Below are positions 1-44,178 of a DNA stretch of 44,178 bases, piece after piece. Below the pieces are notes generated by a model. That model was given only the letters and a program-made list of their open reading frames with translations. It was not told the DNA's origin and made no database searches. Every line of letters begins with the position of its first letter. The stretch's first letter is position 1. A program made the position numbers and the translations under genes. The DNA comes from a virus (Duplodnaviria > Heunggongvirae > Uroviricota > Caudoviricetes), in IMG/VR virus record IMGVR_UViG_3300045988_014135; one strand, written 5' to 3'.

Positions 1-143
1 GTAACCGCCGCAGGTGCGGCTACAGTAGCTGACTTTTTAACGCCACCAACTACGCTGGTAGTAGCAGGCGTGACTGGGATATCAAAGTCGCCGAAATCGA
101 CATTCTGAAGGCTGCGCGGCAAGCCTTTTCCGGTCTTGGCCAT
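1..143 (-). CDS. structural protein, N-terminal fragment (gene runs off the window start)
   Basis: Minus-strand ATG at 143-141 (MAKTGKGLPRSLQNVDFGDF...) open to position 1; directly downstream of the capsid gene in the leftward operon; partial. Confidence 0.4.
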   Translation of the reverse strand, partial: MAKTGKGLPRSLQNVDFGDFDIPVTPATTSVVGGVKKSATVAAPAAV

Positions 144-202
144 AATTTACCTCTTAGTAAATGAAAAGAGGGACCGAAGTCCCTCTCGATTATATCTTAA
201 CC

Positions 203-1252
203 TTAAGCACCGACGCCAGTTACCAGGAAGGCAATAGGTACATGCTTACGGTCAACAACACGGTTCCAGTTGGAGGCGTTCGCCAGGTCCTGCCAGGAAG
301 CAGAGCGGGCGATAGTCTCGGTCCCGTTGCCAGTGATTACCGCGCTGGTGAAGCTGTAACCAAACGGATGCAGCAACCAGGTCTTACGGGTCCACAGGGT
401 TTCAACGCCACCACCGTTACCACGAGACGCTTCGCGTTCGTATTCCAGCGGGTTAGACGGGTTGCCCTCGCCGTAACCGATAGCACCGTTACCGAAGATG
501 ATGGAGATGAACTTACGGCTCGGGCTGGGGCCGACTACGGTCATGCTGTCGTCAACAATCACGCGGTAGCCCTGGTAAGTAGCAAACATGGTGTTGTTAT
601 CGGCGTCGCGGATGAAGTCGATAAGCTGCTGTTTACGTGCCTGCGCATATACGAAGCTGTGCATCGCGATAGCGCCCAACACTTCACCGCCGTTGCCCAT
701 CAGCGCATCACCCATAGTCTGGGTAGCGTCGATGAACGCGCCTGCGTCGAAGCCCAGAGTAGCGGACACGTCGATTACCATGTCATTCTGCTCGTGGTAA
801 GCATCGGTGGCGGCTACGTTGTCGTTGTACAGACCGAGCGCGGTAGCAATCAGACGGCGTTGTGCCTGACGCTGCCAGAAGTTATCCAGACGGGACGCTA
901 CGGATTGCAGCGGGTTCTGGCTGGTCAGTTCAACAGTCAAATCCGCCTGGCCGAAACCTTCGTTCAGGTAAGCTACGCGAACGTCCATCTCACCGGTTTG
1001 CACGTTACGCGGGGTGGCGACGTCCTGATATACATCGTTCGAGTAGTTCGGCTCGATAGAGGTATCAATCGCTTTCCAGTACGGCAGAACAGCTTTGTTG
1101 GACGGGCCGTTTGCGATAGCGGCGGCGTACGGAGTCTGGGTCAGAATACCTGACTGGAAGAACGCGGTTTTCTCTACCGGGTCCTCTGTCATGTAAGACA
1201 GAATGACCGATTCTTTACCAGTTACGATATCGCCGATAGTAGTAATTGCCAT
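203..1252 (-). CDS. major capsid protein (candidate)
   Basis: 349 aa ORF directly downstream of the scaffold gene, stop/start overlap at 1252; position and size typical of a major capsid protein; no motif verified. Confidence 0.65.
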   Translation of the reverse strand: MAITTIGDIVTGKESVILSYMTEDPVEKTAFFQSGILTQTPYAAAIANGPSNKAVLPYWKAIDTSIEPNYSNDVYQDVATPRNVQTGEMDVRVAYLNEGFGQADLTVELTSQNPLQSVASRLDNFWQRQAQRRLIATALGLYNDNVAATDAYHEQNDMVIDVSATLGFDAGAFIDATQTMGDALMGNGGEVLGAIAMHSFVYAQARKQQLIDFIRDADNNTMFATYQGYRVIVDDSMTVVGPSPSRKFISIIFGNGAIGYGEGNPSNPLEYEREASRGNGGGVETLWTRKTWLLHPFGYSFTSAVITGNGTETIARSASWQDLANASNWNRVVDRKHVPIAFLVTGVGA

Positions 1253-1956
1253 TATTTTTTCCTCAGGGCTTTAAGTTGCCGTTCAAATTCGGCAGGGTTC
1301 GATTCGTACAGAGCGATACGCTCCGCTTCACTCATGTCTTTAAACGCTGGTGCGGCCCCGCCGCCTTTGCTACCGGAAGCCCCGCCGCCGGAAGCTGCAT
1401 TTGCTTTAATCAAATGCGAAAACGCTTTGTGTTCGCGCAGGTACTTGCGGAACTGTTCCGGGTCAGTTGTGATTACGTTGCCGTCTGCACCAACAAACTT
1501 AGTAACCACGTCATCGCCTTCAAACTCAGTCTTAACGAACGGAGCAAGAATGTCTACTGCTTCCGGTGTGATGAAATCACCTGCGAAAGAGCCTAACACC
1601 GCTTTACGTTCGCTGCCGAGGATGCGCTCTGCCATTTTGGAGATGCGACCATCTTTCTCGGCTAACACCGGGTCATACTGGCTACGAATCGTCTTTTCGA
1701 ACTCGTCCATCTTACCGGCGGCTTTTAGCGCCTCCTGGTGCGCGCGCTGACGTTCCTCTTCGGCCTCTCTTGCTTTACGAGCGGCTTCTTTCTTCTCGTT
1801 CAGCAATGCTTCCTGGTTAGCCTTAAGCCCGGCAACTTCTTTCTCAATCAGCGCCTGCACTTCTTCGGCTGTGTACATTTTAGGAGCGTCACCGCCACCT
1901 GATTTATCTTCTGCCCCAGCTTCTTCCTGGAGCGGATAACGTAAAAAACGATTCAT
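1252..1956 (-). CDS. head scaffolding protein
   Basis: Charged, Ala/Glu/Lys-rich coiled-coil-like protein upstream of the capsid gene; start set at internal ATG 1956 (MNRFLRYP...) with a purine-rich stretch upstream; ORF track extends to 2010. Confidence 0.55.
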   Translation of the reverse strand: MNRFLRYPLQEEAGAEDKSGGGDAPKMYTAEEVQALIEKEVAGLKANQEALLNEKKEAARKAREAEEERQRAHQEALKAAGKMDEFEKTIRSQYDPVLAEKDGRISKMAERILGSERKAVLGSFAGDFITPEAVDILAPFVKTEFEGDDVVTKFVGADGNVITTDPEQFRKYLREHKAFSHLIKANAASGGGASGSKGGGAAPAFKDMSEAERIALYESNPAEFERQLKALRKK

Positions 1957-2038
1957 AGTCAGTATGTCCCCTGGACGTTGGAACCCGGGCCACCCGGATT
2001 TACATGTCAAGAATAAATTATTCCAACATGCAAGGCAA

Positions 2039-2284
2039 CTATTCCAGAATATTCCTCACATAATCCTGCAACTCGTAAACCTGCTGCCGTAGTTTTCGCC
2101 CGCAGTCAATACTCATAACATCAGCAGACAGGTCTTCGTCAGCATCAGCTTTTGCGTCACTAAATTTACACGGTTCAACCATCAAAGACGCTTTCACGGG
2201 CGGCAATGTGTTCGGAGTGTATTCCGGTGCGCAGCCCGTTATCCCAATTATTACAGCCGACAGGAATAATTTATTCATGGTCAT
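2039..2284 (-). CDS. o-spanin (Rz1-like outer-membrane lipoprotein)
   Basis: N-terminal signal with lipobox LSAVIIGITGC, Pro-rich mature part with Cys residues; start overlaps the 3' end of the upstream i-spanin-like gene. Confidence 0.6.
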   Translation of the reverse strand: MTMNKLFLSAVIIGITGCAPEYTPNTLPPVKASLMVEPCKFSDAKADADEDLSADVMSIDCGRKLRQQVYELQDYVRNILE

Positions 2285-2627
2285 ATCCTGAGATGTGATT
2301 GGCGTTATCGATGGCGGCCTGTTTCAGCTTAACGCGTGCTTCATCGAAAGTGCAGACATTGCGGCCAGGCGTCCTGACGTACTTAACGACTTCCTGCGTA
2401 ATGGTTACGGTGCGGGCAGCACCCTGCTGTTCAGCGACGGCGGCACGGGTGTCGTTTTGTTGCTGCCGTTGTGTTTTCTTCGCTAGCTCCGCCTGTGCTT
2501 TCTGCTGTTGCTGCGAAACGAGATTCGCCCGGCCTTCGTTCCAGCCGCTGCGATACTGGTAGATTCCGTAGCCGTATGTCAGGAGGATGAAACATGCTCC
2601 AGCTACGACAGTTGCGTTAAGATTCAT
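2271..2627 (-). CDS. i-spanin (Rz-like)
   Basis: N-terminal TM helix (VVAGACFILLTYGYGIY) followed by a Gln/Ala-rich coiled-coil periplasmic domain; overlapped by the lipoprotein gene as in Rz/Rz1 pairs. Confidence 0.6.
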   Translation of the reverse strand: MNLNATVVAGACFILLTYGYGIYQYRSGWNEGRANLVSQQQQKAQAELAKKTQRQQQNDTRAAVAEQQGAARTVTITQEVVKYVRTPGRNVCTFDEARVKLKQAAIDNANHISGYDHE

Positions 2628-2878
2628 GTTTCCCCTTTCTCGATAAGTAAAGCCCCGCCTTAAAGCGGGGCGCTAGTCCTTATCATTTAAACATAGAAAC
2701 GGCGTAATCTCAGTAAACCAGTTACTTTTTACACAAGCAATAGAGTATGGCCCTTCCGAACGCGTCAGCGTAACTACACTCAGGACTTACGTCCCGCTCC
2801 GTTACCTGCCCGCGCCGCGGTCGCTTGCTCATACTTCACAAGCTCAGGTGGAGCTTATCATATTTTCAGTGAAAAGTC

Positions 2879-2894
2879 AACTATTCGAATAGTT
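2879..2894. repeat. perfect 16-bp palindrome AACTATTCGAATAGTT
   Basis: Read directly; lies in the 375-bp intergenic region upstream of promoter 2947..2975; half-sites match the AATAG/CTATT promoter dyad. Confidence 0.8.
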
Positions 2895-2946
2895 TATTCC
2901 AACGTTTACAATTGAGTGGAATAACTGGAATACGTAAATAAATAGT

Positions 2947-2975
2947 TTGCGCGCACCAACATAATAGGGTACTAT
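2947..2975 (+). promoter_or_regulatory. sigma70-type promoter TTGCGC-N17-TACTAT with dyad AATAGGGTACTATT
   Basis: -35 2947-2952, -10 2970-2975, 17-bp spacer; dyad 2963..2976; AGGAG RBS and ATG at 3003 follow. Confidence 0.6.
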
Positions 2976-3002
2976 TCAGTTAACTTAAACAGGAGATGAT
3001 AA

Positions 3003-3524
3003 ATGGTTACTACAGTAATTACTTTCCCTGCGTATGTAGGGGCGAAAATATGCAGGGCTAAAAATGATGTTCGCTACTATTTGAACGCTTTTTACATAGA
3101 CCCTGAAGGATTGATAGTGTCTACGGACGGTCATAGATTGTTCGGCGACAATGTGAAGACCAACGTTGAGAAAGGGACTCTCATAGACATCAAAGGGAGA
3201 GAGCCTTCTAAATTTAACTACGCGGAGGTAAACCACGACAACGGCAGTGTATCTTTCTATGACGATAATCGTGCGCTTATATGTACACTTCCGGTAGATG
3301 TTGTAGAAGGAAACTTTCCTGACTGGAGACGCGTGGCGCACATCACACCGGGTGTTGTCGATAGTATAGGGTTCACTCTGCGCTATTTGGCAGACGCGTA
3401 CAAGATTTCTAAGGCATACAAAAATGAAATTGCTCGTTTCGATTTCCAGGACCAAACCAGAGGATGCAAAATACAATTTTCAAACACGGCCTTTATGGTG
3501 TTAATGCCTGCGCGATTTAAATAA
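3003..3524 (+). CDS. truncated beta sliding clamp (DnaN) homolog, domain II plus partial domain III
   Basis: NDVRYYLNAFYIDPEGLIVSTDGHRLF matches the DnaN segment DVRYYLNG...ATDGHRLA as recalled; FPDWRRV ~ FPDYRRV; C-terminal FMVLMPARFK ~ YVVMPMRL; only 173 aa; own promoter, AGGAG RBS and terminator; opposite strand to flanking genes. Confidence 0.6.
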   Translation: MVTTVITFPAYVGAKICRAKNDVRYYLNAFYIDPEGLIVSTDGHRLFGDNVKTNVEKGTLIDIKGREPSKFNYAEVNHDNGSVSFYDDNRALICTLPVDVVEGNFPDWRRVAHITPGVVDSIGFTLRYLADAYKISKAYKNEIARFDFQDQTRGCKIQFSNTAFMVLMPARFK

Positions 3525-3528
3525 AACT

Positions 3529-3552
3529 AAGGCCCCTTACGGGGCCTTTTAT
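3529..3552. terminator. bidirectional intrinsic terminator (AAGGCCCC-TTAC-GGGGCCTT + T-run)
   Basis: 8-bp GC-rich stem, 4-nt loop, T-run on plus strand; between convergent genes 3003..3524 and 3552..4010. Confidence 0.7.
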
Positions 3553-4010
3553 CATTCTGGCTTAGTGACCTTCGCCGCTTTACTGACAGCCTCTACACCA
3601 TCGGCATCAGTAACTTTAACGAAGTATTCACCTGCTGCGTTAACCGTCAGAGACAAAGCCTCTTCCGGGACGTTTACCACTTCCTTCCCGTCTTTGTACC
3701 AGGTCAGCACATACGGCGCTTTGCCCGCCTTAACTTCGACGGTGATGGTGGCGCTACCGTCGACCAGCTCGGTGTCTTTCGGTTGCACAGAGAAATACAC
3801 ATCGCCAGCATCTGCCAGATACGGAATCTCATAAAGCATACCAGCAGCAGAGAGTGCGATACCGGTCTTGTCCGCATACGGCATCTCGTCTACAGGTGTA
3901 CCTAGTACACTTTCATCTTCAACGTAGGTTACGTTCTCACCAGAACCGGATACACGGGCGTACTGGACTACGCGACGCGACGGCACATCAGTTACTTTAA
4001 AAAAGCCCAT
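3552..4010 (-). CDS. Ig-like domain structural protein (possible head decoration)
   Basis: C-terminal pattern YVLTWYKDGKEV...EYFVKVTD resembles bacterial Ig-like domains; sits in the head module. Confidence 0.4.
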   Translation of the reverse strand: MGFFKVTDVPSRRVVQYARVSGSGENVTYVEDESVLGTPVDEMPYADKTGIALSAAGMLYEIPYLADAGDVYFSVQPKDTELVDGSATITVEVKAGKAPYVLTWYKDGKEVVNVPEEALSLTVNAAGEYFVKVTDADGVEAVSKAAKVTKPE

Positions 4011-4013
4011 AAA

Positions 4014-4637
4014 CTAAACCTCTTTCATTGAGTTAATCTTACGTAAGACGCCTTCGAAAAGGCGTGGGTCTATGCTATCGCAAAGGCCTTTGTATTCATA
4101 TGCTAATTCAATTTTTCTATGAAACCAGGCTACATGTGCCTCTTGAGCGGTTTCGTAAGCGCCTATTTGTTCAGATACACAATCCACGGATACTTGGGCG
4201 ATGAATCTTTTCTTTTGTTTATGAAAATGTACCCCAAGCGGGTGTTTGCCTCGAAGAGCGTCGTGGGCTGTGAGGAAAGTGTTAAGGGATTTGGGGATGA
4301 AAACACAGTTAGAAGCGTCATAAACCTTATTTCCTGGATTCAGTAAATCCTTATCTATCTGCCACCCAGGTACATAAAAATTATCAAACCAGACCTTGAA
4401 ATTACTGAACACCAACCAATCGTCCGACACGCGGCAGCCTATATAGGTTCTGTTTCTTTGCTGCCATTTCTTGTCGTAGCACCTCTTTAACATGTTCTTC
4501 CATCCGGCATAGGACGCTATATGCACCCCTCCGTGACTTATCGGTGAAACATCATTAATACCAACCCCAAAAACAATTCCCATATTAAATCCTATAAGAA
4601 AACCCCATGAAGATTGGTCGATGCCAGAGATAGGCAT
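4014..4637 (-). CDS. HNH homing endonuclease with AP2-like DNA-binding domain
   Basis: WKNMLKRCYD...YIGCRVSDDW...QIDKDLLNPGNKVYDASNCVFIPKSLN (HNH-type) and GVHFHKQKKRFIAQVSV...GAYETAQEAHVAW (AP2-like); free-standing between head genes; start uncertain. Confidence 0.55.
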   Translation of the reverse strand: MPISGIDQSSWGFLIGFNMGIVFGVGINDVSPISHGGVHIASYAGWKNMLKRCYDKKWQQRNRTYIGCRVSDDWLVFSNFKVWFDNFYVPGWQIDKDLLNPGNKVYDASNCVFIPKSLNTFLTAHDALRGKHPLGVHFHKQKKRFIAQVSVDCVSEQIGAYETAQEAHVAWFHRKIELAYEYKGLCDSIDPRLFEGVLRKINSMKEV

Positions 4638-4707
4638 ACCTTCATGGGGTTATATTCTTTCTCTATTTTTAGTAGTTCACCGACCAAAGCTAGCTACTAG
4701 GTATACT

Positions 4708-5751
4708 TTATACCGACCTAAGATACTCAGCAACCCTGTTGTCTAACTCCGCCATCTCCTTTAGGGTTAAAGGTCTACCAAAAGCGTCAACAGATATTAC
4801 CCGGAATTCCTCTGGTGATACCCCACTATTCCTGAATATCGCACCGCGGGTCGGCCCGAGTGCTTCGTCCACGAACCACGCCGGTTGTTGTTTCAGGAAC
4901 TCGTAGTAAGTGGTGTCTGCGCTTACCTGAGTACCTCCGTCCGCGCCCTTAGCCGCACGTTTTGCGCCTTTATCGAGGAAGTCGAACTCTGAACTGATTA
5001 CCGGGGCCGTGCACGACCGACAATTCGGATGGGCTGGGGGCATCGGCCCTTTACCAATTTCCCATGTCATTCCGTCTCTGGCTCTGCAAATCGTACTGGT
5101 ACGGCTATCCAGCGTTGATACCCATTCATATCTCTCAATGATGTCGTCGTTCTGTCGGTATGTCTCGTTACGGGCTTCGTTGGATACGTGGGACAGCGCA
5201 GTACGTATTACCGTAGCGGCGTTGCGTTCAGAGATGTCAGCCAGTCCACCTGCGCCTACGACATTCTTAACGATCTGCCGCGTGGTTTGGCCCTGAACAA
5301 AGCCCATCTTAACGCCTGTTACGAGACGTGCTACTTCCGTTTCACCCCAACCCGACATCAGCTTAGAGAAATCAACAGGCTTGTCGCTCAATGAGAGCGG
5401 TTGAAACTCGGCGGCGGCCCACACCTGTTCGGCGGTAGGCGTAACAAATTCAGCATTAACGTTGGTGGTAAGTGTCTTTACGTTCCACCCTGCTTCATAT
5501 GCCGCCAGCTCCTTAAGGTCTTCTGTCAGCTTTGTCTGCCAGTCACCTGTAAGCCCGGTCAGTGCTTCCTCAAGGTCGCGTAACAATTTATTCAGTCGCG
5601 CGGTGCTGCGACCGTCGTCGCCGAATAGCAACACCTGCCGTTTGATTTCGCCCCGCATTTCCTGAATGAACGGCGCGAGGTCTTTCACTTCACCGGATGC
5701 GGTGCGTTGCAGCCATATCTGGTGGCTGATTAGTGATGTAAGTAGTGGCAT
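4708..5751 (-). CDS. head morphogenesis protein (MuF / SPP1 gp7-like)
   Basis: 347 aa downstream of portal; conserved Cys-containing block YEWVSTLDSRTSTICRARDG typical of the family as recalled. Confidence 0.55.
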   Translation of the reverse strand: MPLLTSLISHQIWLQRTASGEVKDLAPFIQEMRGEIKRQVLLFGDDGRSTARLNKLLRDLEEALTGLTGDWQTKLTEDLKELAAYEAGWNVKTLTTNVNAEFVTPTAEQVWAAAEFQPLSLSDKPVDFSKLMSGWGETEVARLVTGVKMGFVQGQTTRQIVKNVVGAGGLADISERNAATVIRTALSHVSNEARNETYRQNDDIIERYEWVSTLDSRTSTICRARDGMTWEIGKGPMPPAHPNCRSCTAPVISSEFDFLDKGAKRAAKGADGGTQVSADTTYYEFLKQQPAWFVDEALGPTRGAIFRNSGVSPEEFRVISVDAFGRPLTLKEMAELDNRVAEYLRSV

Positions 5752-5838
5752 ATTTTATCGTCCCGATAAACAATTCGATTTAAAGGTGTCATGTATACGT
5801 ACGATACTACATTCGTTGATTAAACAGGAGGCTTAAAC

Positions 5839-6006
5839 ATGAACCACCATAAACTGATTACCGCTTTCATCAATAACGGTTGGACTGAGAAAGACGCTTT
5901 TGATGCAGCATACGCGTATAGAAACTGTGACTTGACGCTTGAAGGGGATTCTCAAGAGGATTATGACAAAGCAGTAAGAGAAGAAATGGGTTGCTGGGGG
6001 AGCTAA
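5839..6006 (+). CDS. small hypothetical protein (cassette gene)
   Basis: AGGAG RBS then ATG at 5839; 55 aa; own terminator at 6011; opposite orientation to flanking head genes. Confidence 0.4.
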   Translation: MNHHKLITAFINNGWTEKDAFDAAYAYRNCDLTLEGDSQEDYDKAVREEMGCWGS

Positions 6007-6010
6007 AACT

Positions 6011-6036
6011 AAGGCCCCATAACGGGGCCTTTTTAT
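6011..6036. terminator. bidirectional intrinsic terminator (AAGGCCCC-ATAAC-GGGGCCTT + T5)
   Basis: Hairpin plus T-run read directly; same hairpin family as 3529, 27414, 39844. Confidence 0.7.
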
Positions 6037-7506
6037 TTAATCCTGCTGCTGCGCCGCCTGCGGAATCTCTCCGGCTACCTGAGCAACAGCACCTAACGGC
6101 AGCGGCGCGTCCCCGATAGCATTCTTAATGTCCTCGTCTGTCCAGTCGGTTACACCCGCCTTGCGCAACGCAGCATAATAAGCAGTAGCGGGCAGCAAAC
6201 CTGCGTTAATATCAGCCATCCACTGAGCGCGGTCCTGGGCGGTCATCGGTTGCAGGAAGAACTCCATATTCAATTTAAACTCAACCTCTGTACCTTCACG
6301 CAACCCTAACATCGCAGCTACCCAGCGCAACGCATCTGTATACGCCATGCTTACATTACGTGCGATTGTCGCCATAACTGACGTATCCGCACCGCGTTGC
6401 AGTCTGGCCGATTCAGCGGTGATTTGCTGCGTCGGGGTGATAAGCTGCGCACCAATCTGGATGGCCTGATTCTCTTTATCCAGCATGTTCTGTTTGGCGA
6501 GGTTGTTCTCCCCCGCCTGAACCAGAAACGCATTGCCGCCGTGGCCGATGTTATGGCCCGAACGCGACCCCATACGCACGCCGTGGGGGTTGGCTTCTTT
6601 CCACTGTTCCATGCTCATATTCTCACCAGGGGCGATGAACAGAGTAGGCTGGCCAACAACGAAGCTGGACTCCTCATTGTCCGCGCTGTTGCGGAAATGC
6701 CCGATATTAAGCTCGGCCAACGGCAGCAAAGGGGCGTCGTCGATGGTCGCGTCATTGTTGCTTGCCCCAATAAAAGTGAACGGGATTTTGCCGCGTAACT
6801 GTTCGCCGAGTTCCGGGAATATTTCGATTACTTCATCCTGAGCGCCACCTTCGGCATCGAAGCGGTAAATGCGCTGGCGGTAGCGACCATCAATCAGGTC
6901 GAGAACGCGGTATTGTTCGCCGAACTTTGTTTCGAACTCTGCGCCCGGTTCTGAGTATTCCCATACCTCACGCAGCACGACCATTGTCACACGGTTAACT
7001 GAACCGACGCGGGTCAGTCGCCAGTTGATGATGTTCTCCGCGGTATAGAATGCGATGACCGGGTTTAGTAACCCTGCGTTCTGCTCGGCTGCCGTCGCTG
7101 CGGCTGTCTCCGGGGCGTCAACCAGCAACCCGCCACGTCCTACTGAGTCAATTTCCATCAGCGTGTCCTGGGCATGCTGCCACAGCCCGACACCAGAACC
7201 GTCGGCATTGCGTAACAGGTACTCCAGTTCACGAGGAATAATCTGCTCAGGGTCTTTTCTCATAACTGAGCCGACCATACCCGACAGGGTGCGCTTGGTG
7301 AAGTTGTAGCAGATAGCGCCGTTCTCGTATTCCTCCTGGCGTTGGGCGGCGTAAGTCGGGTCAGGCTCGTTCTTCCCGACGTTACGCAGGTAACGGATAA
7401 GGTCGCCTTCCAGCGCATGGCGCACCTTCTGCCATTTATCAAAGTGATGCAGCCATTCCCGGTGTTTTGTCTTAACACCTTGATTCTGACCGTTCATAGT
7501 TAACAT
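6037..7506 (-). CDS. portal protein (candidate)
   Basis: 489 aa ORF directly downstream of TerL; position and size. Confidence 0.6.
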   Translation of the reverse strand: MLTMNGQNQGVKTKHREWLHHFDKWQKVRHALEGDLIRYLRNVGKNEPDPTYAAQRQEEYENGAICYNFTKRTLSGMVGSVMRKDPEQIIPRELEYLLRNADGSGVGLWQHAQDTLMEIDSVGRGGLLVDAPETAAATAAEQNAGLLNPVIAFYTAENIINWRLTRVGSVNRVTMVVLREVWEYSEPGAEFETKFGEQYRVLDLIDGRYRQRIYRFDAEGGAQDEVIEIFPELGEQLRGKIPFTFIGASNNDATIDDAPLLPLAELNIGHFRNSADNEESSFVVGQPTLFIAPGENMSMEQWKEANPHGVRMGSRSGHNIGHGGNAFLVQAGENNLAKQNMLDKENQAIQIGAQLITPTQQITAESARLQRGADTSVMATIARNVSMAYTDALRWVAAMLGLREGTEVEFKLNMEFFLQPMTAQDRAQWMADINAGLLPATAYYAALRKAGVTDWTDEDIKNAIGDAPLPLGAVAQVAGEIPQAAQQQD

Positions 7507-7518
7507 TGAATAATCCTC

Positions 7519-8769
7519 TTAAAGTGCGAAAGTCACCGGGATGTTGATTACTGGTTTAACCACCGGCATCTCGTAAACTACAGGATAGCCCAGGGCATCT
7601 GCCATATGGTCGATGATGCCGTCTTTGGATGGCTCCCCGTTATCGTCATATGCCTGCTGCTCCAGCGTCTTCGCTATCTCAGGGCATAAGTGGTCGTTAA
7701 CCCACAGCTTACCTTTTTCCAGTGCGGTATTCACCGCTAAAACACGGTCTTTAACCGGCGGGTTGGCGGATTTAGCGCGAACATCGAACCCCGCCTGCTG
7801 TAGTAAGGCAATATCGGAGATTGACGCCGAGTTGGTTTTGCGGTTCTTGCCACTGGCGTCGGGGTAAACGACGATGCGGTGGCCTTGCGACTTCCACTTC
7901 TCGGTAATTACGCGCACGGTATCCGGCGTATCGAACAGGCCTTTCAGTTCTGCTACTGCATGCCAGCCGTCTTTACGTTGCACATACACGGCGCTGGCGT
8001 TCTTCGTAACGTTGAAGTCCTGCCCGATGTACAGCGTGTCGCCAGGTTGAATTGTCTCTTTGCTGCGGTGCTTACGGCGGTCGTATGCGTAATACACGCT
8101 GCCGGAGGTCAGGTTAACGAACTCACCGTTCAGATACGCGTTAATCAGTTGCGCGGGGTAAGTCTCTGTCAGCGAGCTGATGTAATCCGGCGGCAGGAAC
8201 CGCGCATTCTCGTGTGTGGAGGCCTGCACCATAGAGTAACTTGGCGTAGGATTCTCTTTGAACTTGGAGTAGACGAACTTGAACCCTTCCGGCGTTGTGG
8301 TGACGGAGATGTGGTTAATTACACCCGGGATAACCAGACGCATACGGGCTACGATTTTGTTCCACGCCAGTTCAGCTTTCTCGCGACTCAGTACGTCCAA
8401 CTCATCCACGACCGCCGCAGCGATTTTGAAACCAACTATCGAGCCGGGGTTATCCATCGAACGGCAGATAACCGTACCGAGCACCGTCTTACCGCGGGTA
8501 ACAACGACTTCTTTGTCGCCAGATTTAACCAGCACATCGAGGCCGAGAAGGTTAGCCGCTTCCTCGAATGTCGGGTAGAAGATGTCGCGGATGGCAGGAT
8601 ACGTCGGACCGAAGTAGCCAAGGCGCGTACCGGGGTGCTTGAGCATGAACGTAAGCAGGTCCAGACAGCCTACGAATGTCTTGCCGCTGCCGAAGCCCCC
8701 GACGTAGGCTTTGTATTTGTTATCGCAATTCAGGAACAGTGCCTGGGGCGCGGATAGCTGGATACTCAT
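7519..8769 (-). CDS. terminase large subunit
   Basis: Walker A YVGGFGSGKTF near N-terminus, acidic Walker B-like VVDELD; start overlaps TerS stop. Confidence 0.8.
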   Translation of the reverse strand: MSIQLSAPQALFLNCDNKYKAYVGGFGSGKTFVGCLDLLTFMLKHPGTRLGYFGPTYPAIRDIFYPTFEEAANLLGLDVLVKSGDKEVVVTRGKTVLGTVICRSMDNPGSIVGFKIAAAVVDELDVLSREKAELAWNKIVARMRLVIPGVINHISVTTTPEGFKFVYSKFKENPTPSYSMVQASTHENARFLPPDYISSLTETYPAQLINAYLNGEFVNLTSGSVYYAYDRRKHRSKETIQPGDTLYIGQDFNVTKNASAVYVQRKDGWHAVAELKGLFDTPDTVRVITEKWKSQGHRIVVYPDASGKNRKTNSASISDIALLQQAGFDVRAKSANPPVKDRVLAVNTALEKGKLWVNDHLCPEIAKTLEQQAYDDNGEPSKDGIIDHMADALGYPVVYEMPVVKPVINIPVTFAL

Positions 8770-9311
8770 TCCTCTACCTCGCCCATATTCGTTGTCACGA
8801 TTTTACCTACAGGCTCCGCGACACTGAAAATAATCTCAGTCGGTGCTGTTTCTTCGGTGGACTCAACAGGTTTCTCTTTGCTTAAGCCCAGCTTAGCCGC
8901 AGCAAACGTAGCGGAGATACCGGCGGCGCCTGTCTCAGTGAAATACGCCTCTTCCAGCGCCTGAGCGGTTTCATAGGCTTCTGCAAACGCCGGAATCTCA
9001 CGCAACCACAGCTTAATAATAGGGATAGTTACGCCGATGTGTAAGGCGAAGCGGGCCAGTGACGGGGGTTTATCCTGAATCAGCGGGCGTTCGTCACCCT
9101 TGGACGTAGGTACGAGTTCCCATGAGTTGCGGTCAAAGAACCGGATTAACTCGTCGCAATAGTCCGGGTCCCACAATGCCGCAGAATTACGGGATGACTG
9201 GTAAAGGCTCTGTTTACCCCGCGGTCGTTTACGGCGACGGTTGGCACTAACAGCCTCTTCATGTGCAGCTTGCACCACCTCAGGTGATGGTTGCTTAAGT
9301 GTAAGTTTCAT
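8766..9311 (-). CDS. terminase small subunit (candidate)
   Basis: Directly upstream of and overlapping TerL; basic N-terminal region; start set at ATG 9311 (MKLTLKQ...) preceded by a G-rich run; ORF track extends to 9350. Confidence 0.5.
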   Translation of the reverse strand: MKLTLKQPSPEVVQAAHEEAVSANRRRKRPRGKQSLYQSSRNSAALWDPDYCDELIRFFDRNSWELVPTSKGDERPLIQDKPPSLARFALHIGVTIPIIKLWLREIPAFAEAYETAQALEEAYFTETGAAGISATFAAAKLGLSKEKPVESTEETAPTEIIFSVAEPVGKIVTTNMGEVEE

Positions 9312-9328
9312 ATAACCCCCTGACATAT

Positions 9329-9370
9329 GCGTCTGACCATCAGAGCGCATCAGACGCGCCCTACGCGTCT
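9329..9370 (-). promoter_or_regulatory. structured leader: two mutually exclusive hairpins upstream of TerS
   Basis: Arms GCGTCTGA (9329-9336) / TCAGACGC (9350-9357); second palindrome AGACGCG-N5-CGCGTCT (9352-9370) shares an arm. Confidence 0.45.
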
Positions 9371-9376
9371 AAAGGG

Positions 9377-9405
9377 ATTATATAAGGGGATTGGGCTGGA
9401 TGTAC
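9377..9405 (-). promoter_or_regulatory. candidate late promoter (perfect TATAAT -10, weak -35)
   Basis: Minus-strand TATAAT at 9382-9377; -35 region GTACAT is poor, suggesting activator dependence. Confidence 0.3.
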
Positions 9406-9428
9406 AGAAAAGCCCTCCGTAGAGGGCT
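9403..9428 (-). terminator. intrinsic terminator ending the early operon
   Basis: Stem AGCCCTC/GAGGGCT, loop CGTA, followed on minus strand by UUUUCUGU. Confidence 0.55.
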
Positions 9429-9439
9429 TGATGGTTGGT

Positions 9440-9596
9440 TACCCGGTGATATCTCTGCCGTCTACCAGTGCTAACGGGATTCTCACTTCACCGTTGAATG
9501 TTTCGGCGTACCAGAACTTCTCACACTGCGTTACACTGAAAACATCGAGTTCTGACGTAGCGCCGGTTTTCCAGTAGACAGTTAACTTTTTCACTC
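9440..9596 (-). CDS. small hypothetical protein
   Basis: GTG start preceded by GGAGAGTGAGGA; 51 aa; last gene before terminator 9403..9428. Confidence 0.3.
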
Positions 9597-9827
9597 CTCA
9601 CTCTCCTCTTTAGCAATGCGTTGCTCAGTTTTAGTGATACCGCGGCGAGTGAATAACACCGGGCTTGTCTTAACATGCGTCATAAGACGGTTGTTATAAA
9701 TTACGTGACGCTCGCAGTTAACGTCTTTGCTGTACTTCGCAATCGTCATTTCGTTGATGCCAGTTTGTCGGCATGTCTCAGCCATCGTGCCATATTCTTT
9801 AATCAGGTTCGGAATGCTGGTAATCAT
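9591..9827 (-). CDS. small HTH-like protein (candidate regulator)
   Basis: MAETCRQTGINEMTIAKY has helix-turn-helix character; start at ATG 9827 overlapping upstream stop (ATGA). Confidence 0.35.
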   Translation of the reverse strand: MITSIPNLIKEYGTMAETCRQTGINEMTIAKYSKDVNCERHVIYNNRLMTHVKTSPVLFTRRGITKTEQRIAKEESEE

Positions 9828-9994
9828 CCTAAGAAATTCCTCGTTGTCCACATCGCATTCGGATATTTATTATCGCGGTCCTGCACTACGGTAATCATGT
9901 TACCGCGTTGCACGAGGCAAAAGTGCCGCTGTTGCTCGCCGTTATAGCGCCGCCATATTGCTTCTTCGATTGCTGCGTTGATGTCACTGAACAT
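9824..9994 (-). CDS. small hypothetical protein
   Basis: 56-aa ORF, stop overlaps next start; hand translated. Confidence 0.3.
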   Translation of the reverse strand: MFSDINAAIEEAIWRRYNGEQQRHFCLVQRGNMITVVQDRDNKYPNAMWTTRNFLG

Positions 9995-10081
9995 TAATAT
10001 CTACCCCGCAGAAATCCAACCAATAACCCAATGAAGTAACTAAGACCGACCAGACCAATAACCACCTCAAGACTCATACTC

Positions 10082-10273
10082 TCACCCCACTATCTCATCA
10101 CCAAGCCACGCCGTTTCTCGTATATCGTCGACCACACAGGCGGCGTGCTCCCGGCTTATTGCAAAAATGTAGAAGCTGAACTTCTTCCCGTCGGCGTCGA
10201 TGTGGTTAACCGAGTAGGGTTTCCATAGGACGCCATCAATAACTACCGGTTCAGGCGCTTTCATACCCATCAC
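10082..10273 (-). CDS. small hypothetical protein
   Basis: 63-aa ORF in coupled early array. Confidence 0.4.
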   Translation of the reverse strand: MMGMKAPEPVVIDGVLWKPYSVNHIDADGKKFSFYIFAISREHAACVVDDIRETAWLGDEIVG

Positions 10274-10448
10274 CAGAGACTTTGTTCAGGTTGAATCGGT
10301 TAATCAGTTCACGGCGTGTCTCATAGAGCGACTCAACCATTTGCTCAGCTACCGCGATTTTAGTATTAAGGACGTGCATCACGTGACCGATGTCTACGCC
10401 GCCGTTAACAGCCTCTACCATCATCTTTTCGTATTCGCGGTCAGTCAT
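10251..10448 (-). CDS. small hypothetical protein
   Basis: 65-aa ORF; start overlaps upstream stop. Confidence 0.4.
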   Translation of the reverse strand: MTDREYEKMMVEAVNGGVDIGHVMHVLNTKIAVAEQMVESLYETRRELINRFNLNKVSGDGYESA

Positions 10449-10603
10449 ACTTTACGCTCTCCCCACATGCGATTGAGATACCTGTTCTTGTCCGGCCCCT
10501 GGAAACTGTTACGTTTCATCAGTTCCTCGCGTGTCGGGAACGGTGTGTGACTGACTTTACGGCCTACTCGTAATAGTTGGCTTACTTGACCTTGTTCGCT
10601 CAT
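10445..10603 (-). CDS. small hypothetical protein
   Basis: 52-aa ORF MSEQGQVSQLL..., overlapping start/stop with neighbours. Confidence 0.3.
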   Translation of the reverse strand: MSEQGQVSQLLRVGRKVSHTPFPTREELMKRNSFQGPDKNRYLNRMWGERKV

Positions 10604-10767
10604 CACTTAACCTCAACATAATCGGTAGTAAGGAATACAATTTCGCCGTTAACAATCAAAAGCGGCGTATCTTCTAGGACACTTTTAACCTCTACAAAAT
10701 ACCCGCCGTAACTGTTATCTATAAACAGAACGTCTCCAGGTACTAAATCTGCGGCTAACTTGCTCAT
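10603..10767 (-). CDS. small hypothetical protein (PGD-motif family)
   Basis: 54 aa MSKLAADLVPGDVLF...; resembles 25472..25666 (DIVPGDMIF). Confidence 0.35.
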   Translation of the reverse strand: MSKLAADLVPGDVLFIDNSYGGYFVEVKSVLEDTPLLIVNGEIVFLTTDYVEVK

Positions 10768-11012
10768 TTCTTCTCTCCTGCATAAGCTGCTTTCAGTGTC
10801 TGCATCGCGGCGAACCAGAACGCGTCCGCTGGAATGCTGTTGCTCAGGTTACTAACGGCGATACGTGCCATCAGTTGCGCGTCTTTGAATGCCTCGGTAT
10901 CCGTGATTTTCATTGGAAATTTACGCATAGCAACCGGGTCGTTATCCATAGTCCATGCGATGCATTTAGCTTCAAGTTCCTCGGTTATTTCTACCGTTGA
11001 TACGTTACTCAT
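10764..11012 (-). CDS. hypothetical protein
   Basis: 82-aa ORF; first gene after terminator 11098..11128. Confidence 0.45.
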   Translation of the reverse strand: MSNVSTVEITEELEAKCIAWTMDNDPVAMRKFPMKITDTEAFKDAQLMARIAVSNLSNSIPADAFWFAAMQTLKAAYAGEKK

Positions 11013-11097
11013 TTCTCTCTACTCCGTTCTCGTTGTCGATGGAGTAAATATAATAGGGTCGAAGGTAATAGTCAACTAGTCATTGCGGAAAATAGAT

Positions 11098-11128
11098 AAA
11101 AAAAATCCCGGCTGGGTCAGGGCCGGGA
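11098..11128 (-). terminator. intrinsic terminator
   Basis: Stem TCCCGGC/GCCGGGA followed on minus strand by U8. Confidence 0.7.
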
Positions 11129-11324
11129 TAAAACTGGAGAGTAGAGGGATGAAGCAGGAGGTGATTTAAGTATCGTCGGATTAGTCTTAGGTGTCAACAG
11201 AGATTCTCCGGCACGCGTTACCGCACTTTGGCCCGACCTTGTTACGGGTCCGCGGGGGTGATGGTACCCGGGATGCCCTCAATGTTGTTTAATCTTCTGT
11301 TGCCGTTAGTCTATCAAACTACGG

Positions 11325-11356
11325 ACAAAATAAAACCCGGATTCGCGGTCCGGGTT
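11325..11356 (-). terminator. intrinsic terminator downstream of lysis genes
   Basis: Stem AACCCGGA/TCCGGGTT, 7-nt loop, U-rich tail on minus strand. Confidence 0.45.
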
Positions 11357-11533
11357 TCGGGTGGTGCAAGCACAAACAGCGTAGGGCTATTATTCCCCGT
11401 AACCCGCTTGCTCGTCAATATCGTCACGGGATTTAACCGGGTTGGTGAACTCTTGCAGTGCCATAACGGCCTCCATTAGCAAATACGAAAAACTTGGCCT
11501 AACCAGAATACTACACGTCCCAGTTCTCTTCCA

Positions 11534-12037
11534 TCATTTAACAGCCCTCCCAATAGCCTCCGCCTCCTGCCACGGTTTACCGTCGAACAGCGCCAGACGA
11601 CCAGCTACGCGACGGCGTAGGCCGAGCACAGGCTCGAGTTTACCGGTTTTCGGGTTGCGTTGGTTAATGAACTGACTCATCTTATGCCGTAAGGTTGTGA
11701 TGTCCCCCTGCCGTAGCGCCTTACCAGTTCCAGTAGTAGCCGCAATCACGCCAGTCCCTGCGTTGAACACCAGGTCGACAACGGCATCAAACTGAGCCTG
11801 GGTCAGTGAGGGGTGCGCGACTTCATCGACTGCTTTCACCGCCCACTGCATATCACGGTTCAGTAACAGCAACCCCTGGCCTTCGGTAATCTTCTGGCCT
11901 TCGTACACATCCGGTCCGGTATGGCCCCAGCCTATAGTCCAGTATTTCTCGTTCTTTGTTGCTTTGTATGCAGTTCCGCGAAACTTCTCCCACGCCTTTT
12001 TGAACTGCAGCCCATTATCTGAAATATTTCGAGACAC
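11534..12037 (-). CDS. endolysin, T4-lysozyme / GH24 family
   Basis: YWTIGWGHTG lysozyme signature; ISDNGLQFKKAWEKFRGTAY parallels the P22 gp19 N-terminus; start set at GTG 12037 after GGAGGA. Confidence 0.8.
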   Translation of the reverse strand: MSRNISDNGLQFKKAWEKFRGTAYKATKNEKYWTIGWGHTGPDVYEGQKITEGQGLLLLNRDMQWAVKAVDEVAHPSLTQAQFDAVVDLVFNAGTGVIAATTGTGKALRQGDITTLRHKMSQFINQRNPKTGKLEPVLGLRRRVAGRLALFDGKPWQEAEAIGRAVK

Positions 12038-12287
12038 GCTTATATCCTCCGTACGACAACCACGCCTGACGAATCTGACGCAGCGCAACTAATGTGATTA
12101 ACGTCTCAGGCAACGTTGGTGACACGCTGCCCTGTAACAGGTGGATACATCCGGCGGCGCAGACAATCACAGTCAGGATATAGAGCACACGCCCGAATAA
12201 CCCGTCGTCCACGTGCCCATTATACACACTGAACAGGGACGAAGCGCCCATTGCCAGCATTACGACAAACCAGAATAGCTCAGTCAT
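12015..12287 (-). CDS. holin/antiholin-like 2-TM membrane protein
   Basis: Two hydrophobic helices (LFWFVVMLAMGASSLFSV; VLYILTVIVCAAGCIHLL); between holin and endolysin; start at ATG 12287. Confidence 0.5.
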   Translation of the reverse strand: MTELFWFVVMLAMGASSLFSVYNGHVDDGLFGRVLYILTVIVCAAGCIHLLQGSVSPTLPETLITLVALRQIRQAWLSYGGYKRVSKYFR

Positions 12288-12588
12288 GAGGTCCTCCCGG
12301 GCGGGAAATATCGCCACCCGATACGATGCCAGAAAGGCGGGAATAGATAGGCATCCAGAGAATGGCAATGATGAATCCGAGGCCAGCTATCTCGCGCTCA
12401 CCGGTAATACCGAACCATTGAGCGGCAAGAGGTGCACCGAAAATGGCACACGCGAAGCCGGTGAGAAGAAATACCAGTCCGTCGACTGGACCGGATATAG
12501 ACTTTTTATGTTGTCTTAGTCCGACCAATCCACCGACCAGTGCGGCGGTGAGAAGCCACCCCGTCACTGTTTCAGTAAATTTATCCAA
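12280..12588 (-). CDS. holin (multi-TM)
   Basis: 102 aa with about three TM segments; TTG start 6 nt after GGAGGA; first gene of lysis cassette. Confidence 0.55.
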   Translation of the reverse strand: MDKFTETVTGWLLTAALVGGLVGLRQHKKSISGPVDGLVFLLTGFACAIFGAPLAAQWFGITGEREIAGLGFIIAILWMPIYSRLSGIVSGGDISRPGGPHD

Positions 12589-12594
12589 GATGAA

Positions 12595-12632
12595 TCCTCC
12601 AGGTGCGTATTAAGTATGCAGTAACTGGAGGA
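12595..12632 (-). promoter_or_regulatory. hairpin sequestering the holin Shine-Dalgarno
   Basis: 8-bp inverted repeat TCCTCCAG/CTGGAGGA with 22-nt loop; downstream arm contains the GGAGGA RBS. Confidence 0.4.
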
Positions 12633-12663
12633 TAGCACGGTTAGGAATTATCTTAATAACGGT

Positions 12664-12957
12664 TTATTTATGTCTCCAGATGTATGGCCGTCTCTGCGGT
12701 TTCGTCGGAATATCATCATATCCCAGCGATTTCCAGTAATTAAATAACCGATTAGCGATAGCCGCGCGTTCCTTTGTTTTAAACTCACCGAGATTCACGG
12801 CCTTCCCGTTCTGGAATCCACAGGCTCGGATAGCTTTACGTCTGGCCTGAATCTCTGGGTACGGCACGTTACGGCGGCGCTTGTATATCTGAGTGTTTGC
12901 TCTCGGCGACAGCGGCGCAAGGCCGCTGCGTTTCAGGATGTCAGTTGCAAGGCTCAT
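12664..12957 (-). CDS. small AP2-like DNA-binding protein (candidate)
   Basis: ACGFQNGKAVNLGEFKTKERAAIANRLFNYW resembles the AP2-type domain of HNH endonucleases; start at ATG 12957. Confidence 0.35.
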   Translation of the reverse strand: MSLATDILKRSGLAPLSPRANTQIYKRRRNVPYPEIQARRKAIRACGFQNGKAVNLGEFKTKERAAIANRLFNYWKSLGYDDIPTKPQRRPYIWRHK

Positions 12958-13148
12958 ATTCTGAGAATCTCGCGGGCCATTTCTTCTGTAACTTTCGAAC
13001 AAGGTTCGTACATTACCTGTTCAGCGAATTCACGTAACTTTGCTTCAAGTTTCAGATAAGCATCATACTCTACATAATCGCCGTATGCATACTCAGCCAT
13101 CTCGGGCTCTGGCAGACCCCACGCTTTTACCTCATATCTCTGCGCCAT
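12954..13148 (-). CDS. small hypothetical protein, paralog A
   Basis: 64 aa; YVEYDAYLKLEAKLREFAEQ matches neighbour YVSYEDYAKLEAELQKYKDQ. Confidence 0.4.
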   Translation of the reverse strand: MAQRYEVKAWGLPEPEMAEYAYGDYVEYDAYLKLEAKLREFAEQVMYEPCSKVTEEMAREILRI

Positions 13149-13330
13149 CAATCCACCCCTTCCACACGTGTAACTGACCCGCAGTTCGCGCACTCGACGT
13201 AATCAGGGAACTGGTCTTTGTATTTCTGTAACTCGGCTTCGAGTTTCGCGTAGTCTTCATAACTTACGTACTCCCCGTTTACTTTGCTATCGAAGTGGCC
13301 ATCTTCATAAAAGCCTTTGCGAACAGCCAT
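13148..13330 (-). CDS. small hypothetical protein, paralog B (CxxC)
   Basis: 60 aa; tandem paralog of 12954..13148; C-terminal CANCGS. Confidence 0.45.
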   Translation of the reverse strand: MAVRKGFYEDGHFDSKVNGEYVSYEDYAKLEAELQKYKDQFPDYVECANCGSVTRVEGVD

Positions 13331-13332
13331 AA

Positions 13333-13536
13333 TTATCTCTCCTGTTTACCAAGTCGCTTAGGTGAGCAGATAGCGCGTACCTCTGAATCGTTGGGCTTGT
13401 CGCCCTGAAACAGAAAGTGCGCGTTCTCTGCGGCGCGTGCCGCTGACTGGCACGCCTCCATCGAGTAAAACGTTTCTGATGCCGCCAGTTGCATCTGGCC
13501 TGCGGTAAGTGTCCAGATAAATAAGATGCTGGTCAC
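13333..13536 (-). CDS. small hypothetical protein
   Basis: 67-aa ORF with hydrophobic N-terminus. Confidence 0.4.
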   Translation of the reverse strand: MTSILFIWTLTAGQMQLAASETFYSMEACQSAARAAENAHFLFQGDKPNDSEVRAICSPKRLGKQER

Positions 13537-14012
13537 TACTTACGCGCCCCACAATTAAAGCAAACGAATCCACTTTTGCGTTTACTATATAACCAATTGT
13601 GCTCGCATTCCTGTGTGTCAATCTTGTATTCCACTATGTCTGCGTATGTTCCATCCCAAATCCACGACCGCTTTTCTGCTGCTACACTGTGTTTCGGCTC
13701 CTCCCCGTTGCGATACCGGATAAATACCATAGTCCCATCCGGCACAGGTTGTCGTGCGCCATAATGCGGCCTCCAGGCGTTGTACTGAGTATCTTCCTTA
13801 CGGCAACCAGATTGCTCTGCTGCTATATAAGCGCCTACGTCACCCGTAGCTGTAGCCAACGCCTTATGCAACTCCTTAATATGTTCTGACGCATCACGTA
13901 ACTGATTCTTAAGTGACTGCACCTCATGCGCCAGGCCTTCGCACTGGTTGTTATTTACCTGCTGCCGTAACTGGTCAATCAGGTACTCGAATACTTCGTT
14001 TTTATTGTTCAT
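13536..14012 (-). CDS. hypothetical protein (coiled-coil N-terminus, Cys-rich C-terminus)
   Basis: 158 aa; C-terminal CEHNW...CFNCG cluster. Confidence 0.5.
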   Translation of the reverse strand: MNNKNEVFEYLIDQLRQQVNNNQCEGLAHEVQSLKNQLRDASEHIKELHKALATATGDVGAYIAAEQSGCRKEDTQYNAWRPHYGARQPVPDGTMVFIRYRNGEEPKHSVAAEKRSWIWDGTYADIVEYKIDTQECEHNWLYSKRKSGFVCFNCGARK

Positions 14013-14169
14013 TTTTCTGTTGCTCCCGGTCTCTTTTTAACATTTCGTTGGCTTCCGCCGGTGCCTCTTTCCAGGTATCGAACTGGCGCCCGTTGCACAC
14101 CCACGGAGCACCATTATAATTTCCTCTACGTCTTAAGTACCCGTACGATACTGCTTCTTTAAACGTCAT
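14002..14169 (-). CDS. small hypothetical protein
   Basis: 55-aa ORF MTFKEAVSYG..., overlaps neighbours; hand translated. Confidence 0.3.
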   Translation of the reverse strand: MTFKEAVSYGYLRRRGNYNGAPWVCNGRQFDTWKEAPAEANEMLKRDREQQKNEQ

Positions 14170-14299
14170 ATTCTTCACCCCTTTTCTCGTCCACCCTGAC
14201 TAGAAGCGATTTAGTGTCGCCGTCGCACACCGAAGTGCTGCCCATCATTTCGTAAGCATCTACCAGTTCGCCTAAAGTCCAGCTACCGTACCAACCCAT
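14159..14299 (-). CDS. small hypothetical protein
   Basis: 46-aa ORF preceded by GAGGAGAGACAGGAT; first gene after promoter 14331..14359. Confidence 0.35.
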   Translation of the reverse strand: MGWYGSWTLGELVDAYEMMGSTSVCDGDTKSLLVRVDEKRGEEYDV

Positions 14300-14330
14300 A
14301 TCCTGTCTCTCCTCTCGTTTGTGTAAATGA

Positions 14331-14359
14331 ATAGTAGCCTATTCTATCTTAGTGTGCAA
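14331..14359 (-). promoter_or_regulatory. promoter TTGCAC-N17-TACTAT with dyad GAATAG-N4-CTATTC
   Basis: Minus-strand -35 at 14359-14354, -10 at 14336-14331; 16-bp perfect palindrome 14329..14344. Confidence 0.6.
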
Positions 14360-14363
14360 GTAA

Positions 14364-14537
14364 ATTTTATTGGTGTTTTAAAGATAATCGTTCACTGCGA
14401 ATCCAGTAGTACCTCGGGCGTCGTACCCACTGACGCCATCGCATAACACGGTACTTGTTGCCGTCTGACGCAACAATAAGCCCGAATCGCTTTTCTCCGT
14501 TTCTACCGGTCCAGGTTACGATGTCATTCAGTTTCAT
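14364..14537 (-). CDS. small hypothetical protein
   Basis: 57-aa ORF MKLNDIVTWTG... with AGGAG RBS. Confidence 0.35.
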
Positions 14538-14589
14538 TGTTGCATCTCCTGCAATAGTCGCTTCGATTGTTGCGTTTGGTGAAATAGAA

Positions 14590-14628
14590 CAAAAATGAGA
14601 AAAATGATACGCTGCTGTGTAGCAGCGT
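14590..14628 (-). terminator. intrinsic terminator
   Basis: Stem ACGCTGCT/AGCAGCGT, loop GTGT, followed on minus strand by a U-rich tract. Confidence 0.6.
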
Positions 14629-14651
14629 AAGTCACTCAGTAAAATCCCAAA

Positions 14652-14849
14652 CTATTGACCTGTTACACCACCTGTTACACCACCTGTTACACCACCTGTT
14701 ACACCACCTGTTACACCAGCACGGTATTGCACACCAGCTTTCCACGCCCGCCACGCGAGACGCGTCTTAACGTTCAGGTACCCTTTCTTTGAACCTTTGT
14801 TAACCGGCAGACCCTCGACTACAGCCCACCGTTCAAATGCTTCTCTCAT
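14652..14849 (-). CDS. small protein with C-terminal (GVTG)5 repeat
   Basis: 65 aa; C-terminus encoded by five perfect 12-bp tandem repeats. Confidence 0.45.
   Translation of the reverse strand: MREAFERWAVVEGLPVNKGSKKGYLNVKTRLAWRAWKAGVQYRAGVTGGVTGGVTGGVTGGVTGQ
14659..14718. repeat. tandem repeat, 12 bp x 5 perfect copies (CCTGTTACACCA)
   Basis: Counted directly; in-frame within ORF 14652..14849. Confidence 0.95.
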
Positions 14850-14852
14850 AAC

Positions 14853-15044
14853 TTAGTCCTCATCATCTTCTAAGTCAGGGTACACTATGAAATCTCCAGG
14901 CCTTTGCAACTCAGCGCCAGCCATAAAATAACCAAGTGCTTCGGCCCTTTCGGAATCTGTTTTAAACTCAGACAAAGGGTATCTTTCATAGAACTTGTTA
15001 ATTAATAACGCCTGGTCAAACTTAGTCGCATCGTAACCGCTCAT
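14853..15044 (-). CDS. small hypothetical protein
   Basis: 63-aa ORF in coupled array. Confidence 0.45.
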   Translation of the reverse strand: MSGYDATKFDQALLINKFYERYPLSEFKTDSERAEALGYFMAGAELQRPGDFIVYPDLEDDED

Positions 15045-15235
15045 AACTCTACCCCATGGTGCTTAAGGAAACTGTTTAACTTGTACTCACGGTACTGTAC
15101 GGACGCTTTAGCGCGAGCGACAAACCATGCCTTTGAGGAAAAATATGGCGTACTCTCCCATGTATCGAGAGCTAATTTAGCGTTACTTAATCCGCGACGT
15201 AGACGCTCAAGGCGTAATTGGTTATACGGACTCAT
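15041..15235 (-). CDS. small hypothetical protein
   Basis: 64-aa ORF, start/stop overlap. Confidence 0.45.
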   Translation of the reverse strand: MSPYNQLRLERLRRGLSNAKLALDTWESTPYFSSKAWFVARAKASVQYREYKLNSFLKHHGVEL

Positions 15236-15504
15236 ACCAACCCCATCTTCTCTTTAACGTGCACCCAAAACTCACCACAATACCAGCACCACATAAGATT
15301 AGGTGTCTCGCGCACCCAACCATAATCCTTTCGGGCACGAATCGGAATAATGCCTTTAGTGAAATAATAACCCGTGCGCAGAAAATCAGGGTCGCGCGTC
15401 GCAGTGCGCCACATGTTATAAAACTGCTCCAGCCCGGCACCCCGGCGCATGACCCGTATTTTATGGTTATATTCCGCTACTGTTTTCAGTTCAGTGTTAT
15501 TCAT
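15232..15504 (-). CDS. hypothetical protein
   Basis: 90-aa ORF, start/stop overlap. Confidence 0.5.
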   Translation of the reverse strand: MNNTELKTVAEYNHKIRVMRRGAGLEQFYNMWRTATRDPDFLRTGYYFTKGIIPIRARKDYGWVRETPNLMWCWYCGEFWVHVKEKMGLV

Positions 15505-15692
15505 TTACGGCAACCTCCCTCAGAGTCGTCGGCACGAGCATCACGATTCGATGCCGTTCTCTCCCGCACTTCGACCATCCTTCCTACCTCTGCGGCGTAA
15601 TACACATACAGCTTTATTGCGTAATCTTTATTACTCGTGGTCTCTGTTATGGCTCCGTCTACGTATACGTCGTAAATTAATTCTTCCATCAC
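15501..15692 (-). CDS. small hypothetical protein
   Basis: 63-aa ORF, start/stop overlap. Confidence 0.45.
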   Translation of the reverse strand: MMEELIYDVYVDGAITETTSNKDYAIKLYVYYAAEVGRMVEVRERTASNRDARADDSEGGCRK

Positions 15693-15880
15693 TTCGCCCC
15701 TTTGAATTTAAAATTGTTGCCGATGAGTTCCATATCCTGCGCGTATAAAACGGTGAGATACGACCCCGTTAAAGATTCAGCAAAATAGATATTATTTTCT
15801 TTGTGAAATGCGAATATGACCGCAAATTCTCCGGTCTCAGTAACCCGAACCAACTGACCCTTCTTAAACATAACCCTCAC
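15689..15880 (-). CDS. small hypothetical protein (first early gene)
   Basis: 63-aa ORF just downstream of promoter 15906..15934. Confidence 0.5.
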   Translation of the reverse strand: MRVMFKKGQLVRVTETGEFAVIFAFHKENNIYFAESLTGSYLTVLYAQDMELIGNNFKFKGAK

Positions 15881-15905
15881 TCCTCTGTCTCGTTTCGATA
15901 AGTGA

Positions 15906-15934
15906 ATAGTATCCTATTATGTTGGGGTGTGCAA
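15906..15934 (-). promoter_or_regulatory. early promoter TTGCAC-N17-TACTAT with dyad AATAGTATCCTATT
   Basis: About 30 bp near-identical, in inverted orientation, to the promoter at 37186..37214; dyad 15905..15918. Confidence 0.65.
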
Positions 15935-16167
15935 GAGATTAGTTACGTTGCCGTTGTGATTCTTTAGGGAAGGTTGTGCCTTTATTCTTATTACTTGGTA
16001 ACTAAAGGGCAGGCCTTAAGCCTGCCCAATAATCGTTACATTTTTACGGTTGCGAATCTACGGCACATTAAGAAACAGTAGATATTTCAGCGGGTTACTT
16101 CTTTAAATGAGATTTAGATACACTTATCCTTAAACCCCAAGGCAAGCATCTCAGTTGTCTGGGAGGG

Positions 16168-16199
16168 GTTGACGAATCCCTCGGGGAGGGTTCGTCAAC
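16168..16199. repeat. long inverted repeat (14-bp stem, 3-nt loop, one bulge)
   Basis: GTTGACGAATCCCTC-GGG-GAGGGTTCGTCAAC; no flanking T-run on either strand; in divergent intergenic hub 15881..16353. Confidence 0.8.
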
Positions 16200-16292
16200 T
16201 CCGTAATATATACAAGTCCCAAAACCATTATACAAACATGTGTCAAGAACTTTCAATAACTTTTTTGTAAAGATTAAATATAGCAGGGATTG

Positions 16293-16321
16293 GTTGCTTT
16301 TACATCCCCGCTATCCTATAC
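16293..16321 (+). promoter_or_regulatory. promoter TTGCTT-N17-TATACT for the rightward operon
   Basis: -35 16293-16298, -10 16316-16321, then AGGAG RBS and ATG 16354. Confidence 0.5.
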
Positions 16322-16353
16322 TCAGCTCCACCAAACAAACAGGAGATATAAAA

Positions 16354-16536
16354 ATGCAACATTACATGACCCAGAATGAAGTAGCTGAGCGTATTGGGGT
16401 GACACGCCAGACAATTAATAACTGGTTGCGCAGTGGTAAATTCCCTGACTGCTGTATTAAAGTTATGGGTCGCCGTTTACCAGGAACATTTGACCGTAAT
16501 AAAGTTGAAGCGTGGATTAAGGAGAATGTGAAATGA
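16354..16536 (+). CDS. AlpA/Xis-like HTH DNA-binding protein
   Basis: MTQNEVAERIGVTRQTINNWLRSGKFP...RNKVEAWI pattern; start at ATG 16354 after AGGAG. Confidence 0.6.
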   Translation: MQHYMTQNEVAERIGVTRQTINNWLRSGKFPDCCIKVMGRRLPGTFDRNKVEAWIKENVK

Positions 16537-16823
16537 AAGGTGTAATTTTCCACAATAAAGCAGAAAACGAAGTGTATATGGTTCACTCCGTGGTTGGAGA
16601 GTTCGCCCTATGCTTCAACATCTCTTGCCACCTTGATACCTACCGGCCTTTCTGCGTAGAAACAGAAATGAAGCTAATTAGCTTACGCCAGCTAAGCACC
16701 ATGTCGGCGTCGCTTAACGTAAGAGATAATCTCGGGTATATCGACTTCTATTTCGGCGATGATTTGGTCGAGGAATATTTTGAAGAGTATAAAAATTTGC
16801 TGGAAGAGTTGGCTAAACGGTAA
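16533..16823 (+). CDS. hypothetical protein
   Basis: 96-aa ORF, start overlaps upstream stop. Confidence 0.5.
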   Translation: MKGVIFHNKAENEVYMVHSVVGEFALCFNISCHLDTYRPFCVETEMKLISLRQLSTMSASLNVRDNLGYIDFYFGDDLVEEYFEEYKNLLEELAKR

Positions 16824-16892
16824 AAAGAAACCCCAATGCTAGAACGTCGGGGCCGAAGCACAAATCATCAAAGTAAGCACAAGGATTATACA

Positions 16893-17021
16893 ATGACGAA
16901 GTTAATAGTTCCACAGTTGCGCCGCCAGAAACACGGCGCTGATTTCTTCGCACCGGTAAAGATGAACCGCGCAATGCGTCGTATGCAGGAAGCCTTAGAA
17001 CGCGCGGAGAAAAAGAAATGA
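16893..17021 (+). CDS. small hypothetical protein
   Basis: 42 aa from internal ATG 16893; stop overlaps primase start. Confidence 0.35.
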   Translation: MTKLIVPQLRRQKHGADFFAPVKMNRAMRRMQEALERAEKKK

Positions 17022-19225
17022 ATATTGTTTTTGCAACGCTGCGTAACACTTTCGATAAAAACCCGGTAGCCCGTGAAATGCCACTGGAGCAGTTTGTAGA
17101 GTATGTCTGCGATACATCGAAGCGCCTGTCCGTAGACCCGTCATGGACTAAGGAAGAGTACGACGCGGCCAAGATTAAGCAGAAAGCTATTGCGCCGGTT
17201 GGCGGTCGCCGTAAGAACGCGATTCTGGAAGACAGTGTGGTTAAGTTCGATTTCGACCATCTAAACCGTACCCAGTACCGCGACCTCACCCGCAAATTCA
17301 AGAACGCGCCGTTCTTCAATATTCTGCACACAACGGCGTCGCACCAGCACGCGTGTAAAAACGGTGACTACGCTTTCCGCGTTCTTGTACCGGCCCGCAC
17401 GCCGTTTAACTCTAACGACGCGTGGATGGTGCAACGTGCTATTTGTGCTGAGTTAGAAATAGACGAAGCATTGCGCGACCACTGCACAGAAGATGGCAAC
17501 CGCCTTATCTACCTGCCGCATAAAGAGTCGAAGATAACGGTTACAGAAGGGCGTGTTATCCGTGCCGAGCGGTACATCAAGAAAGCCGAAGAAATGGGGT
17601 TGCGTAAGCGTGAAGCTAAGACCCTTGCTGCCGATGAGCATGGGCTTAACGCGGATATAGCGCATTTCTGCGAAGCGGAGCTTGGCCTTGACGCTTTATC
17701 TTCCGGTCGCGGGTACGAAGTGCCTTGCCCTAACGAACACCTGCACACCGGCAAAGGCTCCACCAGCATCATGCTCGACGGTAAAGAAGTGCGCTTCGTG
17801 TGCCAGCACACAAACAACGGTGCTTGCACTGAGCTTAACCGCCGACAACATTTGGCCCTGCGTATGTGCGGCCTTCCGGACGAGCTTAACGTAGACAAGC
17901 AACCTATCAGTATTAACAGCATTCGTGCGGCTCTGCCTGATTTACCGGATGAAGAGATTGAAGAACTGCACCGCACAGAGAACGAGGAGCCTGTAACTTG
18001 TACACTGGAAGACCTTGAAGACGATGACGAGTTACCTGAACCGGTAAAGGCTGATTTCGTCGTTGAAGGGTACATGCCGTCGGATTGCATCTGGGACATC
18101 GTCGGGGAATCCGGCACATATAAATCATTCTATACGCTGGGTATGATGTACCTGAGCGCCGCAGGGTACCGGTTTGCAGGCGCTGATACACAGCGTTGCC
18201 ACCATTTCTATATTGACGGTGAGGGCGGTGCTGCCACACGCACCCGTATTGATGCACTCGCGGCTAAATACGGCGAGGAAGGTAAAGATTATGTACATGT
18301 CATCGATATGGGCGAAGTTGGCAAACTGAAAAGCCTGATTAAGCTAATGCGAGAAACTGCGGGTGGCGAACCCATCGGCATGGTCGCGTTCGATACTCTC
18401 AACCAGACACTGGCCCTGACGATTGATAAGTTCGACGAGAACAGTTCATCAACGGCAATCGGCATGGGTAAAGTTATCGCCATCCTTAAAGAAGTACGTG
18501 ACGCAACTAAAGCCGCGGTGGGCGTCGTCCACCATACACCGAAGGGCGGAAAGAAAGCCCGTGGCAGCGGGGCGCTGTATGCGGGTGTCGATGTGGAACT
18601 GACAATAGAACGTGCAACCGACCGTCAGATAAACGTATACCACTCGAAATTTAAGCACGGGCCTCAACAGAAAACGGTTGGCATGGTGCTGGAGTCCGTA
18701 CAGTTCCGTGAAGCGCCGCCGCCGAAAGAGTACCGCGCGGTTGAGTTCCTGGGCAGCACAGAGGAATACGGCACAATCGTAAACCTCGACCTGCCGGAAC
18801 CACACAAGGCGCTTGTTCTGATGCCGTGGGGCTTCGAGCCGTTCAAAACTGACGAGGAGAAAGAGCGGGAAGAAGGGTTAACTAACGAAGGTAAACAAAA
18901 AGTAAAGGAAGAAGTTAAACGCGGCAGGGATGAAGTAAGGAAGGAGTCGATACTTTCGGCACTGGAAGACCTGCAACAGTCAGATGACACAGGTCGCGGT
19001 TTTACTCAGCAGCAGATAGTGGCCCGTTCCGGTGACTTTTCTGTGACTAACACCCATCTTGATAAAATGCTGAAAGATGGTGAACTAATGCTAGGCTGTG
19101 ATGCTAATGGCGAAGTAGTACCGAGAACGTATCGTATACCTGAAAGAATAGGGGATAGATTAAGGCCGAAGACAATATACGAACCGAATGAAATGCTAGT
19201 GGTTACTGAGGAAGATTTGGAATAG
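17018..19225 (+). CDS. replication primase/helicase (N-terminal primase-like region, C-terminal P-loop/RecA-like NTPase)
   Basis: 735 aa; NTPase block VGESGTYKSF...FYIDGEGG...MVAFDTLNQ...VVHHTPKGG resembles RepA/AAA_25-type helicases; first large gene of the replication module. Confidence 0.55.
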   Translation: MNIVFATLRNTFDKNPVAREMPLEQFVEYVCDTSKRLSVDPSWTKEEYDAAKIKQKAIAPVGGRRKNAILEDSVVKFDFDHLNRTQYRDLTRKFKNAPFFNILHTTASHQHACKNGDYAFRVLVPARTPFNSNDAWMVQRAICAELEIDEALRDHCTEDGNRLIYLPHKESKITVTEGRVIRAERYIKKAEEMGLRKREAKTLAADEHGLNADIAHFCEAELGLDALSSGRGYEVPCPNEHLHTGKGSTSIMLDGKEVRFVCQHTNNGACTELNRRQHLALRMCGLPDELNVDKQPISINSIRAALPDLPDEEIEELHRTENEEPVTCTLEDLEDDDELPEPVKADFVVEGYMPSDCIWDIVGESGTYKSFYTLGMMYLSAAGYRFAGADTQRCHHFYIDGEGGAATRTRIDALAAKYGEEGKDYVHVIDMGEVGKLKSLIKLMRETAGGEPIGMVAFDTLNQTLALTIDKFDENSSSTAIGMGKVIAILKEVRDATKAAVGVVHHTPKGGKKARGSGALYAGVDVELTIERATDRQINVYHSKFKHGPQQKTVGMVLESVQFREAPPPKEYRAVEFLGSTEEYGTIVNLDLPEPHKALVLMPWGFEPFKTDEEKEREEGLTNEGKQKVKEEVKRGRDEVRKESILSALEDLQQSDDTGRGFTQQQIVARSGDFSVTNTHLDKMLKDGELMLGCDANGEVVPRTYRIPERIGDRLRPKTIYEPNEMLVVTEEDLE

Positions 19226-19253
19226 GTAAAAAGAAAGGGGCGTTAAGCCCCTT
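19226..19253 (-). terminator. intrinsic terminator after the XRE gene
   Basis: GGGG/CCCC stem with 7-nt loop, U-rich tail on minus strand. Confidence 0.55.
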
Positions 19254-19458
19254 CACCGAACGCCAGCCACTTGGCGTCTACTTCCAGCACTTCCGCCAGT
19301 TTAAACAGCGTCGCCGGGCGGACGTCCTGAGTCACCCCAAGCGCAAGCTGGTTAATAGCGCCCTGGGAAACGCCCGCCAGAACAGCCAGACGGCGCTGGG
19401 AGATGCCGAGTTCTTTACGGCGTTGTTCTACACGGATACCTAGTTCAGATGGTTGCAT
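19243..19458 (-). CDS. XRE-family (Cro/CI-type) HTH transcriptional regulator
   Basis: 71 aa; LGISQRRLAVLAGVSQGAINQLALG helix-turn-helix; AAGGAG RBS; divergent from 19583 gene. Confidence 0.7.
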   Translation of the reverse strand: MQPSELGIRVEQRRKELGISQRRLAVLAGVSQGAINQLALGVTQDVRPATLFKLAEVLEVDAKWLAFGEGA

Positions 19459-19489
19459 GTCAATTACTCCTTAGTCAGTTGATATGTGA

Positions 19490-19518
19490 ATAGTACCATA
19501 TTAATTATTTTAGAAAAG
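19490..19518 (-). promoter_or_regulatory. promoter of the XRE regulator gene with degenerate dyad
   Basis: Minus-strand -10 TACTAT at 19495-19490; dyad 19489..19502 has one half-site mismatch (AATAT); weak -35. Confidence 0.5.
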
Positions 19519-19522
19519 CCCA

Positions 19523-19551
19523 TTGACAAGTGAATAGTTCGCTATTATAGT
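19523..19551 (+). promoter_or_regulatory. promoter TTGACA-N17-TATAGT with dyad AATAGTTCGCTATT
   Basis: -35 19523-19528, -10 19546-19551; dyad 19533..19546 inside the spacer. Confidence 0.65.
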
Positions 19552-19582
19552 TAGCCTATACCAAACGAGAGGAGAGAAACAA

Positions 19583-20083
19583 ATGTTAGAACAGTTCTTA
19601 AAATTACTGGAGCGTTTCGTAGTTGCCCATGAACTGATTGCGGCGAACAGTGCGAAACAAGTTGTTCATGCCGCCGCGCCGCTGGAAGTAGAGACGGTAG
19701 TGTATACCGAAGAATCAGCTTCCGAGTGCGAAGAAGAAACAACAAAAGAAATCACGGTTGAAGGTGAAGACGTCGTTGACACTAAACCTGCGGAGGAAGA
19801 GAAGCCGAAACGCAAGCCGCGTAAAGCTAAAGTAGAGGAACCAACGCCAGAGCCGGAAGAAGAGAAGGAAGAAGTCGATTACCAGTCTCTGCGTGACCAG
19901 ATTCAGGCTATCGACGATGCAATTAACGAAGGCCCGAGCAATGCCGCGTGTGACGATTCGGATGAACTGCTAGAAGAGTTCACCGGCAAGAAGATGAAGA
20001 TTGCCGCGATTAAAGACGAAGACCTGGCCGAGTACCTGGAACGCCTGACGGCAATCAAGAACAAGTATTTCAAAGAAGAATAA
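19583..20083 (+). CDS. highly acidic protein (function unknown)
   Basis: 166 aa, long Glu/Asp runs (EPTPEPEEEKEE), one basic patch KPKRKPRKAK. Confidence 0.5.
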   Translation: MLEQFLKLLERFVVAHELIAANSAKQVVHAAAPLEVETVVYTEESASECEEETTKEITVEGEDVVDTKPAEEEKPKRKPRKAKVEEPTPEPEEEKEEVDYQSLRDQIQAIDDAINEGPSNAACDDSDELLEEFTGKKMKIAAIKDEDLAEYLERLTAIKNKYFKEE

Positions 20084-20088
20084 CTATC

Positions 20089-20110
20089 TCGCGGCCTTCG
20101 GGCCGCTTTA
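20089..20110 (+). terminator. weak intrinsic terminator / attenuator
   Basis: Stem GCGGCC/GGCCGC, loop TTCG, short T-run. Confidence 0.4.
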
Positions 20111-20126
20111 ACTGAGGGTCGGAATT

Positions 20127-20399
20127 ATGATTTACCAACTCTACCGCGCCGTTGACAGGCGGGATAACATAGAGGCGTTATGGCTGTTGCGTGCGCCGTC
20201 CGGTGCACACCAGATGGAAGAGATGGCGTACTTAGGAAAAGTACCACGGCCTAAAGATATAGGCCGTCACGTGTCGCAGATTAAGCGCACGACTTTTGCC
20301 AAGCCTGACTTTTATGTCTTCGAGTCGATGTATGGGTGGGCTATGCACTGCGACCATAAGACACGACATTTAATTGACCAGTGGGAGAGCAGGGTATGA
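20127..20399 (+). CDS. hypothetical protein
   Basis: 90-aa ORF; stop overlaps next start. Confidence 0.45.
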   Translation: MIYQLYRAVDRRDNIEALWLLRAPSGAHQMEEMAYLGKVPRPKDIGRHVSQIKRTTFAKPDFYVFESMYGWAMHCDHKTRHLIDQWESRV

Positions 20400-21637
20400 T
20401 TCTAAAAGAACGCGGTGGCAATAACGACGTACACGCATTACTGTCGCCATCCGGTGCTAAAAAGTGGCTTACCTGCGCCGCATCGCTGGCCTGTGAAAAA
20501 GACATTCCAAATACGTCAGGTAAAGCCGCCGTATTGGGTACCGCCATGCACACCATAGCTGAGATGCACTTAAACCAGTACATCAAAGGCACTGCGCTGC
20601 CGTTAGAGCGTGAAGTCGGCGCTTACGTGCTGGATGAAGGTAAAGGCCAGATTAAGGCGCTAATCAGCCCGATGAAAGGCGCGGTACTGATTACGGCGGA
20701 TATGATTGAGCAAGTGCGCAAGTATACCGACTACTGCAAAGCGATTATCGATGTAGCGACTTACGCCAAGCTGGAAATGCGGGTAAATCTTACCGAGGTA
20801 TTGCATCCGGGCTACGAAGGCGTTGAGACATTCGGAACCGCTGACCTTGTTGCCGTTCAGGAACTGGCGAACACCGAAGAGCACATGCTCATTATTGGCG
20901 ACCTGAAAACAGGACGGCATCGTGTCGAAGCGAAAGAAAACAAGCAGCTTATGCTTTACGCGCTGGGTGTTTATCGCCGACTAAAGCGACGTTATAGCAT
21001 AACAACCGTTCGTCTGGTCATCTTCCAGCCTTACGCTGGGGGCGCGTCAGAGTGGGACATCTCGGTTGAGGGCCTTGAACTGTTCGCTAAGTTTGCGCAG
21101 AAACGCGCGCTGTTGGCCCTTGATGCTTATTCCCGCGGCAAGAAGAACCTGAAAGCGTCGGACTTCAAGCCGTCTGTCGATGGTTGTCAGTGGTGTCGGT
21201 TCTCTGAACAATGCGCTGCGCGTACAAAAACCGTTAACTCGGTACTGGCGGAAGAACTGGAAGACGATTTTGCGCTGGAACTTACGCCGGAGCAACTCGT
21301 AGCTGAGTATGAGAAGTTGCCGTTGTTGCGCCAGCACATCGACAAGGTTGAGAAAGCTATGGCCGCCGCGTTGCATTCCGGTAAGAAAGTGCCAGGGTAC
21401 AAACTGGTTGAAGGTCGTCCTGGTAATCGTGCGTGGAAAGATGCGGAGAAAGTAGCAGAACTCTACGGCGACAAGCTGACTAAAGAAGTGCTCATGTCAC
21501 CTACCGAAGCTGTTAAAGTCATACCGGAAGAAGAACTGAAAGACTTCATTACCCGTAAGCCCGGCGCGCCATGCGTCACAACGGCGGATGACAAACGTCC
21601 TGAGTGGAATCAGGTTAGTGAAGAAGATTTGGAATAA
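20396..21637 (+). CDS. Cas4-like PD-(D/E)XK exonuclease (DUF2800-type)
   Basis: Nuclease core ...FGTADLVAV...IIGDLKTGR...QLMLYALG and C-terminal Cys cluster CQWCRFSEQC; start at ATG 20396 after GGGAGAG. Confidence 0.65.
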   Translation: MILKERGGNNDVHALLSPSGAKKWLTCAASLACEKDIPNTSGKAAVLGTAMHTIAEMHLNQYIKGTALPLEREVGAYVLDEGKGQIKALISPMKGAVLITADMIEQVRKYTDYCKAIIDVATYAKLEMRVNLTEVLHPGYEGVETFGTADLVAVQELANTEEHMLIIGDLKTGRHRVEAKENKQLMLYALGVYRRLKRRYSITTVRLVIFQPYAGGASEWDISVEGLELFAKFAQKRALLALDAYSRGKKNLKASDFKPSVDGCQWCRFSEQCAARTKTVNSVLAEELEDDFALELTPEQLVAEYEKLPLLRQHIDKVEKAMAAALHSGKKVPGYKLVEGRPGNRAWKDAEKVAELYGDKLTKEVLMSPTEAVKVIPEEELKDFITRKPGAPCVTTADDKRPEWNQVSEEDLE

Positions 21638-21641
21638 AGTG

Positions 21642-21670
21642 TTGACACCTGAATAGTTAGCTATTATATT
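21642..21670 (+). promoter_or_regulatory. promoter TTGACA-N17-TATATT with dyad AATAGTTAGCTATT
   Basis: -35 21642-21647, -10 21665-21670; dyad 21652..21665. Confidence 0.65.
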
Positions 21671-21726
21671 TCTAATCACTGGCCGGGCAGCTTCCCGGAG
21701 TAAACTGAAAACTGAGGAATCGAGAT

Positions 21727-22353
21727 ATGGGTATTAAACTGAATCTGCGTAAAGTAAACACTGCATGGGTTAACGTATTTGAACGCGAAAAAGACCGTGA
21801 AAACGATGACGGCTCAATCACTAAAGGCCAGTACAGCGCAACGATTATCATGCCGCCGGACCATGCTCAAATCGACGCGCTCTACGACACTGTTTACGCT
21901 GTAGTCGAAGAAGCATTGGGTGCCGCCGCTGCCGAAAAATGGATGAAGTCTAACTACGGCGAAGGTAAGCACATGGATAAATGTGCGATTAAAGATATTG
22001 CTGAGCGCGACAATCCGTTTGAAGACTTCCCGGAAGGCTTCTACTTCAAAGCGAAGGCTCAGAAACAGCCACTGATTGTAACCTCTAAAAAAGGTGAGAC
22101 TCAGGTAGAACAGGACTTCAACGTAGACGGCGAACAGATTGAAGGGGAACAGGTTTACAGCGGCTGCGTTGCTAACGTAAGCGTCGAAATCTGGTTCAGC
22201 CAGAAATACAAAGTCCTCGGCGTCAATCTGCTGGCGATTAAATACGTTGGTGAAGGTAAAGCGTTTGGTGGTTCTAAAGTTGCTGCGAGCGTCGATGACC
22301 TGGAAGACGACGAAGAAGACGAAGCACCGCGCCGCGAACGTCGCCGCCGCTAA
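21727..22353 (+). CDS. ssDNA-binding protein candidate (DUF2815-like)
   Basis: 208 aa between Cas4-like nuclease and PolA, a position where DUF2815 SSB-like genes commonly sit; acidic C-terminal region DDLEDDEEDE. Confidence 0.45.
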   Translation: MGIKLNLRKVNTAWVNVFEREKDRENDDGSITKGQYSATIIMPPDHAQIDALYDTVYAVVEEALGAAAAEKWMKSNYGEGKHMDKCAIKDIAERDNPFEDFPEGFYFKAKAQKQPLIVTSKKGETQVEQDFNVDGEQIEGEQVYSGCVANVSVEIWFSQKYKVLGVNLLAIKYVGEGKAFGGSKVAASVDDLEDDEEDEAPRRERRRR

Positions 22354-22372
22354 TATCTGAATCAATTTAACT

Positions 22373-22397
22373 AGGGCCCTTCATTGGGCCTTTTTAC
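22373..22397 (+). terminator. intrinsic terminator
   Basis: Stem AGGGCCC/GGGCCT, loop TTCATT, T5 run. Confidence 0.65.
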
Positions 22398-22414
22398 TAA
22401 GGGTCGAAAATAAT

Positions 22415-24613
22415 ATGCCTAATCTATTGTATCTGGATACTGAGACATTCTCTGAAGCGGACTTAAAGAAAGTCGGATCGTATGCGTACGCGGAGCATCC
22501 GACAACCGAGATTATAATTTGTACATATGCCATTGATGATGGGCCCGTAGAAGTATGGGATTGCACTTCCGAACCGGTAATGCCAATAAGCCTCCGCATT
22601 GCGCTGCGCAATGTTATGCGCGGACGTATGAGAATTGTAGGTCATAACTTTTTAATGTTCGACAGGCTTGTTATGAAGCACTGCTGGGGCGTTGATATCA
22701 AGCCAAGAAACACCATTGACACGATGATTAGAGCGTTTCGTCACGCGTTGCCGGGTTCACTTGACGCATTGTGCGAAGTGCTGGGCGTATCTGCGGACAA
22801 CGCGAAAGACAAACGCGGTAAAGCACTGATTCAGCGTTTTTCTAAACCGACGCCGAAGAACTACAAAATCCGCCGTTACACCGCCGAAACTCACCCAGAT
22901 GAGTGGGCGCTGTTCATCAAGTACGCCGTGAGCGACATCACTGCGATGCGTGAAGTCTTCCATAAGCTGCCGCGTTGGGGTAACTCCGAGTTCGAAGACC
23001 GTGTACTGGAACTTGACCAGTTAATCAACGACCGCGGGTTTAAGGTTGATGTGGCGCTGGCGGAAGCTGCGATTGAGGCCGTAGAGAAACACAAGGCGCA
23101 GTTGCAGGAAGAAGCCCAACGCAAATACGGCGGCTCGCTAACTGGCAAAGACTTTCTACCTATTCTGCGGGAACTGGCCCCCGCGCACCGTATTCATAAC
23201 GCGCAGAAGTCGACACTCAATGACCTGCTGGCGGATGATGATTTGCCAGATGACGCCCGCACGATTATCGAAATGCGCCTCGGGGCCGCGTCTACAGCAT
23301 CGACGAAATATAACCCGCTGCTGCTGGGTCGCTCGTCGGACGACCGTCGTCGCGGTTGCTTGCAGTACGGCGGGGCAAAACGCACTTTGCGATGGGCGGG
23401 TAAAGGCTTCCAGCCGCAGAACCTGGCGCGCGGGTACTATCACGATGATGAACTGGATAAAGGCATTTCAGCGTTACTTAAGGGCCGTGCGCATCGCCGT
23501 TTTGATGTGGCCAAGCTAACGGCATCTACGGTTCGTAGCTGCATTATCCCGGAAGCCGGGCATAAGTTTGTCGTCGCCGATTACTCTAACGTTGAGGGTC
23601 GTGGGCTTGCGTGGCTGGCGGGCGAAGAAACCGCGCTCGATACGTTCCGCGCCGGACTGGATATTTACTGCGTAACCGCGGGCAAGATGTTTGGTATGGA
23701 CCCTGATGACATTAAGAAAAACTTCAAGGAAATCAGACAGATAGGCAAAGCATGCGAACTGGGTCTCGGCTACGAGGGCGGCGTCGGAGCGTTCGTTACG
23801 TTCGCCAAAAACTTAGGCCTCGACCTTATTGAGATGGCAAAAACAATGGACGGGACTTTCCCCGACCACATCTGGGCTGCTACCGCACGTGGGTATGAGT
23901 GGGCGCGTATTCAGGAAGCCAAGCGACCACCGCATCCCGGTGAAAAGGATGACCGACCATCATATATTCTGGACAAGAAAGTGTGGCGCACATGTGATGC
24001 AATCAAGCGTATGTGGCGCGAGTCACACCCGGAAACAGTAGCGTTCTGGCGCGACCTTAAAGATGGAATTTTAGCCGCTGTTCGTAATCCTGGTCGTGAA
24101 TTTTGGGCCGGGGCACACTTGCGCCGGAATGGTGAAAGGGCTATCCGCATATGGCGTACCGTAGAATTTGATTCGTCGGGCAGGAAGGTTCCTGGCTGGT
24201 GGTTGTGTATGGAGTTGCCGTCAGGCCGTATCCTCTCGTATCCGGGAATCGGCGTTAGTGTGACAAAGGAAACAGACGAAGACGGACGGGTAAACACGAA
24301 TGTGCGAATCAAGTATCAGGGTGAAAACCAGTTAACCCGCCAATGGACTACCCTGTACACCCACGGCGGCAAAGCCTGCGAAAACATTGTTCAGGCGCTG
24401 TGCCGTGATTTACTCGCATATGCGATGATTAATGTTGAGGGTGGCGGGTATCCCATCGTGCTTTCGGTACACGATGAACTGGTGTGTGAAACTCCGGATA
24501 CCCCAGAGTACACGGTGGCCGAACTGGAAAAATTAATGTGTTCTCTGCCTGAGTGGGCAGAAGGCTTCCCTCTTGTCGCGGAAGGTGCGGAGATGAAGCG
24601 CTATGCTAAGTAA
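22415..24613 (+). CDS. DNA polymerase I (family A) with 3'-5' exonuclease domain
   Basis: Exo motif LYLDTETFSE; polymerase motif A DYSNVEGRGLAWLAGE, motif B RQIGKACELGLGYEGG, motif C VHDELV. Confidence 0.85.
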   Translation: MPNLLYLDTETFSEADLKKVGSYAYAEHPTTEIIICTYAIDDGPVEVWDCTSEPVMPISLRIALRNVMRGRMRIVGHNFLMFDRLVMKHCWGVDIKPRNTIDTMIRAFRHALPGSLDALCEVLGVSADNAKDKRGKALIQRFSKPTPKNYKIRRYTAETHPDEWALFIKYAVSDITAMREVFHKLPRWGNSEFEDRVLELDQLINDRGFKVDVALAEAAIEAVEKHKAQLQEEAQRKYGGSLTGKDFLPILRELAPAHRIHNAQKSTLNDLLADDDLPDDARTIIEMRLGAASTASTKYNPLLLGRSSDDRRRGCLQYGGAKRTLRWAGKGFQPQNLARGYYHDDELDKGISALLKGRAHRRFDVAKLTASTVRSCIIPEAGHKFVVADYSNVEGRGLAWLAGEETALDTFRAGLDIYCVTAGKMFGMDPDDIKKNFKEIRQIGKACELGLGYEGGVGAFVTFAKNLGLDLIEMAKTMDGTFPDHIWAATARGYEWARIQEAKRPPHPGEKDDRPSYILDKKVWRTCDAIKRMWRESHPETVAFWRDLKDGILAAVRNPGREFWAGAHLRRNGERAIRIWRTVEFDSSGRKVPGWWLCMELPSGRILSYPGIGVSVTKETDEDGRVNTNVRIKYQGENQLTRQWTTLYTHGGKACENIVQALCRDLLAYAMINVEGGGYPIVLSVHDELVCETPDTPEYTVAELEKLMCSLPEWAEGFPLVAEGAEMKRYAK

Positions 24614-24734
24614 ACTGATTATCGCGGTACTGGCGGGATTTGCCGCCGGTGTCTACTGTCACGAGGGCCAATACGGCATGATTGTCGCCGTATTATGCAT
24701 GTTTATCGCAATTTATCTGTGGGTGCTGGAATGA
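24603..24734 (+). CDS. small membrane protein
   Basis: 43 aa, two hydrophobic segments; hand translated, overlaps PolA stop. Confidence 0.3.
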   Translation: MLSKLIIAVLAGFAAGVYCHEGQYGMIVAVLCMFIAIYLWVLE

Positions 24735-24820
24735 AAATTTACTGGTTATACGAAGAAGACTGTCGAATCTGTCCGCGTTGCGGGATTGAGCATACGAAAC
24801 GTGAGGGGTGTGTATTATGA
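24731..24820 (+). CDS. micro-ORF with Cys motif (zinc-ribbon-like)
   Basis: 29 aa with CRICPRCG...EGC; overlapping starts/stops. Confidence 0.25.
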   Translation: MKIYWLYEEDCRICPRCGIEHTKREGCVL

Positions 24821-25011
24821 GTAACAAACCATTTAGTAAGAAACTAGCCGCGTTAGTGGATATGCCGGAATGGGAATTTATCATGGTAATGGGAGATGGG
24901 TTCTTTAGTGACGTTTGTGCCGGGTGTACGCACAAAGGCGTTTACTATTCGGAACACGACATCTATCAAGCGTACTTCCTGCGTAACCCAGATGCGGAGC
25001 CGTTGTTATGA
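24817..25011 (+). CDS. small hypothetical protein
   Basis: 64 aa from ATG 24817. Confidence 0.4.
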   Translation: MSNKPFSKKLAALVDMPEWEFIMVMGDGFFSDVCAGCTHKGVYYSEHDIYQAYFLRNPDAEPLL

Positions 25012-25160
25012 CGATGTTTGTATTTTGGTCGATAGTAACCATGCTCGCGCTGTTACTCAGTGCGGGAATAGCTTCGATGTTCTATTATGGCCTGTTCTTT
25101 AAGTTTGTTGGTGTTGCCGTTCTCGGCGGGGCTTTCATCACCTGGATTCTGCGCTCATGA
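25008..25160 (+). CDS. small membrane protein
   Basis: 50 aa with two hydrophobic helices; overlaps neighbours. Confidence 0.35.
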   Translation: MTMFVFWSIVTMLALLLSAGIASMFYYGLFFKFVGVAVLGGAFITWILRS

Positions 25161-25441
25161 CCCCGGAGGGCAAGATTCAGAAATACGCAAAAGAGCGATT
25201 CGAGGCCCTGGGGGGCCTCGTACGCAAATTGTCGTACGAAAATAGAGTGGGCGCTCCTGACCTGCTGGTAATTCTCCCCGGCGGCATCGTATGGTTCGTC
25301 GAGGTTAAGAAAGACGAAAATACGAAGCCTGACCTGCACCAGTTACGAGAGCACGAGCGGATGCGTAAACGTGGTGCAAATATTTTTGTCGTCGGGTCGT
25401 TCAAACAGGTTGACGACCTAATAGCGAACTATTATAGTTAG
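25157..25441 (+). CDS. VRR-NUC domain nuclease
   Basis: 94 aa with PD-(D/E)XK-like core DLLVILPGGIVWFVEVKKD. Confidence 0.6.
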   Translation: MTPEGKIQKYAKERFEALGGLVRKLSYENRVGAPDLLVILPGGIVWFVEVKKDENTKPDLHQLREHERMRKRGANIFVVGSFKQVDDLIANYYS

Positions 25442-25471
25442 TCCTACACCAACAATATAAGGAATTTAGAA

Positions 25472-25666
25472 ATGAAACATGAATACGACCGCAAACCAGC
25501 ACGTGACATCGTACCGGGCGACATGATTTTCAACGTTAAGACCCGTCGTCCTGTTGCCGTTGATACAGTGTTCGTCGAGTCGAACGGTAAACTGGTCATC
25601 GAAGATGTAACCGGTAACGTTACGGCGTTTGGGCGGAAGGAATTGGTACTCTACGTTAAGGGTTGA
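25472..25666 (+). CDS. small hypothetical protein (PGD-motif family)
   Basis: 64 aa; DIVPGDMIF motif shared with 10603..10767. Confidence 0.45.
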   Translation: MKHEYDRKPARDIVPGDMIFNVKTRRPVAVDTVFVESNGKLVIEDVTGNVTAFGRKELVLYVKG

Positions 25667-27093
25667 TTATGTCTAAATTTATCCGTCGAGAGTACCAGAA
25701 GCTCATGACTTCGTTCATGCTGCAACACCCGCGCTGTAATATTTGGGCCTCGATGGGCGCGGGCAAAAGTTCCGCAACGATGTGGGTTCTAAACCGCCTG
25801 TTCCGCAACGGGCAGCTTACGGAAGAGGACCGCGTGTTAATCCTCGCCCCGTTACGTGTTGCATCCGGTACGTGGCCCGCAGAACAAACTAAGTGGGGTT
25901 TCCCTTGTCTGAGTGTCGTCGATGCGACCGGTAGCGAGAGGCGCCGCATCGCGGCGCTGGAGTCGGACGCTAACGTGGTATGCACCAACTACGAAGTTAT
26001 CGAGTGGCTGATTGACTACTACGGCAAAGACGACTGGCCTTTTACGGTTATCGTTGCCGATGAGAGCACGAAACTGAAATCATTCCGCAGTCGTTCAGGC
26101 GGCAGCAAGCGGGCAAAGGCGCTTAGCAAGGTTGCGTTCGGTAAGGTCAAGCGTTTTATAAACCTGACGGGAACGCCATCACCTAACGGCCTCAAAGACT
26201 TGTGGGGCCAGAACTGGTTTATCGACGCTGGCGAGCGCCTCGGCTCATCGTACACGGCATTCACCGACCGCTGGTTCAACTCGGTACAGAAAGGCAAATC
26301 GGCTATGGCGCGCGAATACCACGCTCGCCCTGGTGCGGATAATGAAATTCACCAGAAGATGAAAGACATCAGCCTGACGATTGACGCCGCCGAGTGGTTT
26401 GGTTGCGAAGCGCCGATTATTGTACCGGTTGAAATTGACCTGCCGAAGAAAGCACGTCAGGCGTACATCGATATGGAGGAAAAGTTATTCGCGGAACTGG
26501 AGAGCGGAGAAGTTGAAGCGGCTAACGCGGCTGCGAAGACATCTAAGTGTTTGCAGATTGCGTCCGGTGCCGTGTATGTATCAGGGCCAGATGGCGAAGC
26601 AACGAAAGACTGGGAGAAAGTGCATGACACGAAGCTGGACGCGCTGGAGTCCATTGTTGAAGAGTTGCAGGGTGCGCCGTTACTGGTGGCCTATCAGTTC
26701 AAGCATGAACTGGAGCGCATCCTTAAGAGATTCCCACAAGCCCAGGCGTTTGCCAAAGGGGCCAAGGGTAATAAGCAGATGGAAGCGTGGAACCGCGGTG
26801 AAATCGAGATTTTGTGCGTGCATCCCGCATCAGCCGGCCATGGTTTGAATTTACAGGACGGCGGCCATCATCTGGCGTTCATCTCGCAAGGCTGGAACCT
26901 TGAGCACTATTTGCAGGTCGTGGAGCGTATAGGTCCGGTCCGCCAGAAACAGGCAGGCCACGAACGACCGGTGTTCCTTTATCACATCGTTGCTAAAGAC
27001 ACGCTGGACGAGGTTGTTGCCGCGCGTACCGACGAGAAGAAAACGGTGCAGGAAGAGTTGCTTAATTACATGAAGAGACGAGGTAAGAAATGA
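25663..27093 (+). CDS. SNF2/DEAD-like ATP-dependent helicase
   Basis: Walker A SMGAGKSSATM, DExx box VIVADESTKL, C-terminal helicase-type block. Confidence 0.7.
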   Translation: MIMSKFIRREYQKLMTSFMLQHPRCNIWASMGAGKSSATMWVLNRLFRNGQLTEEDRVLILAPLRVASGTWPAEQTKWGFPCLSVVDATGSERRRIAALESDANVVCTNYEVIEWLIDYYGKDDWPFTVIVADESTKLKSFRSRSGGSKRAKALSKVAFGKVKRFINLTGTPSPNGLKDLWGQNWFIDAGERLGSSYTAFTDRWFNSVQKGKSAMAREYHARPGADNEIHQKMKDISLTIDAAEWFGCEAPIIVPVEIDLPKKARQAYIDMEEKLFAELESGEVEAANAAAKTSKCLQIASGAVYVSGPDGEATKDWEKVHDTKLDALESIVEELQGAPLLVAYQFKHELERILKRFPQAQAFAKGAKGNKQMEAWNRGEIEILCVHPASAGHGLNLQDGGHHLAFISQGWNLEHYLQVVERIGPVRQKQAGHERPVFLYHIVAKDTLDEVVAARTDEKKTVQEELLNYMKRRGKK

Positions 27094-27275
27094 AGCTTAA
27101 TGTTGGAGACGAAATATACAGCGTACATTCATTCAATACTTTCACAATCGAGTACATATCAAAAGACGGCAACAGCTTTGTTTTGGTAAGCTCAGACGGT
27201 AAGTACGAAAATTCACGATGCTACACACTGCCGGATATAAAGCGCAGTTTCAAGAAAAGCGAAGGTAAGAAATGA
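27090..27275 (+). CDS. small hypothetical protein
   Basis: 61-aa ORF overlapping helicase stop. Confidence 0.4.
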   Translation: MKLNVGDEIYSVHSFNTFTIEYISKDGNSFVLVSSDGKYENSRCYTLPDIKRSFKKSEGKK

Positions 27276-27409
27276 ACGTCATAGCCCCGATCCCCGCATT
27301 GCAAAAACGTATCAAGGAACTCGAAGAAGAGGTTCTACGACTACGACAGCAAAGAGACGCCGCTAATGCGCAACTGGCGTTTGTACTGGAGAAGTTATCC
27401 GAAGATTAG
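27272..27409 (+). CDS. small coiled-coil protein
   Basis: 45 aa (LQKRIKELEEEVLRLRQQRD); last gene before terminator. Confidence 0.35.
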   Translation: MNVIAPIPALQKRIKELEEEVLRLRQQRDAANAQLAFVLEKLSED

Positions 27410-27440
27410 AGAAAAGGCCCCGATTGGGGCCTTAGTTTTA
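27409..27440. terminator. bidirectional intrinsic terminator (AAGGCCCC-GATT-GGGGCCTT)
   Basis: Between convergent replication and tail operons; T-rich on both sides. Confidence 0.7.
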
Positions 27441-29432
27441 TCCTAGTTTTGTATACGTCCAGTTAAATGTCGTCGTGCCCTGACTTGTTATCGCTACATC
27501 CCTTCCTGATGCAGAAAACGTTATGAATGCCCCCACTTTTAATGGCGTTAGAGTTAACGCACCATCATACATCGCTAGTTGGGTAGAAGAGTAGTTGGTT
27601 CCGCTATCCGAAGCCCATACACTAATGAGATACATCCCCTGCATATTTGGCAATGTAAACAATGTTGTTTGCGTACTGGCATTTACTAATTGCGTTCCTT
27701 TTGCGGTGTAGAAACCGGGGGTCTGTAGACCAGCGGATGATACTTGTTGGGTGTACCCACCAGATACAAGACCAGATATCGGGGTGCAGAACCAGTTAAC
27801 ATTACCCTGACTAACTACTGATATAACGGGGGTGCCACCTGCAGGCGCGCGCCAGCGTCCGCTGTACACGTCAATTCGGGATGTTGCGTCCTTAGCGTAT
27901 AACGTAACAGGGTATCCAGTTCCGATGTAAGTGATTGCGTTCTCCGACAAGTCATCCTCAGAAGAGTCGATTATAACCTGACTTGTTCCGGATGCCTTTA
28001 TGAAAGAAACGACACCACTTGCCGCGGGGGCTACAGTTTTCATCTGGTTTTGATGAGCTGTTAAGCCAGATATTTTGCCATTAGTGTTCTCAAAATGGAT
28101 AAGAGAACAATCGGAGCCGCCGTCTGTAGAAATGATATTTCCTTCAGCATCAAATCCCATGATGTTAACCGAGTGCGAGTTAACGAAATGCAAACCGGCA
28201 CTCCCGTAAGACCCTCCGGATACGCCTATCGCTGATTGGTCCATAGCGCAGTTGAGCATAGTTACAGACATGACGGCACCAAATTGATAAGGCGAGACGC
28301 ATCCGGATGCGTAGCAAGTCTCCATCAAAATTGTTGTTCCTAGTGTTTTAATAAAGCCATCATGACAATTTCGCGCCCATACGTTTTGTAACTTAGTAAG
28401 GTAAGTTCCGGTGGTGTCGGAGAAACAGCGCCATGCACCATGTACTGTGCAGTTTTTAATCTCAGACATTTCAAGACCAGTAGTACCGGCTTCAGTGGAG
28501 TAGAAATTAAATGCTATCTTCCCACTATTTCCGGTCGTGACGGTTGGCGTATCCCCCGGATTGTAGAATATATACAGTCCGTCGATGAACAGTTGAATCA
28601 TTTTCGTCCCACCGGAAGAGCTGCCCTGAGCGAGCGCGAAAAGGGATATATCTCCGTCAACGGATATAAACGACTGGGCACGGTTGATGCCGTCGGTGTT
28701 CTCGCCGACGATTCTGACGCTATTATTGAAATAGATGGTGGAGTTAACGAAGCCCGTTCCTTTTGGGATTAGCACTGTCTTTTTGGAGTTGCATGCGGCC
28801 TGTATGGCAGCGTAATCAGTCGACTGGGTAAGACTCGTAACAAAGGGGTATACCATCTGGGCTGCTGTAAGAGTAGAGAATTTCTCGCTTAGTGGGTGGA
28901 TGTCACCATCCCATGTAGCGCCGAAGTCATAAATACTTACAGCATCACTTACCTTGCTATGTAGGGTTCTCCCAACGGCTCCGGCCAGTACAGATTTAAC
29001 CCCGACCATGGCGTCGCCTAGTTGCACATCGTCCGTGTTTGCTAAATCATCGCGTAGATATGGGTCGGTCTGCGGCTTCCAGTTAGCGTTACCGACCGGG
29101 TTAAACGATGCAGGGACAACAACCGGAAGCGTACCCGCGTATGAGTACCACGTTTTACTCACCGGGTCATAAACAATTTTGTCACGGTCATTAACAGTTA
29201 GCGTGCCGCCGGTAGAAAAGTCCCACGATACGGGAGAAAAACCAGCGTCACGCAGTACCGCCGGGAGGGTCTTCTGCGTCTGGCCTGTAACAGCATTGGT
29301 CGCGTAATCAATATCTGCACCACCAGCAACCCCGCCTGCTTTACCGGTGATAACCTCGATTTCGAAAATCTGGTGTTTACGTGCGATTTGCATCGACTCC
29401 AGACTTACAACATCACCACATCCGCTTGACAT
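27438..29432 (-). CDS. tail fibre / tailspike (receptor-binding protein candidate)
   Basis: 664 aa, last gene of tail operon; Gly/Ser/Thr/Asn-rich with repeated short beta-strand-like segments. Confidence 0.5.
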   Translation of the reverse strand: MSSGCGDVVSLESMQIARKHQIFEIEVITGKAGGVAGGADIDYATNAVTGQTQKTLPAVLRDAGFSPVSWDFSTGGTLTVNDRDKIVYDPVSKTWYSYAGTLPVVVPASFNPVGNANWKPQTDPYLRDDLANTDDVQLGDAMVGVKSVLAGAVGRTLHSKVSDAVSIYDFGATWDGDIHPLSEKFSTLTAAQMVYPFVTSLTQSTDYAAIQAACNSKKTVLIPKGTGFVNSTIYFNNSVRIVGENTDGINRAQSFISVDGDISLFALAQGSSSGGTKMIQLFIDGLYIFYNPGDTPTVTTGNSGKIAFNFYSTEAGTTGLEMSEIKNCTVHGAWRCFSDTTGTYLTKLQNVWARNCHDGFIKTLGTTILMETCYASGCVSPYQFGAVMSVTMLNCAMDQSAIGVSGGSYGSAGLHFVNSHSVNIMGFDAEGNIISTDGGSDCSLIHFENTNGKISGLTAHQNQMKTVAPAASGVVSFIKASGTSQVIIDSSEDDLSENAITYIGTGYPVTLYAKDATSRIDVYSGRWRAPAGGTPVISVVSQGNVNWFCTPISGLVSGGYTQQVSSAGLQTPGFYTAKGTQLVNASTQTTLFTLPNMQGMYLISVWASDSGTNYSSTQLAMYDGALTLTPLKVGAFITFSASGRDVAITSQGTTTFNWTYTKLG

Positions 29433-29444
29433 ATAGAGTCCTCT

Positions 29445-32075
29445 TTAACTAAAACCGTTGCTGAATCCGTCGGAGAAACCGCGACCGAAAGGCGCGACGC
29501 CGTCGTATTTATAGAAATCTGCTTCATAGTTAATCCCGGTAATCTTAACCGTTCTGTCGTCTCCGGGGTCAACTGTAGAAACAAGAATCATCTGAGCATT
29601 ATGCCTTGCTTCGTTACCGAATGAAAACTCAGTTTTTAGTGCGCTATTCCCTGTGTATATCGCCTCTTGAGGCGCAGAGAGCATAACCACTTCACGGTCG
29701 TGGCTTCCAGGCACAACAGCAACACTTTGAACTCCGCCGTCTCTCTTCTTAAGAATCAGTGAGTGGTCATCCCCCGGAGTAAACGTAACCGGCTGAGAAA
29801 GAGTAAGGGTAAGCCCATTAACGGCAACGACATAACCATCTTGAGGTGCTACTCGCGAGCCTTTAACTACGCTTATTGCCCGTCCTGGAAGCACAAAAAC
29901 CCCTTCTTCTGTCGCCGTGAATGATACCGTCACCTTCTTCAACAGGTTCTTCTGGTACCGACGGTACGCCGCCCAGTACGCCTGACGATAATTACGTATA
30001 CCTTTAGAGTCATACGTTTCTGTGTTAACACCGCCCTCGGCGGGAATGCTGATGGTCTCTTTTACGTTAGTATCTGGGTCGATGTAGGAGAACTTAAGAC
30101 TATCGTATACCTGAGCGTCGTTGAATGTGCGCGTCCACTTTTCCGAAGCTGTTGTCTTACTTCGATGTGTGAATACCATTTCCGGCCCCATACGCGGGCG
30201 CTCGAAATCCAGTAATATGTCTTGCCCTTTACGATATGGAGTGCAGAAAATAGCATCGGCTATTGTGCTGATGATATCCTGCATGGTCATTTTATAGTCG
30301 TCAAAAGTGTAGCAGAATTGACCCGCCTCCACGTTACCGAAATAATTCTCAATCTCGGTCTGAGTCGCTAACAACTTGTCCATATTGGATGTTGTTAGGT
30401 TGAGATTACCTACTACCGGGTCACGGGCGAGACGTATTAATGATTGAATGGCCTGAGTATTCGGTGTCATTACGGTGTCGAATACACCATTACCGAGGTA
30501 TTTGTACACCATCTCTGTGGCGACCATACGTAACTGTGGTTGCTTAATCTCTGCGGCCCGCGGCGTCTGCTTACGTGCCGAGTGTACGGTAGTACGATTG
30601 CCGTAATGTGGCGTAGTGTCACGGACCTGACCGTAAAGGTTGATATAGGAAACCTCGTCTACCACGGTGCCCTCGAAATCAAGGTCCAGGTTGGTAACAC
30701 GACGGGCACGTACCCTAACTTTCGACCTCATGGGCAAGTCGGCGTAAATAGTAACTCCGGTGTAGTCGGCGGACCGACCAGATATAACGGCCTGTTTTGA
30801 ATAGATACTCCCGTATGGGGCACCGGTTTCATCGAGTAGTTGGTATTGGAGTTCAATAGTTACCGACGTACGCAATTTACTGCCGTTGTCTTTATACATA
30901 CCGTTAGCGGCAGCGATGTTGACTACTACGCGTTCAACTTCCAGGCGGTTTAAGGTGGTCCAGTCGGTTAATGTTCTTTCATACGTATCCACGGGGCCTA
31001 CCCACGTGTCACTTCTCTGGGAAAGTGAATAGGTGGTTGAGCCTAAAGCAGCCCAATTAGACGCGCCGCCGGTGTCGACCCGCAGCTCGAAGTTATCGAC
31101 ATAAAGAACACGAAAGTTGCCGTTGGTATTTGTTACGTCCGGAACGTCAAAGTTATTGAACGACGCGGTGTCACCAACAGATAATATTTCCGCGAAGCCA
31201 GAATCCCCCGTGTCGTCATACAGGTATCCAATTTTTGTAGCAGAGTCATATCTCACGCGGCCCGTGTCGCTTGGGTTGACCCGAATATCGTTCTGGGCTT
31301 TAAGAACGGCTCCATCTACTTCATTAGACGCGATAGTTATATAAAGATTCTGATTGATAGGTTCCCCCACCAGAAGCTGCGGGGTATTTGTATTGTTGGG
31401 GGATGTAAACGGCGCGTACACCGCGACAGAGGTCCCCGTAATCTCCTGTACCTTAGTATCGCCGTCGGTAATATCTTCGGCCCTGATGTCCAGATACCCA
31501 CGACCGGCATCGTAGTATCCGTATTCAATAATGCGACCAGATTCATCGAATATTTTATAGGTAGTCATGAGGTCATTAGGGATAGTCTGGACTCTGCCGC
31601 AAATATCATACGACCGTTCATATGGACGGGGTTTATTGTTTCGGTCCGTCAGGCTGTTGTTGGGGGACTCAGCCTGCTGGTTCGCTAAACTCGTTTTAGG
31701 CGTTTTCTGCGACGGAGAAATCAACTTGGTAACAAATTTAAGCACACCCAAAGGGTCCAGGAGTTTACCCAGAAAACCGCCACCGCCACCAGCGCCTTCG
31801 ATAATATGGAAAACATCGTCTTCTTTCAGCGCTTCGAAATCTTCAGTTACTTCCGTGTCCTCGCCGATCTCGCCACGGTAAATACGTACAGGCACCCCGT
31901 CGGGGATGTTAGCGACGACGTATTCCATCGGCGGTACGTTGTGCCGTTCGCGGTCGAAAGTACCGTCTTCGTTACGGGTGTAATGTAATGTCAGCGCCAA
32001 AATTCTATCTCCGCATAAGTTTCGCGCAAGTCTTCCAGACGGTCTAACCGTACCTGGCGACTCGCCAGCTCGCAA
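29445..32075 (-). CDS. tail tip / central fibre protein (lambda J-like candidate)
   Basis: Largest tail ORF (876 aa as drawn); true start probably internal (MEYVVANIPDG, about 31928) because the ORF overlaps the upstream gene by 85 nt. Confidence 0.5.
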   Translation of the reverse strand: MRAGESPGTVRPSGRLARNLCGDRILALTLHYTRNEDGTFDRERHNVPPMEYVVANIPDGVPVRIYRGEIGEDTEVTEDFEALKEDDVFHIIEGAGGGGGFLGKLLDPLGVLKFVTKLISPSQKTPKTSLANQQAESPNNSLTDRNNKPRPYERSYDICGRVQTIPNDLMTTYKIFDESGRIIEYGYYDAGRGYLDIRAEDITDGDTKVQEITGTSVAVYAPFTSPNNTNTPQLLVGEPINQNLYITIASNEVDGAVLKAQNDIRVNPSDTGRVRYDSATKIGYLYDDTGDSGFAEILSVGDTASFNNFDVPDVTNTNGNFRVLYVDNFELRVDTGGASNWAALGSTTYSLSQRSDTWVGPVDTYERTLTDWTTLNRLEVERVVVNIAAANGMYKDNGSKLRTSVTIELQYQLLDETGAPYGSIYSKQAVISGRSADYTGVTIYADLPMRSKVRVRARRVTNLDLDFEGTVVDEVSYINLYGQVRDTTPHYGNRTTVHSARKQTPRAAEIKQPQLRMVATEMVYKYLGNGVFDTVMTPNTQAIQSLIRLARDPVVGNLNLTTSNMDKLLATQTEIENYFGNVEAGQFCYTFDDYKMTMQDIISTIADAIFCTPYRKGQDILLDFERPRMGPEMVFTHRSKTTASEKWTRTFNDAQVYDSLKFSYIDPDTNVKETISIPAEGGVNTETYDSKGIRNYRQAYWAAYRRYQKNLLKKVTVSFTATEEGVFVLPGRAISVVKGSRVAPQDGYVVAVNGLTLTLSQPVTFTPGDDHSLILKKRDGGVQSVAVVPGSHDREVVMLSAPQEAIYTGNSALKTEFSFGNEARHNAQMILVSTVDPGDDRTVKITGINYEADFYKYDGVAPFGRGFSDGFSNGFS

Positions 32076-32356
32076 TGACTAACCATACCGTCATAGTATA
32101 CTCCGGCGTGCCAGATTACACGGTTTCTGTGCCGTGTTGCCATCAGCACGGCATCGAAGTTTTGCGGAGTTTCTACGCGTACAAGGCCTTTAGTATCTTT
32201 ATGGCCTTCTTCGAAGGCGTCGTTAATCTGTGTTGGCGAAGCGACGTTAAACTCAGGCGTAAAGAGGCCTACATCCGCACGAACGTTACGGACATGGTGC
32301 CAGCAATTACGACGGCGAAAGTCGTACGGCAACCCTGTATAAGAATTAATATTCAT
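31991..32356 (-). CDS. tail assembly protein, NlpC/P60-like (lambda K-like candidate)
   Basis: Cys...His...His spacing (RRNCWHHV...HAGVYYDG...SHC) as in papain-like NlpC/P60 folds. Confidence 0.4.
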   Translation of the reverse strand: MNINSYTGLPYDFRRRNCWHHVRNVRADVGLFTPEFNVASPTQINDAFEEGHKDTKGLVRVETPQNFDAVLMATRHRNRVIWHAGVYYDGMVSHCELASRQVRLDRLEDLRETYAEIEFWR

Positions 32357-32868
32357 GTGGACAAAACGCCCCGTAACAATGGGATTACTGAAGGGGTCAT
32401 TAGTTCACCAGTGGCCCTTTGGTTCAACATAGGAACGCCAACGTCGGCGGTAAATAGCCCCTTTTCCTGGTTTATCGACTGTAACTCGTACACAACAGGC
32501 CCATCAGCCGGGTAAGACAAATCAGTACCAACAAAACGGCGGAATATGAATTTAGGTAGCACGGTATTATCAGGCGGTATCCTGTCCATCTCATCATCTA
32601 ACTGGTTACCAATATCAGGTAATGCGAACGACGCCCGCTGGTCCATGTCGTTATTGTTGGCGGCCCCTTTAGCCTCCATAGGGGTAGCCTCAAACGTTAC
32701 GACTTCTCCGGTCTCTAACGTCGCCGTCAGGTCGGAAGTTCCGCGCACAAGCAAATACCGCTTTGAAAGAAGCGGGTGTACTATCTCCAGCGTCGTGTAG
32801 TCAATTTCGCCGTCGGGATTTGAGGCCAGCTTACGGCGGTAGGCTGCTTCTACAGATTCCTGGCTCAT
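32353..32868 (-). CDS. minor tail protein
   Basis: 171 aa between distal tail genes; by position. Confidence 0.4.
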   Translation of the reverse strand: MSQESVEAAYRRKLASNPDGEIDYTTLEIVHPLLSKRYLLVRGTSDLTATLETGEVVTFEATPMEAKGAANNNDMDQRASFALPDIGNQLDDEMDRIPPDNTVLPKFIFRRFVGTDLSYPADGPVVYELQSINQEKGLFTADVGVPMLNQRATGELMTPSVIPLLRGVLST

Positions 32869-32871
32869 AAA

Positions 32872-33963
32872 TTAACCGTCCACATTAAAATCAATACGAG
32901 TGATATATTTACTGCCCCACGCAGAATCCGCTTGGGGGATAGTCGCGTAACCGTCAACAGCCTGAACGTTTACCACAGAGCTGTCGGAGTATGTAATGTC
33001 GATGCTTGTTGCGCCGTTCATTGCTACTTTTGCCGATGCCGCTTGGCGGCCCACAGCAGACGAATCTGTGATTATTGGCGACGTGGCAAATGGTTTTTTT
33101 TCAACCTGAGCGGACGCAACTGAAAAAGAAGATGCTCCATCCGATGCGTAAGACGTGAGTCTGGTAGACGTCATAGACGGTATGCTTGCTACCGCTATGG
33201 AGGATAGTGCAGAACCGTCCCCTGTCGCGATTGTGGTAGTTGAGCATAGAACCCGCCCAGTGCCTAACCCGCCTATCTGGTAGTTAATAGAACCGCCTTC
33301 TGGCGGAACACGCCCAACGGCAACACCATCAATAAATGTTAGAGGCCATTCATTAGTGGCTGATTGCACAAGATTGCCGTTGCGGTTGATGTAATAAACC
33401 TGCGGCCCGTCGTACACAATGCGGCTATCCAGGGCGGACGCCAGAAGGTTAATCGGCGGGTATCCTGCGGGCCCTTCATCGCTCCAGATGCGCGGGAACG
33501 TAGTCTCATAGTTCGCGTATATTTTCAGGAAACTACCCAGACAATCCCCGTAGCAACCATACAAATCTGGCAGATTCTTAGTAAGACATGTGTCTTCCTG
33601 AATTGCTGTGCGCTCTGCTGTAGCCGTAAACGTAATGACCCAGTTCTTGCCGTCGTCTGTGCTATCGCTAATATCAGACGTAATAAGAACCTGGTGGTCT
33701 TCGATACCTAAACCCGTATCGTGCGGCATGATAAATGAAGACGCACCGCCGTCTATGTTGTTCAGGAAGCTATAGAACGCCTGGCGACCGAGCGATGATA
33801 CGACCAGGGTAACGCTAATCGGCACCGGTTCGAAGTATGTATCACGCCCCTGACGAGGCACACCGCCCTGAACTTCTGTACGCCAGATATTACTCCCTCG
33901 CGTTTGGGAGTACCCCTTCGACACTATTGGTCGAAGGGACATAGGGAATCTCAAATCACTCAT
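32872..33963 (-). CDS. minor tail protein (distal tail candidate)
   Basis: 363 aa immediately downstream of tape measure; by position. Confidence 0.4.
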   Translation of the reverse strand: MSDLRFPMSLRPIVSKGYSQTRGSNIWRTEVQGGVPRQGRDTYFEPVPISVTLVVSSLGRQAFYSFLNNIDGGASSFIMPHDTGLGIEDHQVLITSDISDSTDDGKNWVITFTATAERTAIQEDTCLTKNLPDLYGCYGDCLGSFLKIYANYETTFPRIWSDEGPAGYPPINLLASALDSRIVYDGPQVYYINRNGNLVQSATNEWPLTFIDGVAVGRVPPEGGSINYQIGGLGTGRVLCSTTTIATGDGSALSSIAVASIPSMTSTRLTSYASDGASSFSVASAQVEKKPFATSPIITDSSAVGRQAASAKVAMNGATSIDITYSDSSVVNVQAVDGYATIPQADSAWGSKYITRIDFNVDG

Positions 33964-33966
33964 TGG

Positions 33967-36303
33967 TTAATACCCCGGCTGGTTTCGTGTAGCCCGGCGG
34001 GACTTGGAGATTGCACTGTTGCTGTCTTGTAACGCCGCCGATACTGTTTCACTGATGATAACACGTAACCGCCCTTCGTCGTCACGCTCTGTAACGGCGG
34101 AATCAACTCGTCCGGTGGTGTTGTTGACGATTGTCACGCTGTCACCGCCTGACTTGTTGCCGTTCTCGCCCATAATCTGGCGCATCTGTTCTGCGGTACG
34201 GACGCGTGACGCACCTGCCGGCATAATAACTTCGGGCTTGTTACGTTCTGCAATGGTGGATAGCTGCCCGGCAGCTAAGTTACCACCCTGTTCACGGGCC
34301 GAACGAATCTTGCTGATGTTAGCGAGACCTGCCGCTACCGCTGTAGCTGCTGCTATCGGCCCAAGTATCCAACCAACAAAAGGAATCGCGGACGCAGATT
34401 TATAAGCCTCGATGGCGGATGTGTATGTGGCGATGGTGGCCTGGGCGATAGCAAACGCTTTATAAGCGGTAGACGCTTCGCCAAGCGACGATTTAATATT
34501 ATCCGCCATCATTCCGAAAGCGTTACCGGTAGCGTTGGCACGTTTCAAAGCATACTGGTCGTTTATAGCATTAACCGCAGCCTGGTACTGCTCCTCGTTA
34601 ATAAGGTTCTGTTCGCGATATCGGTCTGCAACGTCAAGTTTTTGTTGTTCCTGAATCTCCAAAAGCTCAAGCTCTGCGGCATTCTGACCCATAATCTGAG
34701 CCATGAAGTCTTCACCTTTCTGGTTCTTCTTCTGTCGTTCTTTCTTCCGCTTGGCGAGTTCTTCCTGGCGAGCGGTGTCCGCCTCCAACATAATCTGAGT
34801 TTTAGCGTTCTCGTATTGCTGGTCGCTAAGAAGCTGATTGCCGTAAAACTCCTGTAGCTTGGTTAGCTGCTGTTCCTGGTTGGCTTCTATTTTCTGGAAT
34901 ACGTCATCATTGAGATGAATCGACTGGTAGTAGAAATCCTCAGCGGCTTTCTTCTGGCGCTTGAACGCATCTGCGGCTTTCTTAGCGGCTTTTGCACCTG
35001 CGCTATCATCTTCGGATCCGCCACCAGTACCGGTTACCTTAAATTTACTAAGACCTTCTTCCTTAGCGGCTTCTTTGTCGATGTCATATGCCGCGCGTTT
35101 AAGCGCGACGATATTTTGCTGAGCCTCCACCTGTTCGCGGAAACTTTTACGGGTCAGGTCCGCAACATCGCGCTGAGTATCCAGTGCCATCCCTAGCTGG
35201 AAGTTAATGTTTTTTGCTACGTCTACAGATTCCCCTGGTGTGAAGGCAGCTTTCACCAACCGGCCAGCGTCCTGTGCCCCTTTAACCATATCTTCAAAGA
35301 AGCGCTCCATCGCGGTAAATTCTTCTGCGATGAAATCGAGCGCATCGGCAGCTGATTCCGCGATGGTTGTCGCCGTTTGTTCGCCGCTGTCGGTGATACT
35401 TTTACTGCTAAAATCCCAAAGTTCATTCAGCCCGTTTATTGCGTCGCCTACGAAACCAAATGCCGCGTCGAACGACATCTCTATCGCGCTGCCCACTTCT
35501 GACGCGATGTCACCCCACATACGCATCTCAGCGGTGAGTTCGCCGGATGCTACCTGTGCGTTAAGTTCCTGGATTAAATCATCGATGTACCGGATAGGTT
35601 CCGCAAGAGCACCAACATCAAGGCTGGTGGCCAGTGTCATTTTTAACTGCGACCATGAGTCGCTGGCACTGGCGATGGCCCCGTTAAGTGTGTTGGCCTG
35701 GTCCGCCATAGCCCCCGCGAAGTTTACGTTACCAATGTTGAGCAGGTATTGCTCGATGTCGGCAGCGCTCTTCTTAACTACCGTAGTGGTGCCCTGGAAT
35801 GTAAATTCAACATCGTTTTTGTTCTGCTTGGCCTTGATACCAAATTCTTTAAGGCGCTCAAATTCAAATGTACTAGCGTCCGCAACGGCCTCAATCATCT
35901 GATTAAGGTCTTTACCCATAGCAGCGGCAGTGTTGCCATAGGAGCGCAACGCTTCTTCTGAGGGGGTAAGGCCGAGAGCCACCAGTTTACGGAATCCCTC
36001 TACCGCCTGTTCAAGGCCATACGGAGTGTCGCGCGCGAAGTCTTGCAGGATGCTTAACGCCTGTCTTGCCCCCTGCGTGCTTCCGGTTAGCGTTTTCAGG
36101 CTGGCGGACATCTTGTCCAGTTGCCGTTGGGAGTCTACCAGTTCCTGTGCGGCCTTGTACGCGGTCGCGGCGACAATTGAAGCGAGTCCAGCTACGGCTG
36201 CCCCCGCTACTTTTGCCGACTTGGAGAGATTATCAAGACGGTCCGATGTAGCTTTCGCGCCTTGCTCTGATACCTTTACAACTAAACTAGCTACATCAGC
36301 CAT
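33967..36303 (-). CDS. tail tape measure protein
   Basis: 778 aa, Ala/Gln/Glu-rich helical protein following the chaperone genes. Confidence 0.8.
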   Translation of the reverse strand: MADVASLVVKVSEQGAKATSDRLDNLSKSAKVAGAAVAGLASIVAATAYKAAQELVDSQRQLDKMSASLKTLTGSTQGARQALSILQDFARDTPYGLEQAVEGFRKLVALGLTPSEEALRSYGNTAAAMGKDLNQMIEAVADASTFEFERLKEFGIKAKQNKNDVEFTFQGTTTVVKKSAADIEQYLLNIGNVNFAGAMADQANTLNGAIASASDSWSQLKMTLATSLDVGALAEPIRYIDDLIQELNAQVASGELTAEMRMWGDIASEVGSAIEMSFDAAFGFVGDAINGLNELWDFSSKSITDSGEQTATTIAESAADALDFIAEEFTAMERFFEDMVKGAQDAGRLVKAAFTPGESVDVAKNINFQLGMALDTQRDVADLTRKSFREQVEAQQNIVALKRAAYDIDKEAAKEEGLSKFKVTGTGGGSEDDSAGAKAAKKAADAFKRQKKAAEDFYYQSIHLNDDVFQKIEANQEQQLTKLQEFYGNQLLSDQQYENAKTQIMLEADTARQEELAKRKKERQKKNQKGEDFMAQIMGQNAAELELLEIQEQQKLDVADRYREQNLINEEQYQAAVNAINDQYALKRANATGNAFGMMADNIKSSLGEASTAYKAFAIAQATIATYTSAIEAYKSASAIPFVGWILGPIAAATAVAAGLANISKIRSAREQGGNLAAGQLSTIAERNKPEVIMPAGASRVRTAEQMRQIMGENGNKSGGDSVTIVNNTTGRVDSAVTERDDEGRLRVIISETVSAALQDSNSAISKSRRATRNQPGY

Positions 36304-36655
36304 CGTTTCTACCCTCGAAAATAGCGTCTAAGCTCATGATGATGTCAGATTCGAACATGCCTATATTCTGGCCTGAAACGGTGCTGTATGCCACTAAATC
36401 CGACCATCTTAACTGTTCGCGCGGGTACATCTTGATGCCATCATCGTCCACTCGGCGGGTGAATTTGATTTCCCTGTACTTCTCGAAGGTGGTTAATAGC
36501 TCAGGGGGGCATTCCGGCCCTGTGTCCGGCGTTGCTTCCGGCGCGTCTTGCATAACCCCCATAGCAATTAGCGCGGCTTTATGCCCGTCGGCGATACTGT
36601 CAAACTCCCGCCGTTTGTGGCGGGTTATGAAGTTCCAACGGGCAAACTGGAGCAA
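36296..36655 (-). CDS. tail assembly chaperone, T-like frame
   Basis: -1 frame relative to the G-like gene, open across the G stop; TTG-initiated as drawn, more likely a frameshift extension. Confidence 0.4.
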   Translation of the reverse strand: MLQFARWNFITRHKRREFDSIADGHKAALIAMGVMQDAPEATPDTGPECPPELLTTFEKYREIKFTRRVDDDGIKMYPREQLRWSDLVAYSTVSGQNIGMFESDIIMSLDAIFEGRNDG

Positions 36656-36660
36656 CGCGT

Positions 36661-37077
36661 CTACTTTTCCTGCAATTGGTGAAGCTGTTCATTGTGGAAA
36701 ACAACAACGTGTTCAGCGAGTCGTTTATATTGTGAGAAAAGAGTATTCAGGTTCTCTTTATTAAATTCATCGTCGAGACTCCAACCGTTAACCAGTTCAA
36801 GCGCTAACTGGCGGTTAAGGTCCGTTGCGGCGTCTTCCATCTTGATGTTGTATTCCGAGAAATCTTTCAGTTCCTCGCATTTATCGCGAAGCGGTTTCAA
36901 TTTACCTAATGCCGCGCGGTACGCAAGTGTAAACGCCCTCATAGCTTTAACAGCAACGTCTGCCTCCGGTGAAACAACGTTCAGCCACTCCCCTGAATCG
37001 GTGCCGTCTTTCAGTGGTATCGGCATACGGGCGCCTTTTTCTGCCTCAGCTTCGTAATAAAAATCAGAAAGTTTCAT
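36661..37077 (-). CDS. tail assembly chaperone (G-like)
   Basis: 138-aa acidic protein between major tail and tape measure genes. Confidence 0.55.
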   Translation of the reverse strand: MKLSDFYYEAEAEKGARMPIPLKDGTDSGEWLNVVSPEADVAVKAMRAFTLAYRAALGKLKPLRDKCEELKDFSEYNIKMEDAATDLNRQLALELVNGWSLDDEFNKENLNTLFSQYKRLAEHVVVFHNEQLHQLQEK

Positions 37078-37185
37078 TCTTTAATCCTTTGGTTAAGAGG
37101 TTACAGGTTAATGGTAAATGCGCCAGACGGGAACCACCCGCTTTTCGTGTGCGACACTAGGCGCAAAATTATTCTATCACATTAC

Positions 37186-37214
37186 TTGCGCACCCCAACA
37201 TAATAGGATACTAT
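37186..37214 (+). promoter_or_regulatory. promoter TTGCGC-N17-TACTAT with dyad AATAGGATACTATT
   Basis: -35 37186-37191, -10 37209-37214; dyad 37202..37215; near-identical to early promoter 15906..15934. Confidence 0.65.
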
Positions 37215-37255
37215 TCACTTACACCAACAATGTTAACTCAAACAGGAGCTACACC

Positions 37256-37447
37256 ATGACAGGTATTACTATGTTCTTCTTAATCATTATCGTTTTAGTT
37301 TATTTTATCCCGTTTTTAGTGGCCCATATGCGCGGACATAAAGCGAAACTGGCGATATTCATGGCTAATCTGTTTCTCGGCTGGGTTCTGCTGCCGTGGG
37401 TATTTATTTTAATCTGGGCTTGCAACTCGAATGTCAAAGAGAAGTGA
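37256..37447 (+). CDS. superinfection-immunity-like small membrane protein
   Basis: 63 aa, two TM helices; YFIPFLVAHMRGHKAK...NLFLGWVLLPWVFILIWA resembles the Imm_superinfect family pattern as recalled; start at ATG 37256 after AGGAG. Confidence 0.5.
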   Translation: MTGITMFFLIIIVLVYFIPFLVAHMRGHKAKLAIFMANLFLGWVLLPWVFILIWACNSNVKEK

Positions 37448-37485
37448 GCTAGTATAGGACAAATCCTAAACACGAGGAAGTAAGC

Positions 37486-38616
37486 ATGGCCCGGAAGAAA
37501 ATAACCGACGAACAGTTACAGGAAGAATTGAACGCCGGAACAAAGATTATCGACATATCCCGTAAATACGGCATCTCAGACCGAGTTATTCGTATCCGTA
37601 AAGCGAAGCTGGCGAAGAAAGGCGTAGGTCACGGTCGTGACGTTAGCCATCTTGTCCCGGACGGCTACAAAATTAAAGGAACGTCGTCACTGGTGGACGA
37701 GTTCGGCAACACTAAGTTGCAATGGGTTAAGACAGACACCGACGCCGAACGTCAGGTCGAGTTAATGAAAGCCGTGATCGAAGGAATGAAGTCGGAGATT
37801 ACGCCAGTTGCGCCGGTTAAAGCGACTCGAGCCAAACGCGACGATAAACTACTCAATCTGTACACGGTATCTGATTTCCATCTTGGTATGCTGGCCTGGG
37901 CTGACGAGAGCGGCGACGACTGGGATATGAAGATTGCGGAAGACCTGTTCTCCCGATGGTTCGATGCGGCGTTTCAGAAAGCACCAGATGCAGGAACTGG
38001 GGTTATTAACCTGCTGGGTGACTTCGCGCACTTCGATAGTCTGGATGCGGTTACGCCAGCGAGTGGTCATGTTCTTGATGCGGACACTCGTTATCAGAAA
38101 CTGGTCCGCTACATGATTCGTATGGTACGCCGTGTTGTTGACATGGCGCTGGTTAAGCATAAATCTGTTCGCTTGCTTATCGTGCAAGGGAACCACGACG
38201 AAAGCGGAATGATTTGGTTAGCTGAGATGTTTAGTACGCTGTACGACAATGAGCCGCGTGTGTTCGTCGATACGTCGCCGGATGTTTACAAGATGGTCCA
38301 ACACGGCAAAACTACGCTGTTCTTTCACCACGGGCATAAGGCGCGATTCGACGCTATCGAACCGGTAATGATTGCCAAGTTCCGTAAAGCGTTCGGCGAG
38401 AGTGTTTACAGCTACGCCCACGTAGGCCATCTGCACCACCAGAAGATTGTAGAAAGCCGTAACATGATTGTTGAGCAACACCGCACCTTAGCGGCTAAAG
38501 ACGCCTACGCCTCGCGCGGCGGATGGATGTCGGGCCGTAGTGCAAATGTAATTACTTATAGCGCCGAATATGGCGAGGTCGCACGTTTAACTATTTCACC
38601 GGAGATGCTGGGATGA
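37486..38616 (+). CDS. calcineurin-like metallophosphoesterase with N-terminal HTH-like domain
   Basis: Motifs DFHLG, GDFAHFD, GNHDE, HHGH, GHLHH; basic N-terminal segment ISRKYGISDRVIRIRKAKL looks HTH-like. Confidence 0.6.
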   Translation: MARKKITDEQLQEELNAGTKIIDISRKYGISDRVIRIRKAKLAKKGVGHGRDVSHLVPDGYKIKGTSSLVDEFGNTKLQWVKTDTDAERQVELMKAVIEGMKSEITPVAPVKATRAKRDDKLLNLYTVSDFHLGMLAWADESGDDWDMKIAEDLFSRWFDAAFQKAPDAGTGVINLLGDFAHFDSLDAVTPASGHVLDADTRYQKLVRYMIRMVRRVVDMALVKHKSVRLLIVQGNHDESGMIWLAEMFSTLYDNEPRVFVDTSPDVYKMVQHGKTTLFFHHGHKARFDAIEPVMIAKFRKAFGESVYSYAHVGHLHHQKIVESRNMIVEQHRTLAAKDAYASRGGWMSGRSANVITYSAEYGEVARLTISPEMLG

Positions 38617-39101
38617 AAGATATTGTGATTTTCGATTTAGACGGGACATTGGCGGATGGTACTCATCGTTTACACCTGCTGCCGAAAGATAACTACGGCG
38701 AAACCTGGGCGTGGAAGCCTTTTAACATGGCCTGCAAAGATGACGCGCCCATTAAAGATAACATCCACTTGTGCAACACGCTGTGGCATACCGGGATGAC
38801 CATAATCATCCTTACCGGGCGAAGCGACGACGCCGAGGAAGAAACTCGTGAGTGGTTACGTAAAAACAATGTCAAGTTCGACGTTCTGTTAATGCGCAGC
38901 AAGCACGACAACAGAAAAGACATCGTAATTAAAGAAGAGGTGTTACGTGCTATCGGGCTGGAGAGAATATTGTGTGCGTTCGACGACTCTCCAGCGGTAA
39001 TAAAGCATTTCCGCGGACTCGGTATAACCACTCACGCGGTTACTGAATACGACTGTAACGGGAACTCTACACACTTAAAATCACACGGGAGCGATAAATA
39101 A
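38613..39101 (+). CDS. HAD-family phosphatase resembling the T4 Pnk 3'-phosphatase domain
   Basis: VIFDLDGTLA nucleophile motif; IIILTGRSDD and RKDIVIKEEV parallel T4 Pnk VIFDVDGTLA / VVVSGRESG / RKDDVVKEEI as recalled. Confidence 0.55.
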   Translation: MKDIVIFDLDGTLADGTHRLHLLPKDNYGETWAWKPFNMACKDDAPIKDNIHLCNTLWHTGMTIIILTGRSDDAEEETREWLRKNNVKFDVLLMRSKHDNRKDIVIKEEVLRAIGLERILCAFDDSPAVIKHFRGLGITTHAVTEYDCNGNSTHLKSHGSDK

Positions 39102-39670
39102 TGGCTAAGGTAATTATTCTTAATGGCCCTGCGGGCTGCGGGAAAGACACACTTGCTATGGCGCTGGTAGAAATGGGCTTTGCGAAAGGAACTACCAGTT
39201 TCAAGAATCCAATGTTCAATATTGCTCGGGCAGCGTTAGGCCCGGATGCTTACCACGAATTTCTCGACGGCTACGACGACCGGGCACGGAAAGAAAAGCC
39301 AGAATGTTTCCTTAATGGGTTGTCGCGACGTCAGTTCATGATTGCTATCTCGGAGCAATTCATTAAGCCTGTACTTGGCAATGATTATTTCGGTAAGTAT
39401 CTCGCTGAAAACTTGCCTGACGGCGACGAAGTTTTTGTAGTGTCCGACGGTGGGTTTGCCAGTGAAGTTGCCCCTATCGTCGCCGCTGGGCATGACGTGC
39501 GAATCGTCCGCTTGCACCGAGACGGCTACACGTTTGACGGGGATAGCCGTGGCTACCTGTACGATATTGATGGGGTAGTATGCCATGACGTCGCCATCAT
39601 TCCTGGTGAGATTACATTAACCGCGGCCACGGTTGCCAATAGAATCCTGGGGATTTACCCAAATGCGTGA
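39101..39670 (+). CDS. P-loop kinase (dNMP-kinase-like; could be a polynucleotide 5'-kinase)
   Basis: Walker A LNGPAGCGKDT (GKDT as in T4 gp1 dNMP kinase as recalled); further blocks align loosely with T4 gp1. Confidence 0.5.
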   Translation: MAKVIILNGPAGCGKDTLAMALVEMGFAKGTTSFKNPMFNIARAALGPDAYHEFLDGYDDRARKEKPECFLNGLSRRQFMIAISEQFIKPVLGNDYFGKYLAENLPDGDEVFVVSDGGFASEVAPIVAAGHDVRIVRLHRDGYTFDGDSRGYLYDIDGVVCHDVAIIPGEITLTAATVANRILGIYPNA

Positions 39671-39839
39671 AGGCACAATGGGGACAATATACGTTATCCG
39701 CGTATATGACGAAGAATGGGATGAGTGGGTTGATATTTACGCCGTAGGTAGCAAGGAAGAGGCGACAAAAGAGATGACAGAACGGAGTGACAGAGGTCAG
39801 TTAACTAACTTCTACGAAATGCCATTCAAAAGTGAGTGA
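39663..39839 (+). CDS. small hypothetical protein
   Basis: 58 aa from ATG 39663 overlapping kinase stop; last cassette gene. Confidence 0.35.
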   Translation: MREGTMGTIYVIRVYDEEWDEWVDIYAVGSKEEATKEMTERSDRGQLTNFYEMPFKSE

Positions 39840-39870
39840 GAAAAAGGCCCCGAAAGGGGCCTTAGTTTTA
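39840..39870. terminator. bidirectional intrinsic terminator (AAGGCCCC-GAAA-GGGGCCTT)
   Basis: Between the plus-strand cassette and the convergent major tail gene. Confidence 0.7.
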
Positions 39871-41040
39871 TGCGTAGGTGATACGCTGGATAACAATAGA
39901 CGACTGGTACTGATTGCCGGTAGCCTGGCCTTCGATGGACTGAGTGATTGACTCTGGTCCGCCAATCTCAGGCGTAACCGCCGTAAGCTCTGCGCGTTTC
40001 AGGCTGAAAGACATAGCCCCGTTTACCCCCGCCAGAATAGAGTTAATCTCTACCTGCTGTTCGTTGATAAACTTCTGAATCATCGCCATGTCGTACAGCT
40101 TACCAGAGATGGAGAATGTGTTAGCTGCGCGGCCACGTTCCACGAACGCAACACTACTGTTGCCGAGTTCGAACTGCGCGGAAGCACCGTTGTCGTTGGT
40201 GATGGTCAGAGTATCGCAACGCAACGGCGTAGAACCGTCGAACACAGACACATCTACGGATGAGAACGGCTCATCGGTAAACGTCACCCGGGAGAAATCA
40301 GAACCTGCTGGCGGTGCAGAAAGAATTTCCTGACTCAGACCGATGAACGGGAAGCTGCCTGTCACCATCGCGTTTACGGCCTGTTCAATGGTGAAACCGG
40401 AGATTTCCACGCCTTTGGTCAGCATGTACGCGTCAAGGTTCCCGCACTGTCCTTTGAACCATGTCAGGATGGAGAACGTCTTACATTCGTTACCGGTTTC
40501 CAATTTATCGCCTGTTTTAGCGTCGGTGGTTACAGTCTCTGCTGTCAGCGTGTGCTGGATACCCGCACCCGTAACTACAAGAGCAGAAACCGCGGTCACG
40601 ATAAACGGTTTTGCGTTGTCGCCGGTTAAGTCGGTGAATGCAATCAGGTCGCCAACCTCTACACCGTCAGTAATGAAGCTACCGGCAGCGCGGGTGAATG
40701 TTTTACCTGCTGGAGCGACCGTAATTTCAGCACCCGTAATCTCTACCCCGTCCTGCCACGTAGAAGTCATAGCACCCGCAAGGAAATCATCCTGGCTACG
40801 TGAGCTAAGTTCGATGGCGTACTCCCCGCTAACCTGTTTGTTACCGGTGCGGATGGATGTGGTTTCTCTGCTGCCGTCGAGTTCGTTGGAAGTCAGCGCA
40901 TCGCGGGTTACCGCAGGAACACCGCCAGTGTTACGCAACGGCGACCAGACCGGGCTAGTCGGTGTTACGCCAGGGGTCACTTCCGCCACATAGAATTGCG
41001 CGGTATTCGCGCCCTTAAAAGGAGTTGTAGCCATATTCAC
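39868..41040 (-). CDS. major tail protein (candidate)
   Basis: 390 aa, last gene before the chaperone/TMP block in the leftward operon; by position. Confidence 0.5.
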   Translation of the reverse strand: MNMATTPFKGANTAQFYVAEVTPGVTPTSPVWSPLRNTGGVPAVTRDALTSNELDGSRETTSIRTGNKQVSGEYAIELSSRSQDDFLAGAMTSTWQDGVEITGAEITVAPAGKTFTRAAGSFITDGVEVGDLIAFTDLTGDNAKPFIVTAVSALVVTGAGIQHTLTAETVTTDAKTGDKLETGNECKTFSILTWFKGQCGNLDAYMLTKGVEISGFTIEQAVNAMVTGSFPFIGLSQEILSAPPAGSDFSRVTFTDEPFSSVDVSVFDGSTPLRCDTLTITNDNGASAQFELGNSSVAFVERGRAANTFSISGKLYDMAMIQKFINEQQVEINSILAGVNGAMSFSLKRAELTAVTPEIGGPESITQSIEGQATGNQYQSSIVIQRITYA

Positions 41041-41453
41041 AGCCTCTTGGTGAATGCAATAAAGTTAATTGACAATGGTCGTTTGGCCCATCCGTTTTCT
41101 ACAATCAGCGGCCCCAGGCTAACCGATTGAACCTCGGCGCAGATGTCGTTACGCGAAAATGACTTACCTGCTTTAAACGCCGTGTTAAGTAAGTCTGCCA
41201 TTTTATTGATTGGCGCGCTACCTTTCACCGATGCGTAGTTAATGTCGACCTGATAAACACCTGAGCGTTGTTCTGTGAAGAACAAATCTGCCTGTTCTGT
41301 ATCCGCAAGTAACATGTAACTTGCCAGATACGGCGTATCGGTTGGCGTCGGCGCGTCGATGTTTTCAAGCGAGACCTTGATGCCGTTGGTTGTTCCGAAG
41401 GCTACCAGCGGCACATCAAATGCTTTGGTTAAGTCCTCAAAGTAGCCCATCAT
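41037..41453 (-). CDS. tail completion / neck protein (candidate)
   Basis: 138 aa, overlapping start/stop in the head-tail joining block. Confidence 0.4.
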   Translation of the reverse strand: MMGYFEDLTKAFDVPLVAFGTTNGIKVSLENIDAPTPTDTPYLASYMLLADTEQADLFFTEQRSGVYQVDINYASVKGSAPINKMADLLNTAFKAGKSFSRNDICAEVQSVSLGPLIVENGWAKRPLSINFIAFTKRL

Positions 41454-41845
41454 TTCACCTTGTTGGCTTCTTCGTTAATGAGTTGCTGGAAGCGGGACAC
41501 ATTCACCCGGACAAATCCTTGTGGCGCTTGCTGCGACCAGCCATACTCCAGCCGTTGTGCATACGGCAGATTATTTGTCAGCGTGAACTCGTGCCAGTCT
41601 GCGGCTTTCAGTACGAAACTTGTAGCGTTTCCGGTTGCCGTGTTTCCTGATTTATCGGTGGCGTCCGTAATCCCGGAAGCGGGGGTACTGCCAGAGGCCA
41701 TCCAGTTCATTCGGAACCGGCCTGTATCTACCGGACTCGCCTTTATAATAGCGGAAAACAGCTTGATAGACACCTGGCGCATCACCTTCTCGGGGTTCTT
41801 CTTCGCCTTTTCCACGAACTTAGAGACATCGAGCGCGAAACTCAT
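41450..41845 (-). CDS. head-tail joining protein (candidate)
   Basis: 131 aa, coupled to neighbours. Confidence 0.4.
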   Translation of the reverse strand: MSFALDVSKFVEKAKKNPEKVMRQVSIKLFSAIIKASPVDTGRFRMNWMASGSTPASGITDATDKSGNTATGNATSFVLKAADWHEFTLTNNLPYAQRLEYGWSQQAPQGFVRVNVSRFQQLINEEANKVK

Positions 41846-42201
41846 TTTCTCACCTGAATAAAGTATGCCACAACGTCATCGTTAACCATCTTCTTCTCGA
41901 TGGCTACTACCGACCACTGCTCACCGCCGAATTGCACCTTGTCTTCCATCTTCGGTACGACACTGCAATCCGCTTTAACAATCATGTCGCCCGCCTGAAT
42001 CGTTGTACCGTTCACCAGTCCCGCGTTTACCGGAACCGGAACAGCTTTCAATGGCAACACTTCATCCGCAGACCAGACGTATTCACCGAGAACTTCATCC
42101 CACACTTTCGTACCAGCGCGAACCAGAGATACCGTGCTACCGAATTTGGTTAACAGGCGTGTACCCACGCCTTGCATACGTTTACTGAAAGCGGTGCTCA
42201 T
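41842..42201 (-). CDS. head-tail joining protein (candidate)
   Basis: Start set at internal ATG 42201 after AGAGGTG; ORF track extends to 42282. Confidence 0.4.
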   Translation of the reverse strand: MSTAFSKRMQGVGTRLLTKFGSTVSLVRAGTKVWDEVLGEYVWSADEVLPLKAVPVPVNAGLVNGTTIQAGDMIVKADCSVVPKMEDKVQFGGEQWSVVAIEKKMVNDDVVAYFIQVRK

Positions 42202-42295
42202 TTTAGCACCTCTTGCAGCGTCAAAAGAACACCGTAACTGTGCAAGGCTACCGCGGTAAGAAAACCAAAAACTACACCACATGTGAACTTATTCA

Positions 42296-42910
42296 TCAGG
42301 CGGCCTCCAGTCTCGAAATAACCAATAGCGCGGACGGCGCTGTACCCCATGCAGTTACGGTAGCGGCTTGTGGGTATACGCCGCCGAAGTTACTCCCGGC
42401 GCTATCCCGCATAATCTGAACGGCAAACGTCTGGCCTGCGGTCGGGTTAATAGCAACACGAGACTCAATAGGAATTGTAGTATCCGCGCTTACCAGTTTC
42501 GTAGCGGCTGGCGAGCCGTATTGTGCGCCATTAACCAGAATGCGCGATAGCAAGATAGAGGTTCCGCTAGCACCAGTGCGGCCTGCCTGTAACTTGATGC
42601 GAACGGCGTAGTTACCCGCGGTGTTGAACGTAACCGGCCCCGCAGCATTAATCATTACCGGGTCAGATGCACTACCCTGAGCAGAGCCGAACGATACCTG
42701 CAACGCCGTATCTACTGCGGTAGGCGCTTGTATCACGATTGACGCGGCACGGAGAACTTCAACCTCTTTCACGCCTGACGCAGCGTAAAGCATGGAGTCC
42801 GCTAACTGTGTGTTTACCTCACGCAACAACTCAGGCGTTATAGCGCCAGTTGTATTATCTGCGAGATTTTTCCCGATAAGGGTGAACATCTCTGTTTTAG
42901 TCTTCGCCAT
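42296..42910 (-). CDS. structural protein
   Basis: 204 aa, Ala/Thr/Gly-rich; by position. Confidence 0.4.
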   Translation of the reverse strand: MAKTKTEMFTLIGKNLADNTTGAITPELLREVNTQLADSMLYAASGVKEVEVLRAASIVIQAPTAVDTALQVSFGSAQGSASDPVMINAAGPVTFNTAGNYAVRIKLQAGRTGASGTSILLSRILVNGAQYGSPAATKLVSADTTIPIESRVAINPTAGQTFAVQIMRDSAGSNFGGVYPQAATVTAWGTAPSALLVISRLEAA

Positions 42911-42912
42911 TT

Positions 42913-43425
42913 TTAACCCCGGTACACGTTAAACGAGAAGCCATTGTTAAGACCACCACACAGTAACGGGCGTAAAGCGTCATCGGCTGCGGTGATTGAT
43001 GTAGTAGCGCCAGAGCTGCCGTTGTTGAAGTAGGTGACGGTTACTGCGCCCTCTACGCGCTCGGTCTGTACCGAACGTCCGTCAGAGTTAGCCCGCACCT
43101 CAGTACCTGCGCCATATGTAGCAGCGGCAATTACCTGCGCAAGAATTACCTGTTTCGGAATGGCGTTGTTGGCCACCGGGAACCCGTTTAACGTAACGCC
43201 GGTGCGGGGGTATGCAAGAGACTGTTCGGCGGATACTCGACGACCGCACATCTGCGGTTCTGCAAGCCCTACATAAGCAGCACCGTTGCGTAAGGCCACC
43301 TCTGCTGCGGTATCGTCTTCCGGCAGCTCAAGGCCATAATTAGCCGCTAACGCGCGGGCGTCAGCCAGACTAATGTAACTGTCGGCATTCGGGACGATCA
43401 CCCCAGTTTCCACGATTAGCGGCAT
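42913..43425 (-). CDS. head-tail connector protein (candidate)
   Basis: 170 aa, AGAGGAA RBS; by position. Confidence 0.4.
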   Translation of the reverse strand: MPLIVETGVIVPNADSYISLADARALAANYGLELPEDDTAAEVALRNGAAYVGLAEPQMCGRRVSAEQSLAYPRTGVTLNGFPVANNAIPKQVILAQVIAAATYGAGTEVRANSDGRSVQTERVEGAVTVTYFNNGSSGATTSITAADDALRPLLCGGLNNGFSFNVYRG

Positions 43426-43434
43426 AAATTATTC

Positions 43435-43608
43435 CTCTGACTTACGGCGACGACGCTTAGTACCACCGCCGTTGTTGTGCGCTTCTTCGTTGTCCGGTTG
43501 AGTCGCAACCAGTTCATCCGCTTCTACAACACCGCGAACCGGCATTACCTGACCGTCAACAATATCAACGTGGGTGTACTTTTCGCGGATTACGTAATTA
43601 TCTGCCAT
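43435..43608 (-). CDS. small basic-tailed protein
   Basis: 57 aa (MADNYVIREKY...GTKRRRRKSEE), AAGGAAAGG RBS. Confidence 0.35.
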
Positions 43609-43644
43609 GACCTTTCCTTATTACGGCCCCGAAGGGCCGTTGTA

Positions 43645-43995
43645 TTAAGACACAGTTGCTACGGTGCTGCGGGAGATAATATTACCATACACATCGTGAA
43701 CAACCACTTTATACGTGCCTGAATCTGCGGTAGTAGTGGACGCCTTCGCATAGGTAGCTGCGGTGGCTCCGTCGATGGCGTTGTTATCTTTGTACCACTG
43801 GTAGGAATACGGCTCCAGACCGCCAGTTACCACTACGGTAAGAGTCATAGTCTGCCCCGCCGTAACTGCGGTGGTAGCCGCAAGCGCGGTAGAAAAAGAC
43901 GCTGGCGAGATATTCGCCATATCGATTTCAACCTGACCATCGGTAGGAGAATCATCAGAAACACCGGTAATACGACGTTTGATTACATCAACCAT
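43645..43995 (-). CDS. Ig-like domain protein (decoration/structural)
   Basis: 116 aa; PYSYQWYKDNNAIDG...GTYKVVVHD resembles Ig-like domains; followed by a GC hairpin. Confidence 0.45.
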   Translation of the reverse strand: MVDVIKRRITGVSDDSPTDGQVEIDMANISPASFSTALAATTAVTAGQTMTLTVVVTGGLEPYSYQWYKDNNAIDGATAATYAKASTTTADSGTYKVVVHDVYGNIISRSTVATVS

Positions 43996-44009
43996 TTTTA
44001 AGCTCCTTT

Positions 44010-44178
44010 AGCTTACGGTTCCTGCGTTTTTAAGCGCAGTCAACAGATCTGCTACGGTAGTGCGCAGCGCGGTAACATCAGTTCGGAGTTTGTTGTACTC
44101 AGCTACAAGGGCACCGAACTCGGTCTTAGTCGGGGCGTCAGCAGACTGCGCTCCTTCACCAGCGGTAACCGCCGGCGG
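44010..44178 (-). CDS. structural protein, C-terminal fragment (gene enters from beyond window end)
   Basis: Minus-strand frame open from 44178 to stop near 44010 (...EFGALVAEYNKLRTDVTALRTTVADLLTALKNAGTVS); partial. Confidence 0.4.

Follow-up and report, generated by a model that had tools for sequence, protein, structure and literature searches.

What is the function of the long non-coding gap between two divergent operons in a Kagunavirus-type (Guernseyvirinae) E. coli phage: does it hold an origin of replication, a regulatory switch, or both? We addressed this question in a genome of 44,178 nucleotides, referred to below as the window (the whole stretch of DNA that was analysed). Left of the gap lies a leftward operon of small ORFs, the first gene of which ends at 15880 on the minus strand; right of it, a rightward HTH gene with its ATG at 16354 is followed by the helicase-primase gene.

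15881..16353, no strand assigned: the whole non-coding hub, flanked by the leftward operon and by the rightward replication operon
16354..16536, plus strand: opening gene of the rightward operon, for a small DNA-binding protein of the HTH_17 (AlpA/excisionase-like) type
17018..19225, plus strand: helicase-primase (Pfam AAA_25, PHROG 3228), a mosaic gene

The HTH_17 assignment comes from Pfam (E = 1.6e-8), and the PHROG label of the protein is 'excisionase and transcriptional regulator'. A sequence-only reading of this DNA had described the gap as the largest non-coding stretch, dividing the two operons. The coordinates and the annotated genome of the 99%-identical phage fBC-Eco01 confirmed this description: the 473-nt gap is the largest CDS-free interval there, and the next is ~180 nt. 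The same reading saw a hub of divergent promoters between the leftward and the replication operons, which holds, with promoters that are consensus predictions only. In the literature searched, we found no transcript, footprint or replication data for any member of the Guernseyvirinae, and no description of an origin, a promoter map or a regulatory RNA of the group.

It is extremely improbable that the gap simply hides one or more small protein genes, for example Bas74_0053/0054 or the 33-aa and 53-aa ORFs overlapping the long inverted repeat described below. ORFs of 21-53 aa do exist, and some pipelines call CDSs here in relatives, but all of these ORFs start with TTG or GTG and have no Shine-Dalgarno site, their frame, strand and length differ between close relatives, and the 59-aa CDS of Bas74 is split into 21 and 35 aa in the window. 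Among the ORFs of at least 20 aa in the gap, none was conserved across alleles and none had an ATG with a Shine-Dalgarno site.

Comparison of ~390 relatives showed that the hub is a mosaic whose modules (the operator-controlled leftward promoter, a 23-bp box, the hairpin-1 module, the hairpin-2 cassette and the rightward promoter) are exchanged independently. The hairpin-1 module comes in three alleles (a, b and c) and the hairpin-2 cassette in at least six unrelated alleles. The length of the gap stays at 467-504 nt in the E. coli-type relatives despite the replacement of sequence, with a 150-nt insertion in two of them. Each cassette allele has its own leftward sigma-70 promoter, of the TTGAC(A/T) type in every allele other than that of the window, back to back with the rightward promoter P_R, and a strong hairpin ~250-345 nt from the left end of the gap, so that hairpin 2 of the window has a positional analogue in every allele. 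In these alignments the architecture of the hub is conserved, and its sequence is not. Its 236-nt core folds better than shuffled sequences on both strands (z = -3.8 and -4.7).

15942..15964, no strand assigned: invariant 23-bp box GTTACGTTGCCGTTGTGATTCTT, left boundary of the exchangeable modules
16078..16098, no strand assigned: junction motif GTAGATATTTCAGCGGGTTAC, with the degenerate form TAGATATTTAGGYGGGA-TTAC common to alleles a, b and c

The 23-bp box is nearly identical in E. coli-type relatives with alleles a, b or c, with single-base variants in a few loci; in Salmonella Jerseyviruses it has one extra T and a different 3' end. A metagenome scan with a 16-base degenerate pattern of the box returned at least 120 loci, mostly unrelated and four of them useful, the pattern being too unspecific.

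Promoters in both directions had been described in the sequence-only reading, and consensus predictions gave two on the minus strand (P_x and P_E) and one on the plus strand (P_R).

16256..16227, minus strand: P_x, predicted sigma-70 promoter TTGAAA-18-TATAAT, 11/12 matches, reads leftward into the long repeat
15934..15906, minus strand: P_E, predicted sigma-70 promoter of the leftward operon, read by eye, 96-100% conserved in all relatives
16294..16322, plus strand: P_R, predicted promoter of the replication operon, TTGCTT-17-TATACT, read by eye, back to back with P_x
15904..15920, no strand assigned: operator-like 17-bp palindrome GAATAGTATCCTATTAT (AATAG-N4-CTATT), overlapping the P_E spacer and -10
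19243..19458, minus strand: XRE-family repressor-like gene (Pfam HTH_3, E = 2.3e-12)

As sequence predictions, P_x, P_E and P_R all have sigma-70 hexamers, a spacing of 16-18 nt and conservation. Within seven aligned sequences of the alpha allele, the cassette type of the window, the hexamers of P_x are invariant and its spacer and flanks vary; the counterpart in the beta allele, TTGACT-17-TGnTAAGCT, is invariant in 11 sequences. P_E consists of a -35 TTGCAC (15934..15929), a 17-nt spacer and a -10 TACTAT (15911..15906), and a similar arrangement (TTGCAC or TTGCGC, 17-nt spacer, TACTAT) recurs at 2961, 14329 and 37200. The equivalents of P_R in other alleles are TTGATT-17-TATACT and TTGTGT-17-TATAGT.

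The palindrome at P_E has seven copies in the window against 0.09 expected, and was annotated as a 'phage promoter' by the authors of fBC-Eco01. Two copies, at 19488 and 19532, separate the XRE repressor gene from the rightward genes that diverge from it, within the divergent promoter region of the XRE gene itself, and the XRE protein is likely to be the binder of all seven. A master regulator site had been suggested at the long inverted repeat. The candidate for such a site in the hub is the palindrome at 15904-15920, not the repeat. The 23-bp box occurs only at the hub and is absent beside the other six copies of the operator.

The long inverted repeat with a 14-bp stem, previously placed at 16168..16199, is present and exceeds chance.

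16165..16202, minus strand: hairpin 2 (the long inverted repeat) in the alpha cassette, most stable hairpin of the window
16091..16289, minus strand: hairpin-2 cassette, allele alpha, non-coding, with its own leftward promoter, in 21 Kagunavirus records only

Its sequence is GTTGACGAA(T)CCCTC-GGG-GAGGGTTCGTCAAC. The core has 14 pairs (16168-16199) with one bulged T at 16177 and a loop at 16183-16185, and extends to 17 pairs (16165-16202) via one G·T pair. When the whole window was folded on both strands with a sliding 44-nt window, the repeat ranked first at -28.2 kcal/mol, the next hairpin being at -22.5 kcal/mol. It starts 18 nt downstream of the predicted P_x start and would sit at about +18 to +55 of the P_x transcript. 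No T-run stands beside the repeat on either strand and the terminator scan does not call it; in the absence of a U-tract it does not qualify as an intrinsic terminator, in agreement with the sequence-only reading.

The alpha cassette was found in 21 of ~388 related records, with all copies at least 96.7% identical. The long repeat is not shared by the phage group as a whole: about 95% of the relatives do not have it and carry unrelated cassettes with a different hairpin at the same position. In seven alpha sequences, the hairpin changes only at loop position 16183 (G to A) and at 16167, where the G·T pair 16167/16200 becomes A-T; it is the one informative change in the alpha stem and agrees with pairing on the plus strand, not on the minus strand. 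The alpha cassette is too uniform to be informative on covariation. In the epsilon allele, one pair of hairpin 2 changes from T-A to G-C through an intermediate A·C (G·U on the minus strand), which appears to reflect a structural constraint on hairpin 2. As for the source of alpha, a mobile element or the host was considered and rejected, with no match in 5,426 E. coli genomes and no second copy in the window. A search of the whole window with the covariance models of Rfam 15 gave no match at the gathering score, and the permissive matches to known RNA families (Hrs12, AS-pc01 and a plant miRNA) were judged meaningless.

The beta cassette, which takes the same position as the repeat, was more informative. 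It encodes a structured RNA on the strand transcribed from the P_x-type promoter, with a consensus fold containing a 15-pair long-range helix that is 97% paired. Four pairs change on both sides (e.g. UA/CG/AU and AU/GC/UA), and the invariant G·U pairs can form on the transcribed strand only, the opposite strand having A·C at these places. The covariation score exceeded those of 500 out of 500 shuffles and of all slid controls. In addition, a paralogue of this RNA was found in another divergent intergenic region of the window, here called locus 2.

2628..3002, minus strand: locus 2, second divergent intergenic region, directly upstream of the i-spanin gene and the late operon
2880..2852, minus strand: locus-2 promoter TTGACT-17(TGn)-TAAGCT, the same extended -10 promoter as in beta
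2847..2738, minus strand: locus-2 structured RNA, the beta paralogue, matched by the covariance model
2671..2652, minus strand: locus-2 terminator-like hairpin, 3' of the structured RNA

Identity at locus 2 is 95-97% among a-, b- and c-type phages and, by inspection, ~96% in a Salmonella Jerseyvirus, and the paralogue shows no dependence on the replication-protein alleles. Both the beta family and this paralogue have the features of a structured non-coding RNA. Since the paralogue stands with a promoter and a terminator-like hairpin before the late operon, it points to a transcription-control unit; and since beta is a structured RNA with such a paralogue, a transcript-level role of the long repeat, as part of a leader RNA, is favoured. 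No paralogue of the alpha cassette itself occurs in the window. A homology between alpha and the beta/locus-2 RNA was rejected: a covariance model built from 13 sequences did not match alpha and found only locus 2 in the window.

Between the cassette and P_E, the minus-strand transcript would pass through the hairpin-1 module.

15966..16090, no strand assigned: hairpin-1 module, allele a, candidate site recognised by the C-terminal domain of the helicase-primase (putative origin core)
16007..16027, minus strand: hairpin 1, the GC hairpin GGGCAGGC-CTTAA-GCCTGCCC, terminator-like, with the tail UUUAGUUACC

A GC hairpin had been noticed at about 16005..16028 and was found at 16007-16027; with -21.9 kcal/mol it is fifth among the local hairpins of the genome. 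Alleles a, b and c all have a GC hairpin at this position with different stems. In allele-a relatives, a compensatory C-G to T-A change and a variable loop length suggest that hairpin 1 is conserved as a structure. The variants did not assign a strand, as A·C in one locus (L006) and G·T in another (L076) each fit one strand. The terminator scan called hairpin 1 terminator-like on the minus strand, with 9 pairs and the tail TTTAGTTACC. Allele a has only a weak U-tract after the hairpin and alleles b and c have none, which makes termination at hairpin 1 doubtful.

This last point also bears on the idea that the cassette is a free-standing small-RNA gene: P_x would yield an RNA of ~215 nt (16220 to ~16000) with its 3' end at hairpin 1, which would act in trans on targets of the host or of a phage, for instance for takeover, for anti-defence or when related phages compete. 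A trans-acting role would explain the many alleles, and the hypervariable, cassette-like replacement at a fixed locus, the succession of promoter, structured RNA and terminator-like hairpin, and the RNA covariation in the beta family are all in line with it. So is a weak resemblance of 15999-16083 (minus strand) to the terminator-ended small RNA Hrs12, the best sub-threshold Rfam match (E = 0.28, 22.6 bits against a gathering score of 70). But no Rfam family matched at the gathering score, and with the U-tract weak or missing many alleles would be without a defined 3' end. Moreover, the locus-2 unit directly precedes the spanin gene and points the same way, so a leader acting in cis fits better than a small RNA acting in trans, and we regard the small-RNA gene as distinctly unlikely.

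The hairpin-1 module showed a second kind of signal. It is ~95% conserved between E. coli and Salmonella phages over its 125 nt, well beyond the stem, and its alleles track those of a distant protein segment.

18872..19165, plus strand: variable C-terminal segment of the helicase-primase (~residues 619-716), alleles CTD-a, CTD-b and CTD-c, which track hairpin-1 alleles a, b and c

The helicase-primase gene is itself assembled from alleles: the N domain occurs as N1 and N2 (~13-27% identical) and the RepA-like core as C1 and C2 (~34% identical), and the 3' part encodes the variable segment followed by a conserved acidic tail. A Pfam search of the N domain gave no match, and the primase region is assigned by annotation; the annotators of phage Shashou report an HHpred match of the helicase to RepA (1NLF), and our PDB sequence search with the protein found nothing. 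A homologue search with the C-terminal 132 aa returned only six fragments, so that the AlphaFold model of the segment (mean pLDDT 72, topology H-b-H-H-b-b) was built on a thin alignment of six sequences. The best Foldseek matches of this model were mostly winged-helix DNA-binding domains, at E ~0.2 or more, which weakly suggests that the segment may be a winged-helix-like DNA-binding domain.

Hairpin-1 allele c occurs in 20 GenBank records, which are exactly the 20 with helicase C2/CTD-c, and no close relative of C2 was found outside these phages. Allele b occurs in 32 records, all within the 34 that have CTD-b. Among the IMG/VR loci, the module and the C-terminal segment are cognate in 14 of 14 b, 6 of 6 c and 8 of 10 a loci; all of these are raw counts from phylogenetically non-independent records. 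The three known exceptions combine module a with CTD-c (loci L024 and L027) or with CTD-b (VIPECOTPH05A). The window and phiEc4 have helicase cores that are 100% identical, but they differ in the C-terminal segment and in the hairpin-1 allele alike. The modules between them (hairpin-2 cassette, HTH gene and primase domain) reassort, the 700 nt immediately left of the hairpin-1 module, used as a control, show no association with the C-terminal segment, and the backbone just downstream is ~89-91% identical for all types. A covariation that persists over 3 kb of reassorting DNA points to origin recognition; its match to the C-terminal segment thus makes the hairpin-1 module the best candidate for an origin-recognition site. 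The b- and c-type phages also have an extra small ORF after the helicase gene, which could be the real partner of the module.

The pairing of module and C-terminal segment also weakens the view that the hairpins merely insulate the divergent operons from each other or help to stabilise or process RNA, for instance as bidirectional terminators, as RNase III sites or as stabilisers of 5' ends, with no specific role in regulation or replication and with allele associations that reflect linkage. Hairpin 1 is terminator-like on the minus strand, the fBC-Eco01 annotators marked a terminator at the hub, hairpin 2 of the delta allele is a copy of the locus-2 terminator hairpin, and a stem of 17 pairs could be an RNase III substrate. 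Against this view, the long repeat has no U-tract on either strand, conservation of the module outside its stem is more than an insulator needs, and the association with the helicase C-terminus holds although the DNA in between reassorts and the adjacent flank is unlinked. Such a purely passive role is highly improbable.

The sequence-only reading had placed a candidate origin or regulatory switch at this hub. Both gained some support, but the origin signal is in the module of the GC hairpin and not in the long repeat.

16204..16283, no strand assigned: most AT-rich 80-nt segment (76% AT), directly right of the repeat

The window averages 49.7% AT with a standard deviation of 6.4. An AT-rich segment beside a recognition element is a generic feature of origins and is present here; it is not specific, with P_x and the DNA upstream of P_R lying inside it. 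The cumulative GC skew reaches its minimum at 15-16 kb, which coincides with the switch of the coding strand and is therefore not independent evidence. Compared with stem-loop origins of the pRN1/BIP-1 type, the hub has stable stem-loops and the protein a similar domain order, with a weak winged-helix call and a helicase of another superfamily (AAA_25). As to iterons in the gap, the repeat finder gave only short direct repeats at chance level, and the candidate iteron motif AGTAACTWAGATAY, seen in several alleles, is not enriched in the window (8 found, 8.6 expected). The short words GTTAC and TACGG recur in the gap by eye. A DnaA-dependent origin was also rejected: TTATNCACA with at most one mismatch occurs 32 times in the window against 32.9 expected, and only the site at 16228 is in the gap.

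Could the long repeat itself be the origin, a stem-loop or cruciform next to an AT-rich unwinding element, at which the helicase-primase assembles? The repeat is the most stable hairpin of the genome, adjoins its most AT-rich 80 nt and lies ~800 bp upstream of the helicase-primase gene, and its G·T to A-T change fits a plus-strand or DNA hairpin. Stem-loop origins are documented for proteins that combine primase, helicase and winged-helix domains (PMC4234260). An origin of this sort would resemble those of pRN1 and phage BIP-1, or the ssi hairpins of RSF1010, which are recognised by a primase domain. All 21 alpha records carry primase-domain allele N1, and in the IMG/VR loci the cassette type tracks the N allele better than it tracks the intervening HTH allele, with beta' beside N1 in eight of eight cases and beta beside N2 in eight of nine. 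However, N1 also occurs with beta-family cassettes in 20 c-type and two b-type records, so the pairing of alpha and N1 is not one-to-one. About 95% of relatives have unrelated sequences in place of the repeat, and the best-sampled equivalent, beta, behaves as an RNA on the transcribed strand, with a paralogue before the late operon that is invariant with the replication-protein alleles. It is with hairpin 1, not hairpin 2, that the clean specificity covariation is seen. We consider an origin at the long repeat unlikely.

Taken together, we propose, giving it almost an even chance, that the alpha repeat is the main stem-loop of a leftward leader RNA and that the hairpin-1 module is the origin-recognition site of the helicase-primase. 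The proposal builds on the computed hairpins and their rank in the genome, the conservation, the modular alleles, the covariation of beta and its paralogue, and the pairing of the module with the C-terminal segment. P_x, judged by its hexamers, would fire leftward, and the first ~60 nt of its transcript would fold into the hairpin at 16165-16202; by positional analogy with its beta counterpart, the alpha repeat may act as RNA. From there, ~200 nt of RNA would lead to the GC hairpin at 16027..16007, which lies shortly before the operator-controlled P_E. There, hairpin 1 might serve as a weak intrinsic terminator on the P_x strand, a step that its tail makes doubtful, and the alpha cassette would be a structured leader that acts in cis and sets the balance between stopping at hairpin 1 and read-through into the leftward operon. 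From this layout of P_x, leader and hairpin 1 before P_E, the alpha cassette most likely acts at the RNA level. In its second role, the hairpin-1 module (15966-16090) would be the site where the helicase-primase recognises the origin. The predicted C-terminal domain of this protein may bind hairpin-1 DNA and replication may start at the hub, where the AT-rich DNA at 16204-16283 and leftward transcription from P_x would be available to help opening.

A wider claim, which is possible though somewhat unlikely, is that the Guernseyvirinae have a new family of exchangeable cassettes made of promoter, structured leader and terminator, together with a swappable pair of hairpin-1 module and winged-helix domain that sets origin specificity. 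The late operon would be gated by one cassette (2652-2880), which hardly varies between E. coli and Salmonella phages, and beside the replication genes there would be another slot, a hypervariable one, with the long repeat in its alpha version. The cassettes would act as antitermination or attenuation RNAs, either factor-independent or with a novel factor, and the hairpin-1 module and the helicase-primase tail would act as a pair over 3 kb of freely recombining DNA.

Guernseyvirinae, with the Jersey-like phages of Salmonella and the K1-type phages of E. coli, are a widely isolated group with uses in therapy and biocontrol. If the proposal is true, it would provide a concrete origin candidate with built-in specificity alleles, which would be useful for engineering and for predicting cross-replication of co-infecting phages, as well as a regulon in which a repressor and its operator control seven promoters. 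The leader RNA before the late genes, structured and conserved, would be a new handle on the timing of late transcription in a sigma-70-dependent lytic siphovirus. The pairing of alleles across reassorting DNA is also a clean natural experiment in the co-adaptation of a cis site and a protein domain in mosaic phages.

How does this locus compare with known systems? Among primase-helicases with a winged-helix domain, P4 alpha works on repeats and those of pRN1 and phage BIP-1 on a stem-loop origin, and RSF1010 uses ssi hairpins with the RepA helicase (PMC4234260, PMC2777425). As in alpha of the satellite phage P4 (with ori/crr), ORF904 of the archaeal plasmid pRN1 and the Bordetella phage BIP-1, one polypeptide of the phage would combine a primase region, a hexameric-helicase core and a winged-helix-like C-terminus, and a non-coding stem-loop region adjoins the replication operon. 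A small HTH protein opens the operon, as orf56 does in pRN1, and specificity would reside in the predicted C-terminal domain, as in P4. In contrast to these systems, the helicase core is RepA/DnaB-like (AAA_25, SF4-type) and not SF3, the iterons of the P4 ori have no counterpart found in the hub, and the candidate site is upstream of the operon, whereas in pRN1 it is downstream of the gene. At oriV of RSF1010 (IncQ), the RepA helicase and the RepB' primase work on the hairpins ssiA and ssiB (PMC4234260). The phage likewise has a RepA-type helicase and two separate hairpins in an AT-rich non-coding region, but it has neither iterons nor an equivalent of the iteron-binding RepC, and its hairpins, ~140-160 bp apart (~175 nt centre to centre), are not adjacent and share no motif.

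Another parallel is with the lambdoid phages, in which a cis module and one domain of a replication protein are likewise swapped together among mosaic relatives. Lambdoid phages have type-specific ori iterons that match the N-terminal domain of the O protein. There the ori lies inside the initiator gene, and the linkage is therefore physical, whereas the partners in this phage are 2-3 kb apart with reassorting DNA between them and few exceptions to the pairing. The operator recalls those of Cro and CI in that the palindrome overlaps the core promoter at seven sites, two of them by the divergent promoter of the XRE (HTH_3) gene. Unlike in the Cro/CI case, the phage group is regarded as strictly lytic, and the operator is spread over early, replication and other operons, with the XRE protein as its presumed binder.

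The putative alpha leader would have its closest analogies in phage leaders that work by antitermination or attenuation, for example lambda PR'-6S-tR' and HK022 put. Late control in lambda involves the PR' promoter, the 194-nt 6S leader RNA, the tR' terminator and antitermination by Q, and the put RNAs of HK022 are stem-loop leaders that act in cis to make RNA polymerase resistant to terminators. The phage differs from both in that no homologue of Q, N or Nun was identified in it and that its leader showed no sequence or covariance-model similarity to any Rfam family. Alpha is a single long hairpin, whereas put consists of two stem-loops; at the main locus a second, operator-controlled promoter follows the unit, and termination or antitermination is here a prediction only. 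The shared features are a constitutive-looking sigma-70 promoter, a structured leader of ~200 nt and a terminator-like hairpin before an operon. This layout occurs at locus 2, before the late genes, and, with another cassette, before the leftward operon, and between the cassettes it is the structure rather than the sequence that is conserved.

The window comes from a Kagunavirus-type siphophage of the Guernseyvirinae. A megablast search with 900 bases around the non-coding gap at 15881-16353 matched 276 phage records (the best at 95-99% identity). The records belong to E. coli phages (K1-type and BASEL) and to Jersey-like Salmonella phages. To the left of the gap, small ORFs form a leftward string. 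The replication module to its right encodes an HTH_17 protein, a 735-aa helicase-primase with a RepA-like AAA_25 core, an XRE repressor (opposite strand), a DUF2800 nuclease, an Enc34-type SSB and a family-A DNA polymerase. A minus-strand small ORF at 14652-14849 ends in five tandem GVTG repeats; translated in its other two frames, on either strand, the underlying 12-nt DNA repeat gives WCNR and TTCY repeats.

The sequence-only reading described the gap as the largest non-coding stretch, with promoters in both directions, a GC hairpin and a long inverted repeat lacking a U-tract. These observations held. The gap is the biggest CDS-free interval of the annotated, 99%-identical phage fBC-Eco01; the GC hairpin (hairpin 1) lies at 16007-16027; and the long repeat has a 14-pair core at 16168-16199 with one bulged T and a GGG loop, reaches 17 pairs by way of one G·T pair, and has no T-run on either side. 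When both strands of the whole window were folded in sliding 44-nt segments, the long repeat ranked first (-28.2 kcal/mol versus -22.5 for the next) and hairpin 1 fifth. The predicted promoters are:

16256..16227, minus strand: P_x, TTGAAA-18-TATAAT, from the promoter scan, directed into the long repeat
15934..15906, leftward: P_E, TTGCAC-17-TACTAT, by inspection
16294-16322, rightward: P_R, TTGCTT-17-TATACT, by inspection

P_x is the sole near-consensus sigma-70 site that the scan found in the 1.1 kb around the gap. The 80 nt at 16204-16283, adjoining the long repeat, are the most AT-rich in the genome (76%), a non-specific feature, and the cumulative GC skew has its minimum at 15-16 kb, where it is confounded by the switch of coding strand. 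No iterons were found in the gap, and no origin-type cluster of DnaA boxes was found.

Alignment of the gap from 40 relatives (IMG/VR and GenBank) revealed a mosaic of modules:

First 85 nt of the gap: P_E and an invariant 23-bp box (15942-15964), common to E. coli-type relatives
15966-16090: left-mid module with hairpin 1; three unrelated alleles, a (the window), b and c
16091-16289: right-mid cassette; at least six alleles, including alpha (the window), beta and its sub-types, gamma, delta and epsilon
Segment next to P_R: varies in step with the HTH gene

Modules are found in differing combinations: left-mid b, for example, with each of beta, beta', gamma and delta, and left-mid c with at least two beta sub-types. 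The gap is 467-504 nt long in most relatives (a 150-nt insertion is present in two), and about 590 nt in Salmonella phages, which have a variant of the 23-bp box and one additional hairpin. In the Salmonella Jerseyviruses (loci L073-L082), about 110 nt are inserted between P_E and the box. The insert hairpin, GCGCTTGCC-GNRA-GGCAAGTGC, has a loop that reads GTGA, GTAA or GCAA (GNRA when taken on the plus strand) and one G·U pair valid on the plus strand only, a hint of rightward transcription in this group. The taxonomy line of another Salmonella phage, PV052268.1, says Rountreeviridae/Minhovirus; this is probably a database mislabel, because its sequence is Jerseyvirus-like at both the hub and the gap at 2628-3002 (locus 2).

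A GC hairpin occupies one and the same position in all three left-mid alleles (GGGCAGGC/GCCTGCCC in a, GGGTGGGC/GCCCACCC in b and GGTGCC/GGCACC in c), and the allele-a stem contains a compensatory C-G to T-A change, with loops of 4-5 nt. In allele c, a (GAGT)n microsatellite lies beside hairpin 1 (equivalent to ~16030-16060), and its copy number differs between L004 and L007/L008, phages otherwise near-identical. Each right-mid allele likewise has its own strong hairpin (hairpin 2, which in alpha is the long repeat) roughly 250-345 nt in from the gap's left edge, together with a TTGAC(A/T) promoter that reads leftward, back to back with P_R. Gamma has three different stems in one slot with conserved flanks, and in epsilon one pair of hairpin 2 is T-A, G-C or A·C, the last being G·U on the minus strand. 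Judged from the alignment, the conserved feature of the gap is its architecture. No ORF common to different alleles was found in the gap, which argues against hidden small genes there, a highly improbable explanation.

The helicase-primase gene (17018-19225) is also mosaic in the population, with three parts and a tail: N-domain alleles N1 and N2 (~13-27% identical), core alleles C1 and C2 (~34% identical), a variable, swappable C-terminal segment of ~95 aa in three forms (CTD-a, CTD-b and CTD-c), and an acidic 19-aa tail, PKTIYEPNEMLVVTEEDLE, which is conserved in all allele combinations and reminiscent of the polymerase-binding tail of T7 gp4. All 32 records with left-mid allele b were among the 34 with the CTD-b 3' end (raw counts, kinship ignored), and a-type phages matched only the first 891 of the 1065 bases of the CTD-b query. 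Left-mid and CTD alleles agreed in 14/14 b, 6/6 c and 8/10 a IMG/VR loci, again with kinship ignored. Between phiEc4 (b) and the window (a) the helicase core is 100% identical, but the C-terminal segment and the left-mid allele both differ. Known exceptions are two loci of relatives with a and CTD-c (L024 and L027) and VIPECOTPH05A with a and CTD-b. Simple linkage is disfavoured because the DNA between (right-mid cassette, HTH and N domain) reassorts, no association with the left-mid allele is seen in the 700 nt that adjoin P_E on its left, and a-, b- and c-types all show ~89-91% identity to the window in the backbone just past the helicase gene, so that the types are not clades.

The b- and c-type phages have an extra small gene between the helicase-primase and XRE genes:

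L209 (phiEc4), 293-490: b-type, 65 aa
L210 (Shashou), 257-553: c-type, 98 aa

The two are mutually unrelated and travel with the CTD allele; at 19226-19242 of the window such a gene is absent. They could be part of a specificity cassette, or the extra ORF could be the true partner of the left-mid module. The C-terminal segment was modelled as helix-strand-helix-helix-strand-strand (mean pLDDT 72), and its best Foldseek matches, none significant (E ~0.2 or more), were mostly winged-helix DNA-binding domains (Sso10a, Rio2 winged helix, H1/H5, PefI and MarR), a weak hint of a winged-helix-like fold. Published precedents exist: a winged helix at the C-terminus of P4 alpha binds ori repeats, pRN1 ORF904 (prim/pol, helicase, winged helix) has a stem-loop as its origin, similar stem-loops adjoin homologous phage replication genes, and RSF1010 uses ssi hairpins with the RepA helicase (PMC4234260, PMC2777425). 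We regard the hairpin-1 module as a candidate origin recognition site, paired with the C-terminal segment of the helicase-primase.

The proposal that the repeat marks an origin or regulatory switch stands in part: the gap probably holds both functions, but what evidence there is of an origin type concerns hairpin 1, not the long repeat, and it is unlikely that the long repeat is itself the replication origin. A role for hairpin 2 as a primase-domain site is kept alive by a second, weaker pairing, with N1/N2: the alpha records carry N1 (21/21), and in IMG/VR loci beta' goes with N1 (8/8) and beta with N2 (8/9), a link tighter than that of the intervening HTH allele. However, this is no one-to-one match, since the 22 non-alpha records combine N1 with beta-family cassettes.

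The long repeat is an allele-specific element that most likely acts at the RNA level. Alpha is the rarest right-mid allele (21 of ~388 records, all at least 96.7% identical), has no match in E. coli genomes, and is too uniform for covariation, giving almost no comparative signal. It occupies the same main-locus slot as beta, with no detectable homology to the beta/locus-2 model. For the beta family, a minus-strand consensus from 11 distinct sequences folds into a 6-pair 5' hairpin and a 15-pair long-range helix with a variable hairpin cap, in which 96.5% of cells are paired and four pairs are altered on both sides. Its covariation score of 0.191 was matched by 0 of 500 shuffles, and slid controls were all at or below 0.07. 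Its G·U pairs, two of them invariant and several polymorphic, would become A·C on the opposite strand, so that transcription of the RNA appears to run leftward, starting at the P_x-type promoter. In this family that promoter (TTGACT, 17-nt spacer with TGn at its end, TAAGCT) is invariant in all 11 sequences. The beta-family cassette is thus predicted to be a structured RNA on the leftward-transcribed strand. The cassettes could alternatively yield a trans-acting sRNA, which we consider rather improbable, or the hairpins could be plain insulators or processing sites, which we consider less probable still.

P_E is overlapped by a 17-bp palindrome, GAATAGTATCCTATTAT, present in 7 copies in the window versus 0.09 expected:

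2961-2977, 14329-14345, 15904-15920, 19488-19504, 19532-19548, 21651-21667 and 37200-37216: palindrome copies with the core AATAG-N4-CTATT

Four copies share a promoter layout (-35 of TTGCAC or TTGCGC, 17-nt spacer, TACTAT), two lie within the spacer of TTGACA-17-TATAGT/TATATT promoters, and one precedes the XRE gene; the XRE divergent region is thereby flanked by two copies. The overlapped sigma-70 promoters have two different geometries. The authors of fBC-Eco01 list the palindrome as a 'phage RNA polymerase promoter'; this is disfavoured because the phage encodes no such polymerase, and a repressor operator is the simpler reading, with the XRE protein (19243-19458) probably the binder. The two copies flanking its gene are predicted to form a mini immunity-like switch. 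Phages of the Guernseyvirinae type are regarded as strictly lytic. The octamer TATCCTAT, from the operator centre-right, occurs at 15910-15917 and again at 16312-16319 in the P_R spacer/-10, where it may be a half-site or chance.

Taken together, we tentatively propose that the hub is a switch and candidate origin, with the long repeat in a leader cassette. An operator-controlled early promoter would be one element; the hairpin-1 module, matched to the C-terminal segment of the helicase-primase, would be the origin recognition site, and hairpin 1 might also stop P_x transcripts; the exchangeable P_x leader cassette would carry the long repeat in its alpha version; and the genome's most AT-rich stretch would be a further element.

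A 66-nt beta' probe matched 181 records, at two places per record in beta-type phages. In the window the second place is 2738-2880, within the divergent gap of locus 2 (2628-3002):

2880..2852, minus strand: predicted extended -10 promoter, TTGACT-17(TGn)-TAAGCT, as in the beta family
2847..2738, minus strand: structured RNA, scoring 119.9 bits against the beta-family model
After the RNA, minus strand: ACGGCG-AATC-AGTAA, a motif shared with left-mid allele c
2671..2652, minus strand: terminator-like hairpin with the tail TTTACTTATC
24 nt past this hairpin, minus strand: i-spanin start, then o-spanin, scaffold and major capsid genes

Adding the locus-2 paralogues to the beta alignment retained the helix and brought new pair types (34-92 UA/CG/AU and 44-81 AU/GC/UA). 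Among E. coli phages of types a, b and c, locus 2 is 95-97% identical, and by inspection it is ~96% identical in a Salmonella Jerseyvirus, while its neighbouring genes are far lower at 85-90%. Its structured RNA matched no Rfam family, and the hairpin 2 of delta is a 96% copy of its terminator hairpin. Since a paralogue with the same order precedes the i-spanin gene and late operon, the repeated promoter, structured leader and terminator look like a transcription-control unit, and the locus-2 unit is a candidate control leader for late genes. Among phage control systems, the nearest analogy to such a unit would be lambda PR'/6S/tR', alongside the HK022 put leaders.

Follow-up and report, generated by a model that had tools for sequence, protein, structure and literature searches.

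A Cro-like regulator, its divergent acidic neighbour and a promoter-embedded palindrome in a Kagunavirus genome

A gene for a Cro/CI-type regulator in a phage in which no integrase has been seen raises the question of what such a protein controls and, where it stands back to back with the gene of a strongly acidic protein, of what that neighbour does. Such a pair was noted in a first-pass annotation of 44,178 nucleotides of DNA from a tailed phage (IMG/VR record IMGVR_UViG_3300045988_014135; this whole stretch is called the window below). It was proposed there that the regulator times lytic gene expression rather than maintaining lysogeny, and that the acidic protein could be an early DNA-mimic anti-restriction factor. 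The coordinates and the nature of both genes were correct, and the pair and its surroundings are as follows:
17018-19225, plus strand: helicase-primase gene, convergent with the regulator gene
19234-19254, minus strand: intrinsic terminator (hairpin and T-run) of the regulator gene, from a terminator scan
19243-19458, minus strand: gene of the Cro-like XRE/HTH_3 regulator, 71 aa, with ribosome-binding site AAGGAG 8 nt 5′ of the ATG
19583-20083, plus strand: gene of the acidic protein, 166 aa, phrog_3127; pI 4.44, net charge −23
20127-20399, plus strand: gene of a 90-aa protein (phrog_4965), second in its operon and conserved in relatives
20396-21637, plus strand: DUF2800/PD-(D/E)XK (Cas4-like) exonuclease gene (Pfam DUF2800, E=2.5e-68)

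Gene pair, genome and lifestyle

Regulator: The 71-aa protein was matched to Pfam HTH_3 with E=2.3e-12 and 47.2 bits over residues 11-65, above the gathering cutoff of 23, and is thereby a member of the XRE/HTH_3 family. Its closest solved relative is 434 Cro, likewise of 71 aa (E=5.4e-7, 41% identity over 63 residues). The HTH domain takes up residues 5-70, the alignment with 434 Cro runs from end to end, and a CI-type C-terminal oligomerisation domain or S24 peptidase domain is absent, so that the Cro side of the earlier Cro/CI-type assignment describes the protein. The best NCBIfam match was the DicA N-terminal domain (E=2e-11, below cutoff). Homologues of the regulator were found in 563 phage records and of the acidic protein in 485; by tblastn the regulator occurs at one place per Kagunavirus record. 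Among Kagunaviruses its gene varies at scattered positions, and the adjoining intergenic region is nearly invariant. Both genes of the pair have good ribosome-binding sites, and the regulator's terminator overlaps its stop codon just past the stop of the convergent helicase-primase gene.

Genome: The 5.5 kb around the pair matched 450 phage records at 80-95% identity, mostly from Kagunavirus and Jerseyvirus (Guernseyvirinae). The two halves of the window, taken together, span nearly all of the 44-kb relatives, and because its end joins its start in the relative PV656001, the window was taken as a complete, circularly permuted Kagunavirus genome of ~44 kb. Kagunaviruses are siphoviruses, and this one is read as a strictly lytic phage of E. 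coli. The gene pair itself is ordinary for this well-sampled phage group.

Gene order: Downstream of the acidic gene follow the 90-aa protein, the exonuclease, whose ATG at 20396 overlaps the stop codon of the 90-aa gene (the exonuclease gene of Bas70 is 1242 bp long), a gp2.5-like single-stranded-DNA-binding (SSB)/annealing protein and PolA; since these genes follow it, the acidic gene was placed first in a replication/recombination operon. It heads that operon as a core gene in all related clades examined. A different order is seen in Cornellvirus, vB_SenTO17, Smarc3 and several IMG/VR clades: there a rightward operon opens with the regulator and runs into the helicase-primase, and the acidic-exonuclease-SSB-PolA operon diverges from it leftward. 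Judged from these gene orders, Kagunavirus and Jerseyvirus carry the helicase-primase block inverted. The divergent regulator/acidic pair is kept in both orders and was therefore regarded as the conserved core.

Lysogeny functions: The absence of an integrase held for the complete genome and for the full annotations of four relatives (Bas74, SETP7, SP031 and Smarc3), in which no integrase or recombinase is annotated; ten of the larger ORFs of the window, including those without a clear Bas74 counterpart, were scanned and yielded no recombinase domain. A second XRE or CI-like repressor gene was found neither in this genome nor in the four relatives, and no prophage copy of the region was detected among 5,426 complete E. 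coli genomes. The parts of a lambdoid immunity switch, namely a CI partner, an integrase/excisionase and an attachment site, were thus not assembled in this genome. Contigs carrying the acidic gene are all ≤46 kb long. With no integrase, no CI and no prophage in the 5,426 genomes, the earlier suggestion that the regulator times lytic transcription is more plausible than a role in lysogeny, and phages of this group are described as virulent and clear-plaque (PMC9787291).

Expression: In an RNA-seq study of phage K1B4, which is 91% identical, the regulator was grouped with the helicase-primase in the replication phase, and the upstream HTH_17 gene was listed as early (PMC12645636). The classes used in that paper are coarse, and a temporal class for the acidic gene is not given in it.

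A palindrome embedded in promoters

Divergent control region: The intergenic region of 124 bp contains a 25-nt direct repeat, the copies of which lie 44 bp apart, and each copy holds one 14-bp dyad of the form AATAG-N4-CTATT. The dyads that the first-pass annotation had placed at the divergent promoters were thus recovered, in the following arrangement:
19489-19502: candidate operator OA, AATAGTACCATATT, matching at 9/10 arm positions; sequence invariant in Kagunaviruses
19507-19534, minus strand: weaker alternative promoter-like site for the regulator, TTCACT-16-TAAAAT (9/12, promoter scan)
19523-19551, plus strand: predicted promoter of the acidic-protein/replication operon, TTGACA-17-TATAGT (11/12, promoter scan)
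19533-19546: candidate operator OB, AATAGTTCGCTATT, a perfect dyad filling the −35/−10 spacer of the replication-operon promoter

Jerseyvirus, Cornellvirus and Serratia phage Smarc3 have the replication-operon promoter at the same position. On the minus strand OA reads TGgTACTAT (TACTAT preceded by TG, 19498-19490), and the regulator's own promoter probably uses this TACTAT as an extended −10; the orthologous region of SETP7 reads TTGCAC-N17-TACTAT. The two sites form the sole tandem dyad pair of the genome, and they lie beside the regulator gene.

Genome-wide occurrence: With up to one mismatch allowed, AATAG-N4-CTATT was found at 10 sites in the window, compared with 1.14 ± 1.03 in shuffled sequences, none of which (0/100) reached 10. 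Perfect copies number seven, against 0.04 expected. When all palindromes with 5- and 6-bp arms were counted without bias, this one ranked first, and the remaining enriched palindromes of the genome are GC-rich terminator stems. Apart from the two intergenic copies at the gene pair, the sites lie in promoter-like sequences elsewhere:
2872-2885: imperfect operator copy (one mismatch) overlapping a minus-strand TTGACT −35-like hexamer
2963-2976: candidate operator over the −10 of a TTGCGC promoter on the plus strand, preceding a 173-aa ORF (3003-3524)
11067-11080: imperfect operator copy (one mismatch) overlapping the −35 of a minus-strand TTGACT-17-TATATT promoter upstream of late genes
14330-14343: candidate operator over the −10 of one of two TTGCAC promoters on the minus strand, of a leftward small-gene operon
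15905-15918: candidate operator over the −10 (TACTAT) of the other TTGCAC promoter on the minus strand, of leftward small genes
21652-21665: candidate operator within the TTGACA-17-TATATT spacer, ahead of the genes for the gp2.5-like SSB (21727-22353) and PolA
25420-25433: candidate operator within the TTGACG-17-TATAGT spacer, ahead of an SNF2 helicase block
37202-37215: candidate operator over the −10 of a TTGCGC promoter on the plus strand

The last of these promoters precedes a phosphoesterase/PNKP-phosphatase/kinase-like block, and the site at 2872-2885 lies upstream of spanin, scaffold and capsid genes, which were assigned by comparison with Bas74.

Promoter layouts: All ten dyad sites stand in promoter-like contexts, in three layouts: within the spacer, over the −10 and over the −35. 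OA at 19489 also reads as a weak version of the spacer layout, TTGAC(A/G)-17-TATAGT/TATATT. Because its position relative to the hexamers differs among the layouts, the dyad was taken as a module separate from sigma-70 recognition. The predicted rightward promoter of the early HTH_17 gene (~16294-16322) carries no dyad.

Conservation: In the orthologous promoters of Bas74, SETP7 (Jerseyvirus) and Smarc3 the dyad arms are kept and the N4 spacer is variable. The exact spacer-type module was found in IMG/VR only in contigs of up to ~45 kb, most of them 41-45 kb, a distribution consistent with this phage group. A description of the operator set was not found in the searchable literature, outside of which key older papers fall; what is added here is the candidate operator regulon embedded in promoters, its covariation with a Cro-like regulator from clade to clade, and the setting aside of the anti-restriction proposal. 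The predicted promoter/operator map offers a starting point for engineering these small genomes.

The candidate binder and its proposed action

Likeness to lambdoid Cro: As a 71-aa single-domain HTH_3 protein with 41% identity to 434 Cro over 63 residues, the regulator resembles the lambdoid Cro proteins, and so does the setting of its candidate operator, a 14-bp palindrome with non-conserved centre bases that is present in two copies between back-to-back promoters. The 434 operators are also 14 bp long. In most related clades the regulator comes first in a rightward replication operon, opposite a leftward exonuclease/annealing operon, in the manner of PR and PL of lambda; in Kagunavirus and Jerseyvirus, by contrast, it is a lone minus-strand gene convergent with the inverted helicase-primase block. 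Unlike lambdoid Cro, it is accompanied by neither a CI partner nor an integrase and forms no part of a bistable switch, and the candidate operator extends over ~10 promoters genome-wide instead of one immunity region.

Covariation by clade: In a set of 80 IMG/VR loci that encode homologues of the regulator, the AATAG dyad occurred only together with Kagunavirus-type and Jerseyvirus-type proteins. Two loci of a related clade (L123 and L129) share the module order and encode a regulator of 48% identity; their palindrome is instead TTAGC-N2-GCTAA, with three perfect copies against 0.01-0.03 expected. Its sites lie in the SSB promoter, in the regulator/acidic intergenic region, where the copy is again an imperfect one, and in further TTGAC promoters. 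The two palindromes are mutually exclusive between genomes. This clade-specific operator swap provides a compact natural system in which the co-evolution of repressor and operator specificity could be followed.

In other clades the picture was less clear. No repeated dyad was found in Cornellvirus (SP031), where the regulator is present, either by perfect-palindrome counts or by approximate matching of 14-mers, and several further clades encode the regulator without a clear palindrome having been found. A palindrome enriched in L109, L110 and L117, TAAGA-N4-TCTTA, was rejected as an operator, its copies resembling conserved coding sequence or a ribosome-binding site.

Identity of the binder: In view of its relation to 434 Cro, the covariation by clade and the absence of the HTH_17 protein from Smarc3, the XRE protein appears to be the best candidate binder of the palindrome. 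The HTH_17 protein (16354-16536), the one further HTH protein predicted in the window, was discarded as the binder: neither Smarc3, where the dyad is kept, nor SP031 has a homologue of it. The covariation is confounded with phylogeny, so that every protein of the module that is specific to a clade comes into question as the binder. A different phage protein or a regulator of the host might bind the palindrome, and the XRE protein would then be limited to its own locus or act, like DicA, on host or prophage genes. The sub-cutoff DicA match points that way, as do the retention of the motif in Jerseyvirus with a regulator only 52% identical and the Cornellvirus regulator for which no motif was found. 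Against a host factor stands the wholly different motif in a related clade whose gene order is unchanged; the absence of the HTH_17 protein from Smarc3, where the motif is retained, and the tandem dyad pair at the regulator gene itself also argue against this explanation, which is considered unlikely.

Proposed mechanism: We lean, with modest confidence, towards reading the 71-aa protein as a Cro-type dimeric repressor of a virulent phage with operators embedded in ~10 promoters. It would bind AATAG-N4-CTATT, which is embedded in nearly all recognisable sigma-70 promoters. Upon entry of the DNA, host RNA polymerase would fire the dyad-bearing promoters, and the accumulating regulator would then occlude them, its own included. 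Occupancy of OB would block the promoter of the acidic, exonuclease, SSB and polymerase genes, and occupancy of OA the −10 of the regulator's own promoter. The perfect sites, at early and replication promoters, might be filled first, and the imperfect ones, at the regulator's own promoter and at the two promoters upstream of late genes, last. The expected outcome would be temporal shut-off combined with negative autoregulation.

Mu Ner and other Cro-like regulators of the lytic cycle are small HTH repressors that lower early transcription and repress their own genes. The likeness of the present regulator to Mu Ner would be one of role, and Mu is temperate whereas this phage family is virulent.

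The presence of imperfect sites upstream of late genes suggests that a simple early-shut-off picture may be incomplete.

A carrier state: The same promoter map could be read differently, with the regulator as a relic or working immunity repressor that maintains a quiescent episomal carrier state (pseudolysogeny) without integration, since full occupancy of a palindrome lying on nearly all promoters could silence the genome. One clinical E. coli assembly contains the whole phage as a circular 'plasmid' of 44,086 bp, it also appears as contigs of ~43-46 kb in several E. coli assemblies, and the layout with a cro gene first in the rightward replication operon recalls lambdoid PL/PR. The regulator is, however, Cro-sized and lacks a CI-type C-terminal domain; no partition or plasmid-maintenance genes are annotated in the relatives whose annotations were examined; the group is described as clear-plaque and virulent; the early rightward promoter at ~16294-16322 carries no dyad; and carrier cultures of receptor-variable hosts would also explain the phage contigs. 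A carrier state of this kind is thought very unlikely.

This matters for applications, as Kagunavirus and Jerseyvirus phages are common candidates for therapy and biocontrol, and the 'transcriptional repressor' gene that they carry is at times taken as a sign of lysogeny. A Cro-type lytic regulator with a definable operator set would remove that ambiguity about therapy safety.

A wider scheme: It may be speculated that in Guernseyvirinae and their relatives the whole transcription programme is placed under one Cro-only repressor with operators of graded affinity in nearly every host-type promoter, regulator and operator co-evolving by clade. Such a system would be a stripped-down descendant of lambdoid immunity, perhaps capable of a transient silent episome, and the acidic protein would be a new replisome or recombination hub or a counter-defence factor. 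In its full extent this scheme is regarded as distinctly unlikely.

The acidic protein

Composition and family: The acidic protein had been described as extremely acidic with long Glu/Asp runs. The acidity was confirmed (45 D+E, 27%, beside 22 K+R), but the longest D/E run is only three residues, and a basic patch, KPKRKPRK, is present. The protein matches phrog_3127 over its full length (E=5.6e-67, residues 1-166 against profile positions 1-177/178). This family is a narrow one: in a set of 1.84 billion representatives it forms 27 clusters at 50% identity. It is acidic throughout (pI 4.3-4.9, net charge −9 to −29). An N-terminal helix of 25 residues and a C-terminal domain of 65 residues are conserved across it, and the charged linker between them is variable, mostly with a K/P/R patch; the C-terminal tail has the form (Y/F)-acidic. 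The conserved residues are hydrophobic or structural, not acidic.

Structure prediction: In the AlphaFold model a helix (residues 2-22) and a generic three-helix bundle (100-163, pLDDT ~90) are joined by a linker (~23-99) that is largely disordered, pLDDT falling below 50 at 33-35, 37-74 and 88-95; the disorder affects nearly half of the protein. The basic patch, conserved in most family members, lies inside this stretch. No Pfam or NCBIfam match to Ocr, ArdA, Gam or any other family was obtained, the sole Pfam match at E≤0.1 being a sub-threshold one to a tick peptide. The family profile found nothing below E=0.5 among PDB sequences, and no structural match to DNA mimics was found. A compact fold with an ordered, DNA-like acidic array, the surface that a mimic would be expected to show, is thus missing from the model.

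DNA mimicry: The suggestion that the protein is an early, repressor-controlled counter-defence factor of this type, acting like Ocr or ArdA on type I restriction or like gp5.9 or Gam on RecBCD, is understandable. Acidity is family-wide, the gene is the first behind a near-consensus host-type promoter, and it lies near genes for an exonuclease and an annealing protein. In lambda, gam adjoins exo and bet, and in T7 gene 5.9 adjoins gene 6. The protein is also similar to Ocr (T7 gp0.3) and ArdA, the latter of ~166 aa, in size and low pI and in having a host-type promoter that suggests early expression. It differs from them in lacking any similarity of sequence or fold, in its largely disordered middle and in its basic patch. 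Furthermore, the gene is a core gene of the replication module, not an accessory one, and it is carried by a genus that is sensitive to restriction-modification: the Kagunavirus isolates of the BASEL study, whose orthologues are ~90% identical, are reported there as highly sensitive (10.1101/2024.09.12.612763). With family matches absent, conserved positions that are not acidic and no compact acidic fold in the model, this function was abandoned as the working annotation and is held to be improbable.

Anti-defence cassette: A small XRE protein beside a small acidic protein with a strong promoter also recalls an Aca/Acr-like cassette, in which an HTH autorepressor controls an anti-CRISPR or other anti-defence gene, and spacers of an E. 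coli type I-E CRISPR array are directed at the regulator/acidic-gene locus. The two genes are divergent, however, and not co-operonic, the HTH gene being neither downstream of nor co-transcribed with its neighbour; the acidic gene is core and heads the replication operon in every related clade; and the candidate operator lies at ~10 promoters, not at one. Anti-defence cargo would be better sought in the variable slot that separates the acidic gene from its promoter. A cassette of this kind is therefore considered extremely improbable.

Likely role: The acidic protein is best described as the product of a core gene of the replication module; that it is a DNA mimic is unlikely. It is probably the most highly expressed product of the regulated operon and, in the reading favoured here with low confidence from the modelled architecture, would act as a protein-protein adaptor of the replication/recombination machinery. 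A hairpin after its gene (~20090-20105) was dismissed, its folding energy not being unusual (z=−1.55). No virion proteomics mentioning the protein was found in the literature searched.

Annotation: The '13.88 kDa late protein' of Salmonella phage MB78 (UniProt Q9T1Z8) shares 76% identity with it in the BFVD match and is a direct homologue, and the name 'late protein' in GenBank records stems from this entry. A paper describing the MB78 late proteins was not found in the literature searched, and the name carries no functional information. The gene is better annotated neither as a late protein nor as an anti-restriction factor but as a conserved replication-module protein.

Orientation and annotation of the regulator gene

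Kagunavirus and Jerseyvirus carry the helicase-primase block in the opposite orientation to that seen in Cornellvirus, the Serratia phage Smarc3 and other clades (window 17018-19458, which takes in the helicase-primase and regulator genes, compared with loci L005, L006, L007 and L108-L129). With this inversion the Cro-like regulator stands alone and is transcribed towards the helicase-primase gene, in a convergent arrangement. The two genes have a single hairpin in common (19234-19254), and expression of the regulator could be modulated by read-through antisense transcription. In Bas74 the regulator gene is intact (L003 33202-33414, 96% identical); the GenBank record of this phage carries no annotation for it, and a 96-bp intergenic ORF is annotated instead.

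Variable slot and acidic-protein family

A variable cargo site was located between the operator-controlled predicted promoter and the acidic gene (19552-19582). It is empty in the window and in Bas74, and is occupied in other phages as follows:

L001 4108-4335 (Bas70) and L002 4096-4323 (JSSK01): 75-aa Cys-rich ORF
L004 868-1368 (SETP7): HNH endonuclease
L005 1118-1491 (SP031): 58-aa acidic ORF

The slot is plausibly a place for anti-defence morons. Within the acidic-protein family itself, the C-terminal three-helix domain was found to be tandemly duplicated in two distant members, P0133 and P0144 (alignment A3).

Plus-strand genes behind other palindrome-bearing promoters

A plus-strand cassette (37202-39670) lies within the minus-strand tail genes, downstream of a palindrome-bearing predicted promoter, and contains the following genes:

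37486-38616, +, metallophosphoesterase
38613-39101, +, PNKP-type HAD phosphatase
39101-39670, +, AAA_18-like kinase-sized protein

These may represent a polynucleotide kinase/phosphatase RNA-repair set. Elsewhere, a palindrome-bearing TTGCGC predicted promoter is followed by a 173-aa ORF (3003-3524, +; promoter and ORF together, 2963-3524), which is oriented against the surrounding structural genes and gave no Pfam match; the equivalent place in Bas74 holds only a 67-aa gene.

Traces in E. coli assemblies

A type I-E CRISPR array of nine spacers was identified beside cas2e/iap in E. coli 2017.09.02CC (NZ_AP025214.2; L061 308-885). One spacer matches the regulator gene at 100% (19263-19294), and its neighbour, also at 100%, the regulator/acidic intergenic region between two candidate operators (19495-19526). 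A third is identical to the 90-aa gene, the second of the acidic-protein operon, at 30 of 32 positions (20226-20257), and a fourth to Bas74 at 27 of 30. The canonical AAG PAM was not found in the bases flanking the protospacers in the window.

An entire Kagunavirus genome is present as a 44,086-bp circular "plasmid" in an E. coli assembly from human blood (CP088689.1, hit H123; 90.7% identity and 95% coverage against the queried region 17000-22500), and the same acidic protein is encoded on 43-46-kb contigs in several other E. coli assemblies. Such phage-sized molecules are better read as a sign of a carrier state or of contamination than of integration.

Follow-up and report, generated by a model that had tools for sequence, protein, structure and literature searches.

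A mosaic accessory island in the tail gene block of a Kagunavirus phage: an Imm-type gene and a probable DNA and nucleotide metabolism operon

In the 44,178-nucleotide viral sequence IMGVR_UViG_3300045988_014135 (referred to here as the window), a group of plus-strand genes lies within tail genes that are encoded by the opposite strand. The question raised by this locus is what the encoded enzymes do for the phage. [quoted passage not shown] The analysis described below led us to a different reading, namely that the island probably, though by no means certainly, consists of an Imm gene and a DNA and nucleotide metabolism operon similar to gp56-gp57-gp58 of phage Rao1.

Layout, signals and distribution of the island

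ORF and profile searches identified five plus-strand ORFs between positions 37256 and 39839, four with strong homologues and one, of 58 amino acids, with no family match. The island is flanked on the left by the gene of the tail assembly chaperone (36661-37077, minus strand) and on the right by that of the major tail protein (39868-41040, minus strand), and its direction of transcription is opposed to that of the late structural genes. The ORF map and the minus-strand flanks bore out the description of co-directional genes within oppositely oriented tail genes given in the earlier note, whose domain assignments (an Imm-like membrane protein, an HTH-phosphoesterase, a Pnk-like HAD 3'-phosphatase and a P-loop kinase) were also correct. 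The last four genes are joined by start/stop codon overlaps of 1-8 nt (ATGA, TAATG and ATGCGTGA), and therefore form one operon. The distal ORF (39663-39839, plus strand), which encodes the acidic 58-aa protein, overlaps the 3' end of the kinase gene. Its product matched nothing in Pfam, PHROG, PADLOC or NCBIfam; it is 95% identical to an annotated EcoPhCCP1 CDS and is kept in some of the IMG/VR Kagunavirus loci.

A candidate sigma-70-type promoter (37186-37214, plus strand) is made up of TTGCGC (37186-37191), a 17-nt spacer and TACTAT (37209-37214); position 37186, at which the island had been taken to begin, is the site of the -35 box. The two hexamers occur at fixed spacing in the window, EcoPhCCP1, Jersey and SETP7. 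Because both are conserved at equal distance while the spacer sequence has diverged, a promoter at this site is plausible. This register, whose match to the consensus is weak, was not among the hits of a consensus scan, and promoter-like matches across the region were not above chance (6 observed, 4.4 expected). Thus, the proposal that the island has a promoter of its own is supported by the conservation of the hexamers across genera but not by the consensus scan. The genera spanned by this conservation are Kagunavirus and Jerseyvirus. At the other end, an intrinsic terminator (39844-39863) is located between the stop codons of the 58-aa ORF (39839) and the major tail gene (39868). It has an 8-bp GC-rich stem and a GAAA loop (AAGGCCCC-GAAA-GGGGCCTT), followed by a T-run on each strand; since T-runs flank the stem on both strands, it had been correctly described as bidirectional.

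The first gene (37256-37447, plus strand) is preceded by AGGAG and encodes a 63-aa protein, which matched PF14373 (E 8.7e-14, 51.6 bits, cut-off 27.9) and phrog_1039, 'immunity to superinfection' (E 1.4e-23). In the translation two hydrophobic stretches were found, at about residues 5-23 and 32-55, which correspond to two predicted transmembrane helices, and Bxb1 gp66, which is annotated as Imm-like, shares 33% identity with the protein. By its family annotation, this inner-membrane protein would probably exclude superinfecting phages; the putative role is taken from the family name, and a literature search found no test of exclusion activity for any Guernseyvirinae Imm member. The earlier note had suggested that Imm and the enzymes might constitute one unit. 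As T1-like phages carry the enzyme trio without Imm, there is no functional tie between the two.

The window is approximately 90% identical to Kagunavirus genomes of 41-45 kb. With the cassette as query, megablast matched 330 GenBank phage records, 48 of which cover at least 80% of the cassette length, and a 2026 paper has already remarked on the exonuclease-PNK-dNMP kinase gene string in Drexlerviridae. The island had been put forward as a candidate for an undescribed accessory system, which is wrong: hundreds of deposited genomes of Guernseyvirinae and Drexlerviridae contain the cassette with its genes annotated. The same gene order as in the window was found in Webervirus Solomon, and the arrangement in T1 is HAD-HNH-kinase. 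In the Aeromonas podophage Aer_P220 a trio of the same composition has exonuclease/endonuclease VII genes on one side and a DNA ligase gene on the other; no homology was detectable between the phosphoesterase of this trio and that of the window. A HAD gene was present upstream of the kinase gene, on the same strand, in 62 of 80 IMG/VR kinase loci, and the full trio in 24, whereas 18 of the 80 had the kinase without HAD. At the equivalent locus Jerseyviruses have Imm, the metallophosphoesterase and a small ORF only, sometimes with HNH or Ant genes. An obligate four-gene system, considered as a candidate, was ruled out by these partial sets and by the T1-like trio lacking Imm. The cassette is a genuine but ordinary mosaic accessory island of Kagunavirus (Guernseyvirinae) with separable parts. 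None of the five island proteins matched the PADLOC defence protein models at E ≤0.01; this library contains defence and not anti-defence proteins, so that the absence weighs little against a role in counter-defence. The NCBIfam scan was negative or uninformative.

The three enzymes and the RNA end-healing model

The kinase gene (39101-39670, plus strand), on which 'replication factor C/ATPase' labels are wrong, encodes a 189-aa protein. It matched phrog_139 (E 4.8e-46). R1DNK, the gp58 product of Rao1, shares 48% identity with it over the full length (184 aligned residues, E 1e-61) and converts dAMP, dGMP, dCMP and dTMP to dNDPs. Deletion of R1DNK lowers dATP in infected cells, and the K15A mutant has lost the Kongming-triggering toxicity. 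G14, K15 and D16 of the GxGKD P-loop of the window protein are invariant across 34 homologues. The protein is also homologous to the Kongming-triggering kinases of Webervirus VAC2 and phage KarlJaspers. Searches of PDB sequences, both single-sequence and profile, retrieved AAA+ ATPases and adenylate kinases, with similarity confined to the P-loop; as they were indecisive, structure prediction was needed, and the predicted fold was that of T4 deoxynucleotide kinase. In hhalign the kinase aligned with T4 gp1 over 76 columns and with Pnk over 25 columns, the latter comprising the P-loop only. No Pnk-type 5'-OH polynucleotide kinase domain was found in the island. As judged from these sequence comparisons, the window kinase is a dNMP kinase orthologous to R1DNK, and not a polynucleotide kinase.

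The HAD gene (38613-39101, plus strand) encodes a stand-alone DxDxT phosphatase of 162 aa, which matched PF25109 (HAD_PNKP; E 8.5e-21, 75 bits, cut-off 27.6) over positions 2-140 of the 143-position profile. The matches among PDB sequences were Pnkp1 (4xrp, 3.6e-7) and T4 Pnk (1ltq), and identity to Rao1 gp57 was 54%. In the alignment, D8, D10, T68, K107 and D125 correspond to D165, D167, S211, K258 and D278 of T-even Pnk, the roles of which have been described (PMC3592404), and R19, R70, D103 and D124 match as well. These family and residue matches indicate that the protein is a true PNKP-family phosphatase, not a simple nucleotidase. The automatic 'polynucleotide kinase' label on this gene is misleading, since it encodes the phosphatase half only. 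With regard to the two placements that the earlier note had set against its own model, the kinase was found in the dNMP kinase group, but the HAD protein was found in the PNKP family and not among simple nucleotidases. For the same reasons nucleotide salvage, mentioned there as the alternative, came closer to the evidence in its dNMP kinase, though not in its nucleotidase.

The largest gene (37486-38616, plus strand) encodes a 376-aa protein in which an N-terminal helix-turn-helix is fused to a calcineurin-like metallophosphoesterase domain (HTH-MPE, or MPE; phrog_704, E 1.7e-165). All five metal-binding motifs (DxH, GD, GNH[D/E], H and GHxH) are present. An initial homologue search yielded only sequences of at least 97% identity, which were unusable for a profile, and diversity was obtained by a representative search. 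Across 35 homologues (33-50% identity) D130, H132, G178, D179, N236, H237, H282, G314 and H317 are invariant; at least 90% of the homologues keep H315. Pfam scores were under the gathering cut-offs (PF12850, 22.2 bits, cut-off 27; PF00149, 18.7 bits, cut-off 21.5) and a profile search of PDB sequences gave weak HTH and Mre11/MPE matches only; the calcineurin-like fold was confirmed by the predicted structure model. With this model, Foldseek placed the cyclic-nucleotide phosphodiesterase Rv0805 at the top, with Mre11 and DP1 ranking equally. The HTH-metallophosphoesterase occurs in 2,054 of 50,697 phage records and is found without the other two enzymes in Dhillonvirus, Tlsvirus, Vibrio phages and Jerseyviruses. 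A phage precedent is the mycobacteriophage MPE Gp48, a phosphodiesterase that disrupts the genomic DNA of its host (PMC12287305). We regard the window MPE as a probable DNA phosphodiesterase or nuclease.

In favour of RNA end-healing, the phosphatase belongs to the Pnkp phosphatase family, and its closest solved relatives by sequence, Pnkp1 and T4 Pnk, are RNA-repair enzymes; the T4 Pnkp phosphatase removes 2',3'-cyclic phosphates (PMC3592404). The kinase, in contrast, is orthologous to a proven dNMP kinase and resembles Pnk at the P-loop only, and without a 5'-OH kinase a pathway based on an ATP-dependent ligase is unworkable. Metallophosphoesterases can serve as end-healing phosphatases in bacterial Pnkp, a fact that was counted in favour of the model. 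However, the nearest folds of the window MPE are DNA nucleases or generic phosphodiesterases, no RNA end-healing phosphatase was among its top structural matches, and the MPE occurs in many phages lacking HAD or kinase. The earlier note had seen no ligase in the cassette, and this holds for the window and its complete relatives: no window ORF of 140 aa or more is left unaccounted for, the annotation of the complete relative EcoPhCCP1 lists no ligase, a search of ten ORFs of 152-418 aa that otherwise had no annotation found no ligase domain, and the sole occurrence of the K.DG ligase motif was in a tail protein. The ligase encoded next to the trio in Aer_P220 is an ATP-dependent DNA ligase, situated among DNA nucleases. 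What the kinase is, together with the lack of a ligase, led us to reject RNA repair; the former already largely refutes it, and we consider RNA end-healing as a means of counter-defence very improbable.

Probable role of the operon and alternatives

In the metabolic reading that we prefer, the HTH-MPE would most likely be a metal-dependent phosphodiesterase attacking DNA, probably that of the host. The HAD protein, on the strength of its family and intact active site, would most likely remove 3'-phosphates from DNA ends or deoxynucleotides. The kinase would convert 5'-dNMPs to dNDPs, as has been shown for the 48%-identical R1DNK, and host NDK would convert the dNDPs to dNTPs for phage DNA synthesis. 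Some observations do not fit smoothly. Mre11-type nucleases leave 3'-OH ends, so that the reason for a 3'-phosphatase in dNMP salvage is not apparent. Loss of the kinase had no measurable fitness cost for Rao1 under laboratory conditions, and selection may therefore act on a function other than salvage. Moreover, the parts are separable (MPE alone; kinase but no HAD at 18 of 80 loci), so that they may not work in a single concerted pathway.

In a rival reading, the MPE, as an exonuclease, and the HAD protein, as a DNA 3'-phosphatase, would clean blocked or damaged ends and nicks of phage DNA for polymerase, recombination or host ligase, the kinase being a mere neighbour. This is somewhat unlikely: it is not apparent how phage DNA would come to have 3'-phosphate ends, a Rad50/SbcC partner is not encoded, and the tight HAD-kinase linkage and the start/stop overlap suggest a shared role at the nucleotide level. 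The proposal overlaps the metabolic reading, and sequence alone separates the two poorly.

The HAD-kinase linkage (62 of 80 loci) was also counted in favour of counter-defence by editing of nucleotide pools or signals, in which the HAD protein or the kinase would clear dAMP or m6dAMP, danger signals set free by host DNA breakdown, and/or the MPE would degrade cyclic-nucleotide messengers. Defences that sense the dNMPs arising from host genome degradation are now known; dAMP is the precursor of the Kongming messenger, whereas Metis and PUA-Cal-HAD sense m6dAMP. Phage dNMP kinases co-occur with the HAD phosphatase T5 Dmp, which depletes dAMP and thereby blocks Kongming, and the window HAD has the Dmp-type N-terminal motif DLDGT-x5-HR. 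BLASTP alignments of the window HAD extended over only 48 residues for T5 Dmp (E 2e-4) and over 101 residues for VPG01 Dmp (E 4e-6). However, neither Dmp matched PF25109, whereas the window HAD, Rao1 gp57 and the Aer_P220 HAD did. Equivalence of the window HAD to T5 Dmp was ruled out by the partial N-terminal alignment and by the position of Dmp outside this family. Rao1 is fully sensitive to Kongming despite an orthologous HAD beside its kinase, and is rescued by T5 Dmp in trans, but this argument is weak, as Bas26 is likewise Kongming-sensitive with a functional Dmp. For the MPE, a cyclic-nucleotide role is favoured by Rv0805 as top Foldseek match and disfavoured by the HTH domain, which is of DNA-binding type. 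Taken together, we regard counter-defence of this kind as unlikely.

Quite unlikely, in our estimate, is a more specific proposal, that the HAD protein and the broad dNMP kinase, often placed after an HTH-phosphoesterase, are dedicated to controlling the danger signals of host-DNA breakdown. dAMP, m6dAMP and 3'-phosphorylated products would be removed or converted, replication would be fed, and Kongming, Metis and PUA-Cal-HAD would not be alerted. If true, this would represent a new type of metabolic counter-defence module and the first physiological role for Pnk-type phosphatases without a polynucleotide kinase.

By analogy with R1DNK, the kinase predicts that this phage would trigger Kongming (KomABC) abortive infection, a prediction of relevance to the choice of therapeutic Kagunavirus phages. 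The discovery value is small, with the cassette deposited and annotated in hundreds of genomes and the kinase family characterised. The HTH-metallophosphoesterase and the stand-alone Pnk-type phosphatase are very common phage enzymes placed next to nucleotide pools that are monitored by several newly found defences.

Comparison with known systems

As in the T4 Imm family (PF14373), the window Imm-type protein, although shorter than T4 Imm itself, is a small two-helix membrane protein scoring above the family threshold. The MPE fold and all of the metal-binding motifs are common to the window MPE, Mre11/SbcD, PolD-DP1, Gp48 and Bxb1 gp47, from which the window family differs by its N-terminal HTH and a beta-hairpin module. 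In contrast to Mre11/SbcD, it has no capping-domain match and no Rad50/SbcC partner, the gene for which is absent from the window ORF inventory and from annotated relatives. A specific kinship to the mycobacteriophage MPE/RDF Bxb1 gp47 was rejected, the similarity being at the motif level only (hhalign probability 31%).

The window kinase is 18% identical to T4 gp1 (PDB 1DEK) and shorter (189 versus 241 aa); according to its annotation, T4 gp1 does not act on dAMP or dCMP, whereas R1DNK takes all four dNMPs. The HAD domain is homologous to that of T4 Pnk (PseT) and Pnkp1 (27% identity over 154 aa), all catalytic residues being kept. T4 Pnk fuses kinase and phosphatase, whereas in the window these are separate genes, the phosphatase upstream of the kinase; the HAD protein has neither a Pnk-type kinase domain nor an RNA ligase partner, and the neighbouring kinase is predicted to act on mononucleotides. 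The pairing of a HAD phosphatase with a dNMP kinase in a lytic phage has a parallel in T5 Dmp, a 5'-deoxyribonucleotidase, and T5 Dnk, Dmp and the window HAD having the N-terminal DxDGT-x5-HR motif in common.

In the T1-like phage Rao1, gp56, gp57 and gp58 encode HTH-MPE, PNKP-type HAD and kinase in an order identical to that of the window, with full-length identities of 45%, 54% and 48%, respectively, and with K15 in the GKD P-loop of the kinase, the one member of the Rao1 trio studied experimentally. The Rao1 trio precedes the lysis genes, in the early/middle region, and has no Imm, whereas that of the window is inverted inside the tail block with Imm ahead of it.

Layout and relatives of the cassette

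The earlier note had described a self-contained, co-directional cassette at 37186-39870, and this was borne out. Five plus-strand ORFs encode a 63-aa two-helix membrane protein of superinfection-immunity type (Imm, 37256-37447), a 376-aa HTH-metallophosphoesterase (MPE, 37486-38616), a 162-aa HAD phosphatase (38613-39101), a 189-aa P-loop kinase (39101-39670) and a 58-aa product (39663-39839), and their neighbours on either side are minus-strand genes, one for the tail assembly chaperone (36661-37077), the other for the major tail protein (39868-41040). At each junction among the last four ORFs, start and stop codons overlap (ATGA, TAATG, ATGCGTGA), which makes these ORFs one operon. The proposed bidirectional terminator was also found, as a hairpin (AAGGCCCC-GAAA-GGGGCCTT, 39844-39863) with a T-run on each strand. 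For the proposed promoter of the cassette the evidence was divided: a consensus promoter scan of the region gave matches not above chance, but in an alignment of the window with EcoPhCCP1, Jersey and SETP7 both hexamers of the plus-strand site TTGCGC-17-TACTAT (37186-37214, starting with the -35 box) hold their position while the spacer diverges, and it was accepted as a plausible promoter, of putative early timing.

The island interrupts the minus-strand late structural operon (37078-37255 and 39844-39868). The bidirectional terminator marks the end of the major tail gene, and the chaperone and tape-measure genes resume 2.8 kb downstream, preceded by a weak promoter-like sequence on the minus strand (TTAACA-17-TAGTAT, 37236 to 37208). 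The divergent intergenic region contains a 28-nt block (TGCGCCAGACGGGAACCACCCGCTTTTC, 37119-37146), a short hairpin followed by TTTTC, which differs by one base between Kagunavirus and Jerseyvirus and whose surroundings diverge. Its possible roles are those of a regulatory site, an antisense terminator or an RNA element serving the chaperone/tape-measure transcript.

In megablast the cassette matched 330 phage records, 48 of them over at least 80% of its length, the best being Kagunavirus (Guernseyvirinae) genomes of 41-45 kb with ~90% identity. Phage fBC-Eco01 has an MPE protein with 100% identity to that of the window, and in the complete relative EcoPhCCP1 the same five genes are annotated at the same site between chaperone and tail genes. 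Since all functional modules fall within its 44,178 bases, the window amounts in effect to a complete genome. Four sizeable ORFs, of 363 aa (32872-33963), 207 aa (4014-4637), 163 aa (2985-3476) and 166 aa (19583-20083), gave no Pfam hit at E 0.01; the first belongs to the tail module, and in EcoPhCCP1 its place is taken by three smaller genes. The designation of the cassette as an undescribed accessory system could not be upheld: sequence, gene order and annotation are public, the kinase family has been characterised, and the finding is already known.

Separable parts of the island

The T1-like phage Rao1 has MPE, HAD and kinase genes (gp56-gp57-gp58) in the same order as the window (45%, 54% and 48% identity), and in Webervirus Solomon the trio lies ahead of the lysis genes. 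A trio of matching composition occurs in the Aeromonas podophage Aer_P220 (Autographiviridae; locus L012, 1011-3993), after 5'-3' exonuclease and endonuclease VII genes and directly before an ATP-dependent DNA ligase gene; there the HAD and kinase are 59% and 35% identical to the window proteins, and homology between the MPEs was not detectable by tblastn. Among 80 IMG/VR kinase loci, whose mutual relatedness makes the counts descriptive only, the HAD gene lies upstream of the kinase on the same strand in 62 (directly adjacent in 30 of these, with inserts of 0.7-2.2 kb in the others); 24 loci contain the complete trio. Since MPE is found without partners in Dhillonvirus, Tlsvirus and Vibrio phages, since Jerseyviruses carry at the same locus only Imm, MPE and a 76-aa ORF (with HNH and Ant/Rha genes sometimes added), and since the T1-like versions lack Imm, gene content marks the island as a mosaic with three components, namely Imm, MPE and the HAD-kinase pair.

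The Jerseyvirus 76-aa ORF behind the MPE gene (4682-4912 in locus L010, 4128-4358 in L011) matches only the C-terminal third of ~240-aa PHROG families, one labelled ATPase, and appears to be left over from a longer gene where Kagunaviruses have HAD and kinase. In phage T1 the order is HAD-HNH-kinase, the insert being an HNH homing endonuclease gene (locus L006, 3950-5536). Inserts of 0.7-2.2 kb also split the pair in many IMG/VR loci (L031-L074), and selfish elements seem to insert preferentially at this junction.

Kinase, metallophosphoesterase and ligase search

In Pfam the kinase matched only as a P-loop protein, in PHROGs it matched phrog_139, 'deoxynucleoside monophosphate kinase'. The P-loop LNGPxGxGKD and the motifs DGGF, RLHR and GDSRxY are invariant in an alignment of 34 homologues. 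In profile comparisons 25 P-loop columns and nothing beyond aligned with T-even Pnk, and 76 columns, reaching the substrate side, with T4 gp1. These results and, decisively, 48% full-length identity (E 1e-61) to R1DNK, Rao1 gp58, place the kinase, as far as sequence can tell, firmly in the dNMP kinase clade. R1DNK converts dAMP, dGMP, dCMP and dTMP to diphosphates, and infected cells contain less dATP when it is deleted. The Kongming (KomABC) abortive-infection defence is triggered by R1DNK, whose K15A mutant has lost the Kongming-triggering toxicity (bioRxiv 10.1101/2024.12.20.629578). Because the window kinase (39101-39670) is orthologous to the Kongming-triggering kinases of Rao1, VAC2 and KarlJaspers, KomABC hosts are predicted to restrict the phage if it encodes no inhibitor.

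Pfam matches of the MPE were under threshold, whereas phrog_704 was matched with E 1.7e-165, and 35 homologues of 33-50% identity show little or no variation in any of the metal-binding motifs. The model (pLDDT 90) has an N-terminal three-helix HTH, a beta-hairpin with a helix, and the MPE core. In Foldseek the cyclic-nucleotide phosphodiesterase Rv0805 ranked level with Mre11 and DP1, and neither list of top structural matches contained an RNA end-healing phosphatase.

That no ligase is visible was confirmed: none is annotated in EcoPhCCP1, every window ORF of 140 aa or more could be accounted for, Pfam detected no ligase domain in ten unannotated window ORFs, and K.DG motifs occurred in a tail protein and nowhere else among ORFs of 180 aa or longer. 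The RNA end-healing model, in which the enzymes would repair 2',3'-cyclic-phosphate/5'-OH ends as counter-defence, fails because the kinase is a dNMP kinase, a ligase is missing and the MPE is separable from HAD and kinase.

The phosphatase and the probable role of the trio

The HAD protein matched the full PF25109 domain ('Polynucleotide kinase PNKP phosphatase domain') with 75 bits (cut-off 27.6), and among solved structures the nearest in sequence are Pnkp1 (4xrp) and T4 Pnk. In pairwise alignment with T-even PseT, D8, D10, T68, K107 and D125 correspond to Asp165 (nucleophile), Asp167 (acid-base), Ser211, Lys258 and Asp278 (Mg ligand), residues with described roles in Pnk phosphatase (PMC3592404), and R19, R70, D103 and D124 to R176, R213, D254 and D277. 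PF25109 was also matched by Rao1 gp57 and the Aeromonas phage homologue. Given the domain match, the aligned catalytic residues and the lack of PF25109 in the Dmp 5'-deoxyribonucleotidases, the protein is by these comparisons a real Pnk-type phosphatase, resembling the T4 Pnk domain as had been proposed, and a simple nucleotidase was rejected. The alternative entertained in the earlier note, nucleotide salvage by a dNMP kinase plus nucleotidase, fits the evidence better than end healing does, except that the phosphatase is not a simple nucleotidase.

GenBank labels of the homologues are mutually inconsistent: 'replication factor C large subunit', 'ATP-binding protein' and 'phosphomevalonate kinase' for the kinase, 'polynucleotide kinase' and 'acid phosphatase' for HAD, and 'DNA polymerase II small subunit', 'oxidoreductase' and 'serine/threonine phosphatase' for MPE.

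The best-supported reading of the trio is a DNA and nucleotide-metabolism operon, in which MPE would probably be a DNA phosphodiesterase, HAD would act as a 3'-phosphatase on DNA ends or deoxynucleotides, and the dNMP kinase would supply dNDPs to host NDK, as shown for its orthologue; a putative exclusion gene of Imm type, unrelated to the enzymes, sits in front. Alternatively, HAD or MPE may manipulate nucleotide danger signals, an idea made more interesting by the discovery of defences that sense dAMP-derived dITP and m6dAMP from host DNA breakdown, or the pair may serve to repair ends in the DNA of the phage itself. What retains value is the predicted Kongming sensitivity of the phage, the exposure of misleading database labels on HAD and kinase genes, and two abundant phage enzymes as targets for biochemistry.

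Compared with known systems, the Dmp proteins of T5 and VPG01, which are Kongming-blocking HAD 5'-deoxyribonucleotidases found alongside phage dNMP kinases, align with the window HAD only in the N-terminal motif and did not match PF25109. In contrast to T4 Pnk, the window HAD stands alone, and the enzyme beside it is not a polynucleotide kinase.
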